A DNA stretch of 64,000 nt from positions 226,272 to 290,271 of the forward strand of contig CAWEHW010000004.1 in assembly GCA_963809045.1 (NCBI GenBank), given 5' to 3'. The notes below the pieces were generated by a model that saw nothing but the letters and a program-made list of their open reading frames with translations, ran no database searches and was not told where the DNA came from. Of the stretch, positions 1 to 64,000 are shown piece by piece. The stretch comes from an uncultured Chloroflexia bacterium (GTDB taxonomy: Bacteria > Chloroflexota > Limnocylindria > Limnocylindrales > CSP1-4). Each line of letters starts with the position of its first letter. Position 1 is the first letter of the stretch. Made by a program: the position numbers and the translations under genes.

Positions 1-293
1 TCATAGGCGAGCCGCCCGGCCTGGACGGAGGGATCGAGATCGCTCAGGCGACGAGCCTCGTCGAGACTGCACGAGAAGATGGAGAGGCCCCGAAACGACA
101 CGTCCGACTGCTCCCCGAGCGGGCCGTTCGCGACCAGCACGCCGTCGCGGCGCAGCCCCGCCCGGTAGGCGAGGTGCCGGGATTGCAGCGCGTCGAGCTC
201 CTCTTCCGGGAACTCCGGCGCGTTCGGTGGGCGGCGCAGGAGCACCAGCGTGTACACGTCGAACGCGTCGGGGATGTTCGGATCGCGCGGCAT
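1..293 (-). CDS. YciI-family protein (runs off the window; absent from ORF track)
   Basis: Manual translation MPRDPNIPDAFDVYTLVLLRRPP...LQSRHLAYRAGLRRDGVLVANGPL...DEARRLSDLDPSVQAGRLAY shows the YciI pattern (H-L-x-Y, GP, DP). TATCGT lies 6 nt before the ATG. Confidence 0.75.
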   Translation of the reverse strand, partial: MPRDPNIPDAFDVYTLVLLRRPPNAPEFPEEELDALQSRHLAYRAGLRRDGVLVANGPLGEQSDVSFRGLSIFSCSLDEARRLSDLDPSVQAGRLAY

Positions 294-735
294 CCCCGAA
301 CGATAAACGAGACCCACCACGCTGTACGTTGCTGATGGCCCGGGGCCCGCAAGCCACCGTCCGTTCCGCCCTGGTTGAGGGGTGTCAGACGATCACGCGC
401 GCCGGGCGTTCGTCGGGTGGCCAGACATCCGGCGCGGGACTCCAGGTCGAGCTCCGTGTCGCCTTCACCCGCGGCCGGAATGGTGGAAGTGGCGCGCCCG
501 ACAGGTGTCGGGCGCGCGCTAGCAACCTACGTCGTCCCGATCGAGGGCCGCGATGAGTGGCTGGCCGCGGCTCGGCGGCTCGCATGAGGAAACGCGCTCC
601 GGCTCGCGCCACGGACCGGCGGTGGCGACAGAAGAGACACGGAAAGGGCGACCCGCAGAGCCTTGGAAACCGCGGACTGAACACTGACGTCTAGGTCGAC
701 ATAATCTTGAAAGACCCGTCCGCCTGGAGGATTGC

Positions 736-1974
736 GTGCTGGCAATGGTTACGGCTTTCCGACCGGCGACTGCGCACCGATCCGGCCGACTGCCTCGCCG
801 GCCGTCACGCGGCCGGATCCTGGCGCTTGTCATCCTCGCTGCCGGGCTGAGCGCGGCCTCGATCGGTTCGTCCACCTTTGCCTATCTGAGGCTTCCGGGC
901 GTCACCGGTTCGAATAGCGTGGGTCGAGTCGAGGCGCTTCTGACGGACAACGGGCGGTCGGACCCGCAGTCGGCGACCAGGGACCACAGGCGCGTGCCCC
1001 TCACGGTTTGGTACCCCGCAGCGAGCGACGAGTCGCCGATCGTGCCGTACGTGCCGGAGCTGTCGACAATCGCGGCCGGTCTGGAGGCAAGCGGCGAACT
1101 CAGCGCGATCCAGGTGGCCGGTCTTGGGCTGGTGACCGCCAATGCCCACGCTGGTGCCGCCGTCGCGAGCCTGGACGCGACGTACCCCGTCGTCCTCCTT
1201 TCGCCTGGCAACGCGACGAACGTCGTCTTCTACAGCGCCCTCGCCGAAGACCTGGCCAGCCATGGCTACGTTGTGATCGGCGTTGATCACCCCTATCAGT
1301 CTGCGGCAGTGGACATCGGCACCGGCGTCGCCGTGTACGCAGGCGATGGACCGCCGGGCGCGGCTGTCGCGGCCAAGATCGAGGAACGGGTCGCCGATAT
1401 CCGCTTCGTGCTCGACCGGCTGGTTGCGGACACGGCTGGCCTGTCGCGTCTTCAGGGCCGCCTCGATCTTGCGCATGTGGCCGTGGTCGGCCACTCCAAT
1501 GGCGGTATCGCGGCCGTCGAAGCATGTCGGGTCGACTTTCGGCTGTCGGCATGTGTGAACATCGACGGGCAGGCGGCGGGAGGGCCGTTCTCGGCAGCGG
1601 CGCCTCCGACAGCCCCCCGGACGCCGTTCCTGTTCCTGACGAAGGAGACCACCCTCCATCCGGCCCTTGAAGCCGTATTTGAGGCCGCCCCGCGCGACGC
1701 ATATCGGGTCGTGGTGCCAGCCGCTGCCCATGGCGACTTCGCCGACGGAGCTCGATTCGAGCCGCGAGCCCTGCCGGTCGACGGCACGGCCGACGCGGTA
1801 CTGACGATCGAACGCGGCTTCACTCTTGCGTTCCTCGACCACGAGCTTCGCGGTGCCCCCGAGTCGCGATTTGCATCTGTTGCTGCATCGACGAACGTGA
1901 GCGTCATGGTCTATCCGCTTGGCGACCCAGATCGGATTCGCGGGCCGCTCCCCTCGTCGTCTCCGAGCAGCTGA
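736..1974 (+). CDS. Membrane-anchored or secreted alpha/beta hydrolase (PAF-AH/chlorophyllase-like)
   Basis: N-terminal hydrophobic segment, VWYPA, LASHGYVVIGVDHP, GHSNGG nucleophile elbow, AHGDF. Confidence 0.8.
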   Translation: MLAMVTAFRPATAHRSGRLPRRPSRGRILALVILAAGLSAASIGSSTFAYLRLPGVTGSNSVGRVEALLTDNGRSDPQSATRDHRRVPLTVWYPAASDESPIVPYVPELSTIAAGLEASGELSAIQVAGLGLVTANAHAGAAVASLDATYPVVLLSPGNATNVVFYSALAEDLASHGYVVIGVDHPYQSAAVDIGTGVAVYAGDGPPGAAVAAKIEERVADIRFVLDRLVADTAGLSRLQGRLDLAHVAVVGHSNGGIAAVEACRVDFRLSACVNIDGQAAGGPFSAAAPPTAPRTPFLFLTKETTLHPALEAVFEAAPRDAYRVVVPAAAHGDFADGARFEPRALPVDGTADAVLTIERGFTLAFLDHELRGAPESRFASVAASTNVSVMVYPLGDPDRIRGPLPSSSPSS

Positions 1975-2191
1975 TCGATTCGCGCCCGAACCCTGGCTGA
2001 AACAGCCACGGGCTCCTACGCGGCCTGGAACCAGGGCGACGTCGCGCATCCCAACACGAAGATCCCCACGATCGCGGCCGCGGTCGCCTCGCCCGGGCCG
2101 GGTCTTCGACCTCGAATCGTACGCGTCGTGCCGCGCGCCACAACACCGATTGCTATTGCGCGCATGCCGCCTGCGGCCGAGGATGGGCTGC

Positions 2192-5023
2192 GTGGCGACC
2201 TCGACGGGCACGGCCTGCGAATTCCGGGTGCTCGGGCCAGTGGACGCCGTGCGCGCCGGGCAGCCGGTCCGGCTGGGTGGCCGACAACAACGATGGCTCC
2301 TCGCCCTGCTCCTTGTCGAGCCAGGGCGAGCGATCTCGAGCGATCGGCTGATCGACGAGCTCTGGCAAGGCGAGCCCCCACGGGGCGCAGGAGGCACGCT
2401 CCGCGTCTACGTCTCTCGGCTGCGCTCGGCGCTCGGTGAGAACACGCTCATGGCGCGGCCTCCCGGCTACGTGCTCGACATCGAGGCTGAGCTGGTCGAC
2501 GCGTGGCGGTTCGAACGGCTCTACCGCGAAGGGCGCGATGCATTCGCTCGTGGCGCTGCCGGGTTCGCGGCGGATCGCCTGGGAGCTGCACTCGCGCTGT
2601 GGCACGGCCCGGCGTTCGCGGACGTTCGTGACAGCGGCGTCGTCGCGGACGAGGCTCGTCGGCTGGACGAGCTTCGCCTCGTCGCCCTCGAGGAGAGAAT
2701 CGATGCGGAGCTGTCGCTCGGCCGTCAAGCGTCGCTCGTCGCCGAGTTGGAGCGACTCGTCGCAGAGCATCCGCACCGCGAGCGCCTCTGGCGCCAGCTC
2801 GTGCTCGCGCTCTACCACTCCCAGCGTCAGGTCGAGGCGCTCGCAGCATACCGCCGCGCACGCACGCTCCTGTCTGAGGAGTTCGGTCTCGACCCGAGCG
2901 AGGGACTGCAAGCTCTCGAACTCGCCGTACTCCGCCAGGAGCTCGTGCCCGCGGCCTCGGCCGTGGAGCGTCACAATCTTCCGGCGCCACTTACGAGTTT
3001 CGTCGGCCGCGAGCACGAGCTCGACGACATTGCGGAGCTCCTGCGCACTCAACGCCTCGTCACGCTGACCGGTCTGGGTGGGGCGGGCAAGACCCGACTC
3101 GCCCTCGAAGCGGCCACCCGGCAAATCGGTGCGTGGACCGGTGGCGTCTGGCTCGTGGACCTTACGGCGCACGCAGACCCGCGCACGACAGCGAGCGCAG
3201 TCGCCGGTGTGCTCGGCGTCCGCGAACGACCGGACGTGTCCTCTCTCAACGGCCTCGTCGAGCACCTCCGGAACGAAGAGCTTTTGATCCTTCTCGACAA
3301 CTGCGAGCACCTTGCGAGCGCGTGTGGCGAGCTGGTGCACGAAATTCTCCGCGCCTCCCCATCCGTTCGCGTGCTGGCAACGAGCCGGATCCCACTCGGC
3401 GCGCCGGGCGAGGTCGACTACGCGGTCGATCCCCTGCCGACGCCGACCGATGATCTTTCCGCCGACGAGGTAGCCCGGTTCGCGTCGGTCCGCCTTTTTC
3501 TCGAGCGCGGGCGCGCCGTACGGCGCGATCTCGCTGCGATGGCGACCGACATGACGACCGTGGCCCGGATCTGCCGTGAGCTCGACGGCCTGCCTCTCGC
3601 GATCGAGCTGGCCGCCGCGCGGGCCAAGGCGCTCTCTGTCGATGACATCGCCGGCCGTCTCGACGACCGCTTCCGCTTTCTGCGCTCGTGGCGCAGGTTG
3701 GCCGCTCCACGACACCAGACGCTCCGGGCGACGATCGACTGGAGCTACGAGCTGCTCGAGGCGAACGAGCGTGAGCTGCTGGCAGCTCTTTCCGTCTTCG
3801 CGGGGGGATTCACTCTCAACTCTGTCGCCGCGATCTGCGCAGACGGCGACCTTGCGCGCGCCGAAGAGCTCGTCAGCAGGCTCGTCGAATCGTCGCTCGT
3901 CGTCGCGGGGACGCGGAACGGCGCAACGCGGTACCGACTCCTGGAGACGATCCGCGAGTACGCGGCGGAGCGACTCGACTCGCCAAGCGAACGCGACGAG
4001 CTCCACCGCTCACACGCCGAGCACTTCCTCGAGGTCGTGCAGAACGCACCCATCGAGGACCCCGCAGGCAAGGTCGAAGCGCTCGCGATCCGCGATCAGG
4101 AGCGCGACAACGTCCACGCGGCGATGCGCTGGACACTCGCGACCGGCAGTGACCTGGCGGTGCCGCTGGGCGCCGCCCTCTGGCGGTACTGGGTGATCCG
4201 CGGCTACCGCCGGCAGGGCCTCGATTGGCTCGAGCAGGCGCTGACCGTCCCGACGAGCGCGCCGTCGTCGCCTCGTGCCGACGCGCTGGCTGGGGCGGCC
4301 CTCTTGTCCCGGCTGCTCGGTGATTTCGCACGCGCAGGGCGTTTCGCCCAGGAGGGCGTCGCGCTCGGCCGTATGGTCGGGCCGCCCATTGCTCTGACAG
4401 CGTCGCTAAACGTTCTGACGACGCTCGCGGCGCGTGCCGGCGACTTCGACCGCGCCCGGGGATACTGCGACCAGTCTGTGGCCGTTGCACACGCTGCGGG
4501 CGATGCGCGGCTGGAAGCTATCGCTCTCTTCATTCTCGCCGAGGGCTTCCTCCACGGCGGACGGTATGCAGACGCCCGTGATGTAGGCGGTCGCGCGCAG
4601 GGCCTCGCCCGAACCGTAGGCGACACGGAAGTCATCGCGGTCATCCTGGCACGTCTTGGAATCACCGCCGCGCACGAGCGCAGGCTGGACGAGGCCTCGG
4701 ACCACCTCGTGGAGGCGGTGGAGCTCGCCCGGGCCCTCGGCTTCCCGGAGACTGCCGCCTGGTGCTGCGAAGGGCTCGCTCTCGTGGCCGCCGAGCTGGG
4801 CGACGTCGTTCGCGCGGCCCGCCTGCTTGGAGCGGGCGAGTCGCTTCGGCGCGCCGGTGGGGGCGTCGTCCAGCCTGCGGAGGCAGCTGCTCGCGAGGCG
4901 GCCTTGACGGCGATCAACCTGGCGCTACCCGCGGAGCAGGTGCATGCGGCGCTCGAGGCCGGCCGCGGTCTCAGCCTCGATGACGCGGTGACCGAGGCGA
5001 TCGGAGCCCCGCGCGCGATGTAA
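2192..5023 (+). CDS. AfsR/SARP-type regulator (wHTH + BTAD + NB-ARC ATPase + TPR)
   Basis: FRVLGPV wHTH start, BTAD (PHRERLWRQLVLALY), NLPAPLTSFVGRE, Walker A GLGGAGKT, LDNCEHL, LDGLPLAIELAAA. Start placed at GTG 2192 (ATG 2183 is an alternative). Confidence 0.9.
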   Translation: MATSTGTACEFRVLGPVDAVRAGQPVRLGGRQQRWLLALLLVEPGRAISSDRLIDELWQGEPPRGAGGTLRVYVSRLRSALGENTLMARPPGYVLDIEAELVDAWRFERLYREGRDAFARGAAGFAADRLGAALALWHGPAFADVRDSGVVADEARRLDELRLVALEERIDAELSLGRQASLVAELERLVAEHPHRERLWRQLVLALYHSQRQVEALAAYRRARTLLSEEFGLDPSEGLQALELAVLRQELVPAASAVERHNLPAPLTSFVGREHELDDIAELLRTQRLVTLTGLGGAGKTRLALEAATRQIGAWTGGVWLVDLTAHADPRTTASAVAGVLGVRERPDVSSLNGLVEHLRNEELLILLDNCEHLASACGELVHEILRASPSVRVLATSRIPLGAPGEVDYAVDPLPTPTDDLSADEVARFASVRLFLERGRAVRRDLAAMATDMTTVARICRELDGLPLAIELAAARAKALSVDDIAGRLDDRFRFLRSWRRLAAPRHQTLRATIDWSYELLEANERELLAALSVFAGGFTLNSVAAICADGDLARAEELVSRLVESSLVVAGTRNGATRYRLLETIREYAAERLDSPSERDELHRSHAEHFLEVVQNAPIEDPAGKVEALAIRDQERDNVHAAMRWTLATGSDLAVPLGAALWRYWVIRGYRRQGLDWLEQALTVPTSAPSSPRADALAGAALLSRLLGDFARAGRFAQEGVALGRMVGPPIALTASLNVLTTLAARAGDFDRARGYCDQSVAVAHAAGDARLEAIALFILAEGFLHGGRYADARDVGGRAQGLARTVGDTEVIAVILARLGITAAHERRLDEASDHLVEAVELARALGFPETAAWCCEGLALVAAELGDVVRAARLLGAGESLRRAGGGVVQPAEAAAREAALTAINLALPAEQVHAALEAGRGLSLDDAVTEAIGAPRAM

Positions 5024-5051
5024 CCGCTTTGCAACGCGCGTGTCTCATCGT
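5019..5051 (+). promoter_or_regulatory. Putative SARP-binding heptamer direct repeat and -10 element
   Basis: TGTAACC (5019) and TGCAACG (5030) are 11 bp apart, followed by CATCGT (5046) and GTG 5060. Confidence 0.5.
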
Positions 5052-5059
5052 CTCACTTC

Positions 5060-5473
5060 GTGGAGCCGATTCGTCGCGAAGCAAGATCTGCTTTGGCCGC
5101 CGCTCTTGAGCGCGGCGATAAAGCTGCGGCGGGCGCCTGCTACGCCGACGATGCGCAGCTCCTGACACCGACCGCAGGATTGATCCAGGGCCGAAAGGCG
5201 ATCGAGGAGTACTGGGGCACGGGCATCGCCCTGGGCCTGTCCTCGGTGAGCTTCGAGGCGCGGCGCGTCGAGCGGTTGGGCGCACGGCGGGTCGAGATCG
5301 GGCGCTATCGCGTCACGGTCGAGACCGAGCCCAGGGACGCGAGGTTCGAGCGCGGCACGTACCTCGTGCTCCACCGACAAGCCGTCGACGGCACGTGGCA
5401 ACGGGCTGTCGACGTCCTCGAGCCCGACGAGTCACACGGCTCGTCACCACAGCCACAAGGAGTAGGGAAATGA
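5060..5473 (+). CDS. SnoaL/NTF2-like (DUF4440/YybH) protein
   Basis: ALERGDKAAAGACYADDA, IQGRKAIEEYW, GTYLVLHRQAVDGTWQ. Confidence 0.8.
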   Translation: MEPIRREARSALAAALERGDKAAAGACYADDAQLLTPTAGLIQGRKAIEEYWGTGIALGLSSVSFEARRVERLGARRVEIGRYRVTVETEPRDARFERGTYLVLHRQAVDGTWQRAVDVLEPDESHGSSPQPQGVGK

Positions 5474-5976
5474 AGACTGCAAAGGTTCTCGCGCTCACCC
5501 TCTTGGGTCTGCTGACGCTCACTGGACCCGCAATGGCCGGACAAGCTACGGAGGCAGGGCCGGTCCCCTTCAAGGGGACATTGGAGGGCCGCCACATCAG
5601 CAGGACACCCCTCGCCCCGCCCTTCGCGTTCGACCGGTTCCAAACCGAAGGACAGGCGACTCAGCTCGGACGGTTCGAGCTGGTGATCGAGGCCACCGTG
5701 AACTTCGGGTCCCGGCCCGTGACGGGAGCCGGGACGTATACGTTCACCGCCGCGAACGGTGACCGACTCGTGGCCGACCAGACCGGGACCTCGGCGCTAC
5801 TCCGACCTGGCGTCGTGTTGATCACGGAACTTGCCATCATCGACCCGGACCGTTCGACGGGCCGATTCGCCGGGGCAGAAGGGACGTTCACCGTTGAACG
5901 CCTCGCAGACGCCGCCACCGGCGTGGGCGGCATGACCGTCGGTACGTTTGAGGGGACGATCTCCCGTCCGGGCTAG
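5470..5976 (+). CDS. Secreted beta-rich hypothetical protein
   Basis: Signal peptide MKTAKVLALTLLGLLTLTGPAMA; FTAANGDRL, STGRFAGAEG; ATGA overlap with the upstream gene. Confidence 0.7.
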   Translation: MKTAKVLALTLLGLLTLTGPAMAGQATEAGPVPFKGTLEGRHISRTPLAPPFAFDRFQTEGQATQLGRFELVIEATVNFGSRPVTGAGTYTFTAANGDRLVADQTGTSALLRPGVVLITELAIIDPDRSTGRFAGAEGTFTVERLADAATGVGGMTVGTFEGTISRPG

Positions 5977-6096
5977 CAAACGCTGAAAGCATCCACGAGC
6001 GCATGTCGGTCGCGAGCCCCGCGATCGTGGGTGTCCGGCTGACTGCGGCGGCCTTCGCGCACGGATTGGCGCCGGCGCTGCCCGAAAAGGTTGTAA

Positions 6097-6173
6097 TGGC
6101 GCGCCCGACAGGATTTCGAACCTGCGACCTTCGGCTCCGGAGGCCGACGCTCTATCCACTGAGCTACAGGCGC
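6097..6173 (-). tRNA. tRNA-Arg(CCG), with an 8-nt T-loop
   Basis: GCGCCTGTAGCTCAGTGGATAGAGCGTCGGCCTCCGGAGCCGAAGGTCGCAGGTTCGAAATCCTGTCGGGCGCGCCA folds as a cloverleaf with encoded CCA. Confidence 0.93.
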
Positions 6174-6380
6174 GCGGCACTCGATGATACCCGCCGAGCG
6201 CGGCTAGACCTTCGGCTTCTGGTTTGAAGGTCTAGGTGACCACCCCGTCTCGCACGGATCGAGGGCCACAACGCATTTGGAGCGTCAAACTCCGGACGCT
6301 GTCTCTCCCGTAAGAATGGACCCGATGGATGGCCATGCCCGACCCGGATCGGCCGGGCTTCCACCGCGACCGACTCCGCG

Positions 6381-9251
6381 TCAAGACACCCGACCGTCGA
6401 CTGGCGGGGTGATGCGGTGCGCGATCGCCGCCGCGTCACGGCGGCTCGGGGCGTCGAGCTTTCGCAAGATGTTCGAGACATGCACGCTTGCGGTCTTCAC
6501 GCTGATCACGAGCGTGTCGGCGATCTCCCGGTTCGTATAACCTCGGCCGACGAGCGTCAGGACCTCCGCCTCTCGCGCCGTCAGCCCCAGCTGCTGCGTG
6601 GCCTGGCGCTCCGACAGCGATGGTGTATCACGCGGTCGCAGGTCGAGCCGGGCGCGTTCCGCGAGCAGCGTTAGCTCATGCAGGAGGGGTCGAGCTTGAA
6701 GCTTCTCGGCGACGGCAGTCGCCGCCCGCAACGGTACGCTCGCATTGATCCGTGAGGCGCCTGCGGCGACGAGCGCTTCCCCCTGACGCAAGCGGCAATA
6801 GGCCGCCAACGCCGGGCGTTCGCGCTCGTCCCACATCGCCGCTACGGTCGACCAGGCCTCCGCCCGAGATGATGCCTGCGCCCGCTCGTGCTCGGCCTCG
6901 GCCAACGCCAACCAGGCAGCAGCGTTCGGCGTGATGTCCGCCGCATCTCTGGCGGCGCGCCGAGCCGCCAGGATCCACACCTGGGCTTGGGCGATCGCAC
7001 GATCAAGCTCATCCCGGTCCCGTCGGGCGCGGGCGAGCGCTGCGAGCTCGGCACAAGCGCGCAGCCCGAGAGCGCAGAGTTGGACGCGGATGAACGCTGC
7101 CTCGCGAGAGCGCGCCCGCGACAGACCATCGCGGACGGCTCTGTCGGCATCCAGCCAACGGTGTTCCCACAGGGCGAGCTCCGTCGCCACGAGATCGAAG
7201 GACTCGCCACCGTGGGCGATCCTCTTCGCCATCCGAGGCCGAGCTGCAGCGAGATGTACATGCGCGTCGTCGAACTGGCCACGGCCGACTTCGAGCTCCG
7301 CGCGGTGGACGAGCCGCAGGTGTGGCCAGTTCATCGTGGCGGCTCGGACCGCCGCCCCGCTCACGCTCTCGGCTTGATCCCACTCGCCTAGCGCTACGAG
7401 CGCGTCGATGTAGTTCGTGACCAAACCTGTGTCGTCGATCCCGAAGGGAGCGAGACGTTCGAGCGCCTCCGCGGCCACTTGGGCCGCTTCACGGGTCCGG
7501 CCGAGCATCGTCAGGACATCGGTGAGCCATACGTTCACACGCTGCAGATCTGTAGGGCCACCATGGTCCTCGGCGATCCGCAGAGCAGACCTCAGATTGG
7601 TAACGCCCTCCTCGCCGCGTCCGAGATAGGCCAGGTCGAGGCCGAGCATCGCGCGGGCGACGAGCTCGGCGCGTCGTGCATCAACGTCGCGCGCGAGCGC
7701 CAGGGCGCGTTCCGCGACCGCCAGGGACTCCTCGTGGCGCCACATGAGCATCAACCGGTTGGCAAGCGAGGCGAGCAGATCCGCGCGCTGCGCCGATGGT
7801 GGGTCAGTTGGCATCATCTCGACCGCGCGCCGCGTAGCCGCGAGACCAGCCTCGCCTTCGCCCGCTGCGGCCAGGTACGCACCAAGGCGATCGTGCGCAC
7901 GGGACGCACGGACTGGGTCGACCGTACCGATCAGGTCGACTGCCTGCCGACCAAGTCCAACAGCACGTAGCGCGGCGCCAGTCGTGCTCGCGAGCCCCGC
8001 CGCCCACGAGGTGAGCTCGGCCAGATCGAATCCAGCACGGGCCGCCGCACCCGGCACGGCATCCCACAGTGACAGCGCCCGCTCGAGATGGGCGAGCGCC
8101 TCGGCGAGACCAAACGCAGCCTCGGCCTCGCTCGCGGCCTCGATTGACGCCGTGAACGCTTCGGTGGCGCGGCCTGCAGCAGCCCAATGGGCCGCGAGCG
8201 CTGTGGCCGGTGCCCCGGCGCGTGCGAGTTGATCGGCAATTCGAGCGTGATACTCCTCTGCCTCGCCGGGCAAGATCGTCGCGTGGACCGCTTCGGCTAG
8301 CAATGCATGGCGGAAGCGGAAGGTGCCCGTCGCCTGGTCAGCCAGGAGCACGCCATGATCGACCGCTGCGCGGAGCGACTCTCGGATGTTGCCTTCTGGC
8401 AGGCCGGCGACGGCCCGGAGGAGCGCGTAATCGACTTCGCGACCAGCCGAGGCCGCCACACGCAGAACGCTCAGCGCCGCTCGATCGAGACGCGCGATGC
8501 GCTGAAGCAGCAGGTCGCGCAAGCTGCGCGGGAGCGTGGCGCCGTCGGGCCCAGCGGCGTCGAAGAGTTCCTCCGCGAAGAACGGGTTGCCCTCAGAGCG
8601 GGCGAAGATCGTGTCCGTCAGGGCCGCTGGCACCGCTCCATCACCACGGGCGTTGAGCATCGTTGCCAGCTCGTCACGGCTGAGTGGCTCCAGGTCGAGC
8701 ACGACCGCTGATGCGGAGTGACGAACGTTCTCCCTGAGCCGCCCCATCCGCTCATCCAACCCCTGATTCTCGGCTCGGTACGTGACGACGAACAGAATCC
8801 GGCTCGTCTCGAGGTTTTGGGCGAGGAAGACGACCAGGTCAAGCGTCAAATCATCGGCCCAGTGGAGATCTTCGAGCACCACCACCTGGGGCCGTTCATC
8901 CGAGCGCTTTGTCAGGAGTGCGAGCACCTGCTCGAACACCCGCCGCTGTGAGACTTCGGGACTTTCGGCCATCCACGGCAGCACCTGGACATGCGGCCTG
9001 AGCGCATCGGTAAACGGCTGGAACGGTAGCTCGGTACCGACGAGATCGACGCAGCGGCCGAGCATCACGTTGAGCCCGTCCTCGCGGAGATGCGCTACGA
9101 ACTCGCTCACGAGCCGTGTTTTGCCGATCCCGGCCTCACCGGCGATCAGGGCGATCGACCCGACCCCGCCGCGCGCCCGCTCGAGCGCCTGCCCGAGCAG
9201 ATCGAGCTCGCGAAGGCGTCCGATGAATGCGCCCTTGTCCCGAACGTTCAT
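6381..9251 (-). CDS. Large LuxR-family regulator (AAA/STAND ATPase + TPR + LuxR HTH)
   Basis: FIGRLREL, GEAGIGKTRL, LEDLHWAD, EGNPFFAEEL, C-terminal LTAREAEVLTLVGRGYTNREIA...VHVSNILRKL. Confidence 0.9.
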   Translation of the reverse strand: MNVRDKGAFIGRLRELDLLGQALERARGGVGSIALIAGEAGIGKTRLVSEFVAHLREDGLNVMLGRCVDLVGTELPFQPFTDALRPHVQVLPWMAESPEVSQRRVFEQVLALLTKRSDERPQVVVLEDLHWADDLTLDLVVFLAQNLETSRILFVVTYRAENQGLDERMGRLRENVRHSASAVVLDLEPLSRDELATMLNARGDGAVPAALTDTIFARSEGNPFFAEELFDAAGPDGATLPRSLRDLLLQRIARLDRAALSVLRVAASAGREVDYALLRAVAGLPEGNIRESLRAAVDHGVLLADQATGTFRFRHALLAEAVHATILPGEAEEYHARIADQLARAGAPATALAAHWAAAGRATEAFTASIEAASEAEAAFGLAEALAHLERALSLWDAVPGAAARAGFDLAELTSWAAGLASTTGAALRAVGLGRQAVDLIGTVDPVRASRAHDRLGAYLAAAGEGEAGLAATRRAVEMMPTDPPSAQRADLLASLANRLMLMWRHEESLAVAERALALARDVDARRAELVARAMLGLDLAYLGRGEEGVTNLRSALRIAEDHGGPTDLQRVNVWLTDVLTMLGRTREAAQVAAEALERLAPFGIDDTGLVTNYIDALVALGEWDQAESVSGAAVRAATMNWPHLRLVHRAELEVGRGQFDDAHVHLAAARPRMAKRIAHGGESFDLVATELALWEHRWLDADRAVRDGLSRARSREAAFIRVQLCALGLRACAELAALARARRDRDELDRAIAQAQVWILAARRAARDAADITPNAAAWLALAEAEHERAQASSRAEAWSTVAAMWDERERPALAAYCRLRQGEALVAAGASRINASVPLRAATAVAEKLQARPLLHELTLLAERARLDLRPRDTPSLSERQATQQLGLTAREAEVLTLVGRGYTNREIADTLVISVKTASVHVSNILRKLDAPSRRDAAAIAHRITPPVDGRVS

Positions 9252-9392
9252 CGCCTCAGTATCCCGCCGCCCCAACCGAAATAGGGCGGTCATACGCCAA
9301 AGATAAGGCGCCATGCCTGATGCGCCGGCACCCCTCCTCGGCCACGATCCGGTGATGCAACCGATCAAACAGAACTGCCGGAGGCAAAGCGC

Positions 9393-10178
9393 ATGAGAGG
9401 ATTTCGAATCGCGAACCTTGGGCCGCGTGACCGACCGTACCCGGTGGCGGTCGTGGTAGCGATGACGCTGCTCTCGATTGCCTTGATCGTCGGCTGGAGC
9501 CCGGTTCTGGCGGCTTCCGGCTCGGCTAACAGCGGTGCAACGATCACCGGATCGTTCAATGACGACTGCCGTGACTTCACGGCGACGTCGAGCAAAGACA
9601 TGTCGCACGTCGAGATCCACTTCTCCGACGCTCGTGTGGTCAAGGATGAAACGGTCGGCAGTCGTGACTACGAAATCGACGGCGCCGCTGGCGATGAGAT
9701 CCACGTCGCTATCGTCAAGGCGGGAACGACGCGTCAATCCTTCACGTGCCAAGCGGTGAACGACCCGCCGACAGCGGTTCTCGAGATCAGGACGCCCCGG
9801 CTGGTGGACTGCCAGCTCAACGACGAGGCCTTTCCGTTATGCCTTGGATCGGCCGAGCGGACCGAATGGTCACGGCCCACCGGCGGCATCGTCGGGTTCG
9901 CCTTCGAGGCCCCGTTTCCGGCGTTTACGTTCACCTTCCGGGGCACTAGCAGCAGCGACCCGGACAACGACATCGTCAGCTGGTCGATCGACTTCGCTGA
10001 TAGCACGTCGACGATCGGCAACTGGCTTGCTCAGCCTCCGAGTGAGATCACTCACGTCTACGCCGGATTTGATGTGCTCAGCGAATTACCTGCCGTGACC
10101 TTGACTGTTATGGACGCAGCTGGCCAGAGCGACATGGACACGATCACCTTGGCGGTCGTCGACATTACGCCCGACTGA
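9393..10178 (+). CDS. Secreted protein with a PKD-like Ig domain
   Basis: Signal peptide; FRGTSSSDPDNDIVSWSIDFAD...THVY...VTLTVMDAAG PKD pattern. Confidence 0.7.
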   Translation: MRGFRIANLGPRDRPYPVAVVVAMTLLSIALIVGWSPVLAASGSANSGATITGSFNDDCRDFTATSSKDMSHVEIHFSDARVVKDETVGSRDYEIDGAAGDEIHVAIVKAGTTRQSFTCQAVNDPPTAVLEIRTPRLVDCQLNDEAFPLCLGSAERTEWSRPTGGIVGFAFEAPFPAFTFTFRGTSSSDPDNDIVSWSIDFADSTSTIGNWLAQPPSEITHVYAGFDVLSELPAVTLTVMDAAGQSDMDTITLAVVDITPD

Positions 10179-10191
10179 GAGGAGAGCGGAG

Positions 10192-11019
10192 ATGAAGCGA
10201 GCTGGAATCGAGTATCCCGATCGCGCCGAGCAATCTCGTGAAGTGAGCGGTGTGGTCACGTCGTCAGACGGCATGGCGATCCACTACGGGATCGAGGGGA
10301 CCGGCGACCCCGCGCTGGTCTTCGTTCATGGTTGGTCGTGCGATCGTTCGTACTGGGCTGGTCAGATCCGCGCCTTTGCTCCTCGACACCGGGTGGTCAC
10401 GTTGGACCTCGCCGGCCACGGCGAGTCGAGCGGCGGTCGCGATTCCTGGACGATGGCCAGCTTCGGTGGCGACGTCGCCGCCGTCGTCGATCACCTCGGC
10501 CTCGATGACGTCGTCCTGATCGGTCACTCGATGGGCGGCGACGCCATCGTCGAAGCGGCCCTGGCGTTGGCCGGCCGAGTCCGCGGCATCGTCTGGGTCG
10601 ACACATACGTCTCGCTCGATGGGCTGCGTAGCAATGCGGATGTCGCAGCGTTCATGGAGCCGTTCCTAAAGGATTTCGTCGCCTCGACCCAGGGGCTGGT
10701 GCGTCAGATGTTCCCATCTGGGGCCGACCCTGGACTCGTCGACCGGGTCGCAAGCCATATGTCATCGGCGCCGCCGGCAATCGCGCTCGACGTCCTGCGA
10801 CACGCGATCAGCAATGGCCAACGGATCGTGGACCGTCTGCCGGACCTGAATGTGCCGACGGTGGCGATCAATGCGGACTTCCGCCCGACCGATGCTGCCT
10901 CGTTGTCCGGGCATGGGGTTCGCCCTGTGCTGATGTCAGGCGTCGGCCATTTCCTGATGATGGAGGATCCCGACCAGTTCAACTGGGTCCTCGCAAACGT
11001 GATTCGAGATCTGGCCTGA
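10192..11019 (+). CDS. Alpha/beta fold hydrolase
   Basis: VFVHGW, DLAGHGES, GHSMGG, GVGHFLMMEDP. Confidence 0.9.
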   Translation: MKRAGIEYPDRAEQSREVSGVVTSSDGMAIHYGIEGTGDPALVFVHGWSCDRSYWAGQIRAFAPRHRVVTLDLAGHGESSGGRDSWTMASFGGDVAAVVDHLGLDDVVLIGHSMGGDAIVEAALALAGRVRGIVWVDTYVSLDGLRSNADVAAFMEPFLKDFVASTQGLVRQMFPSGADPGLVDRVASHMSSAPPAIALDVLRHAISNGQRIVDRLPDLNVPTVAINADFRPTDAASLSGHGVRPVLMSGVGHFLMMEDPDQFNWVLANVIRDLA

Positions 11020-11249
11020 CGCGCAGTCCGCGTGCGGTCCATCGCCGACGCCTCGGAAACAGATATCGAGATCGCCTCGGTGACAAATCCGGGCCGGGAT
11101 CCTGTTCCATACCGGCCCCCGGGCGTTCGCGCTGGCCGAGCGAGTGACGGCTGTCCCGATCTCGGCTCTGTGGGCCTCGGCGTAGAGCGTAAAACTGCAC
11201 CCGTTTCGCTCGGGGTCCCATTCGCGTGGCCACAACGCTCAGGCGGTCA

Positions 11250-11340
11250 GGCTCCGGAGGCCGACGCTCTATCCACTGAGCTACAGGCGCGGACCGCGAT
11301 GATACCCGCTGAGCGCGCCTGGACCTTCGGCGTCCGGTTC
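11250..11340 (-). repeat. Duplicated 5' half of tRNA-Arg(CCG) plus a diverged copy of its upstream promoter region
   Basis: 11250-11291 is identical (42 nt) to 6133-6174; the flank gatgatacccgcYgagcgcgSctRgaccttcggc is also conserved. Confidence 0.9.
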
Positions 11341-11425
11341 GACTTCTCCGCGATGGAACGATTACGTCGTCGGCGGACTCATGATGATGAGCGCGGCCAC
11401 CCGGCCGCGGCTAAGGCGGGTGCCG

Positions 11426-11719
11426 ATGCAGCGAGACCTCGTGATTCGCGCCAGGAGCGGCGATCATGACGCCTTCTCGACCCTTGCTGCGGGCGCCGTT
11501 GATCGACTCCATCGCACCGCCTGGCTGATCCTCCGCAGCGACGATGCGGCCGACGCCGTCCAGGAGTCGCTCCTCGCGGCATGGCTACACATCGCCGTAG
11601 TCCGTGACCCGGACCGGTTCGATGCGTGGCTCAATCGCCTGCTGGTCCACGCGTGCTATCGGCTGGCGAAGCGGGCGAGGCGCCACGAGGTCTCTGCGCG
11701 ATGCAGGCCCGCGCTCTGA
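11426..11719 (+). pseudogene. Truncated ECF sigma-70 factor (region 2 only)
   Basis: RARSGDHDAF...AADAVQESLLAAW...DPDRFDAWLNRLLVHACY, then stop; region 4 is missing. Confidence 0.7.
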
Positions 11720-12179
11720 GTGGCCTGTCATGGGAGCGCCCGGTGGGCTGATCGGACGTTGCGTTGAGCGCCCCGGGTTGGCTCGCCCGCCAGCGTCGAT
11801 GGCCAGACGGCGTTCTGCGCCGAGGTCGCCTTCTGTCCGTAGCGGGGAGCCGCGCCGGCGCCGTGGCCGCCTGAGGCCAGCCGCCGGTGCGTGCACGCCA
11901 CGCGCTCGCGCAAGGGTTCGAGCGGCAACGTTGCCCATCAGCACCTCAGGATCGACTAGTGGTGGCGGAACGCACCACTTTGTTGACGATGGCGTCGCGG
12001 ACGGGGCATCACCGATTGCGTTTGGCCGGTCGGGCACCTACGTTTCGATGAAGCGATAGTCGGCACGAGAGGCCCCGCCGACGACGCGACCGGGCCGTCT
12101 GTTTACGCGGGACGTCGTGCTGATGCTTCGGTTCCGCGCGCCTCAGCCAGGACGCGCTGAGTGCCGCGCAAGTCCCAGC

Positions 12180-12845
12180 GTGAGGGTCGATCGACGCGGG
12201 CAGAAAGGCGCCAACCTCAAGTCCCACGGGCAGTCCCTGGTCGAGTTCGCCATCGTCTTTCCGCTGTTCGTCCTCCTCCTGCTCGGCCTCGTCGAGTTCG
12301 GGTTCTTGTTCAACGCGACGCTGGCCGTGAACTTTGCTTCGAGAAACGCTTCGATGACCGCGGCCGTCGCCGGCGCGAACACGTGGAGCGACTGCAAGGT
12401 GCTCGAAGGGATCGAGGCCGACCTTGCGCCGCCACTGAACCGCGCGCTGATCCAGAACGTTGCAATCTTCCGGACGGACCGGGCAGGCAACCCGATCAGC
12501 CCACCGGCCCAGAACGTGTGGACGCGAAGCGGTTCGACGTCCTGCACCGGCCCCAATGGTGCGGCCTTCACCATCCCCTATGCCCTCGGGGTATCGCCGG
12601 ACGACACCTACCCGCCGACCACGCTGGCGCGCTGCGACCAGCTGAGCGGCTGCGAGCGCGAAATCAGCCCCGGTCCGCCACCGGTGCTTGCCTACGTCCC
12701 GCTCAATTCGATCGGCGTTCGGATCCTGTATCGCTACCAGTTCCACACGCCCCTGCGCAACCTGATCGGCTTTCTCCCCGGGGCCTCGACAGGCTACTTC
12801 GACATCTCCTGGTCGAACGTCATGCGCATGGAGCCGATCCTGTGA
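12180..12845 (+). CDS. TadE-family pseudopilin
   Basis: GQSLVEFAIVFPLFVLLLLGLVEFG prepilin motif, ASRNASMTAAV. Confidence 0.85.
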   Translation: MRVDRRGQKGANLKSHGQSLVEFAIVFPLFVLLLLGLVEFGFLFNATLAVNFASRNASMTAAVAGANTWSDCKVLEGIEADLAPPLNRALIQNVAIFRTDRAGNPISPPAQNVWTRSGSTSCTGPNGAAFTIPYALGVSPDDTYPPTTLARCDQLSGCEREISPGPPPVLAYVPLNSIGVRILYRYQFHTPLRNLIGFLPGASTGYFDISWSNVMRMEPIL

Positions 12846-13516
12846 AACCGGGGGTCCGACCCCGAAGGTTCTCAGGCCGAAGCTCCGGCCAACGCGGACA
12901 GGGCCTCTTCGAGTTCACTCTGGTCGTCCCGATCTTCCTGCTGATCATCGTGGGCATGCTCGAGTTCGGCTTCGCGTTCAACCACAACATGACGCTCGAG
13001 TTCGCCACGCGAGAAGGCGCCCGTGCCGGCGCCGCCATGGCCGATGGAACCGTCAAGGATGCGCAGTGCAGTGGGGCGGTCCTGACCCCGGCGAATGTGG
13101 ATCCCCTCGTGATCGCGGCGGTCCAACGCGTCCTGACGTCGCCGGGATCGATGGTCGAGATGACCCAGGTGTCGGAAGTCAGGATCTACGAAGTTCGGAA
13201 CGACGGGACCGTCAGTGGACTTGGAAACGTGTGGCGGTACCGGCCCGGGGACCCGGCGAACCCGGCGGTCCCCTGCCTGTCGCCGGCCCAGCCGCTCGAG
13301 TTCTTTGAAGCGTCGGCGAGCTGGCCCGCCGCCAGCCGGACGCTGACCAGCGGGACCCCTCCCGTGTGGAGTCCTGACTCCATCGGCGTGAGCATCACCT
13401 ACACCTACCAGTTCAGGACACCGCTTGGCGGGCTGATGCGGTTGATCGGGGGTGGCGGCTTCTCGAGCCTGCAGATCACCGACAGGACCGTCATGGCCAT
13501 CCAGCCAACGTCGTAG
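12842..13516 (+). CDS. TadE-family pseudopilin
   Basis: GQGLFEFTLVVPIFLLIIVGMLEFG, ATREGARAGA; GTGA overlap with the upstream gene. Confidence 0.85.
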   Translation: MKPGVRPRRFSGRSSGQRGQGLFEFTLVVPIFLLIIVGMLEFGFAFNHNMTLEFATREGARAGAAMADGTVKDAQCSGAVLTPANVDPLVIAAVQRVLTSPGSMVEMTQVSEVRIYEVRNDGTVSGLGNVWRYRPGDPANPAVPCLSPAQPLEFFEASASWPAASRTLTSGTPPVWSPDSIGVSITYTYQFRTPLGGLMRLIGGGGFSSLQITDRTVMAIQPTS

Positions 13517-13529
13517 CGAGAGATGTGAC

Positions 13530-15299
13530 ATGGGAGACGGCGCGAGGATCGAACGGCCAGACGACGACGGCAACGTGGCGCCCACGACCCGCCCGGACCG
13601 TCCAGGCCGTCCAGCTCGGCGCTCGTCCGGCCAGGTCCTGCCCATCTTCGTCGGATCGCTCGCGTTGCTCCTGGGCATGGCCGCCGTCGTCATCGACGTT
13701 GCCTGGTACTGGTCGAACACGGTCAAGGTCCAACGGGCGGCCGACGCTGCGGCGCTCGCGGGTGCGGTGTGGTTGCCCGCCAATGTCACGACGGCCTACA
13801 GCGTGGCCCTGACGGAGGCGCAGAAGAACGGCTTCGTCACCGGCGGGAGCGTGACGGTCACGCCGATCCAGGACTCGCTCGCGGTCGCGGGCGGCGGTGG
13901 GAACCCCCGCCAGCTCAACGTGACAGTCAGCGCGCCGGTGGGCACCTTCTTCGCGCGGATCTTCGGGATCGACTCGATCGTCGCGACGCGCGTCGCCAAG
14001 GCGGAGTACGTGCAGCCAGTCCCCATGGGCAGTCCGCTCAGCTACTACGGCGTGTTTCGGAACTGCAAGGTCAGCGGCTCGAGCATCGCCTGCTCGGATT
14101 TGCCGAGCGCGGCGGCGACCGGTACGCCGCCCCTGCCGACCCTCGCTTCGCAGGGGTTCTTCGGTGCGATCGAGGGCCAGGGCTCGAACCGCTCCACGGG
14201 CGATGCCTTCGCGCCCGCTTATAACGCCAGACCCACGCCGAACATCCAGTACGACCCGAACGGCTACGACTACCAGGTCGAGATACCAGCGGCGGGTGGC
14301 GCGGTGTGGATCTATGACCCGACGTTCTGTGCCACCACTTCCGGCCCGGGAGGAGGGCACCTGGGAGCCGGCGATCACTGGTTCGATGGAGAGAACGCCA
14401 TCCCCGTGTCGACGTACTTCCGGCTGTGGGACACGAGCGGCACGGCGTTCACGACGACCGATGACGTGCTCGTCTCGAGCTCGGGCAACACGTTCGCAAA
14501 CGAATTCCAGGTCGACAAGAGTCCGGCCTATGCGTCGGCCTCCGCCGCCGGCGGACTCAACAACGACTTCAAGGACGGGACCGACCCGAATTGGAGCAGC
14601 GCAGCGGACTGCCGGGCGCATGTCGCTCACAACAAATGGTGGCAGCTCGCAAGCAGCCTCGTGGCCGGAACCTACCGGCTGCAGGTGACCACGACCGACC
14701 CCGCCAACCCGACCGCCAATCAGAACCAGATGTTCGAGAACATGTGGTCGCTCCAGGTGGTTGGCGGCGGCAGCCCACGGATTTACGGCTCCGGTCGGAT
14801 GGTGTCCTACGCCAATATCCAGAGCGGCGACCAGATGTTCTACCTGGCGCAGATCGACCGTCGCTCGGGTGCCGGCAAGACCCTGCAGATCGACCTCTTC
14901 GATCCCGGCGACACCGCAGCCCCGACCTGGCTCCAGATCCTCAGCCCGGACGGCAACACGTACACACCCGTCCGGTTCAACTACACGGCGGATACGAACG
15001 CCACCCCCGGCCATACAACGGGAACGAACGTCACCTGCATCCAGACGCGTGGAGGGACCGGTTCCATGCCGCCCGTAGGGTGTCCGAGCGATCCGACGAC
15101 GAGCCCACCCGAGTTCTACCAGAACTCCTGGATCCGGATCACCATTCCGCTCTCGCTGAGTTATGGCTCGAGCGGGCTGACCCCGCCAGGGGAACCGGCG
15201 GCGGGCTGGTGGAAGATCAAGTACACCGTCAACAAGGGCAACGACACGACGACCTGGATGGTCAGCCTCCGCGGCAACCCGGTCCACCTTGTCCCGTAA
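13530..15299 (+). CDS. TadG-like pilus-associated protein
   Basis: GQVLPIF...VIDVAWYW...VQRAADAAALAGAVWLP Tad N-terminal motif, followed by a large Cys-containing extracellular region. Confidence 0.8.
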   Translation: MGDGARIERPDDDGNVAPTTRPDRPGRPARRSSGQVLPIFVGSLALLLGMAAVVIDVAWYWSNTVKVQRAADAAALAGAVWLPANVTTAYSVALTEAQKNGFVTGGSVTVTPIQDSLAVAGGGGNPRQLNVTVSAPVGTFFARIFGIDSIVATRVAKAEYVQPVPMGSPLSYYGVFRNCKVSGSSIACSDLPSAAATGTPPLPTLASQGFFGAIEGQGSNRSTGDAFAPAYNARPTPNIQYDPNGYDYQVEIPAAGGAVWIYDPTFCATTSGPGGGHLGAGDHWFDGENAIPVSTYFRLWDTSGTAFTTTDDVLVSSSGNTFANEFQVDKSPAYASASAAGGLNNDFKDGTDPNWSSAADCRAHVAHNKWWQLASSLVAGTYRLQVTTTDPANPTANQNQMFENMWSLQVVGGGSPRIYGSGRMVSYANIQSGDQMFYLAQIDRRSGAGKTLQIDLFDPGDTAAPTWLQILSPDGNTYTPVRFNYTADTNATPGHTTGTNVTCIQTRGGTGSMPPVGCPSDPTTSPPEFYQNSWIRITIPLSLSYGSSGLTPPGEPAAGWWKIKYTVNKGNDTTTWMVSLRGNPVHLVP

Positions 15300-15416
15300 C
15301 CGAGACTGAGGTCGGCATCCACCGAATGGTGGACGCCGGGTTCCACCGGATCGACCACGGCCGCGTGGACGGGTGACGGATGTGCCGGACGCGTTGCATC
15401 CGCGAACCTTGTCGGC

Positions 15417-15735
15417 ATGAACATCATCCAAGTTGCCGACCTCAAGAAACGCTATGGCGACCGCTCCGCGGTCGAGGGAGTGTCGTTCTTCGTCGAGGAG
15501 GGCGAGATCTTCGGGATCATGGGTCCCAATGGCGCAGGCAAGACCACCACGGTGGAATCCATCGCCGGCCTGCGACGCCCGGAATCCCGGTGATCGCCCT
15601 CGTGCTCCCAGCTCCGGACGCCCGCGCCGGACGCCTTGAGCGACCGCGAGCTGGAGGTCCTCACCCTGGTCGCCCAGGGTGAAACAAATCGCGGCGCGGC
15701 AGCCCGTCGGCGGCCTACGAGCGTGGGGTGCTGAC
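15417..15735 (+). pseudogene. Deletion relic: ABC ATPase 5' end abutting NarL-type response regulator fragments
   Basis: [14 protein letters not shown]...[12 protein letters not shown] stops at 15593; then LSDRELEVLTLVAQGETNR and, in another frame, AAYERGVL. Confidence 0.75.
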
Positions 15736-15756
15736 GAGGCGTTCCGATTAGGGCCG

Positions 15757-16320
15757 CTACGGAACGACGCGATAGGCGATATGGGTCGCGCCATCGGTTT
15801 CACTGACGCCCGCCTGTTCGAGCTCGACGCGCTCGGGAAGCTGGTCGAACAGCCGTCGCCCACCACCGAGCAGGACGTTGATGAGGTGGATCCGGATCTC
15901 GTCGACGAGGCCGGCAGCGAGGTACTGCTGATCGAGGTTGGCGCCCATTAACCCGATCCGCTTGTCGCCGGCCGCCTCCCGGGCCTTGACGAGAGCCTGC
16001 TCGATCCCGTCGGTGACGACCGTGAACACCGGACTCGCCGGTTCGAACGCTCGGTGGGTGACCACGAAACAGGGCACGTCGCCCAACGGGCCCTGGCCGC
16101 CCCACTCCTGGATCGAGTTGTCGTAGGACCGGCGGCCCATGATCACGGCGCCCGTTTCCTCGAGCAGGTTGCCGTACACCTTCTCGAACACCGAAGGGTC
16201 GTCGAACGCCCAGTTGTGGAGGCGCATCCCGTCTTCGCCAAGGCCTTGTCCGGGGACGTCGTTTGGCGCGGCGATGTACCCGTCCAGCGACATGCTCATG
16301 TCGATCACCACGGTGCTCAT
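15757..16320 (-). CDS. Dihydrofolate reductase/RibD C-terminal family protein
   Basis: MSMSLDGYIA, VIMGRRSY, GLVDEIRIHLINVLLGGGRRLF. Confidence 0.88.
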   Translation of the reverse strand: MSTVVIDMSMSLDGYIAAPNDVPGQGLGEDGMRLHNWAFDDPSVFEKVYGNLLEETGAVIMGRRSYDNSIQEWGGQGPLGDVPCFVVTHRAFEPASPVFTVVTDGIEQALVKAREAAGDKRIGLMGANLDQQYLAAGLVDEIRIHLINVLLGGGRRLFDQLPERVELEQAGVSETDGATHIAYRVVP

Positions 16321-16353
16321 GTCCGGGTCTCCTTCATGTGCGACAGCACCACC

Positions 16354-16373
16354 ATACAACAGAATGGTTGTAT
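16354..16373. promoter_or_regulatory. Palindromic operator ATACAAC-N6-GTTGTAT (probable ArsR site)
   Basis: Same TACAAC-N6-GTTGTA core as 18087-18104. Confidence 0.65.
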
Positions 16374-16392
16374 CCACGCCCGGTGGAGGCGC

Positions 16393-17979
16393 TCAGTCGG
16401 TCGCGCCCACCGGCTCGGCGGCGACGCCTTCGGGCTGCGCGGGCCTGGCGGGCACGCTGCGCAGGGCCGCCGCGGTCAGGATCGCCGTCGCGATCGCCAG
16501 GACCACGGATGCCGCGGCCACGAAATGGATCGCGTCGACGAACGCCACCTGTGCCGCCGCGACCAGGGCCGTCCCGAGGGCCTCGGGCAGTCCCTCAGCG
16601 ACCGCGAGCGCCCCACCGAGCGTGTCCCGGGCGGCTTCGACTGCCTCGGCAGGGATCCCCGGCGGGAGCGACTCGGCGACCTCGGTGCGATACACGGCGG
16701 TACCGACGCTGCCGAGGATCGCGATCCCAAGGGCGCCACCGAGCTCGCCGCTCGTCTCGGACATGCCCGTCGCGGCCCCGGCCTGCTCCGGCGGGGCGCT
16801 GCCCACGATCAGCTCGGTCGCCAGGGTGATCACCGGAGCAAGCCCGAGCGAGATGACGATGGACGCGACAACGATCAGCAGGATGCCCATCGCCGGATCG
16901 AGGCCAAGGCCGAGCAGCGTCGCCGTCCCGACGGCGGCGATCGTCATCCCGGCGCCCATGATCACCGACGGGCGGAAGCGATGGATGATCTTCGGGGCGG
17001 CCACCGACCCGACGACGAAGCCGATGGCCGAGGGGAGTGACCAGATGGCCGCCTCGATCGGCGACAGGCCCAGGACGAGCTGGAGGTACTGGGCAATGAA
17101 CAGGAAGTAGCCGACGACGACGAAGATGCCGAGCAGGTAGGTCCCGAGCGATGCCGTGAACGCGCGGATCCGGAACAGGCGGACGTCGATGATCGGCGAC
17201 TCGAGCCGAAGCTGGCGCCGCACGAACGCGAACCCGACTACGAGACCGGCGACGATCGACAGGACGGGCACGGTCGAGATGCCGTCCTGGGCGATCTGCT
17301 TCAACCCGAACACCACGCTGAGGATCGCGAGGAGCGACATCGCGGCGCTGACGATGTCCAGCCGGCGAGCGTTCGGATCCTTGTACTCGGGCAGGGTCCG
17401 CGGGCCGAGGATCAGCAGGAGCCCCATGACCGGAACGCCGATCAGGAAGACTGAGCCCCACCAGAAGAATTCGAGCAGGATCCCGCCGATGACGGGCCCT
17501 ACCGCGCCGCCGGCGGAGTAGGCCGCGATCCAGAACCCGATCGCCGTCGTTCGCTGCTTTTCGTCGAGGAACATGGTGAAGATCAGCGAGAGGGTCGAGG
17601 GCGCGACGGTCGCGCCGGCGATGCCCATGATGGCTCGGCTCGCGATGAGCATCTCCGAGCTCGTCGAGAAGGCCGCGAGGAGCGAGGCAAGCGCGAACCC
17701 AGCGGCACCGCCCAGCAGGAGCTTCCGGCGGCCGATGCGATCCCCGAGCGTCCCCATCGTGATGAGAAGGCCTGCGACCAGGAAGCCGTAGATGTCGATG
17801 ATCCAGAGGAGTTGCACGCTCGACGGCTGGAGCTCCGCGCTGATCCGCGGAATGGCCAGGTTGAGCACGGTCAGGTCCATCGCGTAGACCAGCGCAGCCA
17901 GGGTGAGCACGGCCAGACCGACCCATTCCCGCCGCGTCGCCCGTGGCGGTACGACGTATTCCAGTGGTGTCGGTTGCAT
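16393..17979 (-). CDS. 14-TM DHA2 MFS efflux pump (SmvA/QacA-like)
   Basis: DLTVLNLAIP, GTLGDRIGRRKLL, GPVIGGILLEFFWWGSVFLI. Confidence 0.9.
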   Translation of the reverse strand: MQPTPLEYVVPPRATRREWVGLAVLTLAALVYAMDLTVLNLAIPRISAELQPSSVQLLWIIDIYGFLVAGLLITMGTLGDRIGRRKLLLGGAAGFALASLLAAFSTSSEMLIASRAIMGIAGATVAPSTLSLIFTMFLDEKQRTTAIGFWIAAYSAGGAVGPVIGGILLEFFWWGSVFLIGVPVMGLLLILGPRTLPEYKDPNARRLDIVSAAMSLLAILSVVFGLKQIAQDGISTVPVLSIVAGLVVGFAFVRRQLRLESPIIDVRLFRIRAFTASLGTYLLGIFVVVGYFLFIAQYLQLVLGLSPIEAAIWSLPSAIGFVVGSVAAPKIIHRFRPSVIMGAGMTIAAVGTATLLGLGLDPAMGILLIVVASIVISLGLAPVITLATELIVGSAPPEQAGAATGMSETSGELGGALGIAILGSVGTAVYRTEVAESLPPGIPAEAVEAARDTLGGALAVAEGLPEALGTALVAAAQVAFVDAIHFVAAASVVLAIATAILTAAALRSVPARPAQPEGVAAEPVGATD

Positions 17980-18071
17980 GCTTGACGCTCCTTCCTGACG
18001 GCCCCGTGCCGTTGTCGATAGCAAGACCGCCAAAGGCCCGATGGCTCATCGGTCGGCTCCCGGAAGCGGGG

Positions 18072-18104
18072 TTGACAGACCTATTGTACAACCGTATGGT
18101 TGTA
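18072..18104 (+). promoter_or_regulatory. Sigma70 promoter overlapped by a palindromic operator
   Basis: TTGACA-17bp-TATGGT with TACAACCGTATGGTTGTA overlapping; ATG 7 nt after the -10. Confidence 0.75.
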
Positions 18105-18107
18105 TGC

Positions 18108-18446
18108 ATGCAGATCGCCCCGCCGGACTTCGACCGGATGTTTGGTGCCCTCGCGGACCGAACCCGCCGCGACATTGTCCGCCGGGCGATCGACGGCGAA
18201 GAAGGCGTCGCCGAGCTAGCCAGCCACTACGCCATGAGCTTCGCGGCCGTGCAGAAGCACGTCGCGATCCTCGAGCGTGCCGGGCTGGTCACCAAGGTCC
18301 GGATCGGTCGCCGCAAGGTGGTCCGCACCAACCGCGAAGGGCTCCGTGTCGCGCGTCGGCTGCTCGACCAGTACGAAGAGCTCTGGCGAGGGAGAGTGGA
18401 GCGCATGGATGCGCTCGTCGATGAAGCAAAGGAGATCGATCGATGA
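18108..18446 (+). CDS. ArsR/SmtB family regulator
   Basis: FGALADRTRRDI...MSFAAVQKHVAILERAGLV. Confidence 0.88.
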   Translation: MQIAPPDFDRMFGALADRTRRDIVRRAIDGEEGVAELASHYAMSFAAVQKHVAILERAGLVTKVRIGRRKVVRTNREGLRVARRLLDQYEELWRGRVERMDALVDEAKEIDR

Positions 18447-18949
18447 CCGTGACCTCTGTCCGCAAGGACGCCCAGGCCCTGACCATGACCGTGGAAGCCG
18501 AGTTCGCGGCATCGCCCGAGCGGGTCTGGCAGCTGTGGGCCGATCCGCGCCAGCTCGAGCGCTGGTGGGGCCCGCCAACCTATCCCGCGACCTTCACCAA
18601 GCATGCCCTCGCGCCGGGCAGCCGGGTCGAGTACCACATGACCGGGCCCGAGGGCGACCAGCCGAAGGGGTTCTGGGACATCGTCGAGGTCGATCCACCG
18701 AACGGCCTGGCGTTCCGTGACGGCTTCGCCAACGACGACGGCTCGCCAAACACCGATATGCCGCAGAACACGGCTCGTGTGCGGATCGAGGAGATCGGCG
18801 CCGGCCGAACAAGAATGTCCGTGGAGACCGCCTTCCCGAGCACCGAGGCGATGGAGCAGGTCCTGGCCATGGGCATGGAAGAGGGCCTGACCCAGGCGAT
18901 CGGCCAGATCGACGCGATCCTTGCCGAGGATGCCGTGGGCATCGGGTGA
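18443..18949 (+). CDS. SRPBCC (Aha1-like) protein
   Basis: FAASPERVWQLWADPRQLERWWGP, MGMEEG. Confidence 0.88.
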   Translation: MTVTSVRKDAQALTMTVEAEFAASPERVWQLWADPRQLERWWGPPTYPATFTKHALAPGSRVEYHMTGPEGDQPKGFWDIVEVDPPNGLAFRDGFANDDGSPNTDMPQNTARVRIEEIGAGRTRMSVETAFPSTEAMEQVLAMGMEEGLTQAIGQIDAILAEDAVGIG

Positions 18950-19042
18950 ACCCGTGCGCGAACCGCGCGCTCGAACCCGTGCCGATGAGATTGGCTCACG
19001 CAACCGGTCTATGAGGTACAAGCACCTCGAGAGGAGACGACA

Positions 19043-19927
19043 ATGACGACGACGATGACCGAGCCGACGACCCAGACCCTGGACGTTCCCGGCGCGACCC
19101 TGACCTATGACATCCGGCGCAACGACCAGACCACAGAGCCGCCGCTCTTCCTCATCGGCGCGCCAGCCGGTGCGGCCGGCTATCCGACCCTCGCCGGACA
19201 CTTCGCCGATCGCACGGTGATCACGTACGACCCGCGCGGGACTGAGCGCAGCACCGCCCATGATCCCGCCGCACCGATTACCCCCGAGACTGCGGCCGAG
19301 GATCTCCACGCGATCGTCATGGCGATCGGTGGCCCGGTCGACGTGTTTGCGAGCAGCGGCGGCGCCGTGAACGGGCTCGCCTGGGTTGCGACATACCCAA
19401 AGGACGTCCGGACGCTGGTGGCCCATGAGCCGCCCCTCGCGTCGCAGGTCCCAGATCGCGAGCACGCGCTCGCCGCGACGCGGGCGATGCACGAGACCTA
19501 CATGCAGAGCGGCTTCGGCCCGGCGATGGCCCAGTTCATCGCCGTCGTCAGCCACCAGGGCCTGTTCACCGCCGAGATCGCCGCGGCACCGCCGCCGGAC
19601 CCACGAATGTTCGGCATGCCGACGGAGGACGACGGCAATCGCACGGACCTGATGTTCGCCCACCAGATGCGATGGCTTGTCAGCTACGAGCCCGACTACG
19701 ACGCGCTCCTCCGCGCATCGACCCGGATCGTGCTTGGCGCCGGCGTCGAGTCCGAAGGGCTACTCGCGAGCCGTGGTGCCTTCGCGGTCGCCGAACGACT
19801 CGGCACGGAAGTGGTCATGTTTCCCGGCGACCATGGGGCGTTCATGGGCGGCGAGTATGGCCAGCCATCCGGCGAGCACGAGGCGTTCGCCGCGAAGCTT
19901 CGCGAGGTGCTCGCAACCGCGTCCTGA
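19043..19927 (+). CDS. Alpha/beta fold hydrolase
   Basis: TYDPRG, FASSGGA, LVAHEPP, FPGDHG; RBS gaggag. Confidence 0.85.
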   Translation: MTTTMTEPTTQTLDVPGATLTYDIRRNDQTTEPPLFLIGAPAGAAGYPTLAGHFADRTVITYDPRGTERSTAHDPAAPITPETAAEDLHAIVMAIGGPVDVFASSGGAVNGLAWVATYPKDVRTLVAHEPPLASQVPDREHALAATRAMHETYMQSGFGPAMAQFIAVVSHQGLFTAEIAAAPPPDPRMFGMPTEDDGNRTDLMFAHQMRWLVSYEPDYDALLRASTRIVLGAGVESEGLLASRGAFAVAERLGTEVVMFPGDHGAFMGGEYGQPSGEHEAFAAKLREVLATAS

Positions 19928-19944
19928 AACGGACCGATCTCACC

Positions 19945-19975
19945 GAAACCCGGCCTGCCCGGCAGGCCGGGTTTC
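19945..19975 (+). terminator. Intrinsic terminator-like hairpin
   Basis: gaaacccggcctgcc-c-ggcaggccgggtttc followed by cgttt. Confidence 0.75.
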
Positions 19976-20004
19976 CGTTTGTCCCGTGCGTCCGAAATAC
20001 ATTC

Positions 20005-20034
20005 TTGACTTATATAAGTCACGCCTTGTAGTAT
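20005..20034 (+). promoter_or_regulatory. Promoter with a perfect 16-bp palindrome (probable autoregulatory operator)
   Basis: TTGACT-18bp-TAGTAT; TGACTTATATAAGTCA at 20006-20021. Confidence 0.7.
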
Positions 20035-20041
20035 CGCCGAC

Positions 20042-20407
20042 ATGAACGCGTTCGACGTGCTCGGGGACCCTGTCCGACGACGGATCCTCCAGCTGCTCGC
20101 CCACGGGGAGCTGACCTCGGGAGCGATCACCGCGATCGTCCAGGCCGAGTTCGGGATCACGCAGCCGGCAGTGTCGCAGCACCTCAAGGTGTTGCGGGAC
20201 AGCGGGTTCGCGACGGTCCGGCCCGATGGCACGCGCCGGCTCTACGCCGTCGACGCGGAGCCGTTGCACGAGCTGGATGACTGGCTCGCCCCGTTCCGCC
20301 AGTTCCTGGACCAGCGGCTCGATTCGCTCGCGACCGAGCTCGCCCGCGGCAAGCGGGAACGCCGCGTCCGTGCCAATAGCAAGGACGACAAGGAGACAGA
20401 CCGATGA
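20042..20407 (+). CDS. ArsR/SmtB family regulator
   Basis: FDVLGDPVRRRIL...ITQPAVSQHLKVLRDSG. Confidence 0.9.
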   Translation: MNAFDVLGDPVRRRILQLLAHGELTSGAITAIVQAEFGITQPAVSQHLKVLRDSGFATVRPDGTRRLYAVDAEPLHELDDWLAPFRQFLDQRLDSLATELARGKRERRVRANSKDDKETDR

Positions 20408-21051
20408 TGGACATCGTTCGAGAGATCGAGGCGGTGCAGCGTGAGACCGGCCACGGACGGATCGCCGCCGGGGAGGGCCGCACGATCCGCCTCCGCCGGA
20501 CCTACGACGCTCCGATCGACGACGTATGGGACGCCCTGACCAGCCCGGAGCGGATCGGGCGCTGGTTCCTGCCGGTCAGCGGCGACTACCGGCTCGGCGG
20601 GACGTACCAGTTCGAAGGCAATGCCAGCGGCAAGATCGTGGCCTGCGAGCGGCCGCACCGGCTGAAGGTGACGTGGGTCTATGGCGAGCCCGCGAGCGAT
20701 GCGGACATCTCGGAGCTCGAGGTGCGGCTGTCGGCCGCCGGCGACGAGTCGACGGTCTTCGAGCTCGAACACGTCGCGATCGTCCCGGACGACCGCTGGG
20801 CCGAATACGGCCCAGGCGCCGTCGGGATCGGCTGGGACCAGGGCTTGCTCGGGCTCTCGCGCCACCTCCGCGGAGAATCGATGGACGACGCGGAGGCCTG
20901 GCAGCTCTCTCACGAGGGACGAGCGTTCGCGACCCGCAGCAGCGCGGCGTGGGGAGCCGCAAATGTGACGTCCGGTGCCGATCCCGACACCTCGGCGCGC
21001 GGCGTCGCGAACTCGACGGCCTTCTACGCGCCCGAACCCGACGTGTCCTGA
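20404..21051 (+). CDS. SRPBCC family protein
   Basis: YDAPIDDVWDALTSPERIGRWF, GPGAVGIGWD. Confidence 0.88.
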   Translation: MMDIVREIEAVQRETGHGRIAAGEGRTIRLRRTYDAPIDDVWDALTSPERIGRWFLPVSGDYRLGGTYQFEGNASGKIVACERPHRLKVTWVYGEPASDADISELEVRLSAAGDESTVFELEHVAIVPDDRWAEYGPGAVGIGWDQGLLGLSRHLRGESMDDAEAWQLSHEGRAFATRSSAAWGAANVTSGADPDTSARGVANSTAFYAPEPDVS

Positions 21052-21169
21052 GCGTCGTCCTCGTCCGGAGTCGCCTGTATCGTCCGTGGCGTGAGGCTGC
21101 GATCCGCAGCTCGCCTGCCGGCACCGACCCGATCCCACTCGGGCCGGCCCATCGAATGAGGTTCAACGC

Positions 21170-21838
21170 ATGAACGACCGGATGAGCCCGCGGCAATTCC
21201 AGGAAACCGAAGGCGTCGAGGATTGGCGCATCGTAGGTGACGGGGCCTGCGCCCATTTCCGGACCGGTTCATTCACCGCGAGTACGAGCTTCGTCGAGGC
21301 GCTCGGCGCGCTGGACGGCGTCGACGAGCATCCGCCGGCGGTGGACGTCCGGGACGACGGCGTCACGGTCCGGCTGGTCACGATTGCGGCCGACTACATG
21401 GGCATGAGCGAGCGCGATGTCCACATCGCGCGGCAGGTCTCGGCGGCCGCGAAGAGCCTCGGCCTCGCCTCGGACCCATCCGTCGTCCAGTCTGTCCTGG
21501 TCATCCCGGGCGCGACGGACATCACCAAGGTCATGCCGTTCTGGCAGGCCATCCTCGACTACCGGGCGCGCGTGGACAGCCCCGACGAGGATCTCGTCGA
21601 CCCTCGCGATCGCGGACCCGCATTCTGGTTCGAGACCATGGAGGAACCGCGACCCGACGGTGGGGGCGCGATCCACATCGCGGTCTGGGTGCCGTCCGAG
21701 CAGGCAGAGGCAAGGGTGGCAGCCGCACTGGCGGCCGGGGGCCGAATGGTGCGGGACACGTATGCGCCCGCCTGGTGGACGCTGGCCGACGCGGCCGGCA
21801 ACGAGGCTGACGTCGCCACGATCCAGGGCCGCAGCTGA
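21170..21838 (+). CDS. Pterin-4a-carbinolamine dehydratase-like / VOC (glyoxalase) fusion
   Basis: N-terminal PCD-like region (DEHPPAVDVR...DVHIARQVS); C-terminal VOC region (IHIAVWV, WWTLADAAGNEADV). Confidence 0.75.
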   Translation: MNDRMSPRQFQETEGVEDWRIVGDGACAHFRTGSFTASTSFVEALGALDGVDEHPPAVDVRDDGVTVRLVTIAADYMGMSERDVHIARQVSAAAKSLGLASDPSVVQSVLVIPGATDITKVMPFWQAILDYRARVDSPDEDLVDPRDRGPAFWFETMEEPRPDGGGAIHIAVWVPSEQAEARVAAALAAGGRMVRDTYAPAWWTLADAAGNEADVATIQGRS

Positions 21839-21853
21839 CGGGCTGCGCCGAGC

Positions 21854-23131
21854 TCACCCGTCCCGAAGGCGAGCCCGTTCCGGCGTCAGTTCGGCGATGC
21901 TGCGGACGCCGAGGAGTCGCATCGTCCGGATGAGCTCCGTTCGGAGCAGGTCGCCGGCGCGCTGGGCACCGCGTTCGCCGCCGGCCATCAGCCCGTAGAG
22001 GTAGGCCCGCCCGACCAGGCACGCGCGCGCGCCCATCGCGACGGCCGCCACGACGTCTCCACCCGAGAGGATTCCACCGTCGACGTAGACCTCCGCCCGG
22101 TCGCCGACCGCCCCGGCGATGGCGGGGAGTTGTTCGAGCGGCGTGGGTGCGCGGTCGAGCTGCCGTCCGCCATGGTTCGAGATCACGATCGCGTCCGCTC
22201 CGGCATCCACGACGACGCGGGCATCGGCCGCGGTCTGGATGCCCTTGATGACGATTGGCCCCGACCATGCATCGCGCAGCCAGGCGAGGTCGGCCACGGT
22301 GATCGTCGGATCGAATACCCGATTGATCAGGTCCGCGACCGTCCCCTCGGTCTCGGTGAAGGCCGCGAACCGCAGGGGCTCGGTGGTCAGCAGATTGAGC
22401 CACCAACCCGGATGAAGCCCGATGTCGAACAACGTCCGGACGGACAGCATCGGCGGGATCGTGAACCCGTTGTGCACGTCGCGGAGCCGGGCCCCGGCGA
22501 CGGGCGTGTCGACGGTCAGGATGAGCGCCGTGAAGCCGGCGGCTTGGGCGCGGCGGACGAGCTCGACGCCGGCATCGCGGTCGTTCCAGAGATACAGCTG
22601 GAACCACTTGTCCGTGCCGGGGGCGGCCGCCGCGACGTCCTCCGGCGACGTCGTCCCGAGCGTCGACAGCGCATAGGGAATGCCCAGCCGCCCGGCGACC
22701 CGCGCGACTGCGGGCTCGCCCTCGTGGTTCATCAGCCGGGTGAAGCCGGTCGGGGCGAACACGATCGGCAGCGCCGAGTGGCGCCCAAGGATCGTCGTCG
22801 ACGGGTCCACCGCCGACACGTCCTGCAGGACGCTCGGGACGAACTCGACCCGGGCATAGGCCTCGCGCGAGCGCCGCAGGCTCGTCTCGCTCTCGGCCGC
22901 GCCGTCCGTGTAGTCGAACACGGCCCGTGGGACATGCCGGCGTGCGACCGACCGGAGATCCCAGATCGTCGCGGCAGCCGCCAGCCGGCGGTCCGTCGGG
23001 TTGAGCCGGAGCGGTCCGGTCCGGAGGTACGGCCGTAGCTCCGACCACCGCGGCAGGCGACGGCGAACATTTGGCGCGCGCGTTGATCGCTCTCCCATCG
23101 GACGTGTGTCATCCCCGGTGTCGTCAGTCAT
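21854..23131 (-). CDS. lldD: FMN-dependent alpha-hydroxy acid oxidase / L-lactate dehydrogenase
   Basis: FDYTDGAAESE, APTGFTRL, WFQLY, SNHGGRQLD, DGGILSG. Confidence 0.85.
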   Translation of the reverse strand: MTDDTGDDTRPMGERSTRAPNVRRRLPRWSELRPYLRTGPLRLNPTDRRLAAAATIWDLRSVARRHVPRAVFDYTDGAAESETSLRRSREAYARVEFVPSVLQDVSAVDPSTTILGRHSALPIVFAPTGFTRLMNHEGEPAVARVAGRLGIPYALSTLGTTSPEDVAAAAPGTDKWFQLYLWNDRDAGVELVRRAQAAGFTALILTVDTPVAGARLRDVHNGFTIPPMLSVRTLFDIGLHPGWWLNLLTTEPLRFAAFTETEGTVADLINRVFDPTITVADLAWLRDAWSGPIVIKGIQTAADARVVVDAGADAIVISNHGGRQLDRAPTPLEQLPAIAGAVGDRAEVYVDGGILSGGDVVAAVAMGARACLVGRAYLYGLMAGGERGAQRAGDLLRTELIRTMRLLGVRSIAELTPERARLRDG

Positions 23132-24569
23132 TGAGCGCCTGGGAACGGAGGCTGGGCTCGTATCTCCTGAGCGGTTGCGAGGCTCGCACAAGGGCACGAA
23201 GCGATTCGAGGGTCCCCGCCGCCAGCCCGATGCTTCTAGCCTGGATCAGGATATTGCCCAGGGCGGTCGCTTCGAAAGGTCCCGCGACCACCGGCCTACC
23301 ACAGGCATCGGCGGTCAGCTGGCAAAGGAGTTCGTTCCTCGCCCCGCCGCCGACCACATGGACCACCTTTGCATCGTGTCGCGCCAGCTTCGAAGCATCG
23401 CCAATCGCCCGGGCGAACGCCGACGCGAGGCTATCGAGGATGCAGCGAACCATCGCGGCCTTGGAGGCAGGTCGCGGTTGGGCCGTCTGGTCACAGGCGG
23501 ATTCGATGCGCTCTGCCATGTCACCAGGGGGCAGGAACACTGGGTCATCCGGGTTGATCACGGGACCACCCGATGGCGCCGCTGCGGCTTCACGAAGCAG
23601 CCGGTCCAGTTCCTGCGGTTCGCCGGCGCGCTCCCAGCTTCGGAGGGTTTCCTGGAGGAGCCAAAGACCCATGACGTTTCGAAGGTACCGAACCCGGCCG
23701 TCTACGCCTGCCTCGTTCGTGAAGTTTGCGATCCGGCTAGCCTCGGTGAGGATCGGCCGCTCGAGCTCCAGCCCGGCGAGGCCCCACGTTCCGGAAGAAA
23801 CGTAGGCGAAGTCGTCCGTCTCAGCAGGTACGGCCACGACTGCCGAGGCGGTGTCATGCGATCCCACAGCCGTCACGACGGCGTCCACGGGCAGCGCGGC
23901 ATCACTCGCTACTGTCGAGAGGAGCCGGCCAACCGTTTGTCCGGGCTCGGCCAGCGGTGCGAAGAGCGACACCGGTAGTCCAAGTGTTGCGATAAGACTG
24001 TCCGCCCAGTGGCGCGACCTGGCATCCAGCAGCCCCGTCGTCGATGCATTCGTCGTCTCAGCAGCTCGAACCCCCGTCATCCAGAACGCCAGGAGGTCCG
24101 GCAGGAGGAGCAGCGTTTCCGTCGTCGCGAACGGTCGACGCTGCTGCGCGGCAGCCAGCTGGTACAGCGTGTTGAAAGGTAGAACCTGGAGCCCGTTCGT
24201 CGCATACAAGTGCTCCGGAGAAGCGATCCCGTGCACGAGCTCCATCCCGCGGCGATGCCGGGCGTCTCGGTAGTGGACGGGATCACCGAGCAATTCGCCG
24301 GAGGCATCGACGACGCCATAGTCGACGCCCCAGGTGTCGATGCCAACCGTCTGAAGCGGGCCGGCCGTCGCATTGGCCCTCCGCAGCCCCGTCAGGACCT
24401 CACGGAACAAACGGCCGATGTCGGTATAGAGGCCGTCTGGGTCGACGACGGGATCGTTGGCGAACCGATGGATCTCCTCGAACCTGACGACGCCCGGACC
24501 CACGTGGCCCACGACCACTCGCCCACTCGAGGCCCCCAGGTCGACCGCCGCAATGGCGCCGGAGCTCAC
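23124..24569 (-). CDS. rhaB: Rhamnulokinase
   Basis: AVDLGASSGRV, GIDTWGVDY, SHDTASAV, SSGTW, NFTNEAG, GPFEATALGN. Confidence 0.92.
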   Translation of the reverse strand: MSSGAIAAVDLGASSGRVVVGHVGPGVVRFEEIHRFANDPVVDPDGLYTDIGRLFREVLTGLRRANATAGPLQTVGIDTWGVDYGVVDASGELLGDPVHYRDARHRRGMELVHGIASPEHLYATNGLQVLPFNTLYQLAAAQQRRPFATTETLLLLPDLLAFWMTGVRAAETTNASTTGLLDARSRHWADSLIATLGLPVSLFAPLAEPGQTVGRLLSTVASDAALPVDAVVTAVGSHDTASAVVAVPAETDDFAYVSSGTWGLAGLELERPILTEASRIANFTNEAGVDGRVRYLRNVMGLWLLQETLRSWERAGEPQELDRLLREAAAAPSGGPVINPDDPVFLPPGDMAERIESACDQTAQPRPASKAAMVRCILDSLASAFARAIGDASKLARHDAKVVHVVGGGARNELLCQLTADACGRPVVAGPFEATALGNILIQARSIGLAAGTLESLRALVRASQPLRRYEPSLRSQALND

Positions 24570-26611
24570 CGCAGGAACGCCGCGGCGACCCCCGCGTCAA
24601 CCGGGATGAGCAGCCCGGTGGTCTGGCTCAGGTCACCGCCGGTGAGGGCGAACACGGCAGCTGCCACGTGCTCGGGCAAAACTTCCCGCTTCAGAAGCGT
24701 GCGCTGCGCGTAGAACTCACCCAGCTTGTCCTCGGGGATTCCGTAGACCCGCGCCCGATCAGCACCCCAGCCCTTGGCGAAGATCCCCGACCCGCGCACC
24801 ACGCCGTCTGGGTTCACTCCGTTCACCCGGATCCCGAACTCGCCAAGCTCAGCCGCAAGGAGCCGGACCTGATGCGCCTGGTCGGCCTTGGCGGCCCCGT
24901 AGGCGACATTGTTTGGCCCCGCGAAGAGCGCGTTCTTGCTCACGATGTAGACGATATCGCCCCCGAGGTCCTGCTCGATCATGACCCGCGCGGCTTCGCG
25001 ACTTACGAGGAAGGACCCACGCGCCATGACGTCGTGTTGGAGGTCCCAGTCCTCGACTGACGTCTCCAAAAGTGGCTTGGACATCGACAGCCCGGCATTG
25101 TTGACCACGAGATCCAGCCCGCCGAAGGCCAGGACGGTGGCACGGATGGCGGCGGCAACCTGGCTCTCGTCGGTGACGTCCGCCCGGACACCGATCGCAA
25201 GATCCGATCCTCCAAGCTCCTCGGCCACGGCGTTCGCGCTCTCGCCGTCGATGTCGGCTACGACCACGCAGGCGCCCTCCGCGGCGAGGCGGTGGGCGAT
25301 CGCGCGGCCGATCCCCGAGCCACCGCCAGTCACGAACGCGATCCGCGCGGCAAGCGGCCTTGGCTTGGGCAGCCGGGCGAGCTTCGCTTCCTCGAGCGTC
25401 CAGTATTCGATCCCGAACTTCTCCGACTCGGGGATCGGGGCGTAGGTCGAGATGGCTTCCGCTCCGCGCATGACGTTGATCGCATTGACATAGAACTCGC
25501 CGGCTACCCGCGCGGTTCGGGCGCTCGGCCCGAAGCTGAACATCCCGATCCCGGGCACCAGCACGATCGCCGGATCCGCCCCGCGCATGGGTGGGCTGTC
25601 CGGCGAGGCGTGTCGGTCGTAGTACGCGCGATAGTCCTCGCGATAGGCCGCATGAAGCTCCCGCAACCGGTCGGCGGCCTCCTCAATCGCTACGCCGGGT
25701 GCCAGGTCCAGAACCATTGGCCGGATCTTCGTTCGCAGGAAATGGTCAGGACAGGATGTGCCAAGGGCGGCGAGGCGGGGATGCTCCGTGCGGCCGAGGA
25801 AGTCGAGCACGATTTCGCTATCGGTGTAGCGGCCTACCTGCGGATGGTCCGTCGAGACGAGGCTACGGATCGTCGGGAGGAGCAACGCTGCCCTCGCGTG
25901 CCGGTCGGCTGCAGGCAATGGGCCATATTCGGGCCGGATCGCGCCAAACGACTGTGGCCGGCCGTGATCGGCGATGTAACGCTCGGCCATGTCGATGATC
26001 TGCCGCGAGTTTCGCTCGCATGCGTCCGACGAATCGCCCCAGGCGGTGATGCCGTGACCGCCGAGGATCACGCCGATCGCCTCGGGTTGGTCACGGCTGA
26101 TGGCTGCGATGTCGAGCCCGAGCTGGAACCCTGGGCGCCGCCACGGAATCCATGCCACGCGTCCCTCGAATGCAGTCCGGGTGAGGGCCTCGCCGTCGGC
26201 CGCGGTAGCGAACGCGACCCCGGCGTCCGGATGGAGATGATCGACATGGGCGGACTCGATCAGCCCATGCATCGCTGTGTCGATCGACGGGGCGGCCCCG
26301 CCCCGGCCGTGGAGGCAGTGGTCGAGCGCCGCGACCATGTCGTCTTCGCGGTCGCGTCCCTCGTACACGTCCACCAGATCCCGCAATCGATCCAGCCGAA
26401 GCACGGCAAGACCCGCCGGACTGAGCGTGCCGAGATCGCCGCCCGACCCCTTGAGCCACATCAGGTCCACGGGCCGTCCGGTCACCGGATCGATCCCCGT
26501 GCCCTTGGCCGAGGTATTGCCACCGCCGTAGTTCGTGACCTGGGGATCCGCGCCCAGGCGGTGCGACCGTTCGAGCAATTCCTGCACAGGGTCGCCGACG
26601 CGAATGCTCAT
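24566..26611 (-). CDS. Bifunctional rhamnulose-1-phosphate aldolase / short-chain dehydrogenase (RhaEW type)
   Basis: TNYGGGNTSAK, APSIDTAMH, DHLHPD, CPDHFLRTK, EYWTLEEAKL, TGGGSGIG, YGAAK. Confidence 0.92.
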   Translation of the reverse strand: MSIRVGDPVQELLERSHRLGADPQVTNYGGGNTSAKGTGIDPVTGRPVDLMWLKGSGGDLGTLSPAGLAVLRLDRLRDLVDVYEGRDREDDMVAALDHCLHGRGGAAPSIDTAMHGLIESAHVDHLHPDAGVAFATAADGEALTRTAFEGRVAWIPWRRPGFQLGLDIAAISRDQPEAIGVILGGHGITAWGDSSDACERNSRQIIDMAERYIADHGRPQSFGAIRPEYGPLPAADRHARAALLLPTIRSLVSTDHPQVGRYTDSEIVLDFLGRTEHPRLAALGTSCPDHFLRTKIRPMVLDLAPGVAIEEAADRLRELHAAYREDYRAYYDRHASPDSPPMRGADPAIVLVPGIGMFSFGPSARTARVAGEFYVNAINVMRGAEAISTYAPIPESEKFGIEYWTLEEAKLARLPKPRPLAARIAFVTGGGSGIGRAIAHRLAAEGACVVVADIDGESANAVAEELGGSDLAIGVRADVTDESQVAAAIRATVLAFGGLDLVVNNAGLSMSKPLLETSVEDWDLQHDVMARGSFLVSREAARVMIEQDLGGDIVYIVSKNALFAGPNNVAYGAAKADQAHQVRLLAAELGEFGIRVNGVNPDGVVRGSGIFAKGWGADRARVYGIPEDKLGEFYAQRTLLKREVLPEHVAAAVFALTGGDLSQTTGLLIPVDAGVAAAFLR

Positions 26612-27807
26612 GCGCCCCAACCCGCCTGCTGACCGCCGACTCTCTCGGCGGCGATCTGCTTGCCGTACCCCGACCTCGCGTACGCCGCCATGGGGTTCGG
26701 ATCAAGACCCATCTCTGAACGGATGTCGGCGAGCAGCGGGCGCACATCCGTGTTGTACGCATCCATGAGGACCGCGTTCGCTCGAAGCACGTCGCCATCC
26801 CGCTGCGCCGCGCCCAGCTCCCATCGATCGACCAGGAGCGCCTTGGCCGTCGCCTCCTGGACGTTCATGACGCTCCTGATCTGGGCCGGGATCTTCGGCT
26901 CGATGTTGTGGCACTGATCGAGCATGAACACCACATCGGTACCGTCCGCGAGGGCGCCGGCGCCCACGACTTCGTGGAGGATCCTGAACAGCTGGAACGG
27001 ATCAGCCGCCCCGACCATCAGGTCATCGTCAGCGTAGAACCTCGAGTTGAAGTCGAAGGCGCCGAGTCGCCCCGCACGCAGGAGTACGGCCACGATGAAC
27101 TCGATGTTGGTCCCTGGTGCGTGGTGCCCGGTGTCGATGACCACCTTGGCTTTCTCGCCGAGCGCCATGCAGTGGAGCAGCGCCGTTCCCCAGTCAGGCA
27201 CGTCGGTCGTGTAGAAGGACGGCTCGAACAGCTTGTACTCGAGGACGAGCCGTTGATCGGATCCGAGTCGCTGGTAGACAACCGCGAGCGACTCTGCAAG
27301 GCGGTCCTGGCGGGCCCGGATGTCGTCCTGTCCGGGGTAGTTCGTGCCGTCGGCGAACCACAGCTTCAGGTCGCGGGAGCCGGTCGCGTCCATGACGTCC
27401 ACACACTCGAGCAGGTGATCCACCGCTTTCTGTCGGACGGCAGGATCCGGGTGGCACACGCTCCCAAGCCGGTAATCGTCGTCCTGGAACGTGTTGGAGT
27501 TGATTGTTCCAAGCGCGACGCCCAGCTCCTGGGCATGTGTCTTGAGCGCCCCGTAGTCGTCGACCTTGTCCCACGGGATGTGCAGGGCAACCGTCGGCGC
27601 CACGCCCGTGAACCGATGGACCTCGGCGGCGTCGGCGACCTTCTCGAAGGGGTTGCGCGGCACCCCAGGTTGGGCGAACACCTTGAACCGGGTCCCAGAG
27701 TTGCCAAACGCCCATGACGGCAGCTCGATTCGCTGCGACTTGAGCGATGCCGGCGTGGGGGCAGCGTCCCGCGCGATCACCGTCGCGTTCGCTTCCCGCG
27801 GGCGCAC
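26608..27807 (-). CDS. rhaI: L-rhamnose isomerase (Streptomyces/RhaI subtype)
   Basis: IELPSWAFGNSGTRF, VALHIPWD, WFADGTNYPGQ, EYKLFEP, DQCHNIEPK; start may lie slightly downstream. Confidence 0.9.
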   Translation of the reverse strand: MRPREANATVIARDAAPTPASLKSQRIELPSWAFGNSGTRFKVFAQPGVPRNPFEKVADAAEVHRFTGVAPTVALHIPWDKVDDYGALKTHAQELGVALGTINSNTFQDDDYRLGSVCHPDPAVRQKAVDHLLECVDVMDATGSRDLKLWFADGTNYPGQDDIRARQDRLAESLAVVYQRLGSDQRLVLEYKLFEPSFYTTDVPDWGTALLHCMALGEKAKVVIDTGHHAPGTNIEFIVAVLLRAGRLGAFDFNSRFYADDDLMVGAADPFQLFRILHEVVGAGALADGTDVVFMLDQCHNIEPKIPAQIRSVMNVQEATAKALLVDRWELGAAQRDGDVLRANAVLMDAYNTDVRPLLADIRSEMGLDPNPMAAYARSGYGKQIAAERVGGQQAGWGA

Positions 27808-27961
27808 GACCGCTCGTTCATCACGGCAAACATACAGGCCGGAGGCGCATCACCGGAGTGGAGGAGCCGCACCGTCGATGCGCCTCCGACCTCGTGCGAA
27901 TGCAGCCTACCCGCACGGGGTGTCGAAGTCCCTCAGCGTCAAGCGCATGCGTCACCCGATG

Positions 27962-28050
27962 AGCGTGCCATAAGTTTCGATTGCTTTCAATATCGTTCTT
28001 GACATTGCGTCTCGTGGTGTCTACCGTGCCAATCCGAAACGATCCGCACC
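27962..28050. promoter_or_regulatory. Divergent rha promoters with 10-bp-periodic repeats (probable DeoR operator)
   Basis: Plus strand TTGACA(27999)-17-TACCGT; minus strand TTGAAA(27990)-17-CACGCT; repeats tttcgat/tttcaat and aatccgaaac/gatccgcacc. Confidence 0.55.
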
Positions 28051-28079
28051 CACCCAAGCAACCTGGGAGAGCTGCAACG

Positions 28080-28946
28080 ATGGAGCGCCCGGAACCCGGT
28101 GGCGAGGTGTTCGCGCGGGAACGCCAGCAGACCATCGCGCGGCTGATCGAGGAACACGGGCGGGCGCGGGTAGTCGACCTGGCGCAGCAGTTCGGCGTCT
28201 CCGCCGTCACCATCCGCAAGGACCTGTTGGTGCTCGAGACCGAGGGACGTGTCAACCGCGCCCATGGCGGAGCGATCGCCCTGGAGAGCCACCATCCCGA
28301 GAGCGCCTTCGAGGTCCGTGAGCGGCTGAACCGCGACGCCAAGGACATCATCGGGCGAGCGGCGGCAGCGATGGTCGTGGATGGCGAAAGCATCGCGTTC
28401 GATGCGAGCACTACGGCACTCGCGGTTGCCCGACACCTCAAGGCCCGTGTGGGCTGGGCCCAGCTCACGGTGATCACCAACGGGTTGCGGATCGCCACCG
28501 AACTCGCGGGCCATCCGGGGATCACAGTGGTCATGCCCGGCGGCTTTGTGCGTCGCGAGGCGCTGTCGTTGGTTGGGCAGCTCGGCGACGGCGTATTCCA
28601 GAAGGTAAACGTCCAGAAGGCATTTCTGGGTGCCGCGGGTTTCTCGCTCGAGGCCGGCATGAGCGACGCCACGGAGGAGGAGGCGCAGATCAAGCGCTTC
28701 ATGGCCAGTGCGGCCCGAGAGGTGATCGCGATCGTCGACAGCTCCAAGTGGGGTCGCGCAGCGTTCGCCACCTTCTGCCGGACAGAAGACGTGACCTCGG
28801 TGGTCTCGGACGACCAGGTCCCTGATCCCATGACCGAAGCGCTCCGCACCATGGGCGTTGACGTGCGCCTCGTTCGGTCGGAACCCGATGCCGATGCGGT
28901 CGGAGCAAATGCGCTGCCAAGCGTGCGTGGGGGTGTTAGCTCGTGA
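28080..28946 (+). CDS. DeoR/GlpR family regulator (rhamnose locus)
   Basis: ERQQTI, VSAVTIRKDL, RAHGGA, DASTT, VITNG, DSSKWG. Confidence 0.9.
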   Translation: MERPEPGGEVFARERQQTIARLIEEHGRARVVDLAQQFGVSAVTIRKDLLVLETEGRVNRAHGGAIALESHHPESAFEVRERLNRDAKDIIGRAAAAMVVDGESIAFDASTTALAVARHLKARVGWAQLTVITNGLRIATELAGHPGITVVMPGGFVRREALSLVGQLGDGVFQKVNVQKAFLGAAGFSLEAGMSDATEEEAQIKRFMASAAREVIAIVDSSKWGRAAFATFCRTEDVTSVVSDDQVPDPMTEALRTMGVDVRLVRSEPDADAVGANALPSVRGGVSS

Positions 28947-29101
28947 GCGCTGGGAGGAGAGCCCTACTGCTCCCCTGGCAGTAGGAAGGAGGTACGGACG
29001 GAAGTTGCGCGAGCCGCATGTCGATAACCGGCTCGAATGAGTGTTTCGAAAGAAGACCGACTCGCCCATGGGCTCATGGGCGAGGGTTTGAGGAGGAAGA
29101 C

Positions 29102-30472
29102 ATGCATTCGACAGCGGCAAGGCGAGGGTTGATCCTGGTCCTGCTCACGGCATTCGTGGTGGGCGCTTGTTCTGGAGGAGGCGCCGCGACGACGGCTCCT
29201 ACGCCTGCGAGCGCGGCGCCGACTACTGCGGCAACCGCTGCACCGACCGAGGCTCCGGCGACGGCCGCGGCGGTCACCCTGACCTACCTGATCGACGACA
29301 CCCAGGCCACACAGGCACAGGCCCAGGCCCTGGTCGATGCCTACGTGGCCCTGAACCCGAACGTAACCATCGAGATCGAGACGCGCCCCGGCGGAACCGA
29401 GGGCGACAACATCGTCAAGACCCGGCTGGCAACCGGCGAGATGACTGACATCTTCTGGTACAACTCGGGCTCGTTGCTCCAGGCGCTGAACCCGAGCGAA
29501 ACACTCGTCGACCTGTCGGGGGAAGCGTTTATCGCCAACATCTCCGAGACGTTCCTCCCGACCGTGTCCCAGGGCGACGGGATCTTCGGGGCACCCAGCG
29601 GCACGGCCATGGGCGGCGGGATCCTCTACAACAAGAAGATCTACACCGACCTCGGGCTCAGCGTCCCCAGATCATGGGAGGAGTTCGCAGCCAACAACGA
29701 GGCGATCAAGGCTGCCGGCATTGCCCCGATCGGCGCCACCTACAAGGACACCTGGACGTCCCAGCTGTTCGTGCTGGCGGACTATTACAACGTGCAGACA
29801 GCTCTGCCGACCTTCGCCGAGGACTACACAGCCAACAAGATCAAGTACGCGAACACACCTGCCGCCCTGGCCGGGTTCAAGCGCCTGCAGGATGGGTTCG
29901 ATAGAGGTTGGTACCAGGAAGACTTCGGCGCCGCCACGTTCGACGACGGGTTGAACATGCTCGCCGAAGGGGCGATCGCCCACTACCCGATGCTGACGTT
30001 CGCCTTGTCCACGATCGCCGAGAACCATCCCGATGCCATCAACGACATCGGGTTCTTCGGACAGCCCGGAGACGACGCGGCTACCCACGGATCGACGATC
30101 TGGATGCCGGCCGCCACGTACATCGCGAATACGAGCGAGAACATCGACGCGGCAAAGGCGTTCCTGGCGTTCATCGGTTCTGTTGAGGGCGCGGACGCGC
30201 TCACGGCTGCCGTTCCGCCGACTGGACCATACGTCATCAAGGGGGCGTCGCTTCCAGCCGACGCACTGCCCGCCGTATTGGACATTCAGACCTATGTCGA
30301 CAGCGGCGCCAACAGCCCCGCATTGGAGTTCCTGTCGCCCGTCAAGGGACCGTCGCTCGAGCAGATCACGGTTGCCGTCGGGTCAGGCCTCAATACCGCC
30401 GAGGAGGGAGCAGCCCTCTACGATCAGGACGTGGAGAAGCAAGCGAAGCAGCTCGGTTTGCCGGGCTGGTGA
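29102..30472 (+). CDS. Carbohydrate ABC transporter substrate-binding lipoprotein
   Basis: Lipobox VVGAC, Ala/Thr/Pro linker, KTRLATGEMTDIF, YNKKIY. Confidence 0.9.
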   Translation: MHSTAARRGLILVLLTAFVVGACSGGGAATTAPTPASAAPTTAATAAPTEAPATAAAVTLTYLIDDTQATQAQAQALVDAYVALNPNVTIEIETRPGGTEGDNIVKTRLATGEMTDIFWYNSGSLLQALNPSETLVDLSGEAFIANISETFLPTVSQGDGIFGAPSGTAMGGGILYNKKIYTDLGLSVPRSWEEFAANNEAIKAAGIAPIGATYKDTWTSQLFVLADYYNVQTALPTFAEDYTANKIKYANTPAALAGFKRLQDGFDRGWYQEDFGAATFDDGLNMLAEGAIAHYPMLTFALSTIAENHPDAINDIGFFGQPGDDAATHGSTIWMPAATYIANTSENIDAAKAFLAFIGSVEGADALTAAVPPTGPYVIKGASLPADALPAVLDIQTYVDSGANSPALEFLSPVKGPSLEQITVAVGSGLNTAEEGAALYDQDVEKQAKQLGLPGW

Positions 30473-31452
30473 GCGACGTCACGGACGCTCTCCCTCGCGA
30501 GAACGTCCACGGGGCCGGCCGGACGCGGCCGGCCCCTGACGACCTGTCACGGGAGCGGGGGGAGGCCCCGCGGGTCGAGCGGCCATCACTCCACCCATCA
30601 ATCGAACGCAGCTATCCCTACTGGTTCTATTTGCCGGCGGCGATCGTCTTCGGTGTTCTTTTTGTCATCCCGACCGTTCTTGCCTTCTACTTCAGCCTGA
30701 CGCGCTGGACGCTCTTCGATGCCGAGTTCATCGGCCTCGACAATTTCATTCAGTTCTTCAGGGAGCCCGCGCTCACGAGCGGCCTGCGCAATACGATCGT
30801 CTATGCCGTCGTGACCAGCGGCCTGAAGGTGGTCATCGGTCTCCTGCTCGCCACGCTCTTGACGACCCGGCTCCGCTTTCGAAACCTGCTGCGCTCGATC
30901 GTGTTCTTTCCAGTCCTTCTCAGCACGGTCGCGGTCGGCATCACGTTCGCGATGCTGATGCATCCATCCAAGGGCCTGATCAACAAGGCTCTCGAAGCGA
31001 TCGGCATCGACGGGCCGTCGTGGCTTTCGGATCCTTCGATTGCCCTGCTTTCCGTGGCGTTCGTGGACGTATGGAAGGGCGTCGGGATCGCACTGGTGAT
31101 CTTCATCGCCGGGATCGTGTCGATCCCGGAGGAGTACACCGACGCGATCAAGCTCGAAGGCGGCGCCTGGGCGCGGTTTCGGCACATCATCGTCCCGCTC
31201 AGCAGGAACGCCACCTTCACGGTCATCCTCCTGTCGTTCATCGGCGGGTTGCGGACATTTGACCTGATCTGGACGATGACCCGCGGGGGCCCGGGGTTCA
31301 GCACCGACGTGATCACATCCACGATCTACAAGCAGTACCAAGCCGGCTTCTATGGGCTTGCCACTGCCGGCAATGTGATCCTGTTCATTGGCGTCACGGC
31401 GATCGTGTTCCCGCTGATGCGCTTCTTCTCCCGACGGGAGCTCGAGCTGTGA
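30469..31452 (+). CDS. Carbohydrate ABC permease
   Basis: FIGLDNF, DVWKGVG, EAA-like loop, FDLIWTMTRGGPG. Confidence 0.9.
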   Translation: MSDVTDALPRENVHGAGRTRPAPDDLSRERGEAPRVERPSLHPSIERSYPYWFYLPAAIVFGVLFVIPTVLAFYFSLTRWTLFDAEFIGLDNFIQFFREPALTSGLRNTIVYAVVTSGLKVVIGLLLATLLTTRLRFRNLLRSIVFFPVLLSTVAVGITFAMLMHPSKGLINKALEAIGIDGPSWLSDPSIALLSVAFVDVWKGVGIALVIFIAGIVSIPEEYTDAIKLEGGAWARFRHIIVPLSRNATFTVILLSFIGGLRTFDLIWTMTRGGPGFSTDVITSTIYKQYQAGFYGLATAGNVILFIGVTAIVFPLMRFFSRRELEL

Positions 31453-32285
31453 ACGCGTTGCGGTTCATCCGCTCGGTCTGGCTCGACATTGCTGCGCTTG
31501 GCATCGCGGTCGTCGTATTCATCGTGCCATTCGCCTTCATCGTGATCACGTCTGCGAAGACGCAGGCGGAGGCCTCCCGACTCGACTTCACCTGGCCGGC
31601 CAACTGGCAGCTGATCGAGAACCTGCAGGAGGTCGTGAGCACCCGAAACGAGCTCGTGCTTACCGCGCTGCGGAACAGCCTCGTCCTGACGATCGGATCG
31701 GTGATCCTGATCGTCCTGCTGTCGGCGATGGTCGGGTTCATGCTCCAGCGACGACGAGACCGTGTTGGGTCACTCGTCAGCGCGTTCATGCTGGCCGGCT
31801 TGATCATCCCCCCGGCCATCGTGCCGACGATCTTCGTCCTGCAGGAGCTCGGCCTGTTCAAGACGCTTCTCGGCCTGATCCTGGTCGAGGTGGCGTTCGT
31901 GATGCCGTTCGCGGTCCTGATCTTCCGAGCGTTCGTATCGGCGATTCCACGGGAACTCGATGAGGCCGCGATCATGGATGGCGCGTCGCCGTTCACCCTG
32001 TTCTTCCGGGTGATCCTTCCCCTTCTGCGGCCCGCGATCATCACGGTGGTCGTCGTGTCGTCGGTTGCGATCTACAACGACTTCGTGAACCCGCTCTACT
32101 TCCTGCCTGGCAACGAGAACGCGACGGCCCAGCTGACCCTGTTCAACTTCCAGAGTCAGTTCAACACCCGTTGGAACCTCCTCTTCGCGGACGTCCTGTT
32201 GATCACGATTCCGCCATTGATCATGTTCATCTTCTTCCAGCGCCAACTCGTTGCGGGCCAGACCTCCGGCGCCGTGAAAGGATGA
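31449..32285 (+). CDS. Carbohydrate ABC permease
   Basis: IPRELDEAAIMDGAS...FFRVILPLLRP. Confidence 0.9.
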   Translation: MNALRFIRSVWLDIAALGIAVVVFIVPFAFIVITSAKTQAEASRLDFTWPANWQLIENLQEVVSTRNELVLTALRNSLVLTIGSVILIVLLSAMVGFMLQRRRDRVGSLVSAFMLAGLIIPPAIVPTIFVLQELGLFKTLLGLILVEVAFVMPFAVLIFRAFVSAIPRELDEAAIMDGASPFTLFFRVILPLLRPAIITVVVVSSVAIYNDFVNPLYFLPGNENATAQLTLFNFQSQFNTRWNLLFADVLLITIPPLIMFIFFQRQLVAGQTSGAVKG

Positions 32286-34981
32286 GCGGCAGCAAATCGC
32301 GTGGCAGGGTCGTCGTCCGTGACCTTCGCACCCAGCTTCCTTCGACGGTCCTTGCGTTCGGTCGCGACCGGCCGCGGTTGAGCTGGCGGGTCGAGACCGA
32401 GGATCTCGGACTGTCGCAGCTCGGCTACGAGGTCGAAGCAGCAGCATCGGACAACGAGTTCGATTCGCCTCTGGCGGTCACTGGCGAAGTACGCGATGGG
32501 CGGCAAGTTGGGGTGGAGGCACCCGGCCCGCCACTTGAAAGCCGGGAGGAGCGGTGCTTTCGAGTCCGAATCCTGACCCAGTCGGGATGGTCCCCGTGGA
32601 GCGATCCGGCGAGGATCGAGGCAGGTCTGCTCCGACCCGCTGACTGGGTCGCAGCGGCTATCACGCTGCCCGTCGATCCCGGTGTCGAGCAACCATCGCC
32701 TGCCCCACTGCTCCGTCGGGCGTTCACGCTCGCCGGGAGAATCCGTCGAGCCCGGTTGCACGTGACTGCGCTCGGGTTGCACCGGGTCACGATCAATGGG
32801 TTGCCTGTGTCAGAGGATGTCCTCGCGCCCGGCTGGACCCCGTATCGAGAGCGACTTCTGTCCGACACCTACGACGTCACATCCCTGCTCGCGCCAGGCG
32901 AGAACGTGATCGGCGCCGTCCTCGGAGATGGCTGGTATCGCGGTCGCCTGGGATGGGATCCGGGGCGAGACCGCGGGCACTACGGTCGTGACGTTGCGCT
33001 GATCGCTCAGCTGGAGATGGACCTCGAGGATGGCTCGCGGGCGATCATCGCCACCGATCAGTCGTGGGAAACCGCGACGGGCGCGATCAGGTCGGCAGAC
33101 CTCTATGACGGGGCAACGATCGACCTGCGGCAGCACCCCGACGCATGGGACCTGCCGACGTTCGATTCGCGCGGCTGGACGAAGGCCCGGGTCATCCCAT
33201 TCGATCGTCGCGTCATCGAGCCCAGGATGGCTCCCCCAGTCAGGCCGATCGCGGAGTACAACGTCGCGAAGTCAGGCGCGGACGCCGGCCGCGTCATGCT
33301 GGACACGGGTCAGAACCTCGCCGGGTTCGTTCGGCTGACGGTGCAAGGCGTTCGCGGCGACCACGTGACCGTGCGGCACGCCGAGGTTCTCGAGCCGGAT
33401 GGATCGCTCCACACGCGCTCGCTGAGATCCGCCCGAGCCACGGACGAGTACGTGTTGGCGAACGACCAGCCGACCATCCTGGAACCGCCGTTCACCTTCC
33501 ACGGGTTTCGCTACGCGCTCGTGGAGTCCACCGCCGAGGTCCTCGACGCGACGGTCGTCGCCATCAGCTCCGCCAACGCACGCCGTGGCTGGTTCGAATG
33601 CTCCGACCCCGCCCTGAACCGACTGCACGAGAACGTGGTGTGGTCCCAGCTGGGCAACTTCGTCTCGCTCCCAACGGATTGCCCTCAACGGGACGAGCGG
33701 CTCGGCTGGACGGGTGACGCCCAGGCCTTCGCGGCCACGGCGTCCACGCTGTTCGACTCGAGCGCTTTCTGGTTGAGCTGGCTGCGCGACCTGGCGCTGG
33801 AGCAGGACGACGAACTCGGCGTGCCCAGCGTCGTCCCGGACGTCGTTCTGAGCGGTGAGATGCGCTATGGCCGAGCCGGCTGGGCAGACGCCGCCACGAT
33901 CGTCCCGTGGTCGGTGTACGAGTCGTATGGCGATTCGGCCGTGCTCGTCGACCAATTCGACAGCATGCGCCGATGGGTGGACGCGCTGAACCGACGACGT
34001 GGTGACGACGGACTCCTTGAGCCCGGCGGACAGTTTGGTGATTGGCTGGATCCGGACGCACCCGGCGATCGGCCCTGGGAAGCCAAGGCCGACTCTGAGT
34101 ACCTCGCAAACGCCTTCTTCGCACACAGTGCCCACCTGCTCGCGGATGCGGCGCAGATCGTTGAGGAGCCAGACCTCAGTCACGCGTATCGCGCCCTCGC
34201 TGGAGACGTGGCGATGCGCACCTGGGCACGATGGGCTGACCACGCGCAGTCCAATCAGACGGGCTGTGCCGTTGCCTTGGCGTTACGCATCGCTCCAGAT
34301 ACCGACCGCCCGCGCGTGGCGACTGCACTCGCTCAGCTGGTGCGGGCGGCCGGAGGACGCGTGGCGACAGGGTTCCTGGGTACGCCACTCGTCCTGCCAG
34401 CCTTGTCCGAGGCCGGCTATTTCGATGAGTGCTACCTCATGCTCCTTCGGCGCGAGCCACCGTCATGGCTATACCAGGTCGATCGAGGTGCGACGACCGT
34501 ATGGGAGCGTTGGGATGCGATCCAGGCCGACGGATCAATCCACCCCGGACGCATGGCACCAAACCCGGTCGACCCCAACGCGCGAGAGGGCCACATGCTG
34601 TCGTTCAACCACTACGCTTACGGGGCCGTCATCGATTGGGTTTATCGTCACCTCGCCGGCCTCGCCCTCGATCGCTCGGCGCCCGGTTACCGCCACGTGG
34701 CGTTCGGGCCGCGACCGGTCAACGGCATCACGACGGCCCGCGCGAAGGTCGAGAGCGCCTACGGGATCGTGGGGATCGAGTGGCGTTTGGCTGGCGATGT
34801 GTTCACGGCGGACGTCGAGGTCCCATTCGGGGCGTCGGCCACGTTCGATCCACCTGTGTCCGACGAATCCGAGGTCCTGCTGGACGGCGTTGCAGTGCCA
34901 TCCAATCCACCCTTTGCGATCTCGGCCGGGCGCCATATCGTGACCGTGCGCCGTCCTGCCGTCGCAGTCGGACACTCGTAA
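32282..34981 (+). CDS. Alpha-L-rhamnosidase (GH78)
   Basis: LAPGWTPY, GQNLAG, FTFHGFRY, PTDCPQRDERLGWTGD, GATTVWERWD, SFNHYAYGAV. Confidence 0.93.
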   Translation: MSGSKSRGRVVVRDLRTQLPSTVLAFGRDRPRLSWRVETEDLGLSQLGYEVEAAASDNEFDSPLAVTGEVRDGRQVGVEAPGPPLESREERCFRVRILTQSGWSPWSDPARIEAGLLRPADWVAAAITLPVDPGVEQPSPAPLLRRAFTLAGRIRRARLHVTALGLHRVTINGLPVSEDVLAPGWTPYRERLLSDTYDVTSLLAPGENVIGAVLGDGWYRGRLGWDPGRDRGHYGRDVALIAQLEMDLEDGSRAIIATDQSWETATGAIRSADLYDGATIDLRQHPDAWDLPTFDSRGWTKARVIPFDRRVIEPRMAPPVRPIAEYNVAKSGADAGRVMLDTGQNLAGFVRLTVQGVRGDHVTVRHAEVLEPDGSLHTRSLRSARATDEYVLANDQPTILEPPFTFHGFRYALVESTAEVLDATVVAISSANARRGWFECSDPALNRLHENVVWSQLGNFVSLPTDCPQRDERLGWTGDAQAFAATASTLFDSSAFWLSWLRDLALEQDDELGVPSVVPDVVLSGEMRYGRAGWADAATIVPWSVYESYGDSAVLVDQFDSMRRWVDALNRRRGDDGLLEPGGQFGDWLDPDAPGDRPWEAKADSEYLANAFFAHSAHLLADAAQIVEEPDLSHAYRALAGDVAMRTWARWADHAQSNQTGCAVALALRIAPDTDRPRVATALAQLVRAAGGRVATGFLGTPLVLPALSEAGYFDECYLMLLRREPPSWLYQVDRGATTVWERWDAIQADGSIHPGRMAPNPVDPNAREGHMLSFNHYAYGAVIDWVYRHLAGLALDRSAPGYRHVAFGPRPVNGITTARAKVESAYGIVGIEWRLAGDVFTADVEVPFGASATFDPPVSDESEVLLDGVAVPSNPPFAISAGRHIVTVRRPAVAVGHS

Positions 34982-34991
34982 GGGTTGACGA

Positions 34992-35660
34992 TCAGCCTCT
35001 CGGGTCCCGGGCCCTTCCGAGCGCGAGATAGCGATCCCGTACGCCCTTGTCCAGCTTCTCGATCGCGTACCGGAGCATCACCCGCGGCATCGTGGCGGCA
35101 TGCGCATCCAGGAAGCCCAGGAGACGCGGCTCGTCGCGTTTGCCCGCTTCGCGCAGCATCCAGCCGACCGCCTTGTGGACGAGGTCCTCCTTGTCGCCGA
35201 GGAGCAGGTCCGTGATCCGGTAGGTGTCATCCAGGTCGCCGCGCCGGATGAACGCGACCGTGCTGAGGATGGCAGTCCGCCGCTCCATCGGGGCCTTCGA
35301 AGCAGCCAGCGTGTAGAGGACGTCGCGCGGTTTGTCCGCGAGCCACTCGCCGACGACCCAGATCGCGCTCCGATCGACGAGATCCCAGGTGTTGATCCGG
35401 TCGTGGCGGCGGATGTAGAGGTCGAACAGCGCCCCCTTCTGGTCGACGGGCGTCTTCCGGTCCCGAGCCTGCCAGTCCATGATGCTGACGGCGCCCACGC
35501 GGATCTCGTGGACCGAACTCTCGAGCAGCACCTCGATCTCGCCGAGCGACATGCCCATGCACGCCTTCGCGAGGGTGAAGATCTGGCCCATCCCGATGCC
35601 GCCGTCTGGCGCTCGAAGGGCCTCGAGCTTCTCGATGAACTGGGCAGCCGTGGGTTCCAC
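34992..35660 (-). CDS. DNA alkylation repair protein (AlkD-like)
   Basis: INTWDLVDRSA, DLVHKAVGWMLREAGK, MPRVMLRYAIEK. Confidence 0.88.
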   Translation of the reverse strand: MEPTAAQFIEKLEALRAPDGGIGMGQIFTLAKACMGMSLGEIEVLLESSVHEIRVGAVSIMDWQARDRKTPVDQKGALFDLYIRRHDRINTWDLVDRSAIWVVGEWLADKPRDVLYTLAASKAPMERRTAILSTVAFIRRGDLDDTYRITDLLLGDKEDLVHKAVGWMLREAGKRDEPRLLGFLDAHAATMPRVMLRYAIEKLDKGVRDRYLALGRARDPRG

Positions 35661-35765
35661 CCGCTCATCCTGTCATGCCCGGGAAACTACGATGAGGCCG
35701 AGAAGCGAGCACTGCCCCGGAGTGTCATGAACCGCTCCGACTCGAGCCGATCGAACGGGCCGCAG

Positions 35766-36443
35766 TCAGTCCGAGATGGGGGTCCAGTAGGCAACCAATT
35801 GGTCGGCGAGCTCCCGCGGCCGGCTGAGGTTCACGCAGTGGCCGCTGTCGATCTCGTCTGGCGTGATCCCGAGGCGATCGCGCGCCAGCTTGCGCATCCA
35901 GGTGGCCGGCAGCAATCGGTCGTTCCGGCAGAGCAGGACGCGGGTCGGAACATCGGGCCAGGTCTCGAGCGGCCAGGGCTGGCGGTACGCGCGATCGGAC
36001 GGATAGTCGCTGGCTCGCCGCATCGCCTCCGCCGCCAGCCCGGGCTCGACATCGTGGTAGTAGGTCTCGCTGTCGTCCATGCCGTCGGTGCCGGCCGCGC
36101 TCTGCGCTCCGGTCTGGCCGGAATTGGCCCACCAGTCCATCGGCGGTTCACCTGGTGAGGGGATCATCGGGGCGACCAGGACAAGCAGGTCGGCGGGGAC
36201 ACGGTCACACACGAGGGGCGCCGTGAACGCGCCAAACGAATGACCGACGACCACGAGGTTCGTCCGGTCGCCGATGGCGCGTTTCACTGCCTCCGCGTAC
36301 GTCTCGAGGTCCGCCGACTCGTCATCCGCGGGCAGGTCAACGGCGACGGCGTCGTGCCCGCGGTCGCGCAGCTCGTCGGCGACCAGGTGCCAGCTCCAGG
36401 CACCGTCGCCGGCCGCTGGGATCAGGACAAACGTGGCAGGCAT
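35766..36443 (-). CDS. Alpha/beta hydrolase
   Basis: FVLIP, GHSFG, DSGHCVNLSRP. Confidence 0.85.
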   Translation of the reverse strand: MPATFVLIPAAGDGAWSWHLVADELRDRGHDAVAVDLPADDESADLETYAEAVKRAIGDRTNLVVVGHSFGAFTAPLVCDRVPADLLVLVAPMIPSPGEPPMDWWANSGQTGAQSAAGTDGMDDSETYYHDVEPGLAAEAMRRASDYPSDRAYRQPWPLETWPDVPTRVLLCRNDRLLPATWMRKLARDRLGITPDEIDSGHCVNLSRPRELADQLVAYWTPISD

Positions 36444-36452
36444 AGCGGCGCC

Positions 36453-37646
36453 TCACATCTTGCTGTGGGTATCGATGGCCTCCCGGGCATTCGGGATCTG
36501 GAACAGGGCGTCCCGGAGCGCGCCGCACACGCCGCGTTGACGGACGAGGTCGGGATGATCGGGTTCGGCCACTCGCGTGGCGACCATCGCCAGGTTGATC
36601 TGCTCGCGGTGGAGCTTCTTGAGGGCTGTTTCCGCAGCCTTGCCGGCCGCGCGCCGGACGGCTTTGCGAAGGCGTCGGCGTGACCGGGGGTCCATCAGTG
36701 TCTGGAGCTCGGCAGCCTCCAGCCCGGCCCGCCCAACCTCGCGCTCCAGGGCGATCCCGAGCCAGCGGTGTTCTCGTCGCCGGGCAAGGCGCACCGCCAA
36801 CGCGAGGAAGATCAGGAAGGGCAGCCCCTTGATCGTCGTGGCCACGAGGACCGGCAGCTCCGCCCAGAACCACGGAGAGTTCCAGAAGAAGTGGGCGGCG
36901 ACCGCCGTCGCCAACAGCCCGGCAGCCACGGCCAGCCGACGGGGGAATGGGACGTCGTGCCGACGGGTGACGAAGTACGCGAACCCAACCCCCGCGATGG
37001 CCGTGTAGAGCACGTGCCCGTAGAGCCCGGACGCGATCACGCGAACCCAGAAGCCTTCGAGGACGCCGCCGACGCTTCCCCCGAACGTGTCCATGAAGTA
37101 GTACACGTCCTCGAACACCGAGAAGCCCAGCCCGATCATCGCCCCGAACACGACGCCGTCCATCAGGTCGTCGATCTCCCGGCGTGCGATCAGGTAGATC
37201 ACGACCAGCCCCAGGTACTTGTAGGTCTCCTCGATCACCGGCGCGGTCAAGGCCGCGCCCCACTGGGACGCGAATTCCGGCCCGGCGACCTGGCTGATCA
37301 CCTCGGCCCAGACGACGTTGCCGACGCTCGAGAAGACCAGCGCGATCACGCCGCCCCACAGGAAGGCACCGATGACGAGCGACTTCGGCTCTCGTTCGTA
37401 GAGGTCGAGCCGGCGAGTGATCACGACGACCGGGACGATGTAGAACGTCAGCAGCACCCAGGACAGCACCCAGCCGACGGGCGAGAACGTCAGGTAGATC
37501 AGCTGCTCGTAGGCGAGGGCGATCCCGGCCAGGACGAGCAGGCCCATGAACAGCCAGAACGCCGGCTTCCTCGGTTGCCAGAGCCCTGTCTGGAACCCCC
37601 AGCCAGGCTGATGGCGAACCGCGGGCGGCACGACGGTCGGGGTCAC
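36453..37646 (-). CDS. PrsW-family intramembrane metalloprotease
   Basis: DLYEREP, APVIEETYK, GLGFSVFED, HVLYT, HFFWN. Confidence 0.88.
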   Translation of the reverse strand: MTPTVVPPAVRHQPGWGFQTGLWQPRKPAFWLFMGLLVLAGIALAYEQLIYLTFSPVGWVLSWVLLTFYIVPVVVITRRLDLYEREPKSLVIGAFLWGGVIALVFSSVGNVVWAEVISQVAGPEFASQWGAALTAPVIEETYKYLGLVVIYLIARREIDDLMDGVVFGAMIGLGFSVFEDVYYFMDTFGGSVGGVLEGFWVRVIASGLYGHVLYTAIAGVGFAYFVTRRHDVPFPRRLAVAAGLLATAVAAHFFWNSPWFWAELPVLVATTIKGLPFLIFLALAVRLARRREHRWLGIALEREVGRAGLEAAELQTLMDPRSRRRLRKAVRRAAGKAAETALKKLHREQINLAMVATRVAEPDHPDLVRQRGVCGALRDALFQIPNAREAIDTHSKM

Positions 37647-38323
37647 GAGAACGTCGTCCCCGCCAGCATCTGGCGGATTTCATCGAGCACGAGACGCAGC
37701 TCGCCCTCGCCCGCCCAGGCATCGAACACGACGATCTTCCCGCCGCCGGCTACGACCGTGAGCTCACCTTCGACCGGGTACTCGACCTCGGGAAAGACGC
37801 CGCCGTACGAGGCGCGGACCCCGACGATCCCGGGCGCCGTCTCGACGGCCTCGCGCACGCCCGTGGACAGCTGCGTCTCCGGATCGCCTTCCCAGCCTTC
37901 GAACGTGGCCTCCAGGACCTCGGCCGGGTCGGCTGCGACCGTCAAGACCTCGATGACGAGGCTGGCGCTCCCCTGGCTGAGGAGGATCGCGCTACCGTCC
38001 TCGGACCGTGAGACAAACTCCCACCCGCGGAGTGGCTGGATCGTGACCGGCGCGGACACCTCGACGCGGGGCAACGGGTCGTTTTCGACCGCCGCGAACG
38101 CGACTGCGCCCGAGAAGGCGATCGCGAACATGAGGACCGCGACGATGAACGTCGGGAGGCAACCGCGCGGCTCCCTCAGCGCCCTCGGCACATCCCGGTT
38201 GTCGTCGCGTGTTGCGTACTGCGCCCAGACGGACGGCGACGGTTGTGGCTCGGCTCCGGACACGGCACCGAGCATACTTGGCGGCGAATGGTCGGAGGGT
38301 GAGGTGGACCCGCTGCGTTTCAC
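37643..38323 (-). CDS. Single-TM hypothetical protein translationally coupled to the PrsW gene
   Basis: One TM segment followed by an acidic extracellular domain; GTGA overlap. Confidence 0.6.
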   Translation of the reverse strand: MKRSGSTSPSDHSPPSMLGAVSGAEPQPSPSVWAQYATRDDNRDVPRALREPRGCLPTFIVAVLMFAIAFSGAVAFAAVENDPLPRVEVSAPVTIQPLRGWEFVSRSEDGSAILLSQGSASLVIEVLTVAADPAEVLEATFEGWEGDPETQLSTGVREAVETAPGIVGVRASYGGVFPEVEYPVEGELTVVAGGGKIVVFDAWAGEGELRLVLDEIRQMLAGTTFS

Positions 38324-38375
38324 GGGCGTGATCCGCTTCGCCGCGTGGATGTCGGCGACGACGCGGCGATCGCGA

Positions 38376-39083
38376 TCACCCGCGTGGGCCGCGACTGACC
38401 TCCGTTAACGTCCCAATTCGGCCGTTGCGAGACGGAGCGCTGATTGCGTAAACCCCGGCCCGTTTGCGGTCGAGATCCTCGAGGTCGGTGGTCGTCCGGA
38501 CTTCGAAGGTCTCGAGCTCTGTGAGGTCATCGGTCGGCAGGTAGCGCCGCCCTGGATCGCCGATGAACACGTCGATCCGGTTGTCTCGGGCGCGTTGCAG
38601 CCACGGCAGAACCCGCTCGGCGAGCCGGGCGTCGTACCAGCAGTCTCCAGCCAGGATGACGTCCGCCTCGGGCGGGTCCTCGTCGAGGACGTCCCGGTTC
38701 ACGACGGACACGCGGCATCCGTTGGCTCGCGCGTTGAGCTCGATCGCCGCCGCCGCGAACGGATCGATATCGGCTCCGGCGACCGATGACGCCCCCGCTC
38801 GCATCGCGGCGATCGCGCACAGCCCGGAGCCCGATCCGAAATCGAAGACGCGACGCCCGGCGACGGACTCCGGGTGCGCCTTCAGGTACCGGCCGATCGC
38901 CAGCCCGCCGCCCCAGGCGAACGCCCAGTAGGGAAGTGCGGCATCGGGGTCGTCGGTCTCGACCTGGACGGCGCGCCAGAGCGCCAGGACGTCGTCGGCT
39001 TGATGCAGGCGGATGCCGTCGAGCCCCGCAACCGGTCCGGGGCGCGTGTTACGAAGGACGAAGGACCGCGGGGAGGATGCCAC
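38376..39083 (-). CDS. Class I SAM methyltransferase (protein-lysine/ETFBKMT-like)
   Basis: PYWAFAWGGG, VFDFGSGSG, ILAGDCWYD, GDPGRRYLP. Confidence 0.85.
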   Translation of the reverse strand: MASSPRSFVLRNTRPGPVAGLDGIRLHQADDVLALWRAVQVETDDPDAALPYWAFAWGGGLAIGRYLKAHPESVAGRRVFDFGSGSGLCAIAAMRAGASSVAGADIDPFAAAAIELNARANGCRVSVVNRDVLDEDPPEADVILAGDCWYDARLAERVLPWLQRARDNRIDVFIGDPGRRYLPTDDLTELETFEVRTTTDLEDLDRKRAGVYAISAPSRNGRIGTLTEVSRGPRG

Positions 39084-39111
39084 CCACGGACTCTACTGCC
39101 CGGGGCGCGCG

Positions 39112-39282
39112 CTAGGTCAGGATCGCTCCGCCCGTCGTCGCCAGGCGCTGAAGATGCGTGCCGCACAGAGGCTCGGCAACCGCTCCATCTGGGGTCCGGA
39201 GCGCGAACCAACCCCTTCGCCGGCACTGTCCCGAGCCGGCCCGATCGGCGGTCACGGCGCAACACGTCGCGGCCCGGGTCAT
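39112..39282 (-). CDS. Putative small Cys/His zinc-finger-like protein (56 aa)
   Basis: MTRAATCCAVTADRAGSGQCRRRGWFALRTPDGAVAEPLCGTHLQRL; start could be 39375. Confidence 0.4.
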   Translation of the reverse strand: MTRAATCCAVTADRAGSGQCRRRGWFALRTPDGAVAEPLCGTHLQRLATTGGAILT

Positions 39283-39449
39283 CGCGGCCCGGCCGTCGTG
39301 GTGGGCCGCCGGAGACCCGCCGGCGGGGATGCTTCGAGCGGTCGATCGCGAGGTGTCCCCTCGAACGTCCTCCATCGCACAAGCTTCCCGGCCCCGGTTC
39401 GCGTCGCCAAGGCCCTGGCGGGCCCATCCCCGAGGGCCGATCGGGCCAA

Positions 39450-39899
39450 TCAGCGTGGCCGCCCCTCGCGCAGGGCATCGATCGACTTGGCGATCCGACG
39501 CTGACGCGTCTCGTCCGTCTTCGCGCCATCGATCTGGTAGGTGTGCCAGCTCTGGTTGCTGTACGACAGGGCGTCGAAGGTGCGGCGAGCGGCAGGCTCG
39601 GCGTCGAGCGCCGCCGCCAGGTCGGGTGGCACGTCGATGGTTCGCGGCGCGGTGTCCAGCTCGATATCGACGTCGACCTCGTCGCCGCCCGCCACCCCGG
39701 CACCCGCACGATGCTCGGCACTGACGCCGACCATGAAGTCGCCACCCATGACCGCGATGCTGCTCCGGTAGGTGAAGCCGTTGATGGTCACGGTCACCTT
39801 GGGCCGCTTGCCTGCCCCGAGTGCCTCGACCACCTCCTCCGGAACGCGGATGCCGGTTGCCGTCTTGTCGCTCTGCAGGATCGTGGTGCGGAAACGCAT
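39450..39899 (-). CDS. DUF1905 + YdeI/OmpD-associated protein
   Basis: TGIRVPEEVVEALG...YRSSIAVMGG, VPPDLAAAL, AKTDETRQRRI. Confidence 0.88.
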   Translation of the reverse strand: MRFRTTILQSDKTATGIRVPEEVVEALGAGKRPKVTVTINGFTYRSSIAVMGGDFMVGVSAEHRAGAGVAGGDEVDVDIELDTAPRTIDVPPDLAAALDAEPAARRTFDALSYSNQSWHTYQIDGAKTDETRQRRIAKSIDALREGRPR

Positions 39900-40061
39900 C
39901 GCAGTCATCCTCAACGTGTTGGTCGTGTCCACAATGGCACGCCGGTCGAGGCGTCGCGGCGCAGCCGGCGGACGGCCGCGACGCGGGGTTGATTCAGCGC
40001 TGCAACGCCGCGGGGCTGGCCACCGGCAGGCCCGATCCACACGCGCTGCCATCGTCCGGGG

Positions 40062-41222
40062 GTGGCGATCTTCGGTTCCGTGTTTGCCCTGCTCGGACGA
40101 TTCGCCGGCCGGGTCCTGAATAGCGCGCTCGGCTGGGCCACGCTCCTGCTGTTCGGCAAGGTGGAGGGGCGCAACCAGTCCGTGCTGCTGGTCATCGCCC
40201 TCGGGTCCCTGGTCTGGGTCCTGGCGATCGTCGGGGTGTTGATCCCGGACGTGGGGACGTTCCTCCTGGCATTCGTCCCGGTGCCGGACTTCATCGACGA
40301 GAACGTGGTCAGGCTGGCGATGGTCGGTGTCGTCGTGGTCATCCCGCTGCTCATCGGCGCGGCCGCCCTGTTCATCGCCGATCCCGTGGCACGACCACAG
40401 CGCCTCAACCTTGCCGGTGGGGTGCTGCGCGGTTACCCGTTCACCCTCGTCCTCGCGATCACGATCCTCGTCCTGGGTGCCGTGTCGGTCGTCCGCAAGG
40501 TCCGCAGCCTGGCGAAGCGCTGGGAGGATGCGCACGTGCCCATGATCGTCAAGCCGAACGGGTACGACACGGTCCTCGCCGACCTCGAGGGCGTGCTTCG
40601 ACGGGCTGGCTTGCCGGTGGAGCCGAGGCCGGCGCCGAGTGTCGTGTCGCTGCCGCCCAGGTTGCTCGATGCGGTCGCGGGTCGCGCCCTCGGGGCGCTC
40701 GTGCCGGACAAGCTGATGCTCCTCCACGCCCCGGATGTCGAGGTGCTGGTCTACCCCTCCGATGTTGCGATCAGCGGGTCTCGCGGCGCGGTCGCACGGG
40801 CACGAGCGGCGATCGCCGCTCAGTTGACGAGATCGCCGGCGTACATGACGGCCAGTGCCGAGGCGCAACGGATCGAGGACGAGGTCCAGGCGCTGGCGGA
40901 AGGCTCCGCTCGGCGCGGAGCAGCCGACTGGTCAGCGCTTCGGGAGCGGCTTGCCGACATCGACCGGCGGCTCGTGACCTTGACCGTTCCCTTCGACGAA
41001 TGGGAGACGGTCTATCGCGAGCGTCTTCAGGTGGAACGGGACGCTCTCATTCGCCAGCTCGGGGGAATCGCGGTCGTGGACGAAGGCGCCGGCGAGCTCA
41101 TGCCGGACGCGGCCCGTCCAGGCTCAGTCGAATGGGCCGTCGCCGCCGTCGGACTCGCGCTCCTGGCCGCCGACGTGCTGCTGCTGGTGCGATCGCGATC
41201 AACGACACATCGTCGGCCGTAG
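40062..41222 (+). CDS. Hypothetical multi-pass membrane protein
   Basis: Several hydrophobic segments, a soluble middle domain and a C-terminal TM; CATCGT 6 nt before the GTG. Confidence 0.7.
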   Translation: MAIFGSVFALLGRFAGRVLNSALGWATLLLFGKVEGRNQSVLLVIALGSLVWVLAIVGVLIPDVGTFLLAFVPVPDFIDENVVRLAMVGVVVVIPLLIGAAALFIADPVARPQRLNLAGGVLRGYPFTLVLAITILVLGAVSVVRKVRSLAKRWEDAHVPMIVKPNGYDTVLADLEGVLRRAGLPVEPRPAPSVVSLPPRLLDAVAGRALGALVPDKLMLLHAPDVEVLVYPSDVAISGSRGAVARARAAIAAQLTRSPAYMTASAEAQRIEDEVQALAEGSARRGAADWSALRERLADIDRRLVTLTVPFDEWETVYRERLQVERDALIRQLGGIAVVDEGAGELMPDAARPGSVEWAVAAVGLALLAADVLLLVRSRSTTHRRP

Positions 41223-41708
41223 GCGACGTCCGTCGCTCCAAGCGACTGCCCCGGGCGCCTGGGCCGCCAAGCGAGGGAATAGGTCGATCGGACTGCCGCC
41301 GCTTGCGCTCCTCGCCGTGCGCCGGACATGAAAACGCGCCGTTCGAAGTCTTTACGTCCGAACGACGCTTGAACAATCTGACTGGCGAGAGCCCACCGGG
41401 GCGTCACTGATTTCGCATCGGCCGTTGCATCCACGTTGCAGTCGATCTGGCGTAAAGCAGGCCGCTGGCCGGACTGTTTTGTCAGATTTCCGCCCCACGG
41501 TCGCTAGTCGAGGATTTTCCGCCCAAACCCCGCTCAGAAGCCGCCAGGAGATGGCACGCGAGCGTGAGATCGAGCCGGCAGGCCGGGACCGAAGGGCCAA
41601 GAGGCGACTAGCGATCTCCGGGCGAGAATCGGTCAAATTTCCGTGTCATCCGTTGCCACGTTTCCGTGGGGCGGGAATTTGCCAAGGTTCTCGACGCGCA
41701 ACACAGGC

Positions 41709-41800
41709 TGCAACCGGCTGGCTGAGCACGGAGGTGCAACCGACTGGGCTGGCACGGAGGTGCGACCGACTAGGCTGGCACGGAGGTGCAAACCGACTGG
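41709..41800. repeat. Intergenic 26-bp tandem repeat (about 3.5 copies)
   Basis: tgcaaccggctggctgagcacggagg / tgcaaccgactgggctggcacggagg / tgcgaccgactaggctggcacggagg / tgcaaaccgactgg. Confidence 0.9.
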
Positions 41801-41825
41801 CGGCCGGCCCCGATTTCAAGTCCCG

Positions 41826-42003
41826 GAAATGCCGAAGCGGCTCCCGAAGGAGCCGCTTCGATGCTGTCCCGGTAAAGGTGCCCGCCAAGGCGAACACTTC
41901 TGCCGCGCGTCAAGAGCATCTATCACGTCGGCTGCACCGACTACCCTGACCCTACCTACCCATGACCTTGTCGCTGGGGCAGCGTGGCTGTTTGAGCAGC
42001 ATC
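41826..42003 (-). ncRNA. Candidate structured small RNA (6S-like architecture, family unassigned)
   Basis: Promoter TTGGAA-17-TAGGAT, end-pairing GAUGCUG/CAGCAUC, nested stems and a UUCG terminator. Confidence 0.6.
41833..41860 (-). terminator. 12-bp stem with UUCG loop
   Basis: CGAAGCGGCTCC-TTCG-GGAGCCGCTTCG followed by GCATTT. Confidence 0.75.
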
Positions 42004-42066
42004 AATATCCTACCTGAGATAGGGCCGTTTTCCAAGGGTTTTGGCACGTCTCAGTGTGTAAATTCC

Positions 42067-42567
42067 TTAACCTTCGTTGTCGTCGTGGACCGTCACAGAC
42101 GTCATGGCGACCGGATCGGAGGGCAGGTCGCGGCTGTCGCGCGGGGCGCCGACGATCTTGTCGACGACGTCCATGCCACGGGTGACCTGCCCGAACAGCG
42201 TGTAGTTCTTGGGCAGCTTGCCGGTCAGGTCCTGGTGGCAGATGAAGAACTGGCTGCCGTTCGTGTTCGGCCCGGCATTGGCCATGGCGAGGGCGCCGCG
42301 GACGTAGTCCCCCTGGACCGTTTCGTCCTCGAACTTGTACCCGGGGCCGCCCGTCCCGACCCGACCTCGCTCCAGCGATCCCTTCTTGCCGTACTGCCCG
42401 TCACCGGCCTGGGCGACGAACCCCGGAATCACCCGATGGAACACGACGTCGTCGTAGAACCCCTTTCGGGCGAGATCGACGAAGTTGCCGGCTGCCTTCG
42501 GGGCGCTCTGGTCGTACAGCTCGATCTCGATATCACCAAGGTCGGTTGTGATGGTGGCGCGGGTCAT
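42067..42567 (-). CDS. Cytoplasmic cyclophilin-type peptidyl-prolyl isomerase
   Basis: FHRVIPGF, GTGGPGYKF, AMANAGPNTNGSQFFI, YTLFGQV. Confidence 0.93.
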   Translation of the reverse strand: MTRATITTDLGDIEIELYDQSAPKAAGNFVDLARKGFYDDVVFHRVIPGFVAQAGDGQYGKKGSLERGRVGTGGPGYKFEDETVQGDYVRGALAMANAGPNTNGSQFFICHQDLTGKLPKNYTLFGQVTRGMDVVDKIVGAPRDSRDLPSDPVAMTSVTVHDDNEG

Positions 42568-42598
42568 CGGCAGACTCCTCCTGGCTGGACGGTTGGGC

Positions 42599-43329
42599 TC
42601 ACGGGTTGCTGACGGTGACCCTGGTCATGACCACGGGGTTCGTCGGCAGCTCGGCATCGGCGGCCGCAGCGATGGCATCGACGGCGTCCATACCGGACGA
42701 CACGGTCCCGACGATCTGGTAGGTGTTGGCTGACGCCAGGGAGGACCGCGCCTCGTCGGACAGGACGATGAAGAACTGGGAGCCGACGGAGTTGGGCAGG
42801 CTGGTCCGGGCCATCGCCACCGTGCCGCGGCTGTAGGCCGCCGTGACCGGTTCGTCCTGGATCTCGTAGCCGGGTCCACCGGTGCCGGTCCCCGTTGGGT
42901 CACCGCCCTGGATCACGAACGTCGGCACGACGCGATGAAAGACCACGCCGTCGTAATAGCCGCACCCGGCCAGAGCGACGAAGTTGCCCGCAGCGATCGG
43001 CGACAGGTCGGCCTCGATCGTGATCGCGATCGGGCCCATGGCCGTGTCGATCGTGACGGTCCGGGTCTCCCCGGCAGGGAGTGGCTCGGGCTGGCTGGTG
43101 GGACAGGCGGCCGGACCGGCCGAGCCCGCGGAAGTCGGCACCGGCGTCGCTCCCCCGGCGCTCGAACAGGCGGCGAGAAGGAGGCAGGCGACGGCCGCGA
43201 GCGCGGGACGGAACCCGGCCGACGCGGCGCGCGACCCGGCCGACGCGGCGCGCGACCCGGCCACGCGGCGCGCGACCCGGCCGACGCGGCGCGCGACCCG
43301 TTCGCTCGGTGACGGACGGCAGGAATCAT
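42599..43329 (-). CDS. Lipoprotein cyclophilin; N-terminal VNTR with a 1-bp frameshift (alternative in-frame GTG at 43264)
   Basis: LLLAAC lipobox, FHRVVPTFVIQGGDP, MARTSLPNSVGSQFFI; the coupled ATG at 43329 is out of frame with the domain. Confidence 0.8.
43213..43300. repeat. 21-bp VNTR, 4 copies (third unit 20 bp)
   Basis: acccggccgacgcggcgcgcg units start at 43213, 43234, 43255 (one g missing) and 43275. Confidence 0.92.
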
Positions 43330-44027
43330 GCGGCGGCCTCCAGGGCTGCGGGGAAATCGATGGCCCCGGAGAACAGGGCTTCTCCGAGGATGACGCCGCT
43401 GACGCCGGTATCGCGAATGCGGCGCAGGCCGTCGAGGTCTCGTACCCCACCGGCCGCGATGAAGTCCGCATCGTACGTCCGAATCAGTTCGCGGGTCCGG
43501 TCCAGGTCGGGTTCGGCACCGCCGTGACTCAACACGAAGCGTGCGACGCCGGCACCGACAAGCTCGCCGACGAGACCGATGAGGGTTGGCGGCGCGCTTC
43601 GCTGCCAGGGGAACGCGGCGAGTCGCTCCGGTCGTGGATCGAGGCCGACCGCAAGCCAGTCCCCAGCCACCTCGAGGCACGCTCGCAGCTCGGCCGGCCG
43701 ATCCGCGATGGCCGTGGTCATCACGATCCGGGTTGCGCCGGCCGCGAAGGCCAGGCGGATCGCATCGGCGGACTCCACGCCGCCGGCCAGCTGTAGTGGC
43801 ACCGCCACCGTGGCGGCAATCGACCCCACCGCCTCGAGATTGGCCGGTGCTGCCAGGCGCGCGCCGTCGAAGTCGACCAAGTGGACGAGCTTCGCGCCCA
43901 ACGCCACGAACCGCTCGGCGATCCGGTCCGGTCGATCCGTGGGAGCGCCGATGCCGGCCGCCGCGCCCGGCCAGTACACGAGGCGCGACCGCCCACCCTC
44001 GAGATCGATCGCCGGGATGACGTGCAC
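43326..44027 (-). CDS. Divergent HisA/HisF-family TIM-barrel protein
   Basis: VIPAIDL, LVHLVDFDGA, PLQLAGGV, IAAGGVRDLD, GVILGEALF. Confidence 0.8.
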   Translation of the reverse strand: MHVIPAIDLEGGRSRLVYWPGAAAGIGAPTDRPDRIAERFVALGAKLVHLVDFDGARLAAPANLEAVGSIAATVAVPLQLAGGVESADAIRLAFAAGATRIVMTTAIADRPAELRACLEVAGDWLAVGLDPRPERLAAFPWQRSAPPTLIGLVGELVGAGVARFVLSHGGAEPDLDRTRELIRTYDADFIAAGGVRDLDGLRRIRDTGVSGVILGEALFSGAIDFPAALEAAA

Positions 44028-44034
44028 GATCGCG

Positions 44035-45717
44035 TCAGGCGCGTTCGGCGAGGAGGCGGCGCTGGAAGCTGATCGGGATCGAGCCGTTCTGCAGCAGGGT
44101 GTCGTGGAAGGCCTTGATGCTGAAGGCATCGCCAAGACGGCGCTGCTCGTCGGCACGGAGACCCAGGAGCAGCGTCCGGCCCAGGAGGTACGACAAGGGA
44201 TAGGTCGGGCGGTACGTGTACCACTGGGCCTCGGCGTGCGCGTTCGGTCGCTCGAAGTTCGTGTGCGCGACGATGAAGTCCGTCGCTTCATCAACCGACA
44301 TCTCGCCCCGGTGCATCCGGACGTCGAGGATGATCCGGCACGCCCGCCAGATCGCGTCCGTGTGCATGATCAGCCGGAAGCGCGGGTCGGCATCGAACCC
44401 GTGCTCGCGCATCATCAGTTCCGAGTACATCCCCCAACCCTCGACGAACTCGGGTGCGTCCGCGAGCAGGCGGGTCAGCGACGGGTGCCGCCGCGCGGTG
44501 TCCAGCTGGAGGTGATGGCCGGGATAGGCCTCGTGGATGCTGGTGTTGCTGATCGAGGCGTAGTTGTGCTCGCGCACCGCATCGGGTTCGCCGTCGACCG
44601 AGGGGGTGACGACGTAAATGCCCTTGGGGTCGGCGTCGAAGGCGGCCGGCGAGAAGTACGCCGCGAACGGCAGGACCTTCCGGAGGTACTCGGGCGTCGC
44701 GACCACGTCGATGCGCTCGTCCTCGGGCACGGTGATCAGGTCGTGGTCGATGAGGTGCTGACGTGACCGCAGCATCGACGAGCGATAGGCCTCGAGCGCT
44801 TCGTCGAAGGTCGTCGGGTGATCGGACTTGACGCGGTCGATGACGACCAATTCCTCGACGTCCGGATCGATCTCGCGCGCCGCCGCCGCCCGGCCGGCGA
44901 GCTCCTCGTGGAGGCGTTCCCAGCCAAGTGCGAGGATCGCGTCGGCGTCGAGGCCATCGAACGCCCGGAGCCCGACCATCGCGTCGTGACGCTCACGGCC
45001 GATCGCCCAGTCGTCGGTCCCGTTTGCCAGCGTGCCCTCGACCCAGCTCGAGTACAGGTCGATCGCGATCTTGGCGGTCTGCGCGGCGCGTTCGAGGCGT
45101 CGCTGGTCCACGGTCTCGAGGACACCGGCCCCCGCCGACACCAGCTCGTCGAGGAACACGGGCAGGTCGGCTGCCGAGTCGACCTCGATCTGCTGCCAGC
45201 GCCGCACCTGGGGCACGGTTGCCCGGGTCTTCGCCTCCTCGAGGTAGGTGCCGACGGCTTCCAGCCGTCCAGCGATCGCAGTGAGACGCTCGGCAAGAGG
45301 CGCGTGGTCACGCGCGAAGAGCAGGAACAGGCTGTCCCCGACATGGTCGATCGCGAACGACCGACGCTCCCAGATCCGGAGGACGTCGGTATCGAAGATC
45401 GTCCGCTGCAGGTTATGGATCTCCAGGTCGCGCTCGAACCGGGCGGTCGTGGACAGGCCGGCCGGGTCGATGGCTTCGATCTCGGTCAGGTGTGCGCGCT
45501 CATCCGCGAGCTCTGTCAGCACCTGCTCGCGGCTGCCGTCGCCCAGCACGTCGTCGTCATCGTGCAGGCCGATGGCCGTCGCGAACACCGGGTTGTCCCG
45601 GACGAGGCGGACAAACCGGTCTTCGACAAGGTCGTAGAGCGCGTCGTCAAGCGGCCCGCGATCGGCGGCGGGCGCCGGTCGTGGCAGGGTACGCGGGACA
45701 AGTGGTTCGGTCGTCAA
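44035..45717 (-). CDS. DUF885 family protein
   Basis: HEAYPGHHLQ, FVEGWGMYSE, WRACRIILDVRMH, FHDTLLQNGSIP; TTG start with GGAGG. Confidence 0.88.
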   Translation of the reverse strand: MTTEPLVPRTLPRPAPAADRGPLDDALYDLVEDRFVRLVRDNPVFATAIGLHDDDDVLGDGSREQVLTELADERAHLTEIEAIDPAGLSTTARFERDLEIHNLQRTIFDTDVLRIWERRSFAIDHVGDSLFLLFARDHAPLAERLTAIAGRLEAVGTYLEEAKTRATVPQVRRWQQIEVDSAADLPVFLDELVSAGAGVLETVDQRRLERAAQTAKIAIDLYSSWVEGTLANGTDDWAIGRERHDAMVGLRAFDGLDADAILALGWERLHEELAGRAAAAREIDPDVEELVVIDRVKSDHPTTFDEALEAYRSSMLRSRQHLIDHDLITVPEDERIDVVATPEYLRKVLPFAAYFSPAAFDADPKGIYVVTPSVDGEPDAVREHNYASISNTSIHEAYPGHHLQLDTARRHPSLTRLLADAPEFVEGWGMYSELMMREHGFDADPRFRLIMHTDAIWRACRIILDVRMHRGEMSVDEATDFIVAHTNFERPNAHAEAQWYTYRPTYPLSYLLGRTLLLGLRADEQRRLGDAFSIKAFHDTLLQNGSIPISFQRRLLAERA

Positions 45718-45739
45718 AGGACCTCCGGAGCGCGCCGAA

Positions 45740-46864
45740 TCAGGCGCTGGCGACCAGTGACCCGCTCTCGACGGGCTGTGGGCTCGTGTCGGCAAGAGCC
45801 GCCCGCGTGGCGTCGATCGTCGTCTCGATGTCATCCACGGTGATGCCGTAGTGCGTCACCGCACGAACCTGGCCGTGGGGATATTCGACCATCAGCACGT
45901 TGCGTGCCCGGAGCGCGTCGAGGAACGCTGCGCGATCACGCGCGACCTTGAACAGCACGAAGTTCGTGCGGACCCGGGCGGGATCGAGCGGTCCGGTGCC
46001 TGGCTGGGCCGTCCCACCGGCAGATCCGATCCCGTCCAGTTCGCTGAGCGCCTCCGCGAGCCTGCGTGCGTTGGCGTGGTCCTCGGCGAGGCGTTCGATC
46101 GTGCCATCCGGGCCGTCGGACAAGGCGACCAGGCCCGCAGCGGCGAGGATTCCCACCTGGCGCATGCCACCGCCGACCATCTTTCGTGCGCGACGCGCAC
46201 GCCAGATGAGATCGCGCGGACCAACCACGAGCGAGCCGACCGGACAGGCCAGCCCCTTCGAGAGGCAGAACGTCACGGTGTCGGCCGGCGCGGCAAGGTC
46301 CGTGGCGCGAACGCCGAGCGCCACGACGGCGTTCCAGAACCGGGCGCCGTCGATATGCAGCGGGACGCCATGCGCGCGGGCGATGGCGGCGACCTCGCGC
46401 GTGTACTCGAGCGTCAGTGGCTGCCCCATCGAGTGGGCATGCGTGTTCTCGATGGTGACGAGCCCGCTGATCGGCTCGTGCGCATCGTCAGGATCGCGGA
46501 AGGCTGCGTCGATCGCCGCGGGATCCATGGTCCCGTCCGGGCGGTCCTCGAGCGAGCGGATGCTGGTGCCGACGATGACCGCATGCCCGGCAGCTTCGTC
46601 GAGGACGACGTGGTGCTCGCGCCCGGCGATCGTCTCCTGCCCCCGGTTGAGGTGCGCGAGCTGGGCGACCAGGTTGCCCATCGTGCCCGAGGCCACGAAG
46701 AGACCGGCTTCCTTGCCGAGCAGCTCGGCCGCGCGTTCCTCGAGCGCGATCACGGTCGGGTCGTCGCCGAAGACATCGTCGCCAACCTCGGCGTCGGCCA
46801 TGGCCCGACGCATCCGTGGCGTGGGCCTGGTGACGGTATCGCTCCGCAGATCGATCAGTGACAT
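45740..46864 (-). CDS. ltaE: Low-specificity L-threonine aldolase
   Basis: [45 protein letters not shown]. Confidence 0.92.
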
Positions 46865-47172
46865 GGGCCGCGAGTATAGGTGAGCGACGTCGTGGATCCG
46901 GTCAGCGGTTGCCCAGCTCGGGCCAGCCGTCCGTGCGTGGTTCTCGCGGCGATGCCCATGGGATGCATCAGTCGCGGGGGGACGCGCCGGCCGCGCCCCA
47001 ACCGGCCCGCGACCGGCCCGCGACACCCGCGACCGCCCCGCGGGTGTTCGATGCATTCGGTTTGCATCGACGAAGGGCGAACGCGTCCGATCAGCAGTTT
47101 CGGAGAAGCCACATCCGGGACCGGTCCGTAGCATGGGTGGCCACCGATCCAGCACTGCAAGGGAGAAGAATC

Positions 47173-47649
47173 GTGCCCGACACACAGAAGACGGCCAAGA
47201 GCTCCGGCGCCGGCACCAAGACGTCCAAGGTCTTCTCCGCTGAGGAGCGCGCCGCGATCCAGGAGCGTGCCCGTGAGATGAAGGCAGCCGGGCGCAGTGG
47301 CGCAAAGGCCGGCAAGGTCGACGACGAGGCCGCCGCCCTCGCGAAGATCGCCGAGATGCCTGCGGCGGATCGCGCCCTGGCCGAGCGGATCCACGCCATC
47401 GTCAAGGCCGCCGCGCCCAGCCTCGCCCCCAAGACCTGGTATGGCATGCCGGCCTACGCCAAGGACGGCAAGCTCGTCTGCTTCTTCACGCCCGCCGTCA
47501 AGTTCAAGTCGCGCTATGCGACGTTCGGCTTCGAAGAGAACGCGAACCTCGATGACGGGACGATGTGGCCGACCTCGTGGGCGATCACCAAGTTGACCGC
47601 CGCCGACGAGAAGCGGATCACGGAGCTCGTGAAGAAGGCGGTCAGCTGA
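47173..47649 (+). CDS. DUF1801/YdhG-like protein
   Basis: [39 protein letters not shown]. Confidence 0.85.
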
Positions 47650-47755
47650 AGGCGGCGGTCAGCTGACGACCGCGCCGGCGATCCACCTCGTCCTGGGCAC
47701 CTCCTTCGGGCGACAAGCCGAGGCGCCTCTGGTATGCTCCGCCATCGCCACAACT

Positions 47756-47832
47756 GGACCCGTGGTGTAGCGGCCCAACATGCCAGCCTGTCACGCTGGA
47801 GATCGCCGGTTCGAATCCGGTCGGGTCCGCCA
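47756..47832 (+). tRNA. tRNA-Asp(GTC)
   Basis: GGACCCG...CTGTCAC...GGTTCGAATCC...CGGGTCCGCCA; canonical 77-nt cloverleaf. Confidence 0.97.
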
Positions 47833-47848
47833 CAGACCGCTTTTTCCT

Positions 47849-47879
47849 ACGCCCCGTCCGCCCGCCCGGACGGGGCGTT
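47849..47879 (+). terminator. GC-rich hairpin after tRNA-Asp
   Basis: acgccccgtccg-cccgcc-cggacggggcgt. Confidence 0.65.
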
Positions 47880-47933
47880 CCTCGTTCCCGTGACCGTCGA
47901 TCCGGCCTTCAGACCCTCTGGCACAATCTCGAG

Positions 47934-49580
47934 GTGAACGTGCGCCCGCTCCTGGCCGCACTTGGCGTCTTCGCCGTCGCCGTCGTCCTGACCGGGCTCA
48001 TCGTGCTGGCCGTGCCATTGCCGACCGCACGCGACCAGGTCCCGCCGCTGACACCGTCGCAGGGCCCGGCGACGGACGCGGCTGGCGCCTCGGGGGGTCC
48101 CTCGACGTCCGGTGCATCGGCGGTCCCGTCGGCGCCGGCCGTCGCATCATCGTCACCGACGCCGGCCACCGTGGACGTGGCGATCGTCCCGGTGACGGAC
48201 TTCCGCGCACCCGCGTCGGCCACGGGCTGGACCGAGGTCCGGGCCGTGCTGGACGGAACGAGCGACCGGTACGAGGCGCTCGAGCTCGTCCGATCCGAAG
48301 CAGATGCCATCCTGGCCGAGCTCGGCGAGACTCGACCGGCCGATCCGACCCGGCTGATCCTGGCAACGAACGCGGCATCGCTCACCAGGGACCTGGCCGC
48401 GAACCGGAAGCGACTCGCGTTCATCCGGGCCGATGCCGTCACGCCTGCCGTCCGGGCCCTCGCGTGGGGCAGGACGACGCTGTTCGGCGTCGGGCGCGTT
48501 GACGATCTCGAGGCGTGGCCGCTCAACGCCAGGTTCCCCGCCGGGACGAAGGGGGAGGCGTTCGACCCTGAGGCAACCTGGACCCTGTTCGCGGGCGGCG
48601 ACATCATGCTCGACCGCGGCGTGCACAAGACGCTGGTCATCGAAGGCAAGGGCGCCGACTTCCCGTTCGATGGCGGCACGGCCGATATCACCAGTCGCTA
48701 CTGCTGCTCGACGTTTGGCTGGGAGCTGCCGCGCGTTCGGCGGACGGGCCACGCGGGTGTCGTCCGGGACCTCATCGAGGGGGCGGACCTGGCTATCGCC
48801 AACTTCGAGAACCCTGCCCCGGACAACCATCGCTACCACACGCGCGGCACGGTCTTCTCCGCGGACCCGAGGTTGATCGAAGGACTCGCCGACGTCGGGA
48901 TCGACTACGTATCACTCGCCAACAACCACATCCGCGACGCGGGTGCGGCAGGCCTCATCCAGACCATCGAGAACATCACGAAACAGAAAATCGCCGTGTC
49001 CGGCGCGGGCAAGGACCTTGCCGCCGCCCGCAAGCCCGCGATGCTGGAGGCGGGCGGCATGACGGTCGCCGTTCTGGCCTACGACGCGATCGCGGGCTAC
49101 TACCACGCGACGGCGGACAAGACGGGCAGCGCACCCTTGACGGCGTCGATCGTCCGCGCGGACATCAAGGCGGCACGGAATGCCGGTGCCGACCTGGTCA
49201 TCGTCTTCCCGCACTGGGGCACCGAATACCGCTCGAAGCCGTTTGCCGCGCAGCAGCGGCTGGCGCGGATGATCGTCGACTCGGGCGCTGACATGGTGAT
49301 CGGCAACCACGCCCATTGGGCGGCGGCGATGGAGGTCTACGAGGGCAAGCCGATCTGGTACGCGCTCGGCAACTTCGTGTTCGACCAGACCTGGTCGGAA
49401 CCGACGATGGAGGGGATCACCCTCGAGCTGACCTTCGACGGCGCTGAGCTGGTCCAGGCACGGATGCGACCGCACATCATCCTTGACCGCGCCCAACCAA
49501 ACTTCCTGGATCCCGCCGGTGACGGCAGGGTCGTCATGGGCCAGGTCTATTCCGCCTCCAAGGGCCTCCTGCCCTGGTGA
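47934..49580 (+). CDS. CapA/PGA_cap family metallophosphatase-like protein
   Basis: GGDIML, ANFENP, SLANNH, PHWGTEY, IGNHAH, YALGNFVFDQ. Confidence 0.88.
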   Translation: MNVRPLLAALGVFAVAVVLTGLIVLAVPLPTARDQVPPLTPSQGPATDAAGASGGPSTSGASAVPSAPAVASSSPTPATVDVAIVPVTDFRAPASATGWTEVRAVLDGTSDRYEALELVRSEADAILAELGETRPADPTRLILATNAASLTRDLAANRKRLAFIRADAVTPAVRALAWGRTTLFGVGRVDDLEAWPLNARFPAGTKGEAFDPEATWTLFAGGDIMLDRGVHKTLVIEGKGADFPFDGGTADITSRYCCSTFGWELPRVRRTGHAGVVRDLIEGADLAIANFENPAPDNHRYHTRGTVFSADPRLIEGLADVGIDYVSLANNHIRDAGAAGLIQTIENITKQKIAVSGAGKDLAAARKPAMLEAGGMTVAVLAYDAIAGYYHATADKTGSAPLTASIVRADIKAARNAGADLVIVFPHWGTEYRSKPFAAQQRLARMIVDSGADMVIGNHAHWAAAMEVYEGKPIWYALGNFVFDQTWSEPTMEGITLELTFDGAELVQARMRPHIILDRAQPNFLDPAGDGRVVMGQVYSASKGLLPW

Positions 49581-49661
49581 GGGCGGGGGCGCCGGCGTGG
49601 CGGGAACGCCCCGTGCGGTTGGCGTCGTCGGGCGGCCACCGCGGCCGCCACCGCCACCCTC

Positions 49662-50618
49662 CTAGGTGATCCCGGCGAACAGGTCCGTTTCCGGTGTGGC
49701 CGTCTCGACCCGTGACTCGCGCAGGATGTAGGCCTCCCTGGCCCAGCCGTCCCGCCAGCCCTCCAGCCCCATCGCAAAGAACGGGAAGTCGTGGGCAAGC
49801 TGGGTGACGTGTTCGTGCATCGCGCGCCACTTCGCCTCGAGGGGCGCGCCGGATGTCTCGACCCAGGTCGTCACCGCTTCGTCCGGCACGAGCATCTTCG
49901 CCGCGTAGGCCTCCATCTCGACGATCTGTTCGGGCGTGGCGTCATCGGGCGGCGCCCATGGGTTCTTCTGGCCGTTCTCGGCCATGACCGCCGCCATCCG
50001 CTCGCGGACCGAGGCGGGGATCGCCTGCTCGTACAGCTTCGAGGGCGCCCACGGGGCCAGGCCGCCGTCCTCGACCGACGGCCCCGACCCACCGTGATCC
50101 GGAGCGAGCTGCTCGGGATACCAGGCCGGGTCGCCGGCCCGCGCAAAGCCGCGGACCGCCACGTCGTGTGTCCGGATGTGGTCGGGATGGCCGTACCCGC
50201 CGAAGTCGTTGTAGGTCGTGATGACGTCGGGCTGGTATCGGCGGATCAGCCAGACCAGGCGTCCCGCGGCCTCGTCCAGGTCGGCGCGCCAGAACGACCG
50301 CGGATCGTGGTTGCCGGGCCGGCCCATCATGTCCGAGTCGTGGAAGCCAAGGTTCTCCCACTCGGTGACCCCGAGCTGGGCCATGGCCCGCTCGAGCTCG
50401 GCGGCGCGCAGCTCGCCCAGCCGTCGATGGTTCTCGGGCGTGTCCAGGTCGGGCACGACGATCTCGCCCATCTCCCCGCGCGTGCACGTCACGAGGACGA
50501 CGCGATGCCCGGCTTCGACAGCCTTGGCCATCGTGCCGCCCGTCCCGATCGATTCGTCGTCGGGGTGGGCATGGACGGTCATCAGGGTGGGTCGGTGACC
50601 CGCTTGGTCCCGCGTCAT
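49662..50618 (-). CDS. PIG-L family deacetylase (MshB/Mca-like)
   Basis: VHAHPDDE, TRGEMGE, GGYGHPDHI. Confidence 0.88.
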   Translation of the reverse strand: MTRDQAGHRPTLMTVHAHPDDESIGTGGTMAKAVEAGHRVVLVTCTRGEMGEIVVPDLDTPENHRRLGELRAAELERAMAQLGVTEWENLGFHDSDMMGRPGNHDPRSFWRADLDEAAGRLVWLIRRYQPDVITTYNDFGGYGHPDHIRTHDVAVRGFARAGDPAWYPEQLAPDHGGSGPSVEDGGLAPWAPSKLYEQAIPASVRERMAAVMAENGQKNPWAPPDDATPEQIVEMEAYAAKMLVPDEAVTTWVETSGAPLEAKWRAMHEHVTQLAHDFPFFAMGLEGWRDGWAREAYILRESRVETATPETDLFAGIT

Positions 50619-50693
50619 GGTCCCGGGATGCTACCGCAGGCCCGTACTATCAGGCGATGTCGAGCCAGCCGGGCTGGTAGCACGCTCGCGTCC

Positions 50694-51320
50694 ATGATCG
50701 ATCGAATACCGCGCCGCTTCCGATTCGGCTTCGCGCGAGCGGATGAAGCCGCCGTCGAGCCTGGCGACCGCCCCGAGCACGTGCCCTTCATCGCCTACGG
50801 CGAAGACTGCATCGTGACCGGCCACACGATCCTCGACTCCGATCGGCTGACCGACATGCTGAACCTCCATGATGAGTACGACCTCGCTGACGTGACGGTC
50901 GAGCGGTTCGACGACGGAGAGCCCATCGAGATCGCTGAGATCTCCGTCGCGCGCGACGAGATCATCCTGGTGCAGGCCACCGGCCCGCGCGGCGACGAGT
51001 TGCGACGCCACCGAACCATGCCCCAACACCTCGCGCTCCAGATGGGCCCCTACAAGGTCCGGGGTTTCTTCCACGCCCTGCCGGGCGCCGACCCCGTCGT
51101 CGCGCTTCGCCGTCGAAAGACGATGGTGCCGCTGACCGACGCCCGCATCCAGTACACGATCCGCGGCGAGCAGCGCGAGACACCGGTCGATACGGTGATC
51201 GTGAACCGCGACCAGATCGACTGGGTCCAGGAACTCATGCCCACGGCGAAGGAATTCCCCAAGGCTCCCGCGCCGGCGCGTCTTGTCACCAAACCAGCAC
51301 GGCGAGCAGCCGCGAGCTGA
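50694..51320 (+). CDS. Conserved hypothetical protein (tandem DUF6812-like repeat), paralog 1
   Basis: AYGEDC...DRLTDMLN...GPRG...HALPGADP...VPLTDA...VNRDQIDW. Confidence 0.7.
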   Translation: MIDRIPRRFRFGFARADEAAVEPGDRPEHVPFIAYGEDCIVTGHTILDSDRLTDMLNLHDEYDLADVTVERFDDGEPIEIAEISVARDEIILVQATGPRGDELRRHRTMPQHLALQMGPYKVRGFFHALPGADPVVALRRRKTMVPLTDARIQYTIRGEQRETPVDTVIVNRDQIDWVQELMPTAKEFPKAPAPARLVTKPARRAAAS

Positions 51321-51442
51321 CTTTCGGGCCATGCCCCGAATGGGACCCTGGCGACAACCCAGGTGCCAAAGGTCACCACCTCCGAGCCACCGGTACTTGT
51401 AGGCGGCTGTACAGCGGGCCGATCCGGGCGGACCATCCAGCC

Positions 51443-52102
51443 ATGATCGAAAGCTTCGGACGTCGCCTCCGCGTCGTCTTCGGTCGCTCCGCCGCCACCG
51501 CCGAACCGATCGACGATCGCCCCGGGCCTGATGTCCGCCCGACCCAGCAGATCGAGTTCGTGGCCTACGGCGAGGACTGCATCCTGTCCGGCGTGGTCAG
51601 GATGGAAGCGGACCGGCTCACCGACATGCTCAACGACCACGACGAGTATCTCCTCGTCGACGTGCTGGTCGAAGGGCTGTCGGAGCAACGGGCCGTCGAG
51701 GTCAGGGAAGTGCTCGTTCGGCGCGACGAGCTGGTCCTGGTGCATGCGGCCGGGCCGCGCGGCAACCAGGAACGGCGGCGCCGGACGCGCTCCCATCCGG
51801 TGGCGATCCAGGCCGGGCCTTACCACCTCCGCGGCTACCTCCACGCTCTGCCCGGCGCCGATCCGTTGCAGGCGATCCGTCGGCGGACGGCCATGGTGCC
51901 GCTGACAGATGCCTGGATCGAATTTCCGTCGATCGCCGGTCGCGAGCGCCGCCGGGTCGGAACTGTCGTCGTGAACCGCGAGCAGATCGACTGGATCGTG
52001 CCCGCGATCGACGAGGAGGTCGAGATGCCCGACCTGCCGTTGAGCGCCGACAAGGGCCGGCTCGTCAAGGATTTTACCGGGGCCCTGTTCGAAGGCTCCT
52101 GA
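51443..52102 (+). CDS. Conserved hypothetical protein (tandem DUF6812-like repeat), paralog 2
   Basis: Same motif blocks as 50694-51320. Confidence 0.7.
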   Translation: MIESFGRRLRVVFGRSAATAEPIDDRPGPDVRPTQQIEFVAYGEDCILSGVVRMEADRLTDMLNDHDEYLLVDVLVEGLSEQRAVEVREVLVRRDELVLVHAAGPRGNQERRRRTRSHPVAIQAGPYHLRGYLHALPGADPLQAIRRRTAMVPLTDAWIEFPSIAGRERRRVGTVVVNREQIDWIVPAIDEEVEMPDLPLSADKGRLVKDFTGALFEGS

Positions 52103-52120
52103 TCACATTCCGCCGCCGGG

Positions 52121-53413
52121 GTGCGGCTACCATCCGGGGTGGTGACGCGATCAACCACCCCGGATGCCGCTGTTCCTGAGCCATCGCCGGCCGGCCCGCT
52201 GGCCGGACTTCGCGTCGTGGACTGCTCGACGGTCCTGGCCGGGCCGTACTGCACGATGCTCCTCGGCGACCTCGGCGCCGACGTCGTCAAGGTGGAACCT
52301 CCCGAAGGCGATGCCACGCGCGGCTGGGGCCCGCCATGGGTCGGGTCGGAAGCGGACGGCACGCGGACAGCGGCCTACTACCTGGCGATCAACCGGAACA
52401 AGCGGAGCATCCGGGTGGACCTCAAGACATCGGATGGTGTCGCGGTCCTTGGGCGGCTCCTCGGGCGCGCCGACGTCTTGATCGAGAACCATCGCGCGGG
52501 TGGATTCGGGCGCCTCGGGTTCGACGACGACACCCTTCGGCGGCTCAACCCGGGTCTGGTGCACCTCGGGATCACCGGTTTCGGGCCGGACGGGCCGGCC
52601 AGCGCACAGCCCGGGTATGACTTCGTGATCCAGGCCATGAGCGGGCTCATGTCGATCACCGGGGACCCCGAGGCGGACGGTGGCCAACCGACCAAGGTCG
52701 GCGTGGCGATCAGCGACGTGGTGACCGGCATGCTCGGCGCGGTTGCCGTGCTGGCCGCGCTGCTGGACCGAGAGCAGCACGCGCCGGTCGCCGGGGTCCG
52801 CGGTCAGAAGATCGACATCTCGTTGTTCGGTGCGACCCTGGCCAGCCTGGTCAATCAGGCCCAGAACACGTTCGTCGAAGGCCGGTCACCGGAACGCCTG
52901 GGCAATGCGCACCCCAACATCGTCCCGTACGAGACCTTCCAGACCGCAGATGACCCGATCGCCGTGGCCGTGGGCTCAGAGCGACAGTGGCAGCGGTTCT
53001 GCGAGGTGCTCGAACACCCGGAGCTCGCCACGGACCCTCGCTTCGCCTCGAACGGCAGCCGGGTGATCCATCGATCGGCGCTGCGGACCATCCTCGTCGC
53101 CCGGTTCCGTGAGCGGAGGGCGGCCGTATGGCTCGAAGGGCTCGCCGCGGCCTCCATCCCATGCGGACCGATCAACACGATCGCCGACGCCTTCGCGACC
53201 GACGCAGCCGTCGCGCTGGGCATGACCGTCGACCAGGCACACCCGGCCTGGGGCGTGATCCGGCAAGTCGGGATCCCGTTCCGGCTGTCGGCCACGCCGG
53301 CCTCGATCAGGACGCCGCCACCGGCGCTCGGCGAGCACACCGACGAAGTCCTCGCGGAGATCGGTTACGCCGCGCTCGAGATCGCGGCCCTTCGCGAACG
53401 CCGGGTGGTCTGA
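52121..53413 (+). CDS. CaiB/BaiF family III CoA-transferase
   Basis: PLAGLRVVD, LAGPYC, GADVVKVEP, NRNKRS, GYDFVIQAMSG, PPALGEHT. Confidence 0.92.
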   Translation: MRLPSGVVTRSTTPDAAVPEPSPAGPLAGLRVVDCSTVLAGPYCTMLLGDLGADVVKVEPPEGDATRGWGPPWVGSEADGTRTAAYYLAINRNKRSIRVDLKTSDGVAVLGRLLGRADVLIENHRAGGFGRLGFDDDTLRRLNPGLVHLGITGFGPDGPASAQPGYDFVIQAMSGLMSITGDPEADGGQPTKVGVAISDVVTGMLGAVAVLAALLDREQHAPVAGVRGQKIDISLFGATLASLVNQAQNTFVEGRSPERLGNAHPNIVPYETFQTADDPIAVAVGSERQWQRFCEVLEHPELATDPRFASNGSRVIHRSALRTILVARFRERRAAVWLEGLAAASIPCGPINTIADAFATDAAVALGMTVDQAHPAWGVIRQVGIPFRLSATPASIRTPPPALGEHTDEVLAEIGYAALEIAALRERRVV

Positions 53414-53414
53414 G

Positions 53415-53834
53415 TCAGCCCGCGGAGTCGGGGACCAGGCTCCGAAGGTAGACCGCGACGCCCTCGAAGATGGACGCCCGGATCGCGGGGTGAGCGTCGA
53501 TCAGGGAGTTGAAGCCCTGGTGGGTGATGACCATCAGCTTCGTTGGCCCCTCGGTCACCGCAGTCGCGGTCCGCGGGCTCTCGCTGAGGAGCGCAACTTC
53601 ACCGAGGTAGTCGCCGGGCCCTAGCGTTCTGAGGGTCTTGCCATTCCGTTCGATCCGGACGTTGCCCTCGATGATCATGAAGAACTCGCGAGCGATGTCG
53701 CCCTGGCGCATCAGGGTGTAGCCGTCCCCGACGTCGACCTCGTCGGCCAACCGGCTGATCAGGTCGAGTGGCTCCGCCTTGCATTGGGTGAACAACGGCA
53801 CTCGCCGCAACAGGTCTCGCTTCGGATCCGCCAC
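53415..53834 (-). CDS. Stand-alone cyclic-nucleotide-binding domain protein
   Basis: LRRVPLF, LMRQGD, LGPGDYLGEVALL, PRTATA. Confidence 0.85.
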   Translation of the reverse strand: MADPKRDLLRRVPLFTQCKAEPLDLISRLADEVDVGDGYTLMRQGDIAREFFMIIEGNVRIERNGKTLRTLGPGDYLGEVALLSESPRTATAVTEGPTKLMVITHQGFNSLIDAHPAIRASIFEGVAVYLRSLVPDSAG

Positions 53835-53997
53835 TGGTGCCTCCCGGCGACCGCGGCGACGCACTCGCGTCGCGACGCGGCCATTACACCACGCTCGAGT
53901 GCAGGCGTGCACGAACCCCGCCGGGGTGTCCCGGACCCGCTGCTAGACTCGGCTGAGGACTGGCCAGACAGGCAGGCGGACCGTGGAGGCGACCTCG

Positions 53998-54819
53998 ATG
54001 ACCGACGCACGCGAGCGCTGGGCGCTGATCCTGGGCGGATCGTCCGGGATGGGCCAGGCGACGGCTATCACGCTCGCGAAGGCCGGCTACAGGATCTGCG
54101 GGATCCACCTCGATTTCCGCGCAGCCCTGGCGCATGTCGAAGAGGTCAAGGCCGAGATCGCCGCGGCCGGGTCGGAGGCGCTCTACATCAACATGAACGC
54201 CGCCGACGACGAGAAGCGGGCGGCAGCCCTGGCAGCGCTGCGCGAGCGGTTCGATCGCTCGGAGGCGGAGGGACGCCACCCCTATGTCAGGGTCGTGATG
54301 CATTCGCTCGCGTTCGGATCTCTCGTCCCGTTCCTGAGCGACGACCCGAAAGGCGCGGTCGACCGCAAGAAGATGGAGATGACCCAGGACGTGATGGCCA
54401 ACAGCCTCGTCTACTGGGTCCAGGATCTGTATCGCGGCGGGTTCCTCGAGCAGGGTTCGAAGGTCTACGCGATGACGTCGGAGGGATCGTCACGCGTCGT
54501 CCCGTCGTACGGCGTCGTCTCGTCGGCCAAGGCTGCGCTCGAGTCGCACATCCGCCAGCTCGCGATGGAGCTCGCCCAGTCCGGCAAGGGGATCACGGCG
54601 AATACGATCCGGGCCGGCGTGACCATGACCCCAGCCCTCATGAAGATCCCCGAGCACGACATGATCATCGCCTCGGCCACGAAGCGGAACCCGACCGGGC
54701 GGATGACCACCCCGCAGGACGTCGCCAACGCGATCCTGGCGCTCTCCGGCGACGGCACGGACTTCATCAACGGCGAGGTCATTGGCGTCGACGGCGGCGA
54801 ATTCATCACCGGGTCCTGA
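53998..54819 (+). CDS. SDR oxidoreductase (FabL-like enoyl-ACP reductase)
   Basis: ILGGSSGMG, YGVVSSAKAALE, RNPTGRMTTPQDVA, VDGG. Confidence 0.8.
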   Translation: MTDARERWALILGGSSGMGQATAITLAKAGYRICGIHLDFRAALAHVEEVKAEIAAAGSEALYINMNAADDEKRAAALAALRERFDRSEAEGRHPYVRVVMHSLAFGSLVPFLSDDPKGAVDRKKMEMTQDVMANSLVYWVQDLYRGGFLEQGSKVYAMTSEGSSRVVPSYGVVSSAKAALESHIRQLAMELAQSGKGITANTIRAGVTMTPALMKIPEHDMIIASATKRNPTGRMTTPQDVANAILALSGDGTDFINGEVIGVDGGEFITGS

Positions 54820-54841
54820 CGATGTGGATGCCCGCACCCGG

Positions 54842-55756
54842 GTGATTGGTCGGGTCATCGTCGTGGGGTCGGTCAACATCGACCTCGTCGTCACCGTCGC
54901 GGAGCTGCCCCGACCGGGCGAGACCGTGATCGGCGGCCGGTTTGCCCGCCATCACGGCGGGAAGGGTGGCAACCAGGCCGTCGCCGCGGCCAGGCTGGGC
55001 GTCGCGACGGCGTTTGTCGGAGCGGTCGGTGGTGACGCGTTTGGGCACGAAGCGACGGCCGCGCTGGCTGCTGAGATGGTCGACCTTCGCGGCCTCGTCA
55101 CGCTCGAACGCGAGGTCACAGGGGTGGCGCTGATCCAGGTCGCCGAGGACGGGGAGAACAGCATCGCCGTGGCCAGCGGTGCCAACGCGGCACTGACGGT
55201 TGGGCACGTCCGGTCCGCGCTGGAGATCCTCGGCCCTCGCGAGGAAGACGTCGTCCTGGTCGGGCACGAGATCCCCACGGCGGTCACGCGCGAGGCGCTT
55301 CGCCTCGGCCGGCGCGCCGGTGCGACGACGATCCTCAACCCGGCGCCCGCGGGCGACCTGTCGACGAAGATCCTCGCGCTCGCCGACGTGCTGACGCCCA
55401 ACCGCGGCGAGCTCGCGGTCCTGGCCGGCGACGACCGACCGTCCGCGGGCCCGGTCGCCGCCGCGGTGCTAGGGCACGCGCCGAAGCGCGCCATCCTCGT
55501 CAGCCTGGGAGCGGATGGCGCCCTCCTCGTCCAGTCGACCGGCACGACGCCCCTACGAGCGCCGGCCGTCGAAGCGGTCGACACGGTCGGGGCCGGCGAC
55601 ACGCTGAACGGCGCGCTCGCAGCGGGTCTCGCAGCGGGCTCGCCGCTGCTGGATGCCGCCCGGCGTGCCGTCGCGGCGGCGTCCCTGGCGGTGACGCGCG
55701 CGGGCGCGCGCGAAGGCATGCCGACCGCCGCGGAGCTCGAGGCGTTCCTGGGTTAG
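54842..55756 (+). CDS. rbsK: Ribokinase (PfkB family)
   Basis: VVGSVNIDL, GGKGGNQAVAAARLG, LNPAPA, DTVGAGDT. Confidence 0.82.
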   Translation: MIGRVIVVGSVNIDLVVTVAELPRPGETVIGGRFARHHGGKGGNQAVAAARLGVATAFVGAVGGDAFGHEATAALAAEMVDLRGLVTLEREVTGVALIQVAEDGENSIAVASGANAALTVGHVRSALEILGPREEDVVLVGHEIPTAVTREALRLGRRAGATTILNPAPAGDLSTKILALADVLTPNRGELAVLAGDDRPSAGPVAAAVLGHAPKRAILVSLGADGALLVQSTGTTPLRAPAVEAVDTVGAGDTLNGALAAGLAAGSPLLDAARRAVAAASLAVTRAGAREGMPTAAELEAFLG

Positions 55757-56499
55757 TGGATCTCCCCCGCCGCGACCGAGAACAGGTAGATCGCGACGAC
55801 GCCGACGAACGTGCCGATGACGACCCACCTCGACCGGTCCGAGCGATGCGCCTCCGGCAGGAGCTCGGCGGCACCGACGTACAGGAAGAACCCGGCAAAG
55901 ACCGCGAGCATCACGCCGAGGACATCGTCCGGGACGGTGATGACGAGCCCGAGGAGCACCCCGAGCACCGGTGCCACGGCCACCACCGTGACCCACTGAT
56001 AGGCCTCGCGGACGGGTGTCCGGCTGGCCAGGAGCATGCTCACGACCGAGATGCCATCGCTGAAGCGATGCACGATCACGACGACCGCGATCACCAGGCC
56101 CAGACCGCCGCCGACCGCCAGCCCGGCCGCGAGCGCCACGCCATCCAGCAAGCTGTGGAGGCTCATCCCGCTCGCCCCGATCAGGCCCACGTGCCGGTGC
56201 GCCGCGTCGCCGTGGTCGAGCTCGGCCGCGGCCTCGTGTCCGACATGGACGGCCGTCAGCTTCTCGATCCCGTAGAACGCGAGGAAGCCGATCGCGGTCG
56301 CCAACATGACCGTGTCCAACGAGCCGCCAACCAGCTCGGCCGCCTCGGGGATCAGGTCGAAGAACGCGGCCCCGATCCGGATTCCGGCTCCCACCGCGAT
56401 GATCAGCCCCACGTGGCGCATGGCGCGCAAGGCGACGACACCGCCGGCGAAGGCCGACAGGAACGCGCCGGCGGACACCAGGATCGCGATCAGCGGCAC
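55753..56499 (-). CDS. ZIP family metal transporter
   Basis: DLIPEA, His-rich loop, HSLLDG, VHRFSDG, ELLPEAH. Confidence 0.88.
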   Translation of the reverse strand: MPLIAILVSAGAFLSAFAGGVVALRAMRHVGLIIAVGAGIRIGAAFFDLIPEAAELVGGSLDTVMLATAIGFLAFYGIEKLTAVHVGHEAAAELDHGDAAHRHVGLIGASGMSLHSLLDGVALAAGLAVGGGLGLVIAVVVIVHRFSDGISVVSMLLASRTPVREAYQWVTVVAVAPVLGVLLGLVITVPDDVLGVMLAVFAGFFLYVGAAELLPEAHRSDRSRWVVIGTFVGVVAIYLFSVAAGEIH

Positions 56500-56500
56500 G

Positions 56501-56950
56501 TCACGCCGATGCCGTCGTGGGGCGTGGCTGGCTCGCGAGACAGGCGGGACAGAGCCCGAAGAGCTCGAGCCGGTGTTCGTCCACCCGATAGCCGGTCCGG
56601 CGGGCGATCTCGCCGACGACGACCCGGAGGCCCGCGTCGTCGATCTCGCTGGTTCGGCCGCATTGCGAACACACCACGTGGTGGTGATGGGCCCGTTGGC
56701 ATACGACATAGGCGTGCTCGCCGGACGGCAGGTCGAGACGCTCCACTGCTCCAAGCTCTTCGAGGACTTCCAGCGTCCGGAAGACCGTCGCCCGGCCGAC
56801 GCCGAGTCGACGCGATCGGGCTTCGGCGAGGAGGTCGCCCGCGGTGAAGTGGGCGTCCCGGTTGGCGATCAGCGCCGCGACACGCCGGCGCGGCTCGGTC
56901 AGGCGATATCCGGCGCGGTCGAGGATCGTGACGATCGGGCTGGTGTCCAC
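56501..56950 (-). CDS. Fur/Zur family regulator
   Basis: GYRLTEPR, ATVFRTL, HHHHVVCSQCG, GLCPAC. Confidence 0.92.
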   Translation of the reverse strand: MDTSPIVTILDRAGYRLTEPRRRVAALIANRDAHFTAGDLLAEARSRRLGVGRATVFRTLEVLEELGAVERLDLPSGEHAYVVCQRAHHHHVVCSQCGRTSEIDDAGLRVVVGEIARRTGYRVDEHRLELFGLCPACLASQPRPTTASA

Positions 56951-56967
56951 ACCGGGAGCCTATCACA

Positions 56968-56986
56968 GTTGAGACTGTGTCTCAAC
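56968..56986. promoter_or_regulatory. 19-bp Fur/Zur-type palindrome upstream of the fur-zip operon
   Basis: GTTGAGAC-TGT-GTCTCAAC immediately upstream of -10 TAGGCT. Confidence 0.7.
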
Positions 56987-56996
56987 AAGGACGCTT

Positions 56997-58196
56997 TCAG
57001 GGCTGCGTGCCGGGCAGTGCCGCATATCCGGTCAGCTCGACGTACGCGTCGCCACCAAGCGCCGCCGCCCCGCGCATCGCGCGGACGACCTGGGAGCCTT
57101 CCCAGTAGACGACACCCGTCGTGGCCCGCGTGTCGAGCTCCTGGGCGGCCACCGCCGGTCTGAGCTCGATCCGGAGCTGCTCGGCCGGGATGTCGATCGT
57201 CCAGCCCGCCGGGTATTCGGCGCCGGTCGCCGGGCTGGTCCAGGTAGCGTCGACCGTGACCGTGAATGCATCGCGGGCCAGGTGGCGGGTGCTACCGTCC
57301 GCCTCGACCAGCGTTCCGTAGACCAGCGGATAGCTGCCATCCGTGTCACGGACGAGCGACAGCGTCAGGTCCGTCCCGTCGTCGAGGTTGACGGCGAACC
57401 AGTCCCAGCCGCCGCCACCGACCGAGATGAAGTCACCCCATTGGTGGTCGAACCACGCGGTGCCCTCGACGGCGAGCGCCTCACCATCGAGCGTGAGCGT
57501 CCCCGTCGCCCTCATCGAGGTCCGCGAGTAGTAGTAGGAGCCCCCGGCCGCCCCGAAGTCGATCCAGCCATCGCCGTCGTGAAACGCGGCGGGTTTCGTC
57601 GTCTGCAGGCGGAGGTCCAGCCCGAGGCCTCCCGGCGAGCCGGCGCCGATCGCCTCGTCCGACGACATCGTCGCCGTGAGCCGGTCTTCGCCATCGGACC
57701 CGATCATCGTCCAGGAAGGGCGAACGACAGCCGACGGCGCCGTCGGATCGAACCCGGTGATCGCAAGGTCGAACCCGGTCGGTGTCCCGTCAGCGGCGCG
57801 TGGCGAGCGGTCGACACCGGGCCCGACCTCGAGTCGCTGGCCGTACAGGAAACGGTCACCGCCCTCGTCGGTGATCGCGAGGTGGGAGACCCACGAGGTG
57901 GGGAAGGCCCCGCGCTCCGCGCGGAAGATCACGTATTCGAAGCCGTATCGATCACCGTCGACGGACCGCACGTGGCCGGTGTAGTACCACCATTCGGTCA
58001 GGCGATCGTGCGGTCCGTCGTCGCGTGGAAGGTCGATCGGAATGGGGTCCTCGATGAGCGGCGGCGGCACCGTCGCCGGCGGCCGCGACGGCAGGGGGGC
58101 GGTCGGGTTGGCGAGGATCGGACCGCCGGAGCAGGCGGCCACGGAGCTCGCCGCGACCACGACGAGGGCGATCAGCCGTCGACGAGCGCCGATCAT
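56997..58196 (-). CDS. Lipocalin-like AttH/CrtC-family lipoprotein
   Basis: VAAC lipobox, TEWWYYTGH, SYYYS, WFDHQWG, WDWF, YWEG, YVELTGY. Confidence 0.85.
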   Translation of the reverse strand: MIGARRRLIALVVVAASSVAACSGGPILANPTAPLPSRPPATVPPPLIEDPIPIDLPRDDGPHDRLTEWWYYTGHVRSVDGDRYGFEYVIFRAERGAFPTSWVSHLAITDEGGDRFLYGQRLEVGPGVDRSPRAADGTPTGFDLAITGFDPTAPSAVVRPSWTMIGSDGEDRLTATMSSDEAIGAGSPGGLGLDLRLQTTKPAAFHDGDGWIDFGAAGGSYYYSRTSMRATGTLTLDGEALAVEGTAWFDHQWGDFISVGGGGWDWFAVNLDDGTDLTLSLVRDTDGSYPLVYGTLVEADGSTRHLARDAFTVTVDATWTSPATGAEYPAGWTIDIPAEQLRIELRPAVAAQELDTRATTGVVYWEGSQVVRAMRGAAALGGDAYVELTGYAALPGTQP

Positions 58197-60464
58197 CGGC
58201 CCGGTTCCCCTTCGGACGCGGGCGCCGGCAGCCGGTCGGCCATGAGCCGCTCGAGCGACGCCGGCAGCCACCAGTTCCACCGGCCCAGGAGCCGCATGGT
58301 CGCCGGCACCAGCAAGGCCCGGATCACGGTCGCATCCAGGGCAATGGCGATGGCCATGCCGATCCCGAGCGCCTTGATCAGGACGATGTCGGCGAAGGCA
58401 AAGGAGCTGGCGACGACCACCACCACGAGCGCCGCCGAGGTCACGATGCGCCCGCTCCGTTCGAGGCCCCGGGCGACGGCCTCGACGTTGTCCTTCGTCT
58501 TGTCCCAGACCTCCTTGGTCCTGGTGAGGATGAACACCTCGTAGTCCATGGACAGGCCGAACAGCACGCAGAACAGGATCACGGGCTGCGTGGTCTCGAC
58601 GAACCCAACCGGCTGGAAGCCCAGGATGGCCGACAGGTTGCCGTCCTGGAAGATCCAGACCATGGCCCCGAAGCTGGCCACGATCGACAGCGTGTTCATG
58701 ACCAGGGCCTTGGCCGGCAGGATGACCGACCGCAGCAGGACGAACAGCACGAGATACGTCGAGATCACGATGAAGACCGCCGTCCTCGGGAAATCGGCGC
58801 GGACCCGGTCGACGACATCCGCGACATCGGCCGCTCCGCCGCCGACGAGGACGCTCGCCCCGGCCGGCGGCGCGAGCGAACCGCCCGGGTCACGAAGGTC
58901 GGCCACCAGCGCCTTGCCCTCCTCGCGGTTCGGGCCGTACGGGGTGTAGAGCGTGAACGCGGTCAGGTCGCCTCGCGTGGTCGCCGCCAGCGTCACCAGG
59001 GTGTAGCGGTCGGGTGGCCCGCCTGGGTTGCCATAGAGGAGCTGGTACTGCTCCAACGCAAGGCGGGGATCGAGGTCGACCAGGCTTTCGACACGAGCGA
59101 CTCGCGGATCGGCGGCGAGCCGGCGCGAGTAGTCGTACAGGGCCGCGAGGTTGGATCGGGCTTGTCGCCGGCCCGTCGGTGCGGATCGCGATCACGATCG
59201 GTGCGAACTCACCCTCCCCGAACTCCGCCTGCAGGCGATCGAAGGCCGCGCGAGATGGCACCGACGGCGGCAGGATCGACGAGTCAGGCGCGTTGAATCG
59301 AACGTGGAGGAACGGTGACCCGAGCAGCAGGATCACCGCCAGCGTGGGGATGAGGACCGTGACTGGCCGGCGCATCACCGCGCGGGCAAGGCGCGACCAG
59401 GCACCTTCGCTCGACGGCCGGGCGGACACCCGCCTGACGGCAAGCCGGTCGATCCGCGTCCCGACGATCGCGAGGACCGCCGGGAGCAACGTGAGCGCGG
59501 ACGCCACCGCGAGGCCGACGACGATCGCCCCGGCGATCCCCACCGACCGCAGGATCATGAATTCGAAGAGCACGAGGCCGAGCAGACCCAGGAGGACGGT
59601 CAACCCGCTGAAGAAGACCGCACGGCCGGCGGTCGCGACCGTCGCGTGCACCGCCTCCGCGACGCGGTCGGGATGGTCGGGTCGCAGCGCCAGCTCCTCG
59701 CGGAAGCGGCTGGTCAACAGCAGGGAGTAGTCGACGCCAAGCCCTAGACCGAGGAGGGTCGCGAGGTTGAGCACGAAGATGCTCATCGGCGTAACCGACG
59801 CGACGACGAAAATGCAGGCGAGGGCGACGATCACCGCCGCGCCACCGACGATGAGCGGAACCCCGGCCGCCACGACCGAGCCGAAGACGACCAGGAGCGT
59901 CAGCGCCGCCAGCGGCAGCGAGATGAGCTCGGATCGCTGGAGGTCCGCCTCCGACACCGTCTGGACGTCGCCGTAGAACGCCGGGCCGCCGGCCAGCTCG
60001 ACCTCCAGGCCGGGGACGTCGCGGAGCCGGTCGCGAAGGATGGGTAGAGCCTCGGGCGAGGCGTCGGCCGGCAGGTCGAGGAACACGATGTCGTAGGCCG
60101 TGTGGCGATCGGCCGAGACCTGCCGGGGTGCGATCAGGTGCGTGACCACGCGTGCGACGTGCGGGGCGCTCGCGACATCACGGATGGCTTCGGCGGCTGC
60201 CGCTTCGAACGCCGGCGTGCCCGCCTCGAGCGTCGGGCTGCTCAGCACGACCACGAGTGCTGACGGCGGGACGCCGAGCTCCGACTCGAGCAGCGTCTTG
60301 GCCCTGGCCGATTCGAGGTCGTCGAGGATGAAGCCGCCGGCGCTCAGCTGGCCCGGCACCTGCGGGGCGATGGGAATGGCGACCAGCAGGATGGCCAGCC
60401 ATGCCCCGATGACCCACCACGCGCGGCGCACGACGAACCGGCCAAGTCGATCAAAAGGGTTCAT
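58193..60464 (-). CDS. MMPL/RND transporter, frameshifted (+1) near 59156
   Basis: GLGVDYSLLLTSRFREEL, TAGRAVFFSG, FGLSMDYEVF, DATVIRALLVPA; removing one base restores SPSNLAALYDYSRRL and joins the two ORFs. Confidence 0.85.
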
Positions 60465-60518
60465 GACGGCCAGCCCATCCTACCGACGCCGGGCATTCGG
60501 GGCTGCTAGCATCCGGTC

Positions 60519-60839
60519 GTGCAGCTGTTCCTGATCGCCTTCCAGCAGCCGATCCCGTTCGGGATCTCTGCGGGCATCGTGATCCTGATGATCTACATCA
60601 TCCAGCGATCGGCGATGACCGCGGAGGGCGGCAGCAACTGGGTCCGCAAGATCACCAACCCGAACGCGAAATTCCTGTTCGCGTTCCTGTTCATCGCCTG
60701 GGCCGTGGTCTTCGGGATCGGGCTCCAGCTCGTACCGCACACCGGGGCGAACTCGCCCTACGGCGGGATCGGGCTGATCGCCCTCTTCTCGGGCTTCTTC
60801 ATCATGATGGGCTTCCTCTGGGCAGTGATCGGGGAGTAG
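60519..60839 (+). CDS. Small membrane protein (about 3 TM segments)
   Basis: 106-aa hydrophobic ORF; TAGCAT 6 nt before the GTG. Confidence 0.7.
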   Translation: MQLFLIAFQQPIPFGISAGIVILMIYIIQRSAMTAEGGSNWVRKITNPNAKFLFAFLFIAWAVVFGIGLQLVPHTGANSPYGGIGLIALFSGFFIMMGFLWAVIGE

Positions 60840-61028
60840 CCGCGCCCGCTGGCTGCCAGGTCTGGCTGGCCCGGGCTCGAGGTCCGATCGCGGCGCCCGG
60901 TCCAGTGCGACGGTCTCGGGCCGCTATGACGCTTGTCAACGTTGACAGACCTGCGCCCGTGGACCGTTAGGCAAGACGTCCCGCGCCCCGATCCGAGCCT
61001 CGAGCGTGGGGACGGCGCCGGTTGCTAC

Positions 61029-61260
61029 GACGGCGCAGATTTGACCGGTCCCGGCGCTCGTTCTCTGCCTAAGAGTCCAGGCACGCACGTTTGGCGAGTC
61101 GGTCCGGCCAGGCCCGCTGCTCCGAAGCCATCCCCGCATCCGCGGCCGTGACAAATTCCCGTGGCACTGTCACCAGGCACGGATTCCGGCGACTCCCAAC
61201 CCGCAACGAACCGGTCGGTCGCGAGAAGACCGAGGACCTTCGGCCTACTGGACGCCCGTC
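61029..61260 (-). ncRNA. Candidate structured RNA of about 230 nt (unassigned)
   Basis: Five nested stems plus side hairpins; the G-U wobble pairs form only on the minus strand. Confidence 0.45.
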
Positions 61261-61344
61261 ACGCCGTGGCTCTATCATGCCGCGACATGCAGAGTGCATA
61301 CAGTTTATGCAGGCTTGTCGCGTATTCCGGAGGCCACCCCTAGC

Positions 61345-62910
61345 GTGGATGCCCAGGAGATCAGGACCGCGGTCGCACACCAGGCCGCTGCCCGGGCTGC
61401 AGCCGAGACGCCATTCGTGAACCTCGCCGACCCGGCGCGGGCGCTCGCGGCCGATGGCACGCCCGCAGTCAGTCGCCGGGCCCCGATCTTCGAGGATGTC
61501 CCGGACGCGCAATGGAACGACTGGCGTTGGCAGCTCAGCCACCGGGTCAACGATCTCGAGGAGATCGAGAAGATCCTCGAGCTCACGGACGACGAGCGCG
61601 AGGGGCTGTCGGCCCCTGACAAGTTCCGCGTCGACATCACGCCGTACTTCATCAGCCTGATCGATCCGAAGAACCCCGACGACCCGATCCGCAAGCAGGT
61701 CATTCCCCTCGGCCGTGAGCAGCAGGCCTTCACGGCCATGATGGAGGACTCGCTCGCGGAGGACCGTCATTCGCCGGTTCCGGGTCTCGTCCATCGCTAC
61801 CCGGACCGTGTCCTGATGCTGGTGACCACGCAGTGCGCGAGCTACTGCCGCTACTGCACCCGGTCACGGATCGTCGGCGACCCGACCCAGAACTTCAACA
61901 GCCGGGATCACGAGGCCCAGCTCGAGTACCTCCGTCGGACGCCGCAGGTCCGTGACGTCCTGATCTCCGGCGGGGACGGCCTGACGCTTGCGCCGAAGCT
62001 GTTCGAGAAGATCCTCCGTGGGCTTCGGGAGATCCCGCACATCGAGATCATCCGGATCGGCTCCCGCGTGCCGGTGTTCCTGCCCCAACGGATCGACGAC
62101 GAGCTGTGCGAGGTGCTGGAGAAGTACCACCCGCTCTGGATCAACCTCCATTTCAACCACCCGAACGAGATCACGCCCGAGGTCAGCCGGGCGGTCGACA
62201 AGCTCACCAGGGCCGGCCTGCCGGTGGGCAACCAGAGCGTCCTCCTCGCGGGTGTCAACGACTGCGTGCACATCCAGCGGGCGCTCGTCCACAAGCTGGT
62301 GGCCAACCGGATCCGTCCCTACTACCTCTACCAGTGCGACCTGGTCGAGGGTTCCGGCCACTTCCGGACGCCGGTGGGCAAGGGGCTCGAGATCATGGAG
62401 GGCCTGCGCGGCCACACGTCGGGCTACGCCGTCCCGACCTACGTGATCGATGCGCCCGGCGGTGGCGGCAAGATCCCGGTGATGCCGAACTACCTGATCA
62501 GCTACTCCGACCACAAGATCGTGCTCCGCAACTACGAGGGCTACATCACCACGTACGAGGAGCCGCCGACCTACGACCGCCACGACGAATCGGCGTGCGC
62601 GTACTGCCAGCACCAGCGCTCGGAGCCAGGCCAGTCCGGCGTCCTCGGCCTGCTCGAAGGCGAGCGGATGTGGATCGAGCCGAAAGGCTTCAGCGAGGTC
62701 CACACCCGCGGCAACACAGAAGCCCACCGTCTCCAGGACCCGTCGAAGTGGGTGCCGTTCGGCGTGGGCGCCATCGAGGGCTCCGCCGGGCCCGCGCTAC
62801 GGGTGCTCGAGCCCGGCGAGGTGACGACCAAGCCCGCATACGGTCCCGGTGAGGAACCCCGACCCCGCGAGGGCGAGCCAACCGCGTCGGCCCACGGAGA
62901 GCTCCTCTAG
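61345..62910 (+). CDS. kamA: Lysine 2,3-aminomutase (radical SAM, PLP)
   Basis: WNDWRWQL, HRYPDRVL, CASYCRYCTR, GNQSVLL, YYLYQCD, GHTSGYAVP, DAPGGGGKIP, VLRNYEG. Confidence 0.9.
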   Translation: MDAQEIRTAVAHQAAARAAAETPFVNLADPARALAADGTPAVSRRAPIFEDVPDAQWNDWRWQLSHRVNDLEEIEKILELTDDEREGLSAPDKFRVDITPYFISLIDPKNPDDPIRKQVIPLGREQQAFTAMMEDSLAEDRHSPVPGLVHRYPDRVLMLVTTQCASYCRYCTRSRIVGDPTQNFNSRDHEAQLEYLRRTPQVRDVLISGGDGLTLAPKLFEKILRGLREIPHIEIIRIGSRVPVFLPQRIDDELCEVLEKYHPLWINLHFNHPNEITPEVSRAVDKLTRAGLPVGNQSVLLAGVNDCVHIQRALVHKLVANRIRPYYLYQCDLVEGSGHFRTPVGKGLEIMEGLRGHTSGYAVPTYVIDAPGGGGKIPVMPNYLISYSDHKIVLRNYEGYITTYEEPPTYDRHDESACAYCQHQRSEPGQSGVLGLLEGERMWIEPKGFSEVHTRGNTEAHRLQDPSKWVPFGVGAIEGSAGPALRVLEPGEVTTKPAYGPGEEPRPREGEPTASAHGELL

Positions 62911-62975
62911 GCGGTCGCCGCCAGGACACGGCGTTCCGACCCGCGTGTCGCGGGCGCGTCGGATACGCTCCGCCG

Positions 62976-64000
62976 ATGCGCCGAACGATCTTCTACGGCT
63001 GGGTGGTCGTCGCGGTCACCGCGATCGTGGTGATCGTCGTTTCAGGCGTGCGAGCCGCGCCGGGAGCGTTCCTGCTGTCGATGACGCAGGAACCGGGATG
63101 GAGCACCGCCTCCGTCTCCTTCGCGGCGGCGGTCGGCTTCGTGGTGTTCGGTCTGGCCGGTCCGGTGAGCGGCTGGCTCATGGGCCGGATCGGTGTCAAG
63201 AACGTCGTCCTGGCGAGCCTGCTGATCACGAGCGTTGCCTCGATCGCGTCGAGCTTCGTGCGCGAAATCTGGCAACTGACCCTGTTGTTCGGCCTCCTGT
63301 CCGGGTTCGGAACGGGGCTCGTTGCCTCCGTGCTCGCCCCGACCGTCGCGACGCGCTGGTTCCACCGTCGGCGTGGTCTCGTCACCGGGATCCTCGGGGC
63401 CAGCACCAGCACCGGGCAGCTGATCTTCTTCCCGCTGTTGACGACCGTGGCGGTCGTGGCCGGCTGGCGCACGGGCGCAAGCCTGCTCGGCATCCTCACC
63501 CTGGTCCTGATCCTGCCGGTCCTGCTCTGGATCCGTGATGACCCGGCCCACGTGGGCGTCCGCCCGCTCGGCGTGTCCGAGGGTGAGATTGCGCCAGTCC
63601 AGGCGTCGGATCGTGGGGTCATGCGCCGGGCCATCCGGACGTCCGACTTCTGGTTCCTCGCAGGGACCTTCTTCGTGTGCGGCGCGACCTCGAACGGCCT
63701 CGTGGGCCAGCACTTCATCCCGCACGCGGTCGACCACGGCTTCACCCAGGTTGCCGCCGGCACGGCGCTCGCGGTCATGGGGGTCTTCAACTTCATCGGC
63801 ACGATCGCCAGCGGGTGGCTGACGGATCGCTGGGATCCCCGCCGCCTCCTCCTCGTCTACTACACCTTCCGCGGCGCCAGCCTGCTGTTCCTGCCCCTCA
63901 TCCACGACACGATGACCATCGCCATCTTCGCGATCCTGTTTGGCCTCGACTACATCGCGACCGTGCCACCGACCGTGGCCCTCGTCGCGGATCGGTTCGG
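62976..64000 (+). CDS. MFS transporter (partial, runs off the window; absent from ORF track)
   Basis: MRRTIFYGWVVVAV..., GWLMGRIG, TRWFHRRRGLVTGILGASTSTGQL, CGATSNG, GWLTDRWDPRRLL. Confidence 0.88.
   Translation, partial: MRRTIFYGWVVVAVTAIVVIVVSGVRAAPGAFLLSMTQEPGWSTASVSFAAAVGFVVFGLAGPVSGWLMGRIGVKNVVLASLLITSVASIASSFVREIWQLTLLFGLLSGFGTGLVASVLAPTVATRWFHRRRGLVTGILGASTSTGQLIFFPLLTTVAVVAGWRTGASLLGILTLVLILPVLLWIRDDPAHVGVRPLGVSEGEIAPVQASDRGVMRRAIRTSDFWFLAGTFFVCGATSNGLVGQHFIPHAVDHGFTQVAAGTALAVMGVFNFIGTIASGWLTDRWDPRRLLLVYYTFRGASLLFLPLIHDTMTIAIFAILFGLDYIATVPPTVALVADRF

Follow-up and report, generated by a model that had tools for sequence, protein, structure and literature searches.

A structured small RNA conserved behind cyclophilin genes in Candidatus Limnocylindria

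A small RNA and its distribution in Limnocylindria

A discrete, conserved, structured non-coding RNA is encoded on the minus strand at about 42000-41826 of the window, the 64,000-nucleotide stretch of DNA that we analyzed. Including its terminator, the RNA is predicted to be about 175 nt long (41826..42000); its extent was estimated from covariance-model matches, similarity among relatives, which ends at about 41821, and RNA-library contigs that cover 41822-41988. The first-pass annotation had offered a new small RNA family as one of two readings of this locus, and the new family is supported by conservation, structure, presence in RNA libraries, and the lack of an Rfam family. We give about an even chance to the full proposal, namely that the locus belongs to a small RNA family not described before, structured, stand-alone, and confined to Candidatus Limnocylindria in the genomes sampled, whose members act in trans and probably bind protein.

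A comparison with Rfam 15 identified no family, RF00013 (6S RNA) included, whose gathering score was reached by the small RNA, and the window's only matches at gathering score are two tRNAs. When the threshold was relaxed to E ≤ 10 on the locus, the top match scored 19.6 bits, short of its gathering threshold of 50, and no Rfam family matched relatives from three families. A sub-threshold match to RsmY in one relative (L081) was rejected, as it covered the terminator only (21.8 bits vs 57). Literature searches with 18-nt and 19-nt core strings, in DNA and RNA forms, found no paper in the journals covered, which exclude subscription journals, and searches that combined Limnocylindria with ncRNA, sRNA, riboswitch, or Rfam found none naming "Limnocylindria" among the matches listed. 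In agreement with the earlier remark that the locus has no convincing open reading frame, the AUG of CAUGGG opens a frame that ends after 3 codons in this genome; the stop comes after 5 codons in family f4 and after 19 in group g2. Plus-strand open reading frames that overlap the small RNA have no Pfam match.

Of 151 genomes from the order, 141 gave a match to model R1; they represent 25 of 27 genera, and the matches were nearly always single copy. In the class sample, model R2 detected the RNA in 46/49 genomes of family f1, 7/7 of f2, and 51/55 of f4 (one of these weak). Family f3 yielded one weak match (E = 0.02) and no strong match among 38 genomes, and the single f5 genome yielded none. 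Of the three well-sampled Limnocylindria families, two carry the RNA in nearly every genome sampled, and its absence from f3 indicates that it is not indispensable to the class. At the two f3 loci examined, the next gene follows the cyclophilin gene at once, with no RNA between. The genomes of f2 are only 1.0-1.4 Mb in size and still carry one copy. Outside the class, a phylum sample of 151 genomes gave three weak matches (L113, L114, and L115), all of which we consider false: one lies in a histidine-kinase gene, another has no 3′ loop strand, and the third matches only in part, over GC-rich sequence. Three pattern matches (L211, L230, and L233) were likewise set aside as unrelated.

Where it occurs, the small RNA is among the most conserved sequences of Limnocylindria genomes. 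Single copy in small genomes, conservation, and presence in RNA libraries of four independent soil studies are hallmarks of a housekeeping ribonucleoprotein or a global regulator. To our knowledge, Limnocylindria are known almost only from metagenome-assembled genomes, and we know of no work on their RNA biology.

Fold and near-invariant internal loop

The minimum free energy (MFE) of the RNA is -81.3 kcal/mol, compared with -66.7 ± 4.2 kcal/mol for 200 shuffled sequences (z = -3.5), none of which equaled it. Single-sequence MFE folds pair the G-rich strand described below with C-rich segments, and we set them aside as a structure; the comparative model has an energy of -63.7 kcal/mol vs -78.2 for the MFE. 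Across an alignment of 94 distinct relatives, pairing is seen in 95.9% of cells and both-side changes in 25 of 37 modeled pairs, with the reservation that these counts lean toward the model's structure because the alignment (A5) was made by that same model. Shuffles gave 14.8 ± 1.6 pairs with both-side changes, and 0 of 500 reached 25. The frequent G-U pairs fix the strand. This comparison predicts a fold that begins with a 5′ hairpin (P0) and continues into a three-way junction, which is closed by P1 and carries the arms P2 and P3. The body is branched in both f1 and g2.

P0 (GCUG-CUCAAA-CAGC, 41987..42000) shows compensatory stem variation among 122 distinct f1 sequences, with variants that include GCUGC/GCAGC, CUGCG/CGCAG, CUCCG/CGGAG, GUCGC/GCGAC, GCCGC/GUGGC, and GCUAC/GUAGC; it is absent from g2 sequences. 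In P1, the 5′ strand GCUGCCCC (41976..41983) pairs with the 3′ strand GGGACAGC (41863..41870), which stays fixed. For this helix, 98.9% of cells pair and 5/7 pairs change on both sides. The segment CCGGGACAG of the 3′ strand is invariant across f1-type loci, and within f1, the pairing GCUG../..CAGC changes to ACUG../..CAGU in six loci. The first-pass annotation had instead closed the RNA by pairing GAUGCUG (42003-41997) with CAGCAUC (41866-41860). These segments are complementary in this genome, but among relatives the 5′ GCUG belongs to the local hairpin P0 and the 3′ end pairs as P1, so this stem does not survive the comparison.

The inner stem proposed earlier, GCG.CAAGG.CAU with AUG.UCUUG.CGC, corresponds to P2 and is present in the sequence (5′ strand GCG-A-CAAGG-U-CAU, 41962..41974; 3′ strand AUG-C-UCUUG-A-CGC, 41907..41919). 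Its pairs are compensatory in 8/12 cases in the 94-sequence alignment and in 8/13 in another count, as exemplified by CGUGAUCAU/AUGAUCACG in relative locus L073. The apical hairpin P2d (GUCGG-UGCAG-CCGAC, 41927..41941), which had also been recognized, pairs in 100% of cells and has both-side changes in 4/5 pairs; in f4, it is a 6-bp stem with a GAAA loop. The 3′-side hairpin GUGUUCGC-CUUG-GCGGGCAC, read at the first pass and found at 41898-41878, lies within P3 (GAAG-U-GUUCGC-CUUG-GCGGGC-AC-CUUU, 41874..41900), the junction's third arm. Pairs in P3 change on both sides in 8/9 cases. The arm differs in length and sequence among relatives, and f4 lacks it. In the comparative model, P3 is a variable, dispensable arm.

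Two further pairings fared less well. The proposed pairing of CUGCC with GGCAG is compatible with 98.6% of 421 cells, yet only one of its five pairs changes on both sides, and we regard it as at best an alternative to P1. Helix "P2c" (GUCA/UGAU), which had been part of model R1 and lies in the loop, was dropped, with 0/4 compensatory pairs and 8-13 unpaired cells per pair.

P2 contains a strongly asymmetric internal loop in which GGGUAGGU(N0-2)GGGUNAGGGUA lies opposite GNGANAG, with 20-22 nt on one side and 7 nt on the other, capped by the 5-6 bp apical hairpin. The 5′ strand is the G-rich run that the first-pass annotation had placed within the inner stem, and it was located at 41961-41942 (GGGUAGGUAGGGUCAGGGUA). 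None of its G tracts varies among 63 distinct sequences drawn from three families, although the adjoining cyclophilins share only about 40-55% identity. The strand varies only in the 0-2 nt spacer that follows GGU and at the N in UNA, which gives the pattern G3-UA-G2-U(N0-2)-G3-UNA-G3, with variable positions only between tracts. The 3′ strand GUGAUAG (41920..41926) has constant G1, A4, A6, and G7 in the same 63 sequences; variants are GCGAUAG and GUGAAAG/GUGACAG, with GUCAUAG and GAUAUAG appearing in rows of alignment A5.

Such a near-invariant loop looks like the binding site for a partner, and because the shorter strand across the loop and the pairs that close it are equally invariant, a folded motif is suggested rather than a linear seed. 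We rate a protein as the most likely partner, at a confidence just short of even, which would make this a ribonucleoprotein or a protein-titrating RNA. There is a parallel in domain IV of signal recognition particle (SRP) RNA, where a near-invariant asymmetric internal loop also lies beside a short capped helix and is a protein-recognition site in an abundant housekeeping RNA. However, the two loop sequences are unrelated, and the SRP RNA of this genome is at another locus. Searches of the genome, which is 91% complete, detected no Hfq (PF17209), CsrA (PF02599), or Ro (TROVE, PF05731), which removes the usual sRNA-binding proteins from the list of candidates, although a protein missing from an incomplete genome is not proven to be absent. 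Neither a Y RNA of a Ro particle nor a CsrB/RsmZ-type protein sponge, with its many GGA motifs in hairpin loops, is supported; the conserved loop lacks GGA. Since canonical 6S RNA is not detectable in the class, RNA polymerase is a possible partner. As we envision it, the RNA would be transcribed from its own housekeeping-type promoter behind the cyclophilin gene or genes, end at an intrinsic terminator, and act in trans as an abundant molecule, with the loop as the recognition site for its partner.

Alternatively, the RNA could be a trans-acting sensor. Its loop would then form a compact pocket, perhaps around a G-quadruplex, and binding of a small molecule or ion there would shift the RNA from one of two folds to the other. 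We consider this unlikely, though it is the strongest of the alternatives. The near-total invariance of both loop strands, with variation confined to positions between G tracts, is what a pocket might show, and the G4Hunter score is 1.36. For the P1 5′ strand CUGCC(C), two possible partners are conserved, the 3′-end GGGACAG and the junction GGCAG, as in a switch. Against this, 1,862 regions of this GC-rich genome reach at least the same G4Hunter score. The pattern G3-N2-G2-N1-3-G3-N3-G3 is invariant, but one tract has two Gs only, and ViennaRNA with G-quadruplex energies predicts no quadruplex in three family representatives. There is no conserved downstream gene for regulation in cis, and no terminator/antiterminator alternative was found by eye. 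Were the loop to bind a ligand or form a quadruplex, it would represent a novel type of natural RNA sensor. The most specific version, in which three GGG tracts and one GG form a quadruplex pocket with a guanine vacancy, the RNA is a class-wide abundant sensor of a guanine nucleotide or small ligand, and binding flips the CUGCCC strand between its two partners to control what the RNA binds, is a long shot, although it would constitute a natural quadruplex riboregulator working in trans.

Comparison with 6S RNA and other known RNA classes

The first-pass annotation had seen in this locus the architecture of 6S RNA, and the resemblance is real at a general level. Like 6S RNA (SsrS, RF00013), the small RNA is single-copy, stand-alone, of similar size, preceded by a housekeeping-type promoter, and carries a large unpaired loop in a helical body. 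The comparison does not uphold the assignment: there is no RF00013 match, the closing stem fails, the loop sits directly under the 5-6 bp apical hairpin, and Chloroflexota 6S RNAs are different. RF00013 gave no match at its gathering score, at E ≤ 10 on 41500-42200, or at E ≤ 1 genome-wide, although in a control, this model detected only 4-5 of 14 known genomes. Canonical 6S RNA was found in 35 of 151 Chloroflexota genomes, including none of the 16 Limnocylindria in that sample, and in only one of 151 genomes of the class, that one a metagenome-assembled genome with 6% contamination.

We consider separately whether the RNA might be the Limnocylindria version of 6S RNA. It would then be a true homolog or would imitate an open promoter, tying up sigma-A RNA polymerase and serving as the template for short product RNAs. 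Consistent with this idea, canonical 6S RNA went undetected in nearly all Limnocylindria genomes, and other housekeeping RNAs are present; indeed, 6S RNA is the only one of the widespread housekeeping small RNAs that the present genome lacks. The missing match is nevertheless weak evidence, since f3 and many Chloroflexota families also have no detectable 6S RNA, and f3 has no copy of the small RNA either. The single copy, the RNA's own promoter, and the high contig depth in RNA libraries (see below) fit as well, and judged by eye, the f4 sequences may fit an irregular rod that contains a single large loop.

Several observations argue against it. Similarity to RF00013 is nil even at E ≤ 10, and the other Chloroflexota 6S RNAs have conserved motifs of their own and carry none of those of the small RNA. 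A rod closed by paired 5′ and 3′ ends is not what we find, as P1 (GCUGCCCC/GGGACAGC) closes the body; the branched junction and the separate 5′ hairpin also set the RNA apart. In 6S RNA, a long helix on one side of the bubble mimics upstream promoter DNA, whereas in place of a large central bubble between extended helices, the small RNA has a subapical, sequence-invariant loop of 20-22/7 nt with, beyond it, a helix of only 5-6 bp and a tetra- or pentaloop. No cyclophilin gene lies within 1.5 kb of any of 12 canonical Chloroflexota 6S loci, and the neighbors of such loci vary from locus to locus (EamA and aldo-keto reductase; DNA polymerase III delta and starch synthase). Taken together with the failed closing stem, we find this reading quite improbable; if true, the RNA would be a functional stand-in for 6S RNA and a second architecture for the same job.

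Other classes were compared in the same way. SRP RNA, RNase P RNA, and tmRNA, whose signatures had been noted as lacking at the locus, are all encoded elsewhere in the genome (72.1, 189.4, and 118.1 bits, respectively; SRP RNA at C5:87455-87554). The features of a riboswitch or cis-acting leader were not seen: downstream genes vary, the terminator follows directly after P1, and no alternative pairing was apparent by eye. The closest general likeness is to orphan structured small RNAs such as the raiA motif, with which the RNA shares a length of ~100-200 nt, its own promoter and terminator, conserved unpaired nucleotides, a multi-helix fold, and a conserved neighborhood. We know of no function for orphan RNAs of this type. 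The small RNA differs from the raiA motif in lineage (Limnocylindria), fold, and conserved nucleotides, and Rfam models are unmatched.

Transcription signals and the cyclophilin neighborhood

The promoter proposed in the first-pass annotation is present in the sequence, with a -35-like hexamer TTGGAA (42030..42035) and a -10-like hexamer TAGGAT (42007..42012) on the minus strand, separated by a 17-nt spacer, and its position is conserved upstream in relatives. The motif TTGNNN-N16-18-TANNNT occurs at a fixed distance upstream of 141/156 distinct loci (100/115 in f1, 11/11 in g2, and 30/30 in f4), compared with 2/156 downstream control regions. The most frequent -10 forms in relatives are TAGGAT (37), TAGACT (27), and TATCCT (23). 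From promoter spacing, transcription would start at about 42000.

At the other end, the predicted intrinsic terminator (41826..41860) consists of a 12-bp stem with a UUCG loop (stem-loop 41860-41833) and the tail GCAUUUC, as had been described, and relatives also have a hairpin directly 3′ of the RNA. A hairpin of at least 8 bp was present in all 187 distinct 3′ segments, a count made without control regions, and 169 of the 187 have at least three U within the next 10 nt. A generic scan of 41000-43000 for sigma-70 promoters and terminators found nothing at thresholds of at least 9/12 consensus matches and at least five T in the tail; we do not count this result against the signals because the hexamers score 8/12 and the tail has three U.

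Following the suggestion that metatranscriptomes be consulted, we found assembled contigs covering 41822-41988 in four runs from four soil studies. In run X20, contig depth was 557-1,445 on the RNA vs 8-15 on the cyclophilin gene, although depth pools relatives and is an unreliable guide to expression, and DNA carry-over is uncontrolled. In contigs from runs X15 and X20, sequencing adapter begins five letters after 41984, and these adapter-flanked ends (41984-41988) lie inside P0, 12-16 nt downstream of the predicted start. In one contig, the match runs out at 41826 and gives way to 10 unlike letters and then an A-run. No contig covers 41650-41817 in any of the four runs or 41986-42250 in X15 and X18; these flanks are not conserved among relatives, so we did not use their lack of coverage as evidence, and the contigs prove presence only; short antisense RNAs would not show in assembled contigs.

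The gene upstream, on the same strand, encodes a 166-aa cyclophilin (42067..42567; Pfam Pro_isomerase, E = 9.5e-45), and its stop codon is separated from the -35 box by 31 nt that contain no terminator. Examination of syntenic regions, as had been recommended, showed that sequence and structure are conserved behind the cyclophilin gene. The gene lies upstream at f1 and g2 loci and at 27 of 28 further loci (26 f4-type and 2 g2-type). The genes downstream vary, encoding an ABC ATPase, DUF1905/OmdA, GmrSD_C, or a protein of no family, and some are on the other strand.

This arrangement raises the question of whether the element acts in cis, as a structured 3′ untranslated region and terminator that stabilizes or regulates the cyclophilin mRNA, with no independent RNA. 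The same-strand cyclophilin gene directly upstream in all three families, together with the short, terminator-free gap, speaks for such a role, and one 522-nt RNA-library contig (run X16) joins the RNA to the end of the cyclophilin gene. However, the promoter motif is positionally conserved, contig depth in run X20 is 40-170 times greater on the RNA than on the cyclophilin gene (with the same caveat on depth), and a mere stabilizer would not need about 40 invariant unpaired bases. We consider a purely cis-acting element about as improbable as a version of 6S RNA.

A setting at the 3′ end of a protein-coding operon, with a shared terminator and an own promoter near the stop codon, is also typical of small RNAs of the DapZ and MicL type, which act by Hfq-dependent base pairing. 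Here, in contrast, no Hfq was found, and conservation centers on an internal loop that is folded. That the G-rich strand is a seed for C/U-rich mRNA sites, as its invariance and its unpaired state in the comparative model might suggest, we regard as slightly less probable than the cis-acting element: a genome search with the 20-nt strand at up to four mismatches gave only two poor matches off its own locus and only one 12-mer match, a search that covered extended complementarity, not seeds of 6-8 nt.

For the stand-alone, trans-acting RNA, the covariance model can annotate several hundred genomes and provides a sensitive marker of the class in metatranscriptomes. Judged from record and run labels, Limnocylindria are widespread in soil, groundwater, and lakes.

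The RNA locus, its signals and its presence in RNA libraries

The stretch following the cyclophilin gene encodes a structured RNA that is new, restricted to its class and present in single copy; it has signals for a promoter and a terminator, shows strong covariation and carries an invariant asymmetric loop. All parts lie on the minus strand. The cyclophilin gene (42567-42067; 166 aa; Pfam Pro_isomerase, E 9.5e-45) is followed by a promoter with a 17-nt spacer (TTGGAA, 42035-42030; TAGGAT, 42012-42007), then by a structured region of about 140 nt and a terminator, whose 12-bp hairpin (41860-41833) is capped by UUCG and precedes GCAUUUC. Folded as a single sequence, the RNA reached -81.3 kcal/mol, compared with -66.7 ± 4.2 kcal/mol for shuffled sequences (z -3.5), and it was more stable than all 200 of 200 shuffles.

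A generic promoter and terminator scan made no call at this locus because both signals fall just below its thresholds. Both had been proposed in the first-pass annotation, and both were recovered in relatives. The motif TTGNNN-N16-18-TANNNT occurs at a constant distance 5' of the RNA in 141 of 156 distinct loci (100/115 in family f1, 11/11 in g2, a group of relatives compared alongside, and 30/30 in family f4), compared with 2 of 156 downstream control regions of equal size. A terminator-type hairpin (at least 8 bp, -12 kcal/mol or lower) starts within 8 nt after helix P1 in all 187 distinct 3' segments, a count made without a control set, and at least three U residues lie within 10 nt after that hairpin in 169 of them. 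The spacer from the cyclophilin stop codon to the -35 box (42036-42066) is alike in its letters across families (f1, TAAGGAATTTACA...AAAACCC; f4, TAAAGGAATCT...) and might serve as an upstream promoter element or operator.

Contigs from four soil metatranscriptomes of four studies, among six RNA runs that contain part of the stretch, cover 41822-41988 and provide good evidence that the RNA is present in RNA libraries. In run X20, contig depth was 557, 869 and 1,445 on the RNA versus 8-15 on the cyclophilin gene, and in X18 it reached 309 on the RNA; these depths sum relatives and cannot rank genes. An Illumina adapter lies 5 letters past 41984 in X15 and X20 contigs and at 41988 in another X20 contig, which indicates that abundant fragments start inside the 5' hairpin, P0. 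One X15 contig stops at 41826, followed by 10 unlike letters and a run of A. A 522-nt contig from X16 covers the RNA plus the end of the cyclophilin gene, indicating that read-through or DNA carry-over also happens. The RNA is probably abundant; we do not take the contigs as a map of its ends.

Distribution and novelty

In a DNA-level search of 41 related genomes, 20 of the 24 from the same genus matched a 215-nt query over its full length (82-95% identity). All 16 genomes of family f2 (1.0-1.4 Mb in size) matched the central 52-58 nt of the query, with 88-90% identity. Similarity to relatives ends at about 41821, directly after the terminator. A covariance model, R1, built from 25 distinct sequences (30 loci, 5 duplicates removed), matched 141 of 151 genomes of the order and 25 of 27 genera, nearly always once per genome. 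Two genomes of the same genus, G010 (contigs C14 and C16) and G113 (C2 and C3), hold two equally scoring copies on separate contigs, which may reflect real duplication or redundancy in assembly or binning.

A second model, R2, represents the P2 arm and draws on three families (63 distinct sequences). Within the class sample, it matched 46/49 genomes of f1, 7/7 of f2, 51/55 of f4 (50 strong matches at 70-77 bits and one weak; the tallies take in G231 and G247, flagged unpublished), 1/38 of f3 (weak, E 0.02) and 0/1 of f5. Outside the class, a sample of 151 genomes of the phylum yielded only three weak matches (24-28 bits). All were false: one falls within a histidine-kinase gene, in its HATPase_c domain, one has the G-rich 22-mer without the other loop strand, and one is a GC-rich partial match. 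An exact-pattern scan with one genome per species returned at least 120 stretches, and the titles among the matches listed were mostly Chloroflexota, Chloroflexi, Chloroflexia or 'Candidatus Limnocylindria/Limnocylindrales'. Loci L211, L230 and L233 were unrelated to the RNA. Five loci labelled Steroidobacteraceae (two contigs), Polarisedimenticolia, Sulfomarinibacteraceae and Anaerolineaceae (L142, L144, L147, L154 and L167) hold complete f1- or f4-type RNAs with the usual sequence 5' of them, and are probably mislabelled or mis-binned.

Across the window, Rfam 15 matched nothing at gathering score beyond two tRNA genes (6100-6173, minus; 47756-47829, plus). At E ≤ 10, the best match on 41500-42200 reached 19.6 bits where the gathering score is 50, and none was to 6S, SRP, tmRNA or RNase P. 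The last three are encoded at other places in the genome. The core sequence has no occurrence in the searchable literature, and search listings returned no literature linking Limnocylindria with small-RNA terms. Judged from the Rfam and literature searches, the RNA family appears to be new; the lack of an Rfam match, strong covariation and presence in RNA libraries favor the new sRNA family that the first-pass annotation had offered as its alternative to 6S.

Secondary structure and the invariant loop

In the comparative model, all on the minus strand, hairpin P0 spans 42000-41987; P1 joins 41983-41976 to 41870-41863, and P2 joins 41974-41962 to 41919-41907. Beyond P2 come an internal loop (20-nt strand, 41961-41942; 7-nt strand, 41926-41920) and an apical hairpin (41941-41927). 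P3 covers 41900-41874, and the terminator completes the model. A short helix inside the loop, GUCA/UGAU, was dropped after showing zero compensatory changes. For alignment A5, 100 of 120 loci from the pattern scan were aligned to R1, giving 94 distinct sequences; left out were loci that were cut short, one containing Ns, the three unrelated ones and a few others. Standard pairs fill 95.9% of 3,340 cells, compared with 31-41% after shifting the partners by 1-3 columns, and both-side changes occur in 25 of 37 pairs (P1 5/7, P2 8/12, apical hairpin 4/5, P3 8/9) versus 14.8 ± 1.6 in shuffles, 0 of 500 of which reach 25; these counts lean towards the model because it was used to fit the alignment. 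Two MAFFT-based alignments, A3 and A4, agree with A5 (96.5% and 89.4% of cells paired), with compensatory changes in 8 of 13 P2 pairs. In one striking case, CGUGAUCAU/AUGAUCACG replaces CAAGGUCAU/AUGCYCUUG in P2.

Among 122 distinct f1 segments, the P0 stems include GCUGC/GCAGC, CUGCG/CGCAG, CUCCG/CGGAG, GUCGC/GCGAC, GCCGC/GUGGC and GCUAC/GUAGC. RNAfold forms at least four pairs in 122/122, a figure without a shuffle control, and P0 rests on the compensating variety of its stems. P0 is missing from g2 and P3 from f4, where the linker from P2 to the 3' strand is only about 10 nt.

The closing stem originally drawn between the transcript ends (GAUGCUG/CAGCAUC) is refuted: its 5' letters are split between P0 and the spacer from promoter to start, whose variation is uncompensated. 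The inner pairing CUGCC/GGCAG fits 98.6% of 421 cells, but it hardly varies, only 1 of 5 pairs changes on both sides and it competes with P1, which is the better supported helix. The CUGCC(C) strand (41976-41983) has two conserved possible partners, GGCAG at the junction (41901-41906) and GGGACAG at the 3' end (41863-41870), which may constitute a conformational switch. The loop repeats GGGUAG and GGGUCAG resemble the 3' partner and could likewise pair with the CUGCC(C) strand, as in the MFE fold.

Across 63 distinct f1, f2 and f4 sequences, the loop hardly changes, nor do its closing pairs; together they read CAU-GGGUAGGU-(0-2 nt)-GGGU-N-AGGGUA-[hairpin]-G-N-G-A-N-A-G-AUG. By contrast, the adjoining cyclophilins are only about 40-55% identical.

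Candidate roles and gene neighborhood

We infer that the RNA acts in trans and that its loop would recognize a partner. The possible roles were rated by analogy with other bacterial RNAs that are abundant and highly conserved. On that basis a protein partner, with RNA polymerase among the candidates, has slightly less than an even chance. Searches of the 91%-complete genome recovered no Hfq, CsrA or Ro.

It is unlikely that the RNA senses a small molecule or ion, possibly with a quadruplex. The few variable loop positions lie between G tracts, and this, with a G4Hunter score of 1.36 for the G-rich strand, would allow a G-quadruplex. However, one of the tracts is two Gs only, ViennaRNA with quadruplex energies predicts none, and 1,862 regions of the GC-rich genome score equally high.

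We consider a genuine 6S-type promoter mimic improbable. Canonical 6S was not detected in the source genome, and in the class it was found in 1 of 151 genomes, a 6%-contaminated MAG, with none detected in the other 150, f3 included. 6S is either too divergent for RF00013 class-wide or absent. In the Chloroflexota sample, 35 of 151 genomes have it, with 0 of 16 Limnocylindria. This gap is only weak evidence for a 6S-like role because a detectable 6S is also missing from f3, a family without the new RNA, and from many further families of Chloroflexota, and the RF00013 search was positive in only 4-5 of 14 control genomes. Chloroflexota 6S RNAs have nothing in common with the new RNA and, unlike it, neighbor a cyclophilin gene at 0 of 12 loci. 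Whereas 6S has a central bubble with long helices on either side, the new RNA has a helix of 5-6 bp past its loop. With no Rfam 6S match at E ≤ 10 and no closing stem, the initial reading of a 6S architecture is not supported.

A cis-acting 3'-UTR element of the cyclophilin operon seems equally improbable. In f1 and g2, the cyclophilin gene lies immediately 5' on the same strand, as it does at 27 of 28 further loci tested (26 f4-type, 2 g2-type); the RNA has promoter signals of its own. In two f3 genomes, the next gene directly follows the cyclophilin gene. A base-pairing sRNA is very unlikely, and a search of the rest of the genome with up to 4 mismatches found nothing complementary to the G-rich strand beyond two poor matches.

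Genes 3' of the RNA vary among genomes (DrrA-like ABC ATPase, DUF1905/OmdA, GmrSD_C or no family). In the window, 94-aa and 135-aa ORFs just 3' of the RNA have no Pfam match, and a long ORF (39450-40868, minus) has C-terminal DUF1905 and OmdA domains; ORFs for a His_biosynth-family protein (43326-44294) and a DUF885 protein (44035-45834) lie on the same strand. Directly 3' of the terminator is a tandem repeat (41709-41798; 26-nt unit, 3.4 copies, 89% matches), whose unit occurs nowhere else in the genome at up to 4 mismatches and whose stretch is not conserved among relatives. A tRNA gene lies 3' of the RNA, tens of bases to about 450 nt away, in g2 and in several genomes of f4, but not in the window's genus (L022:1308-1381; L081:957-1029; f4 loci L079, L083, L088, L093 and L098).
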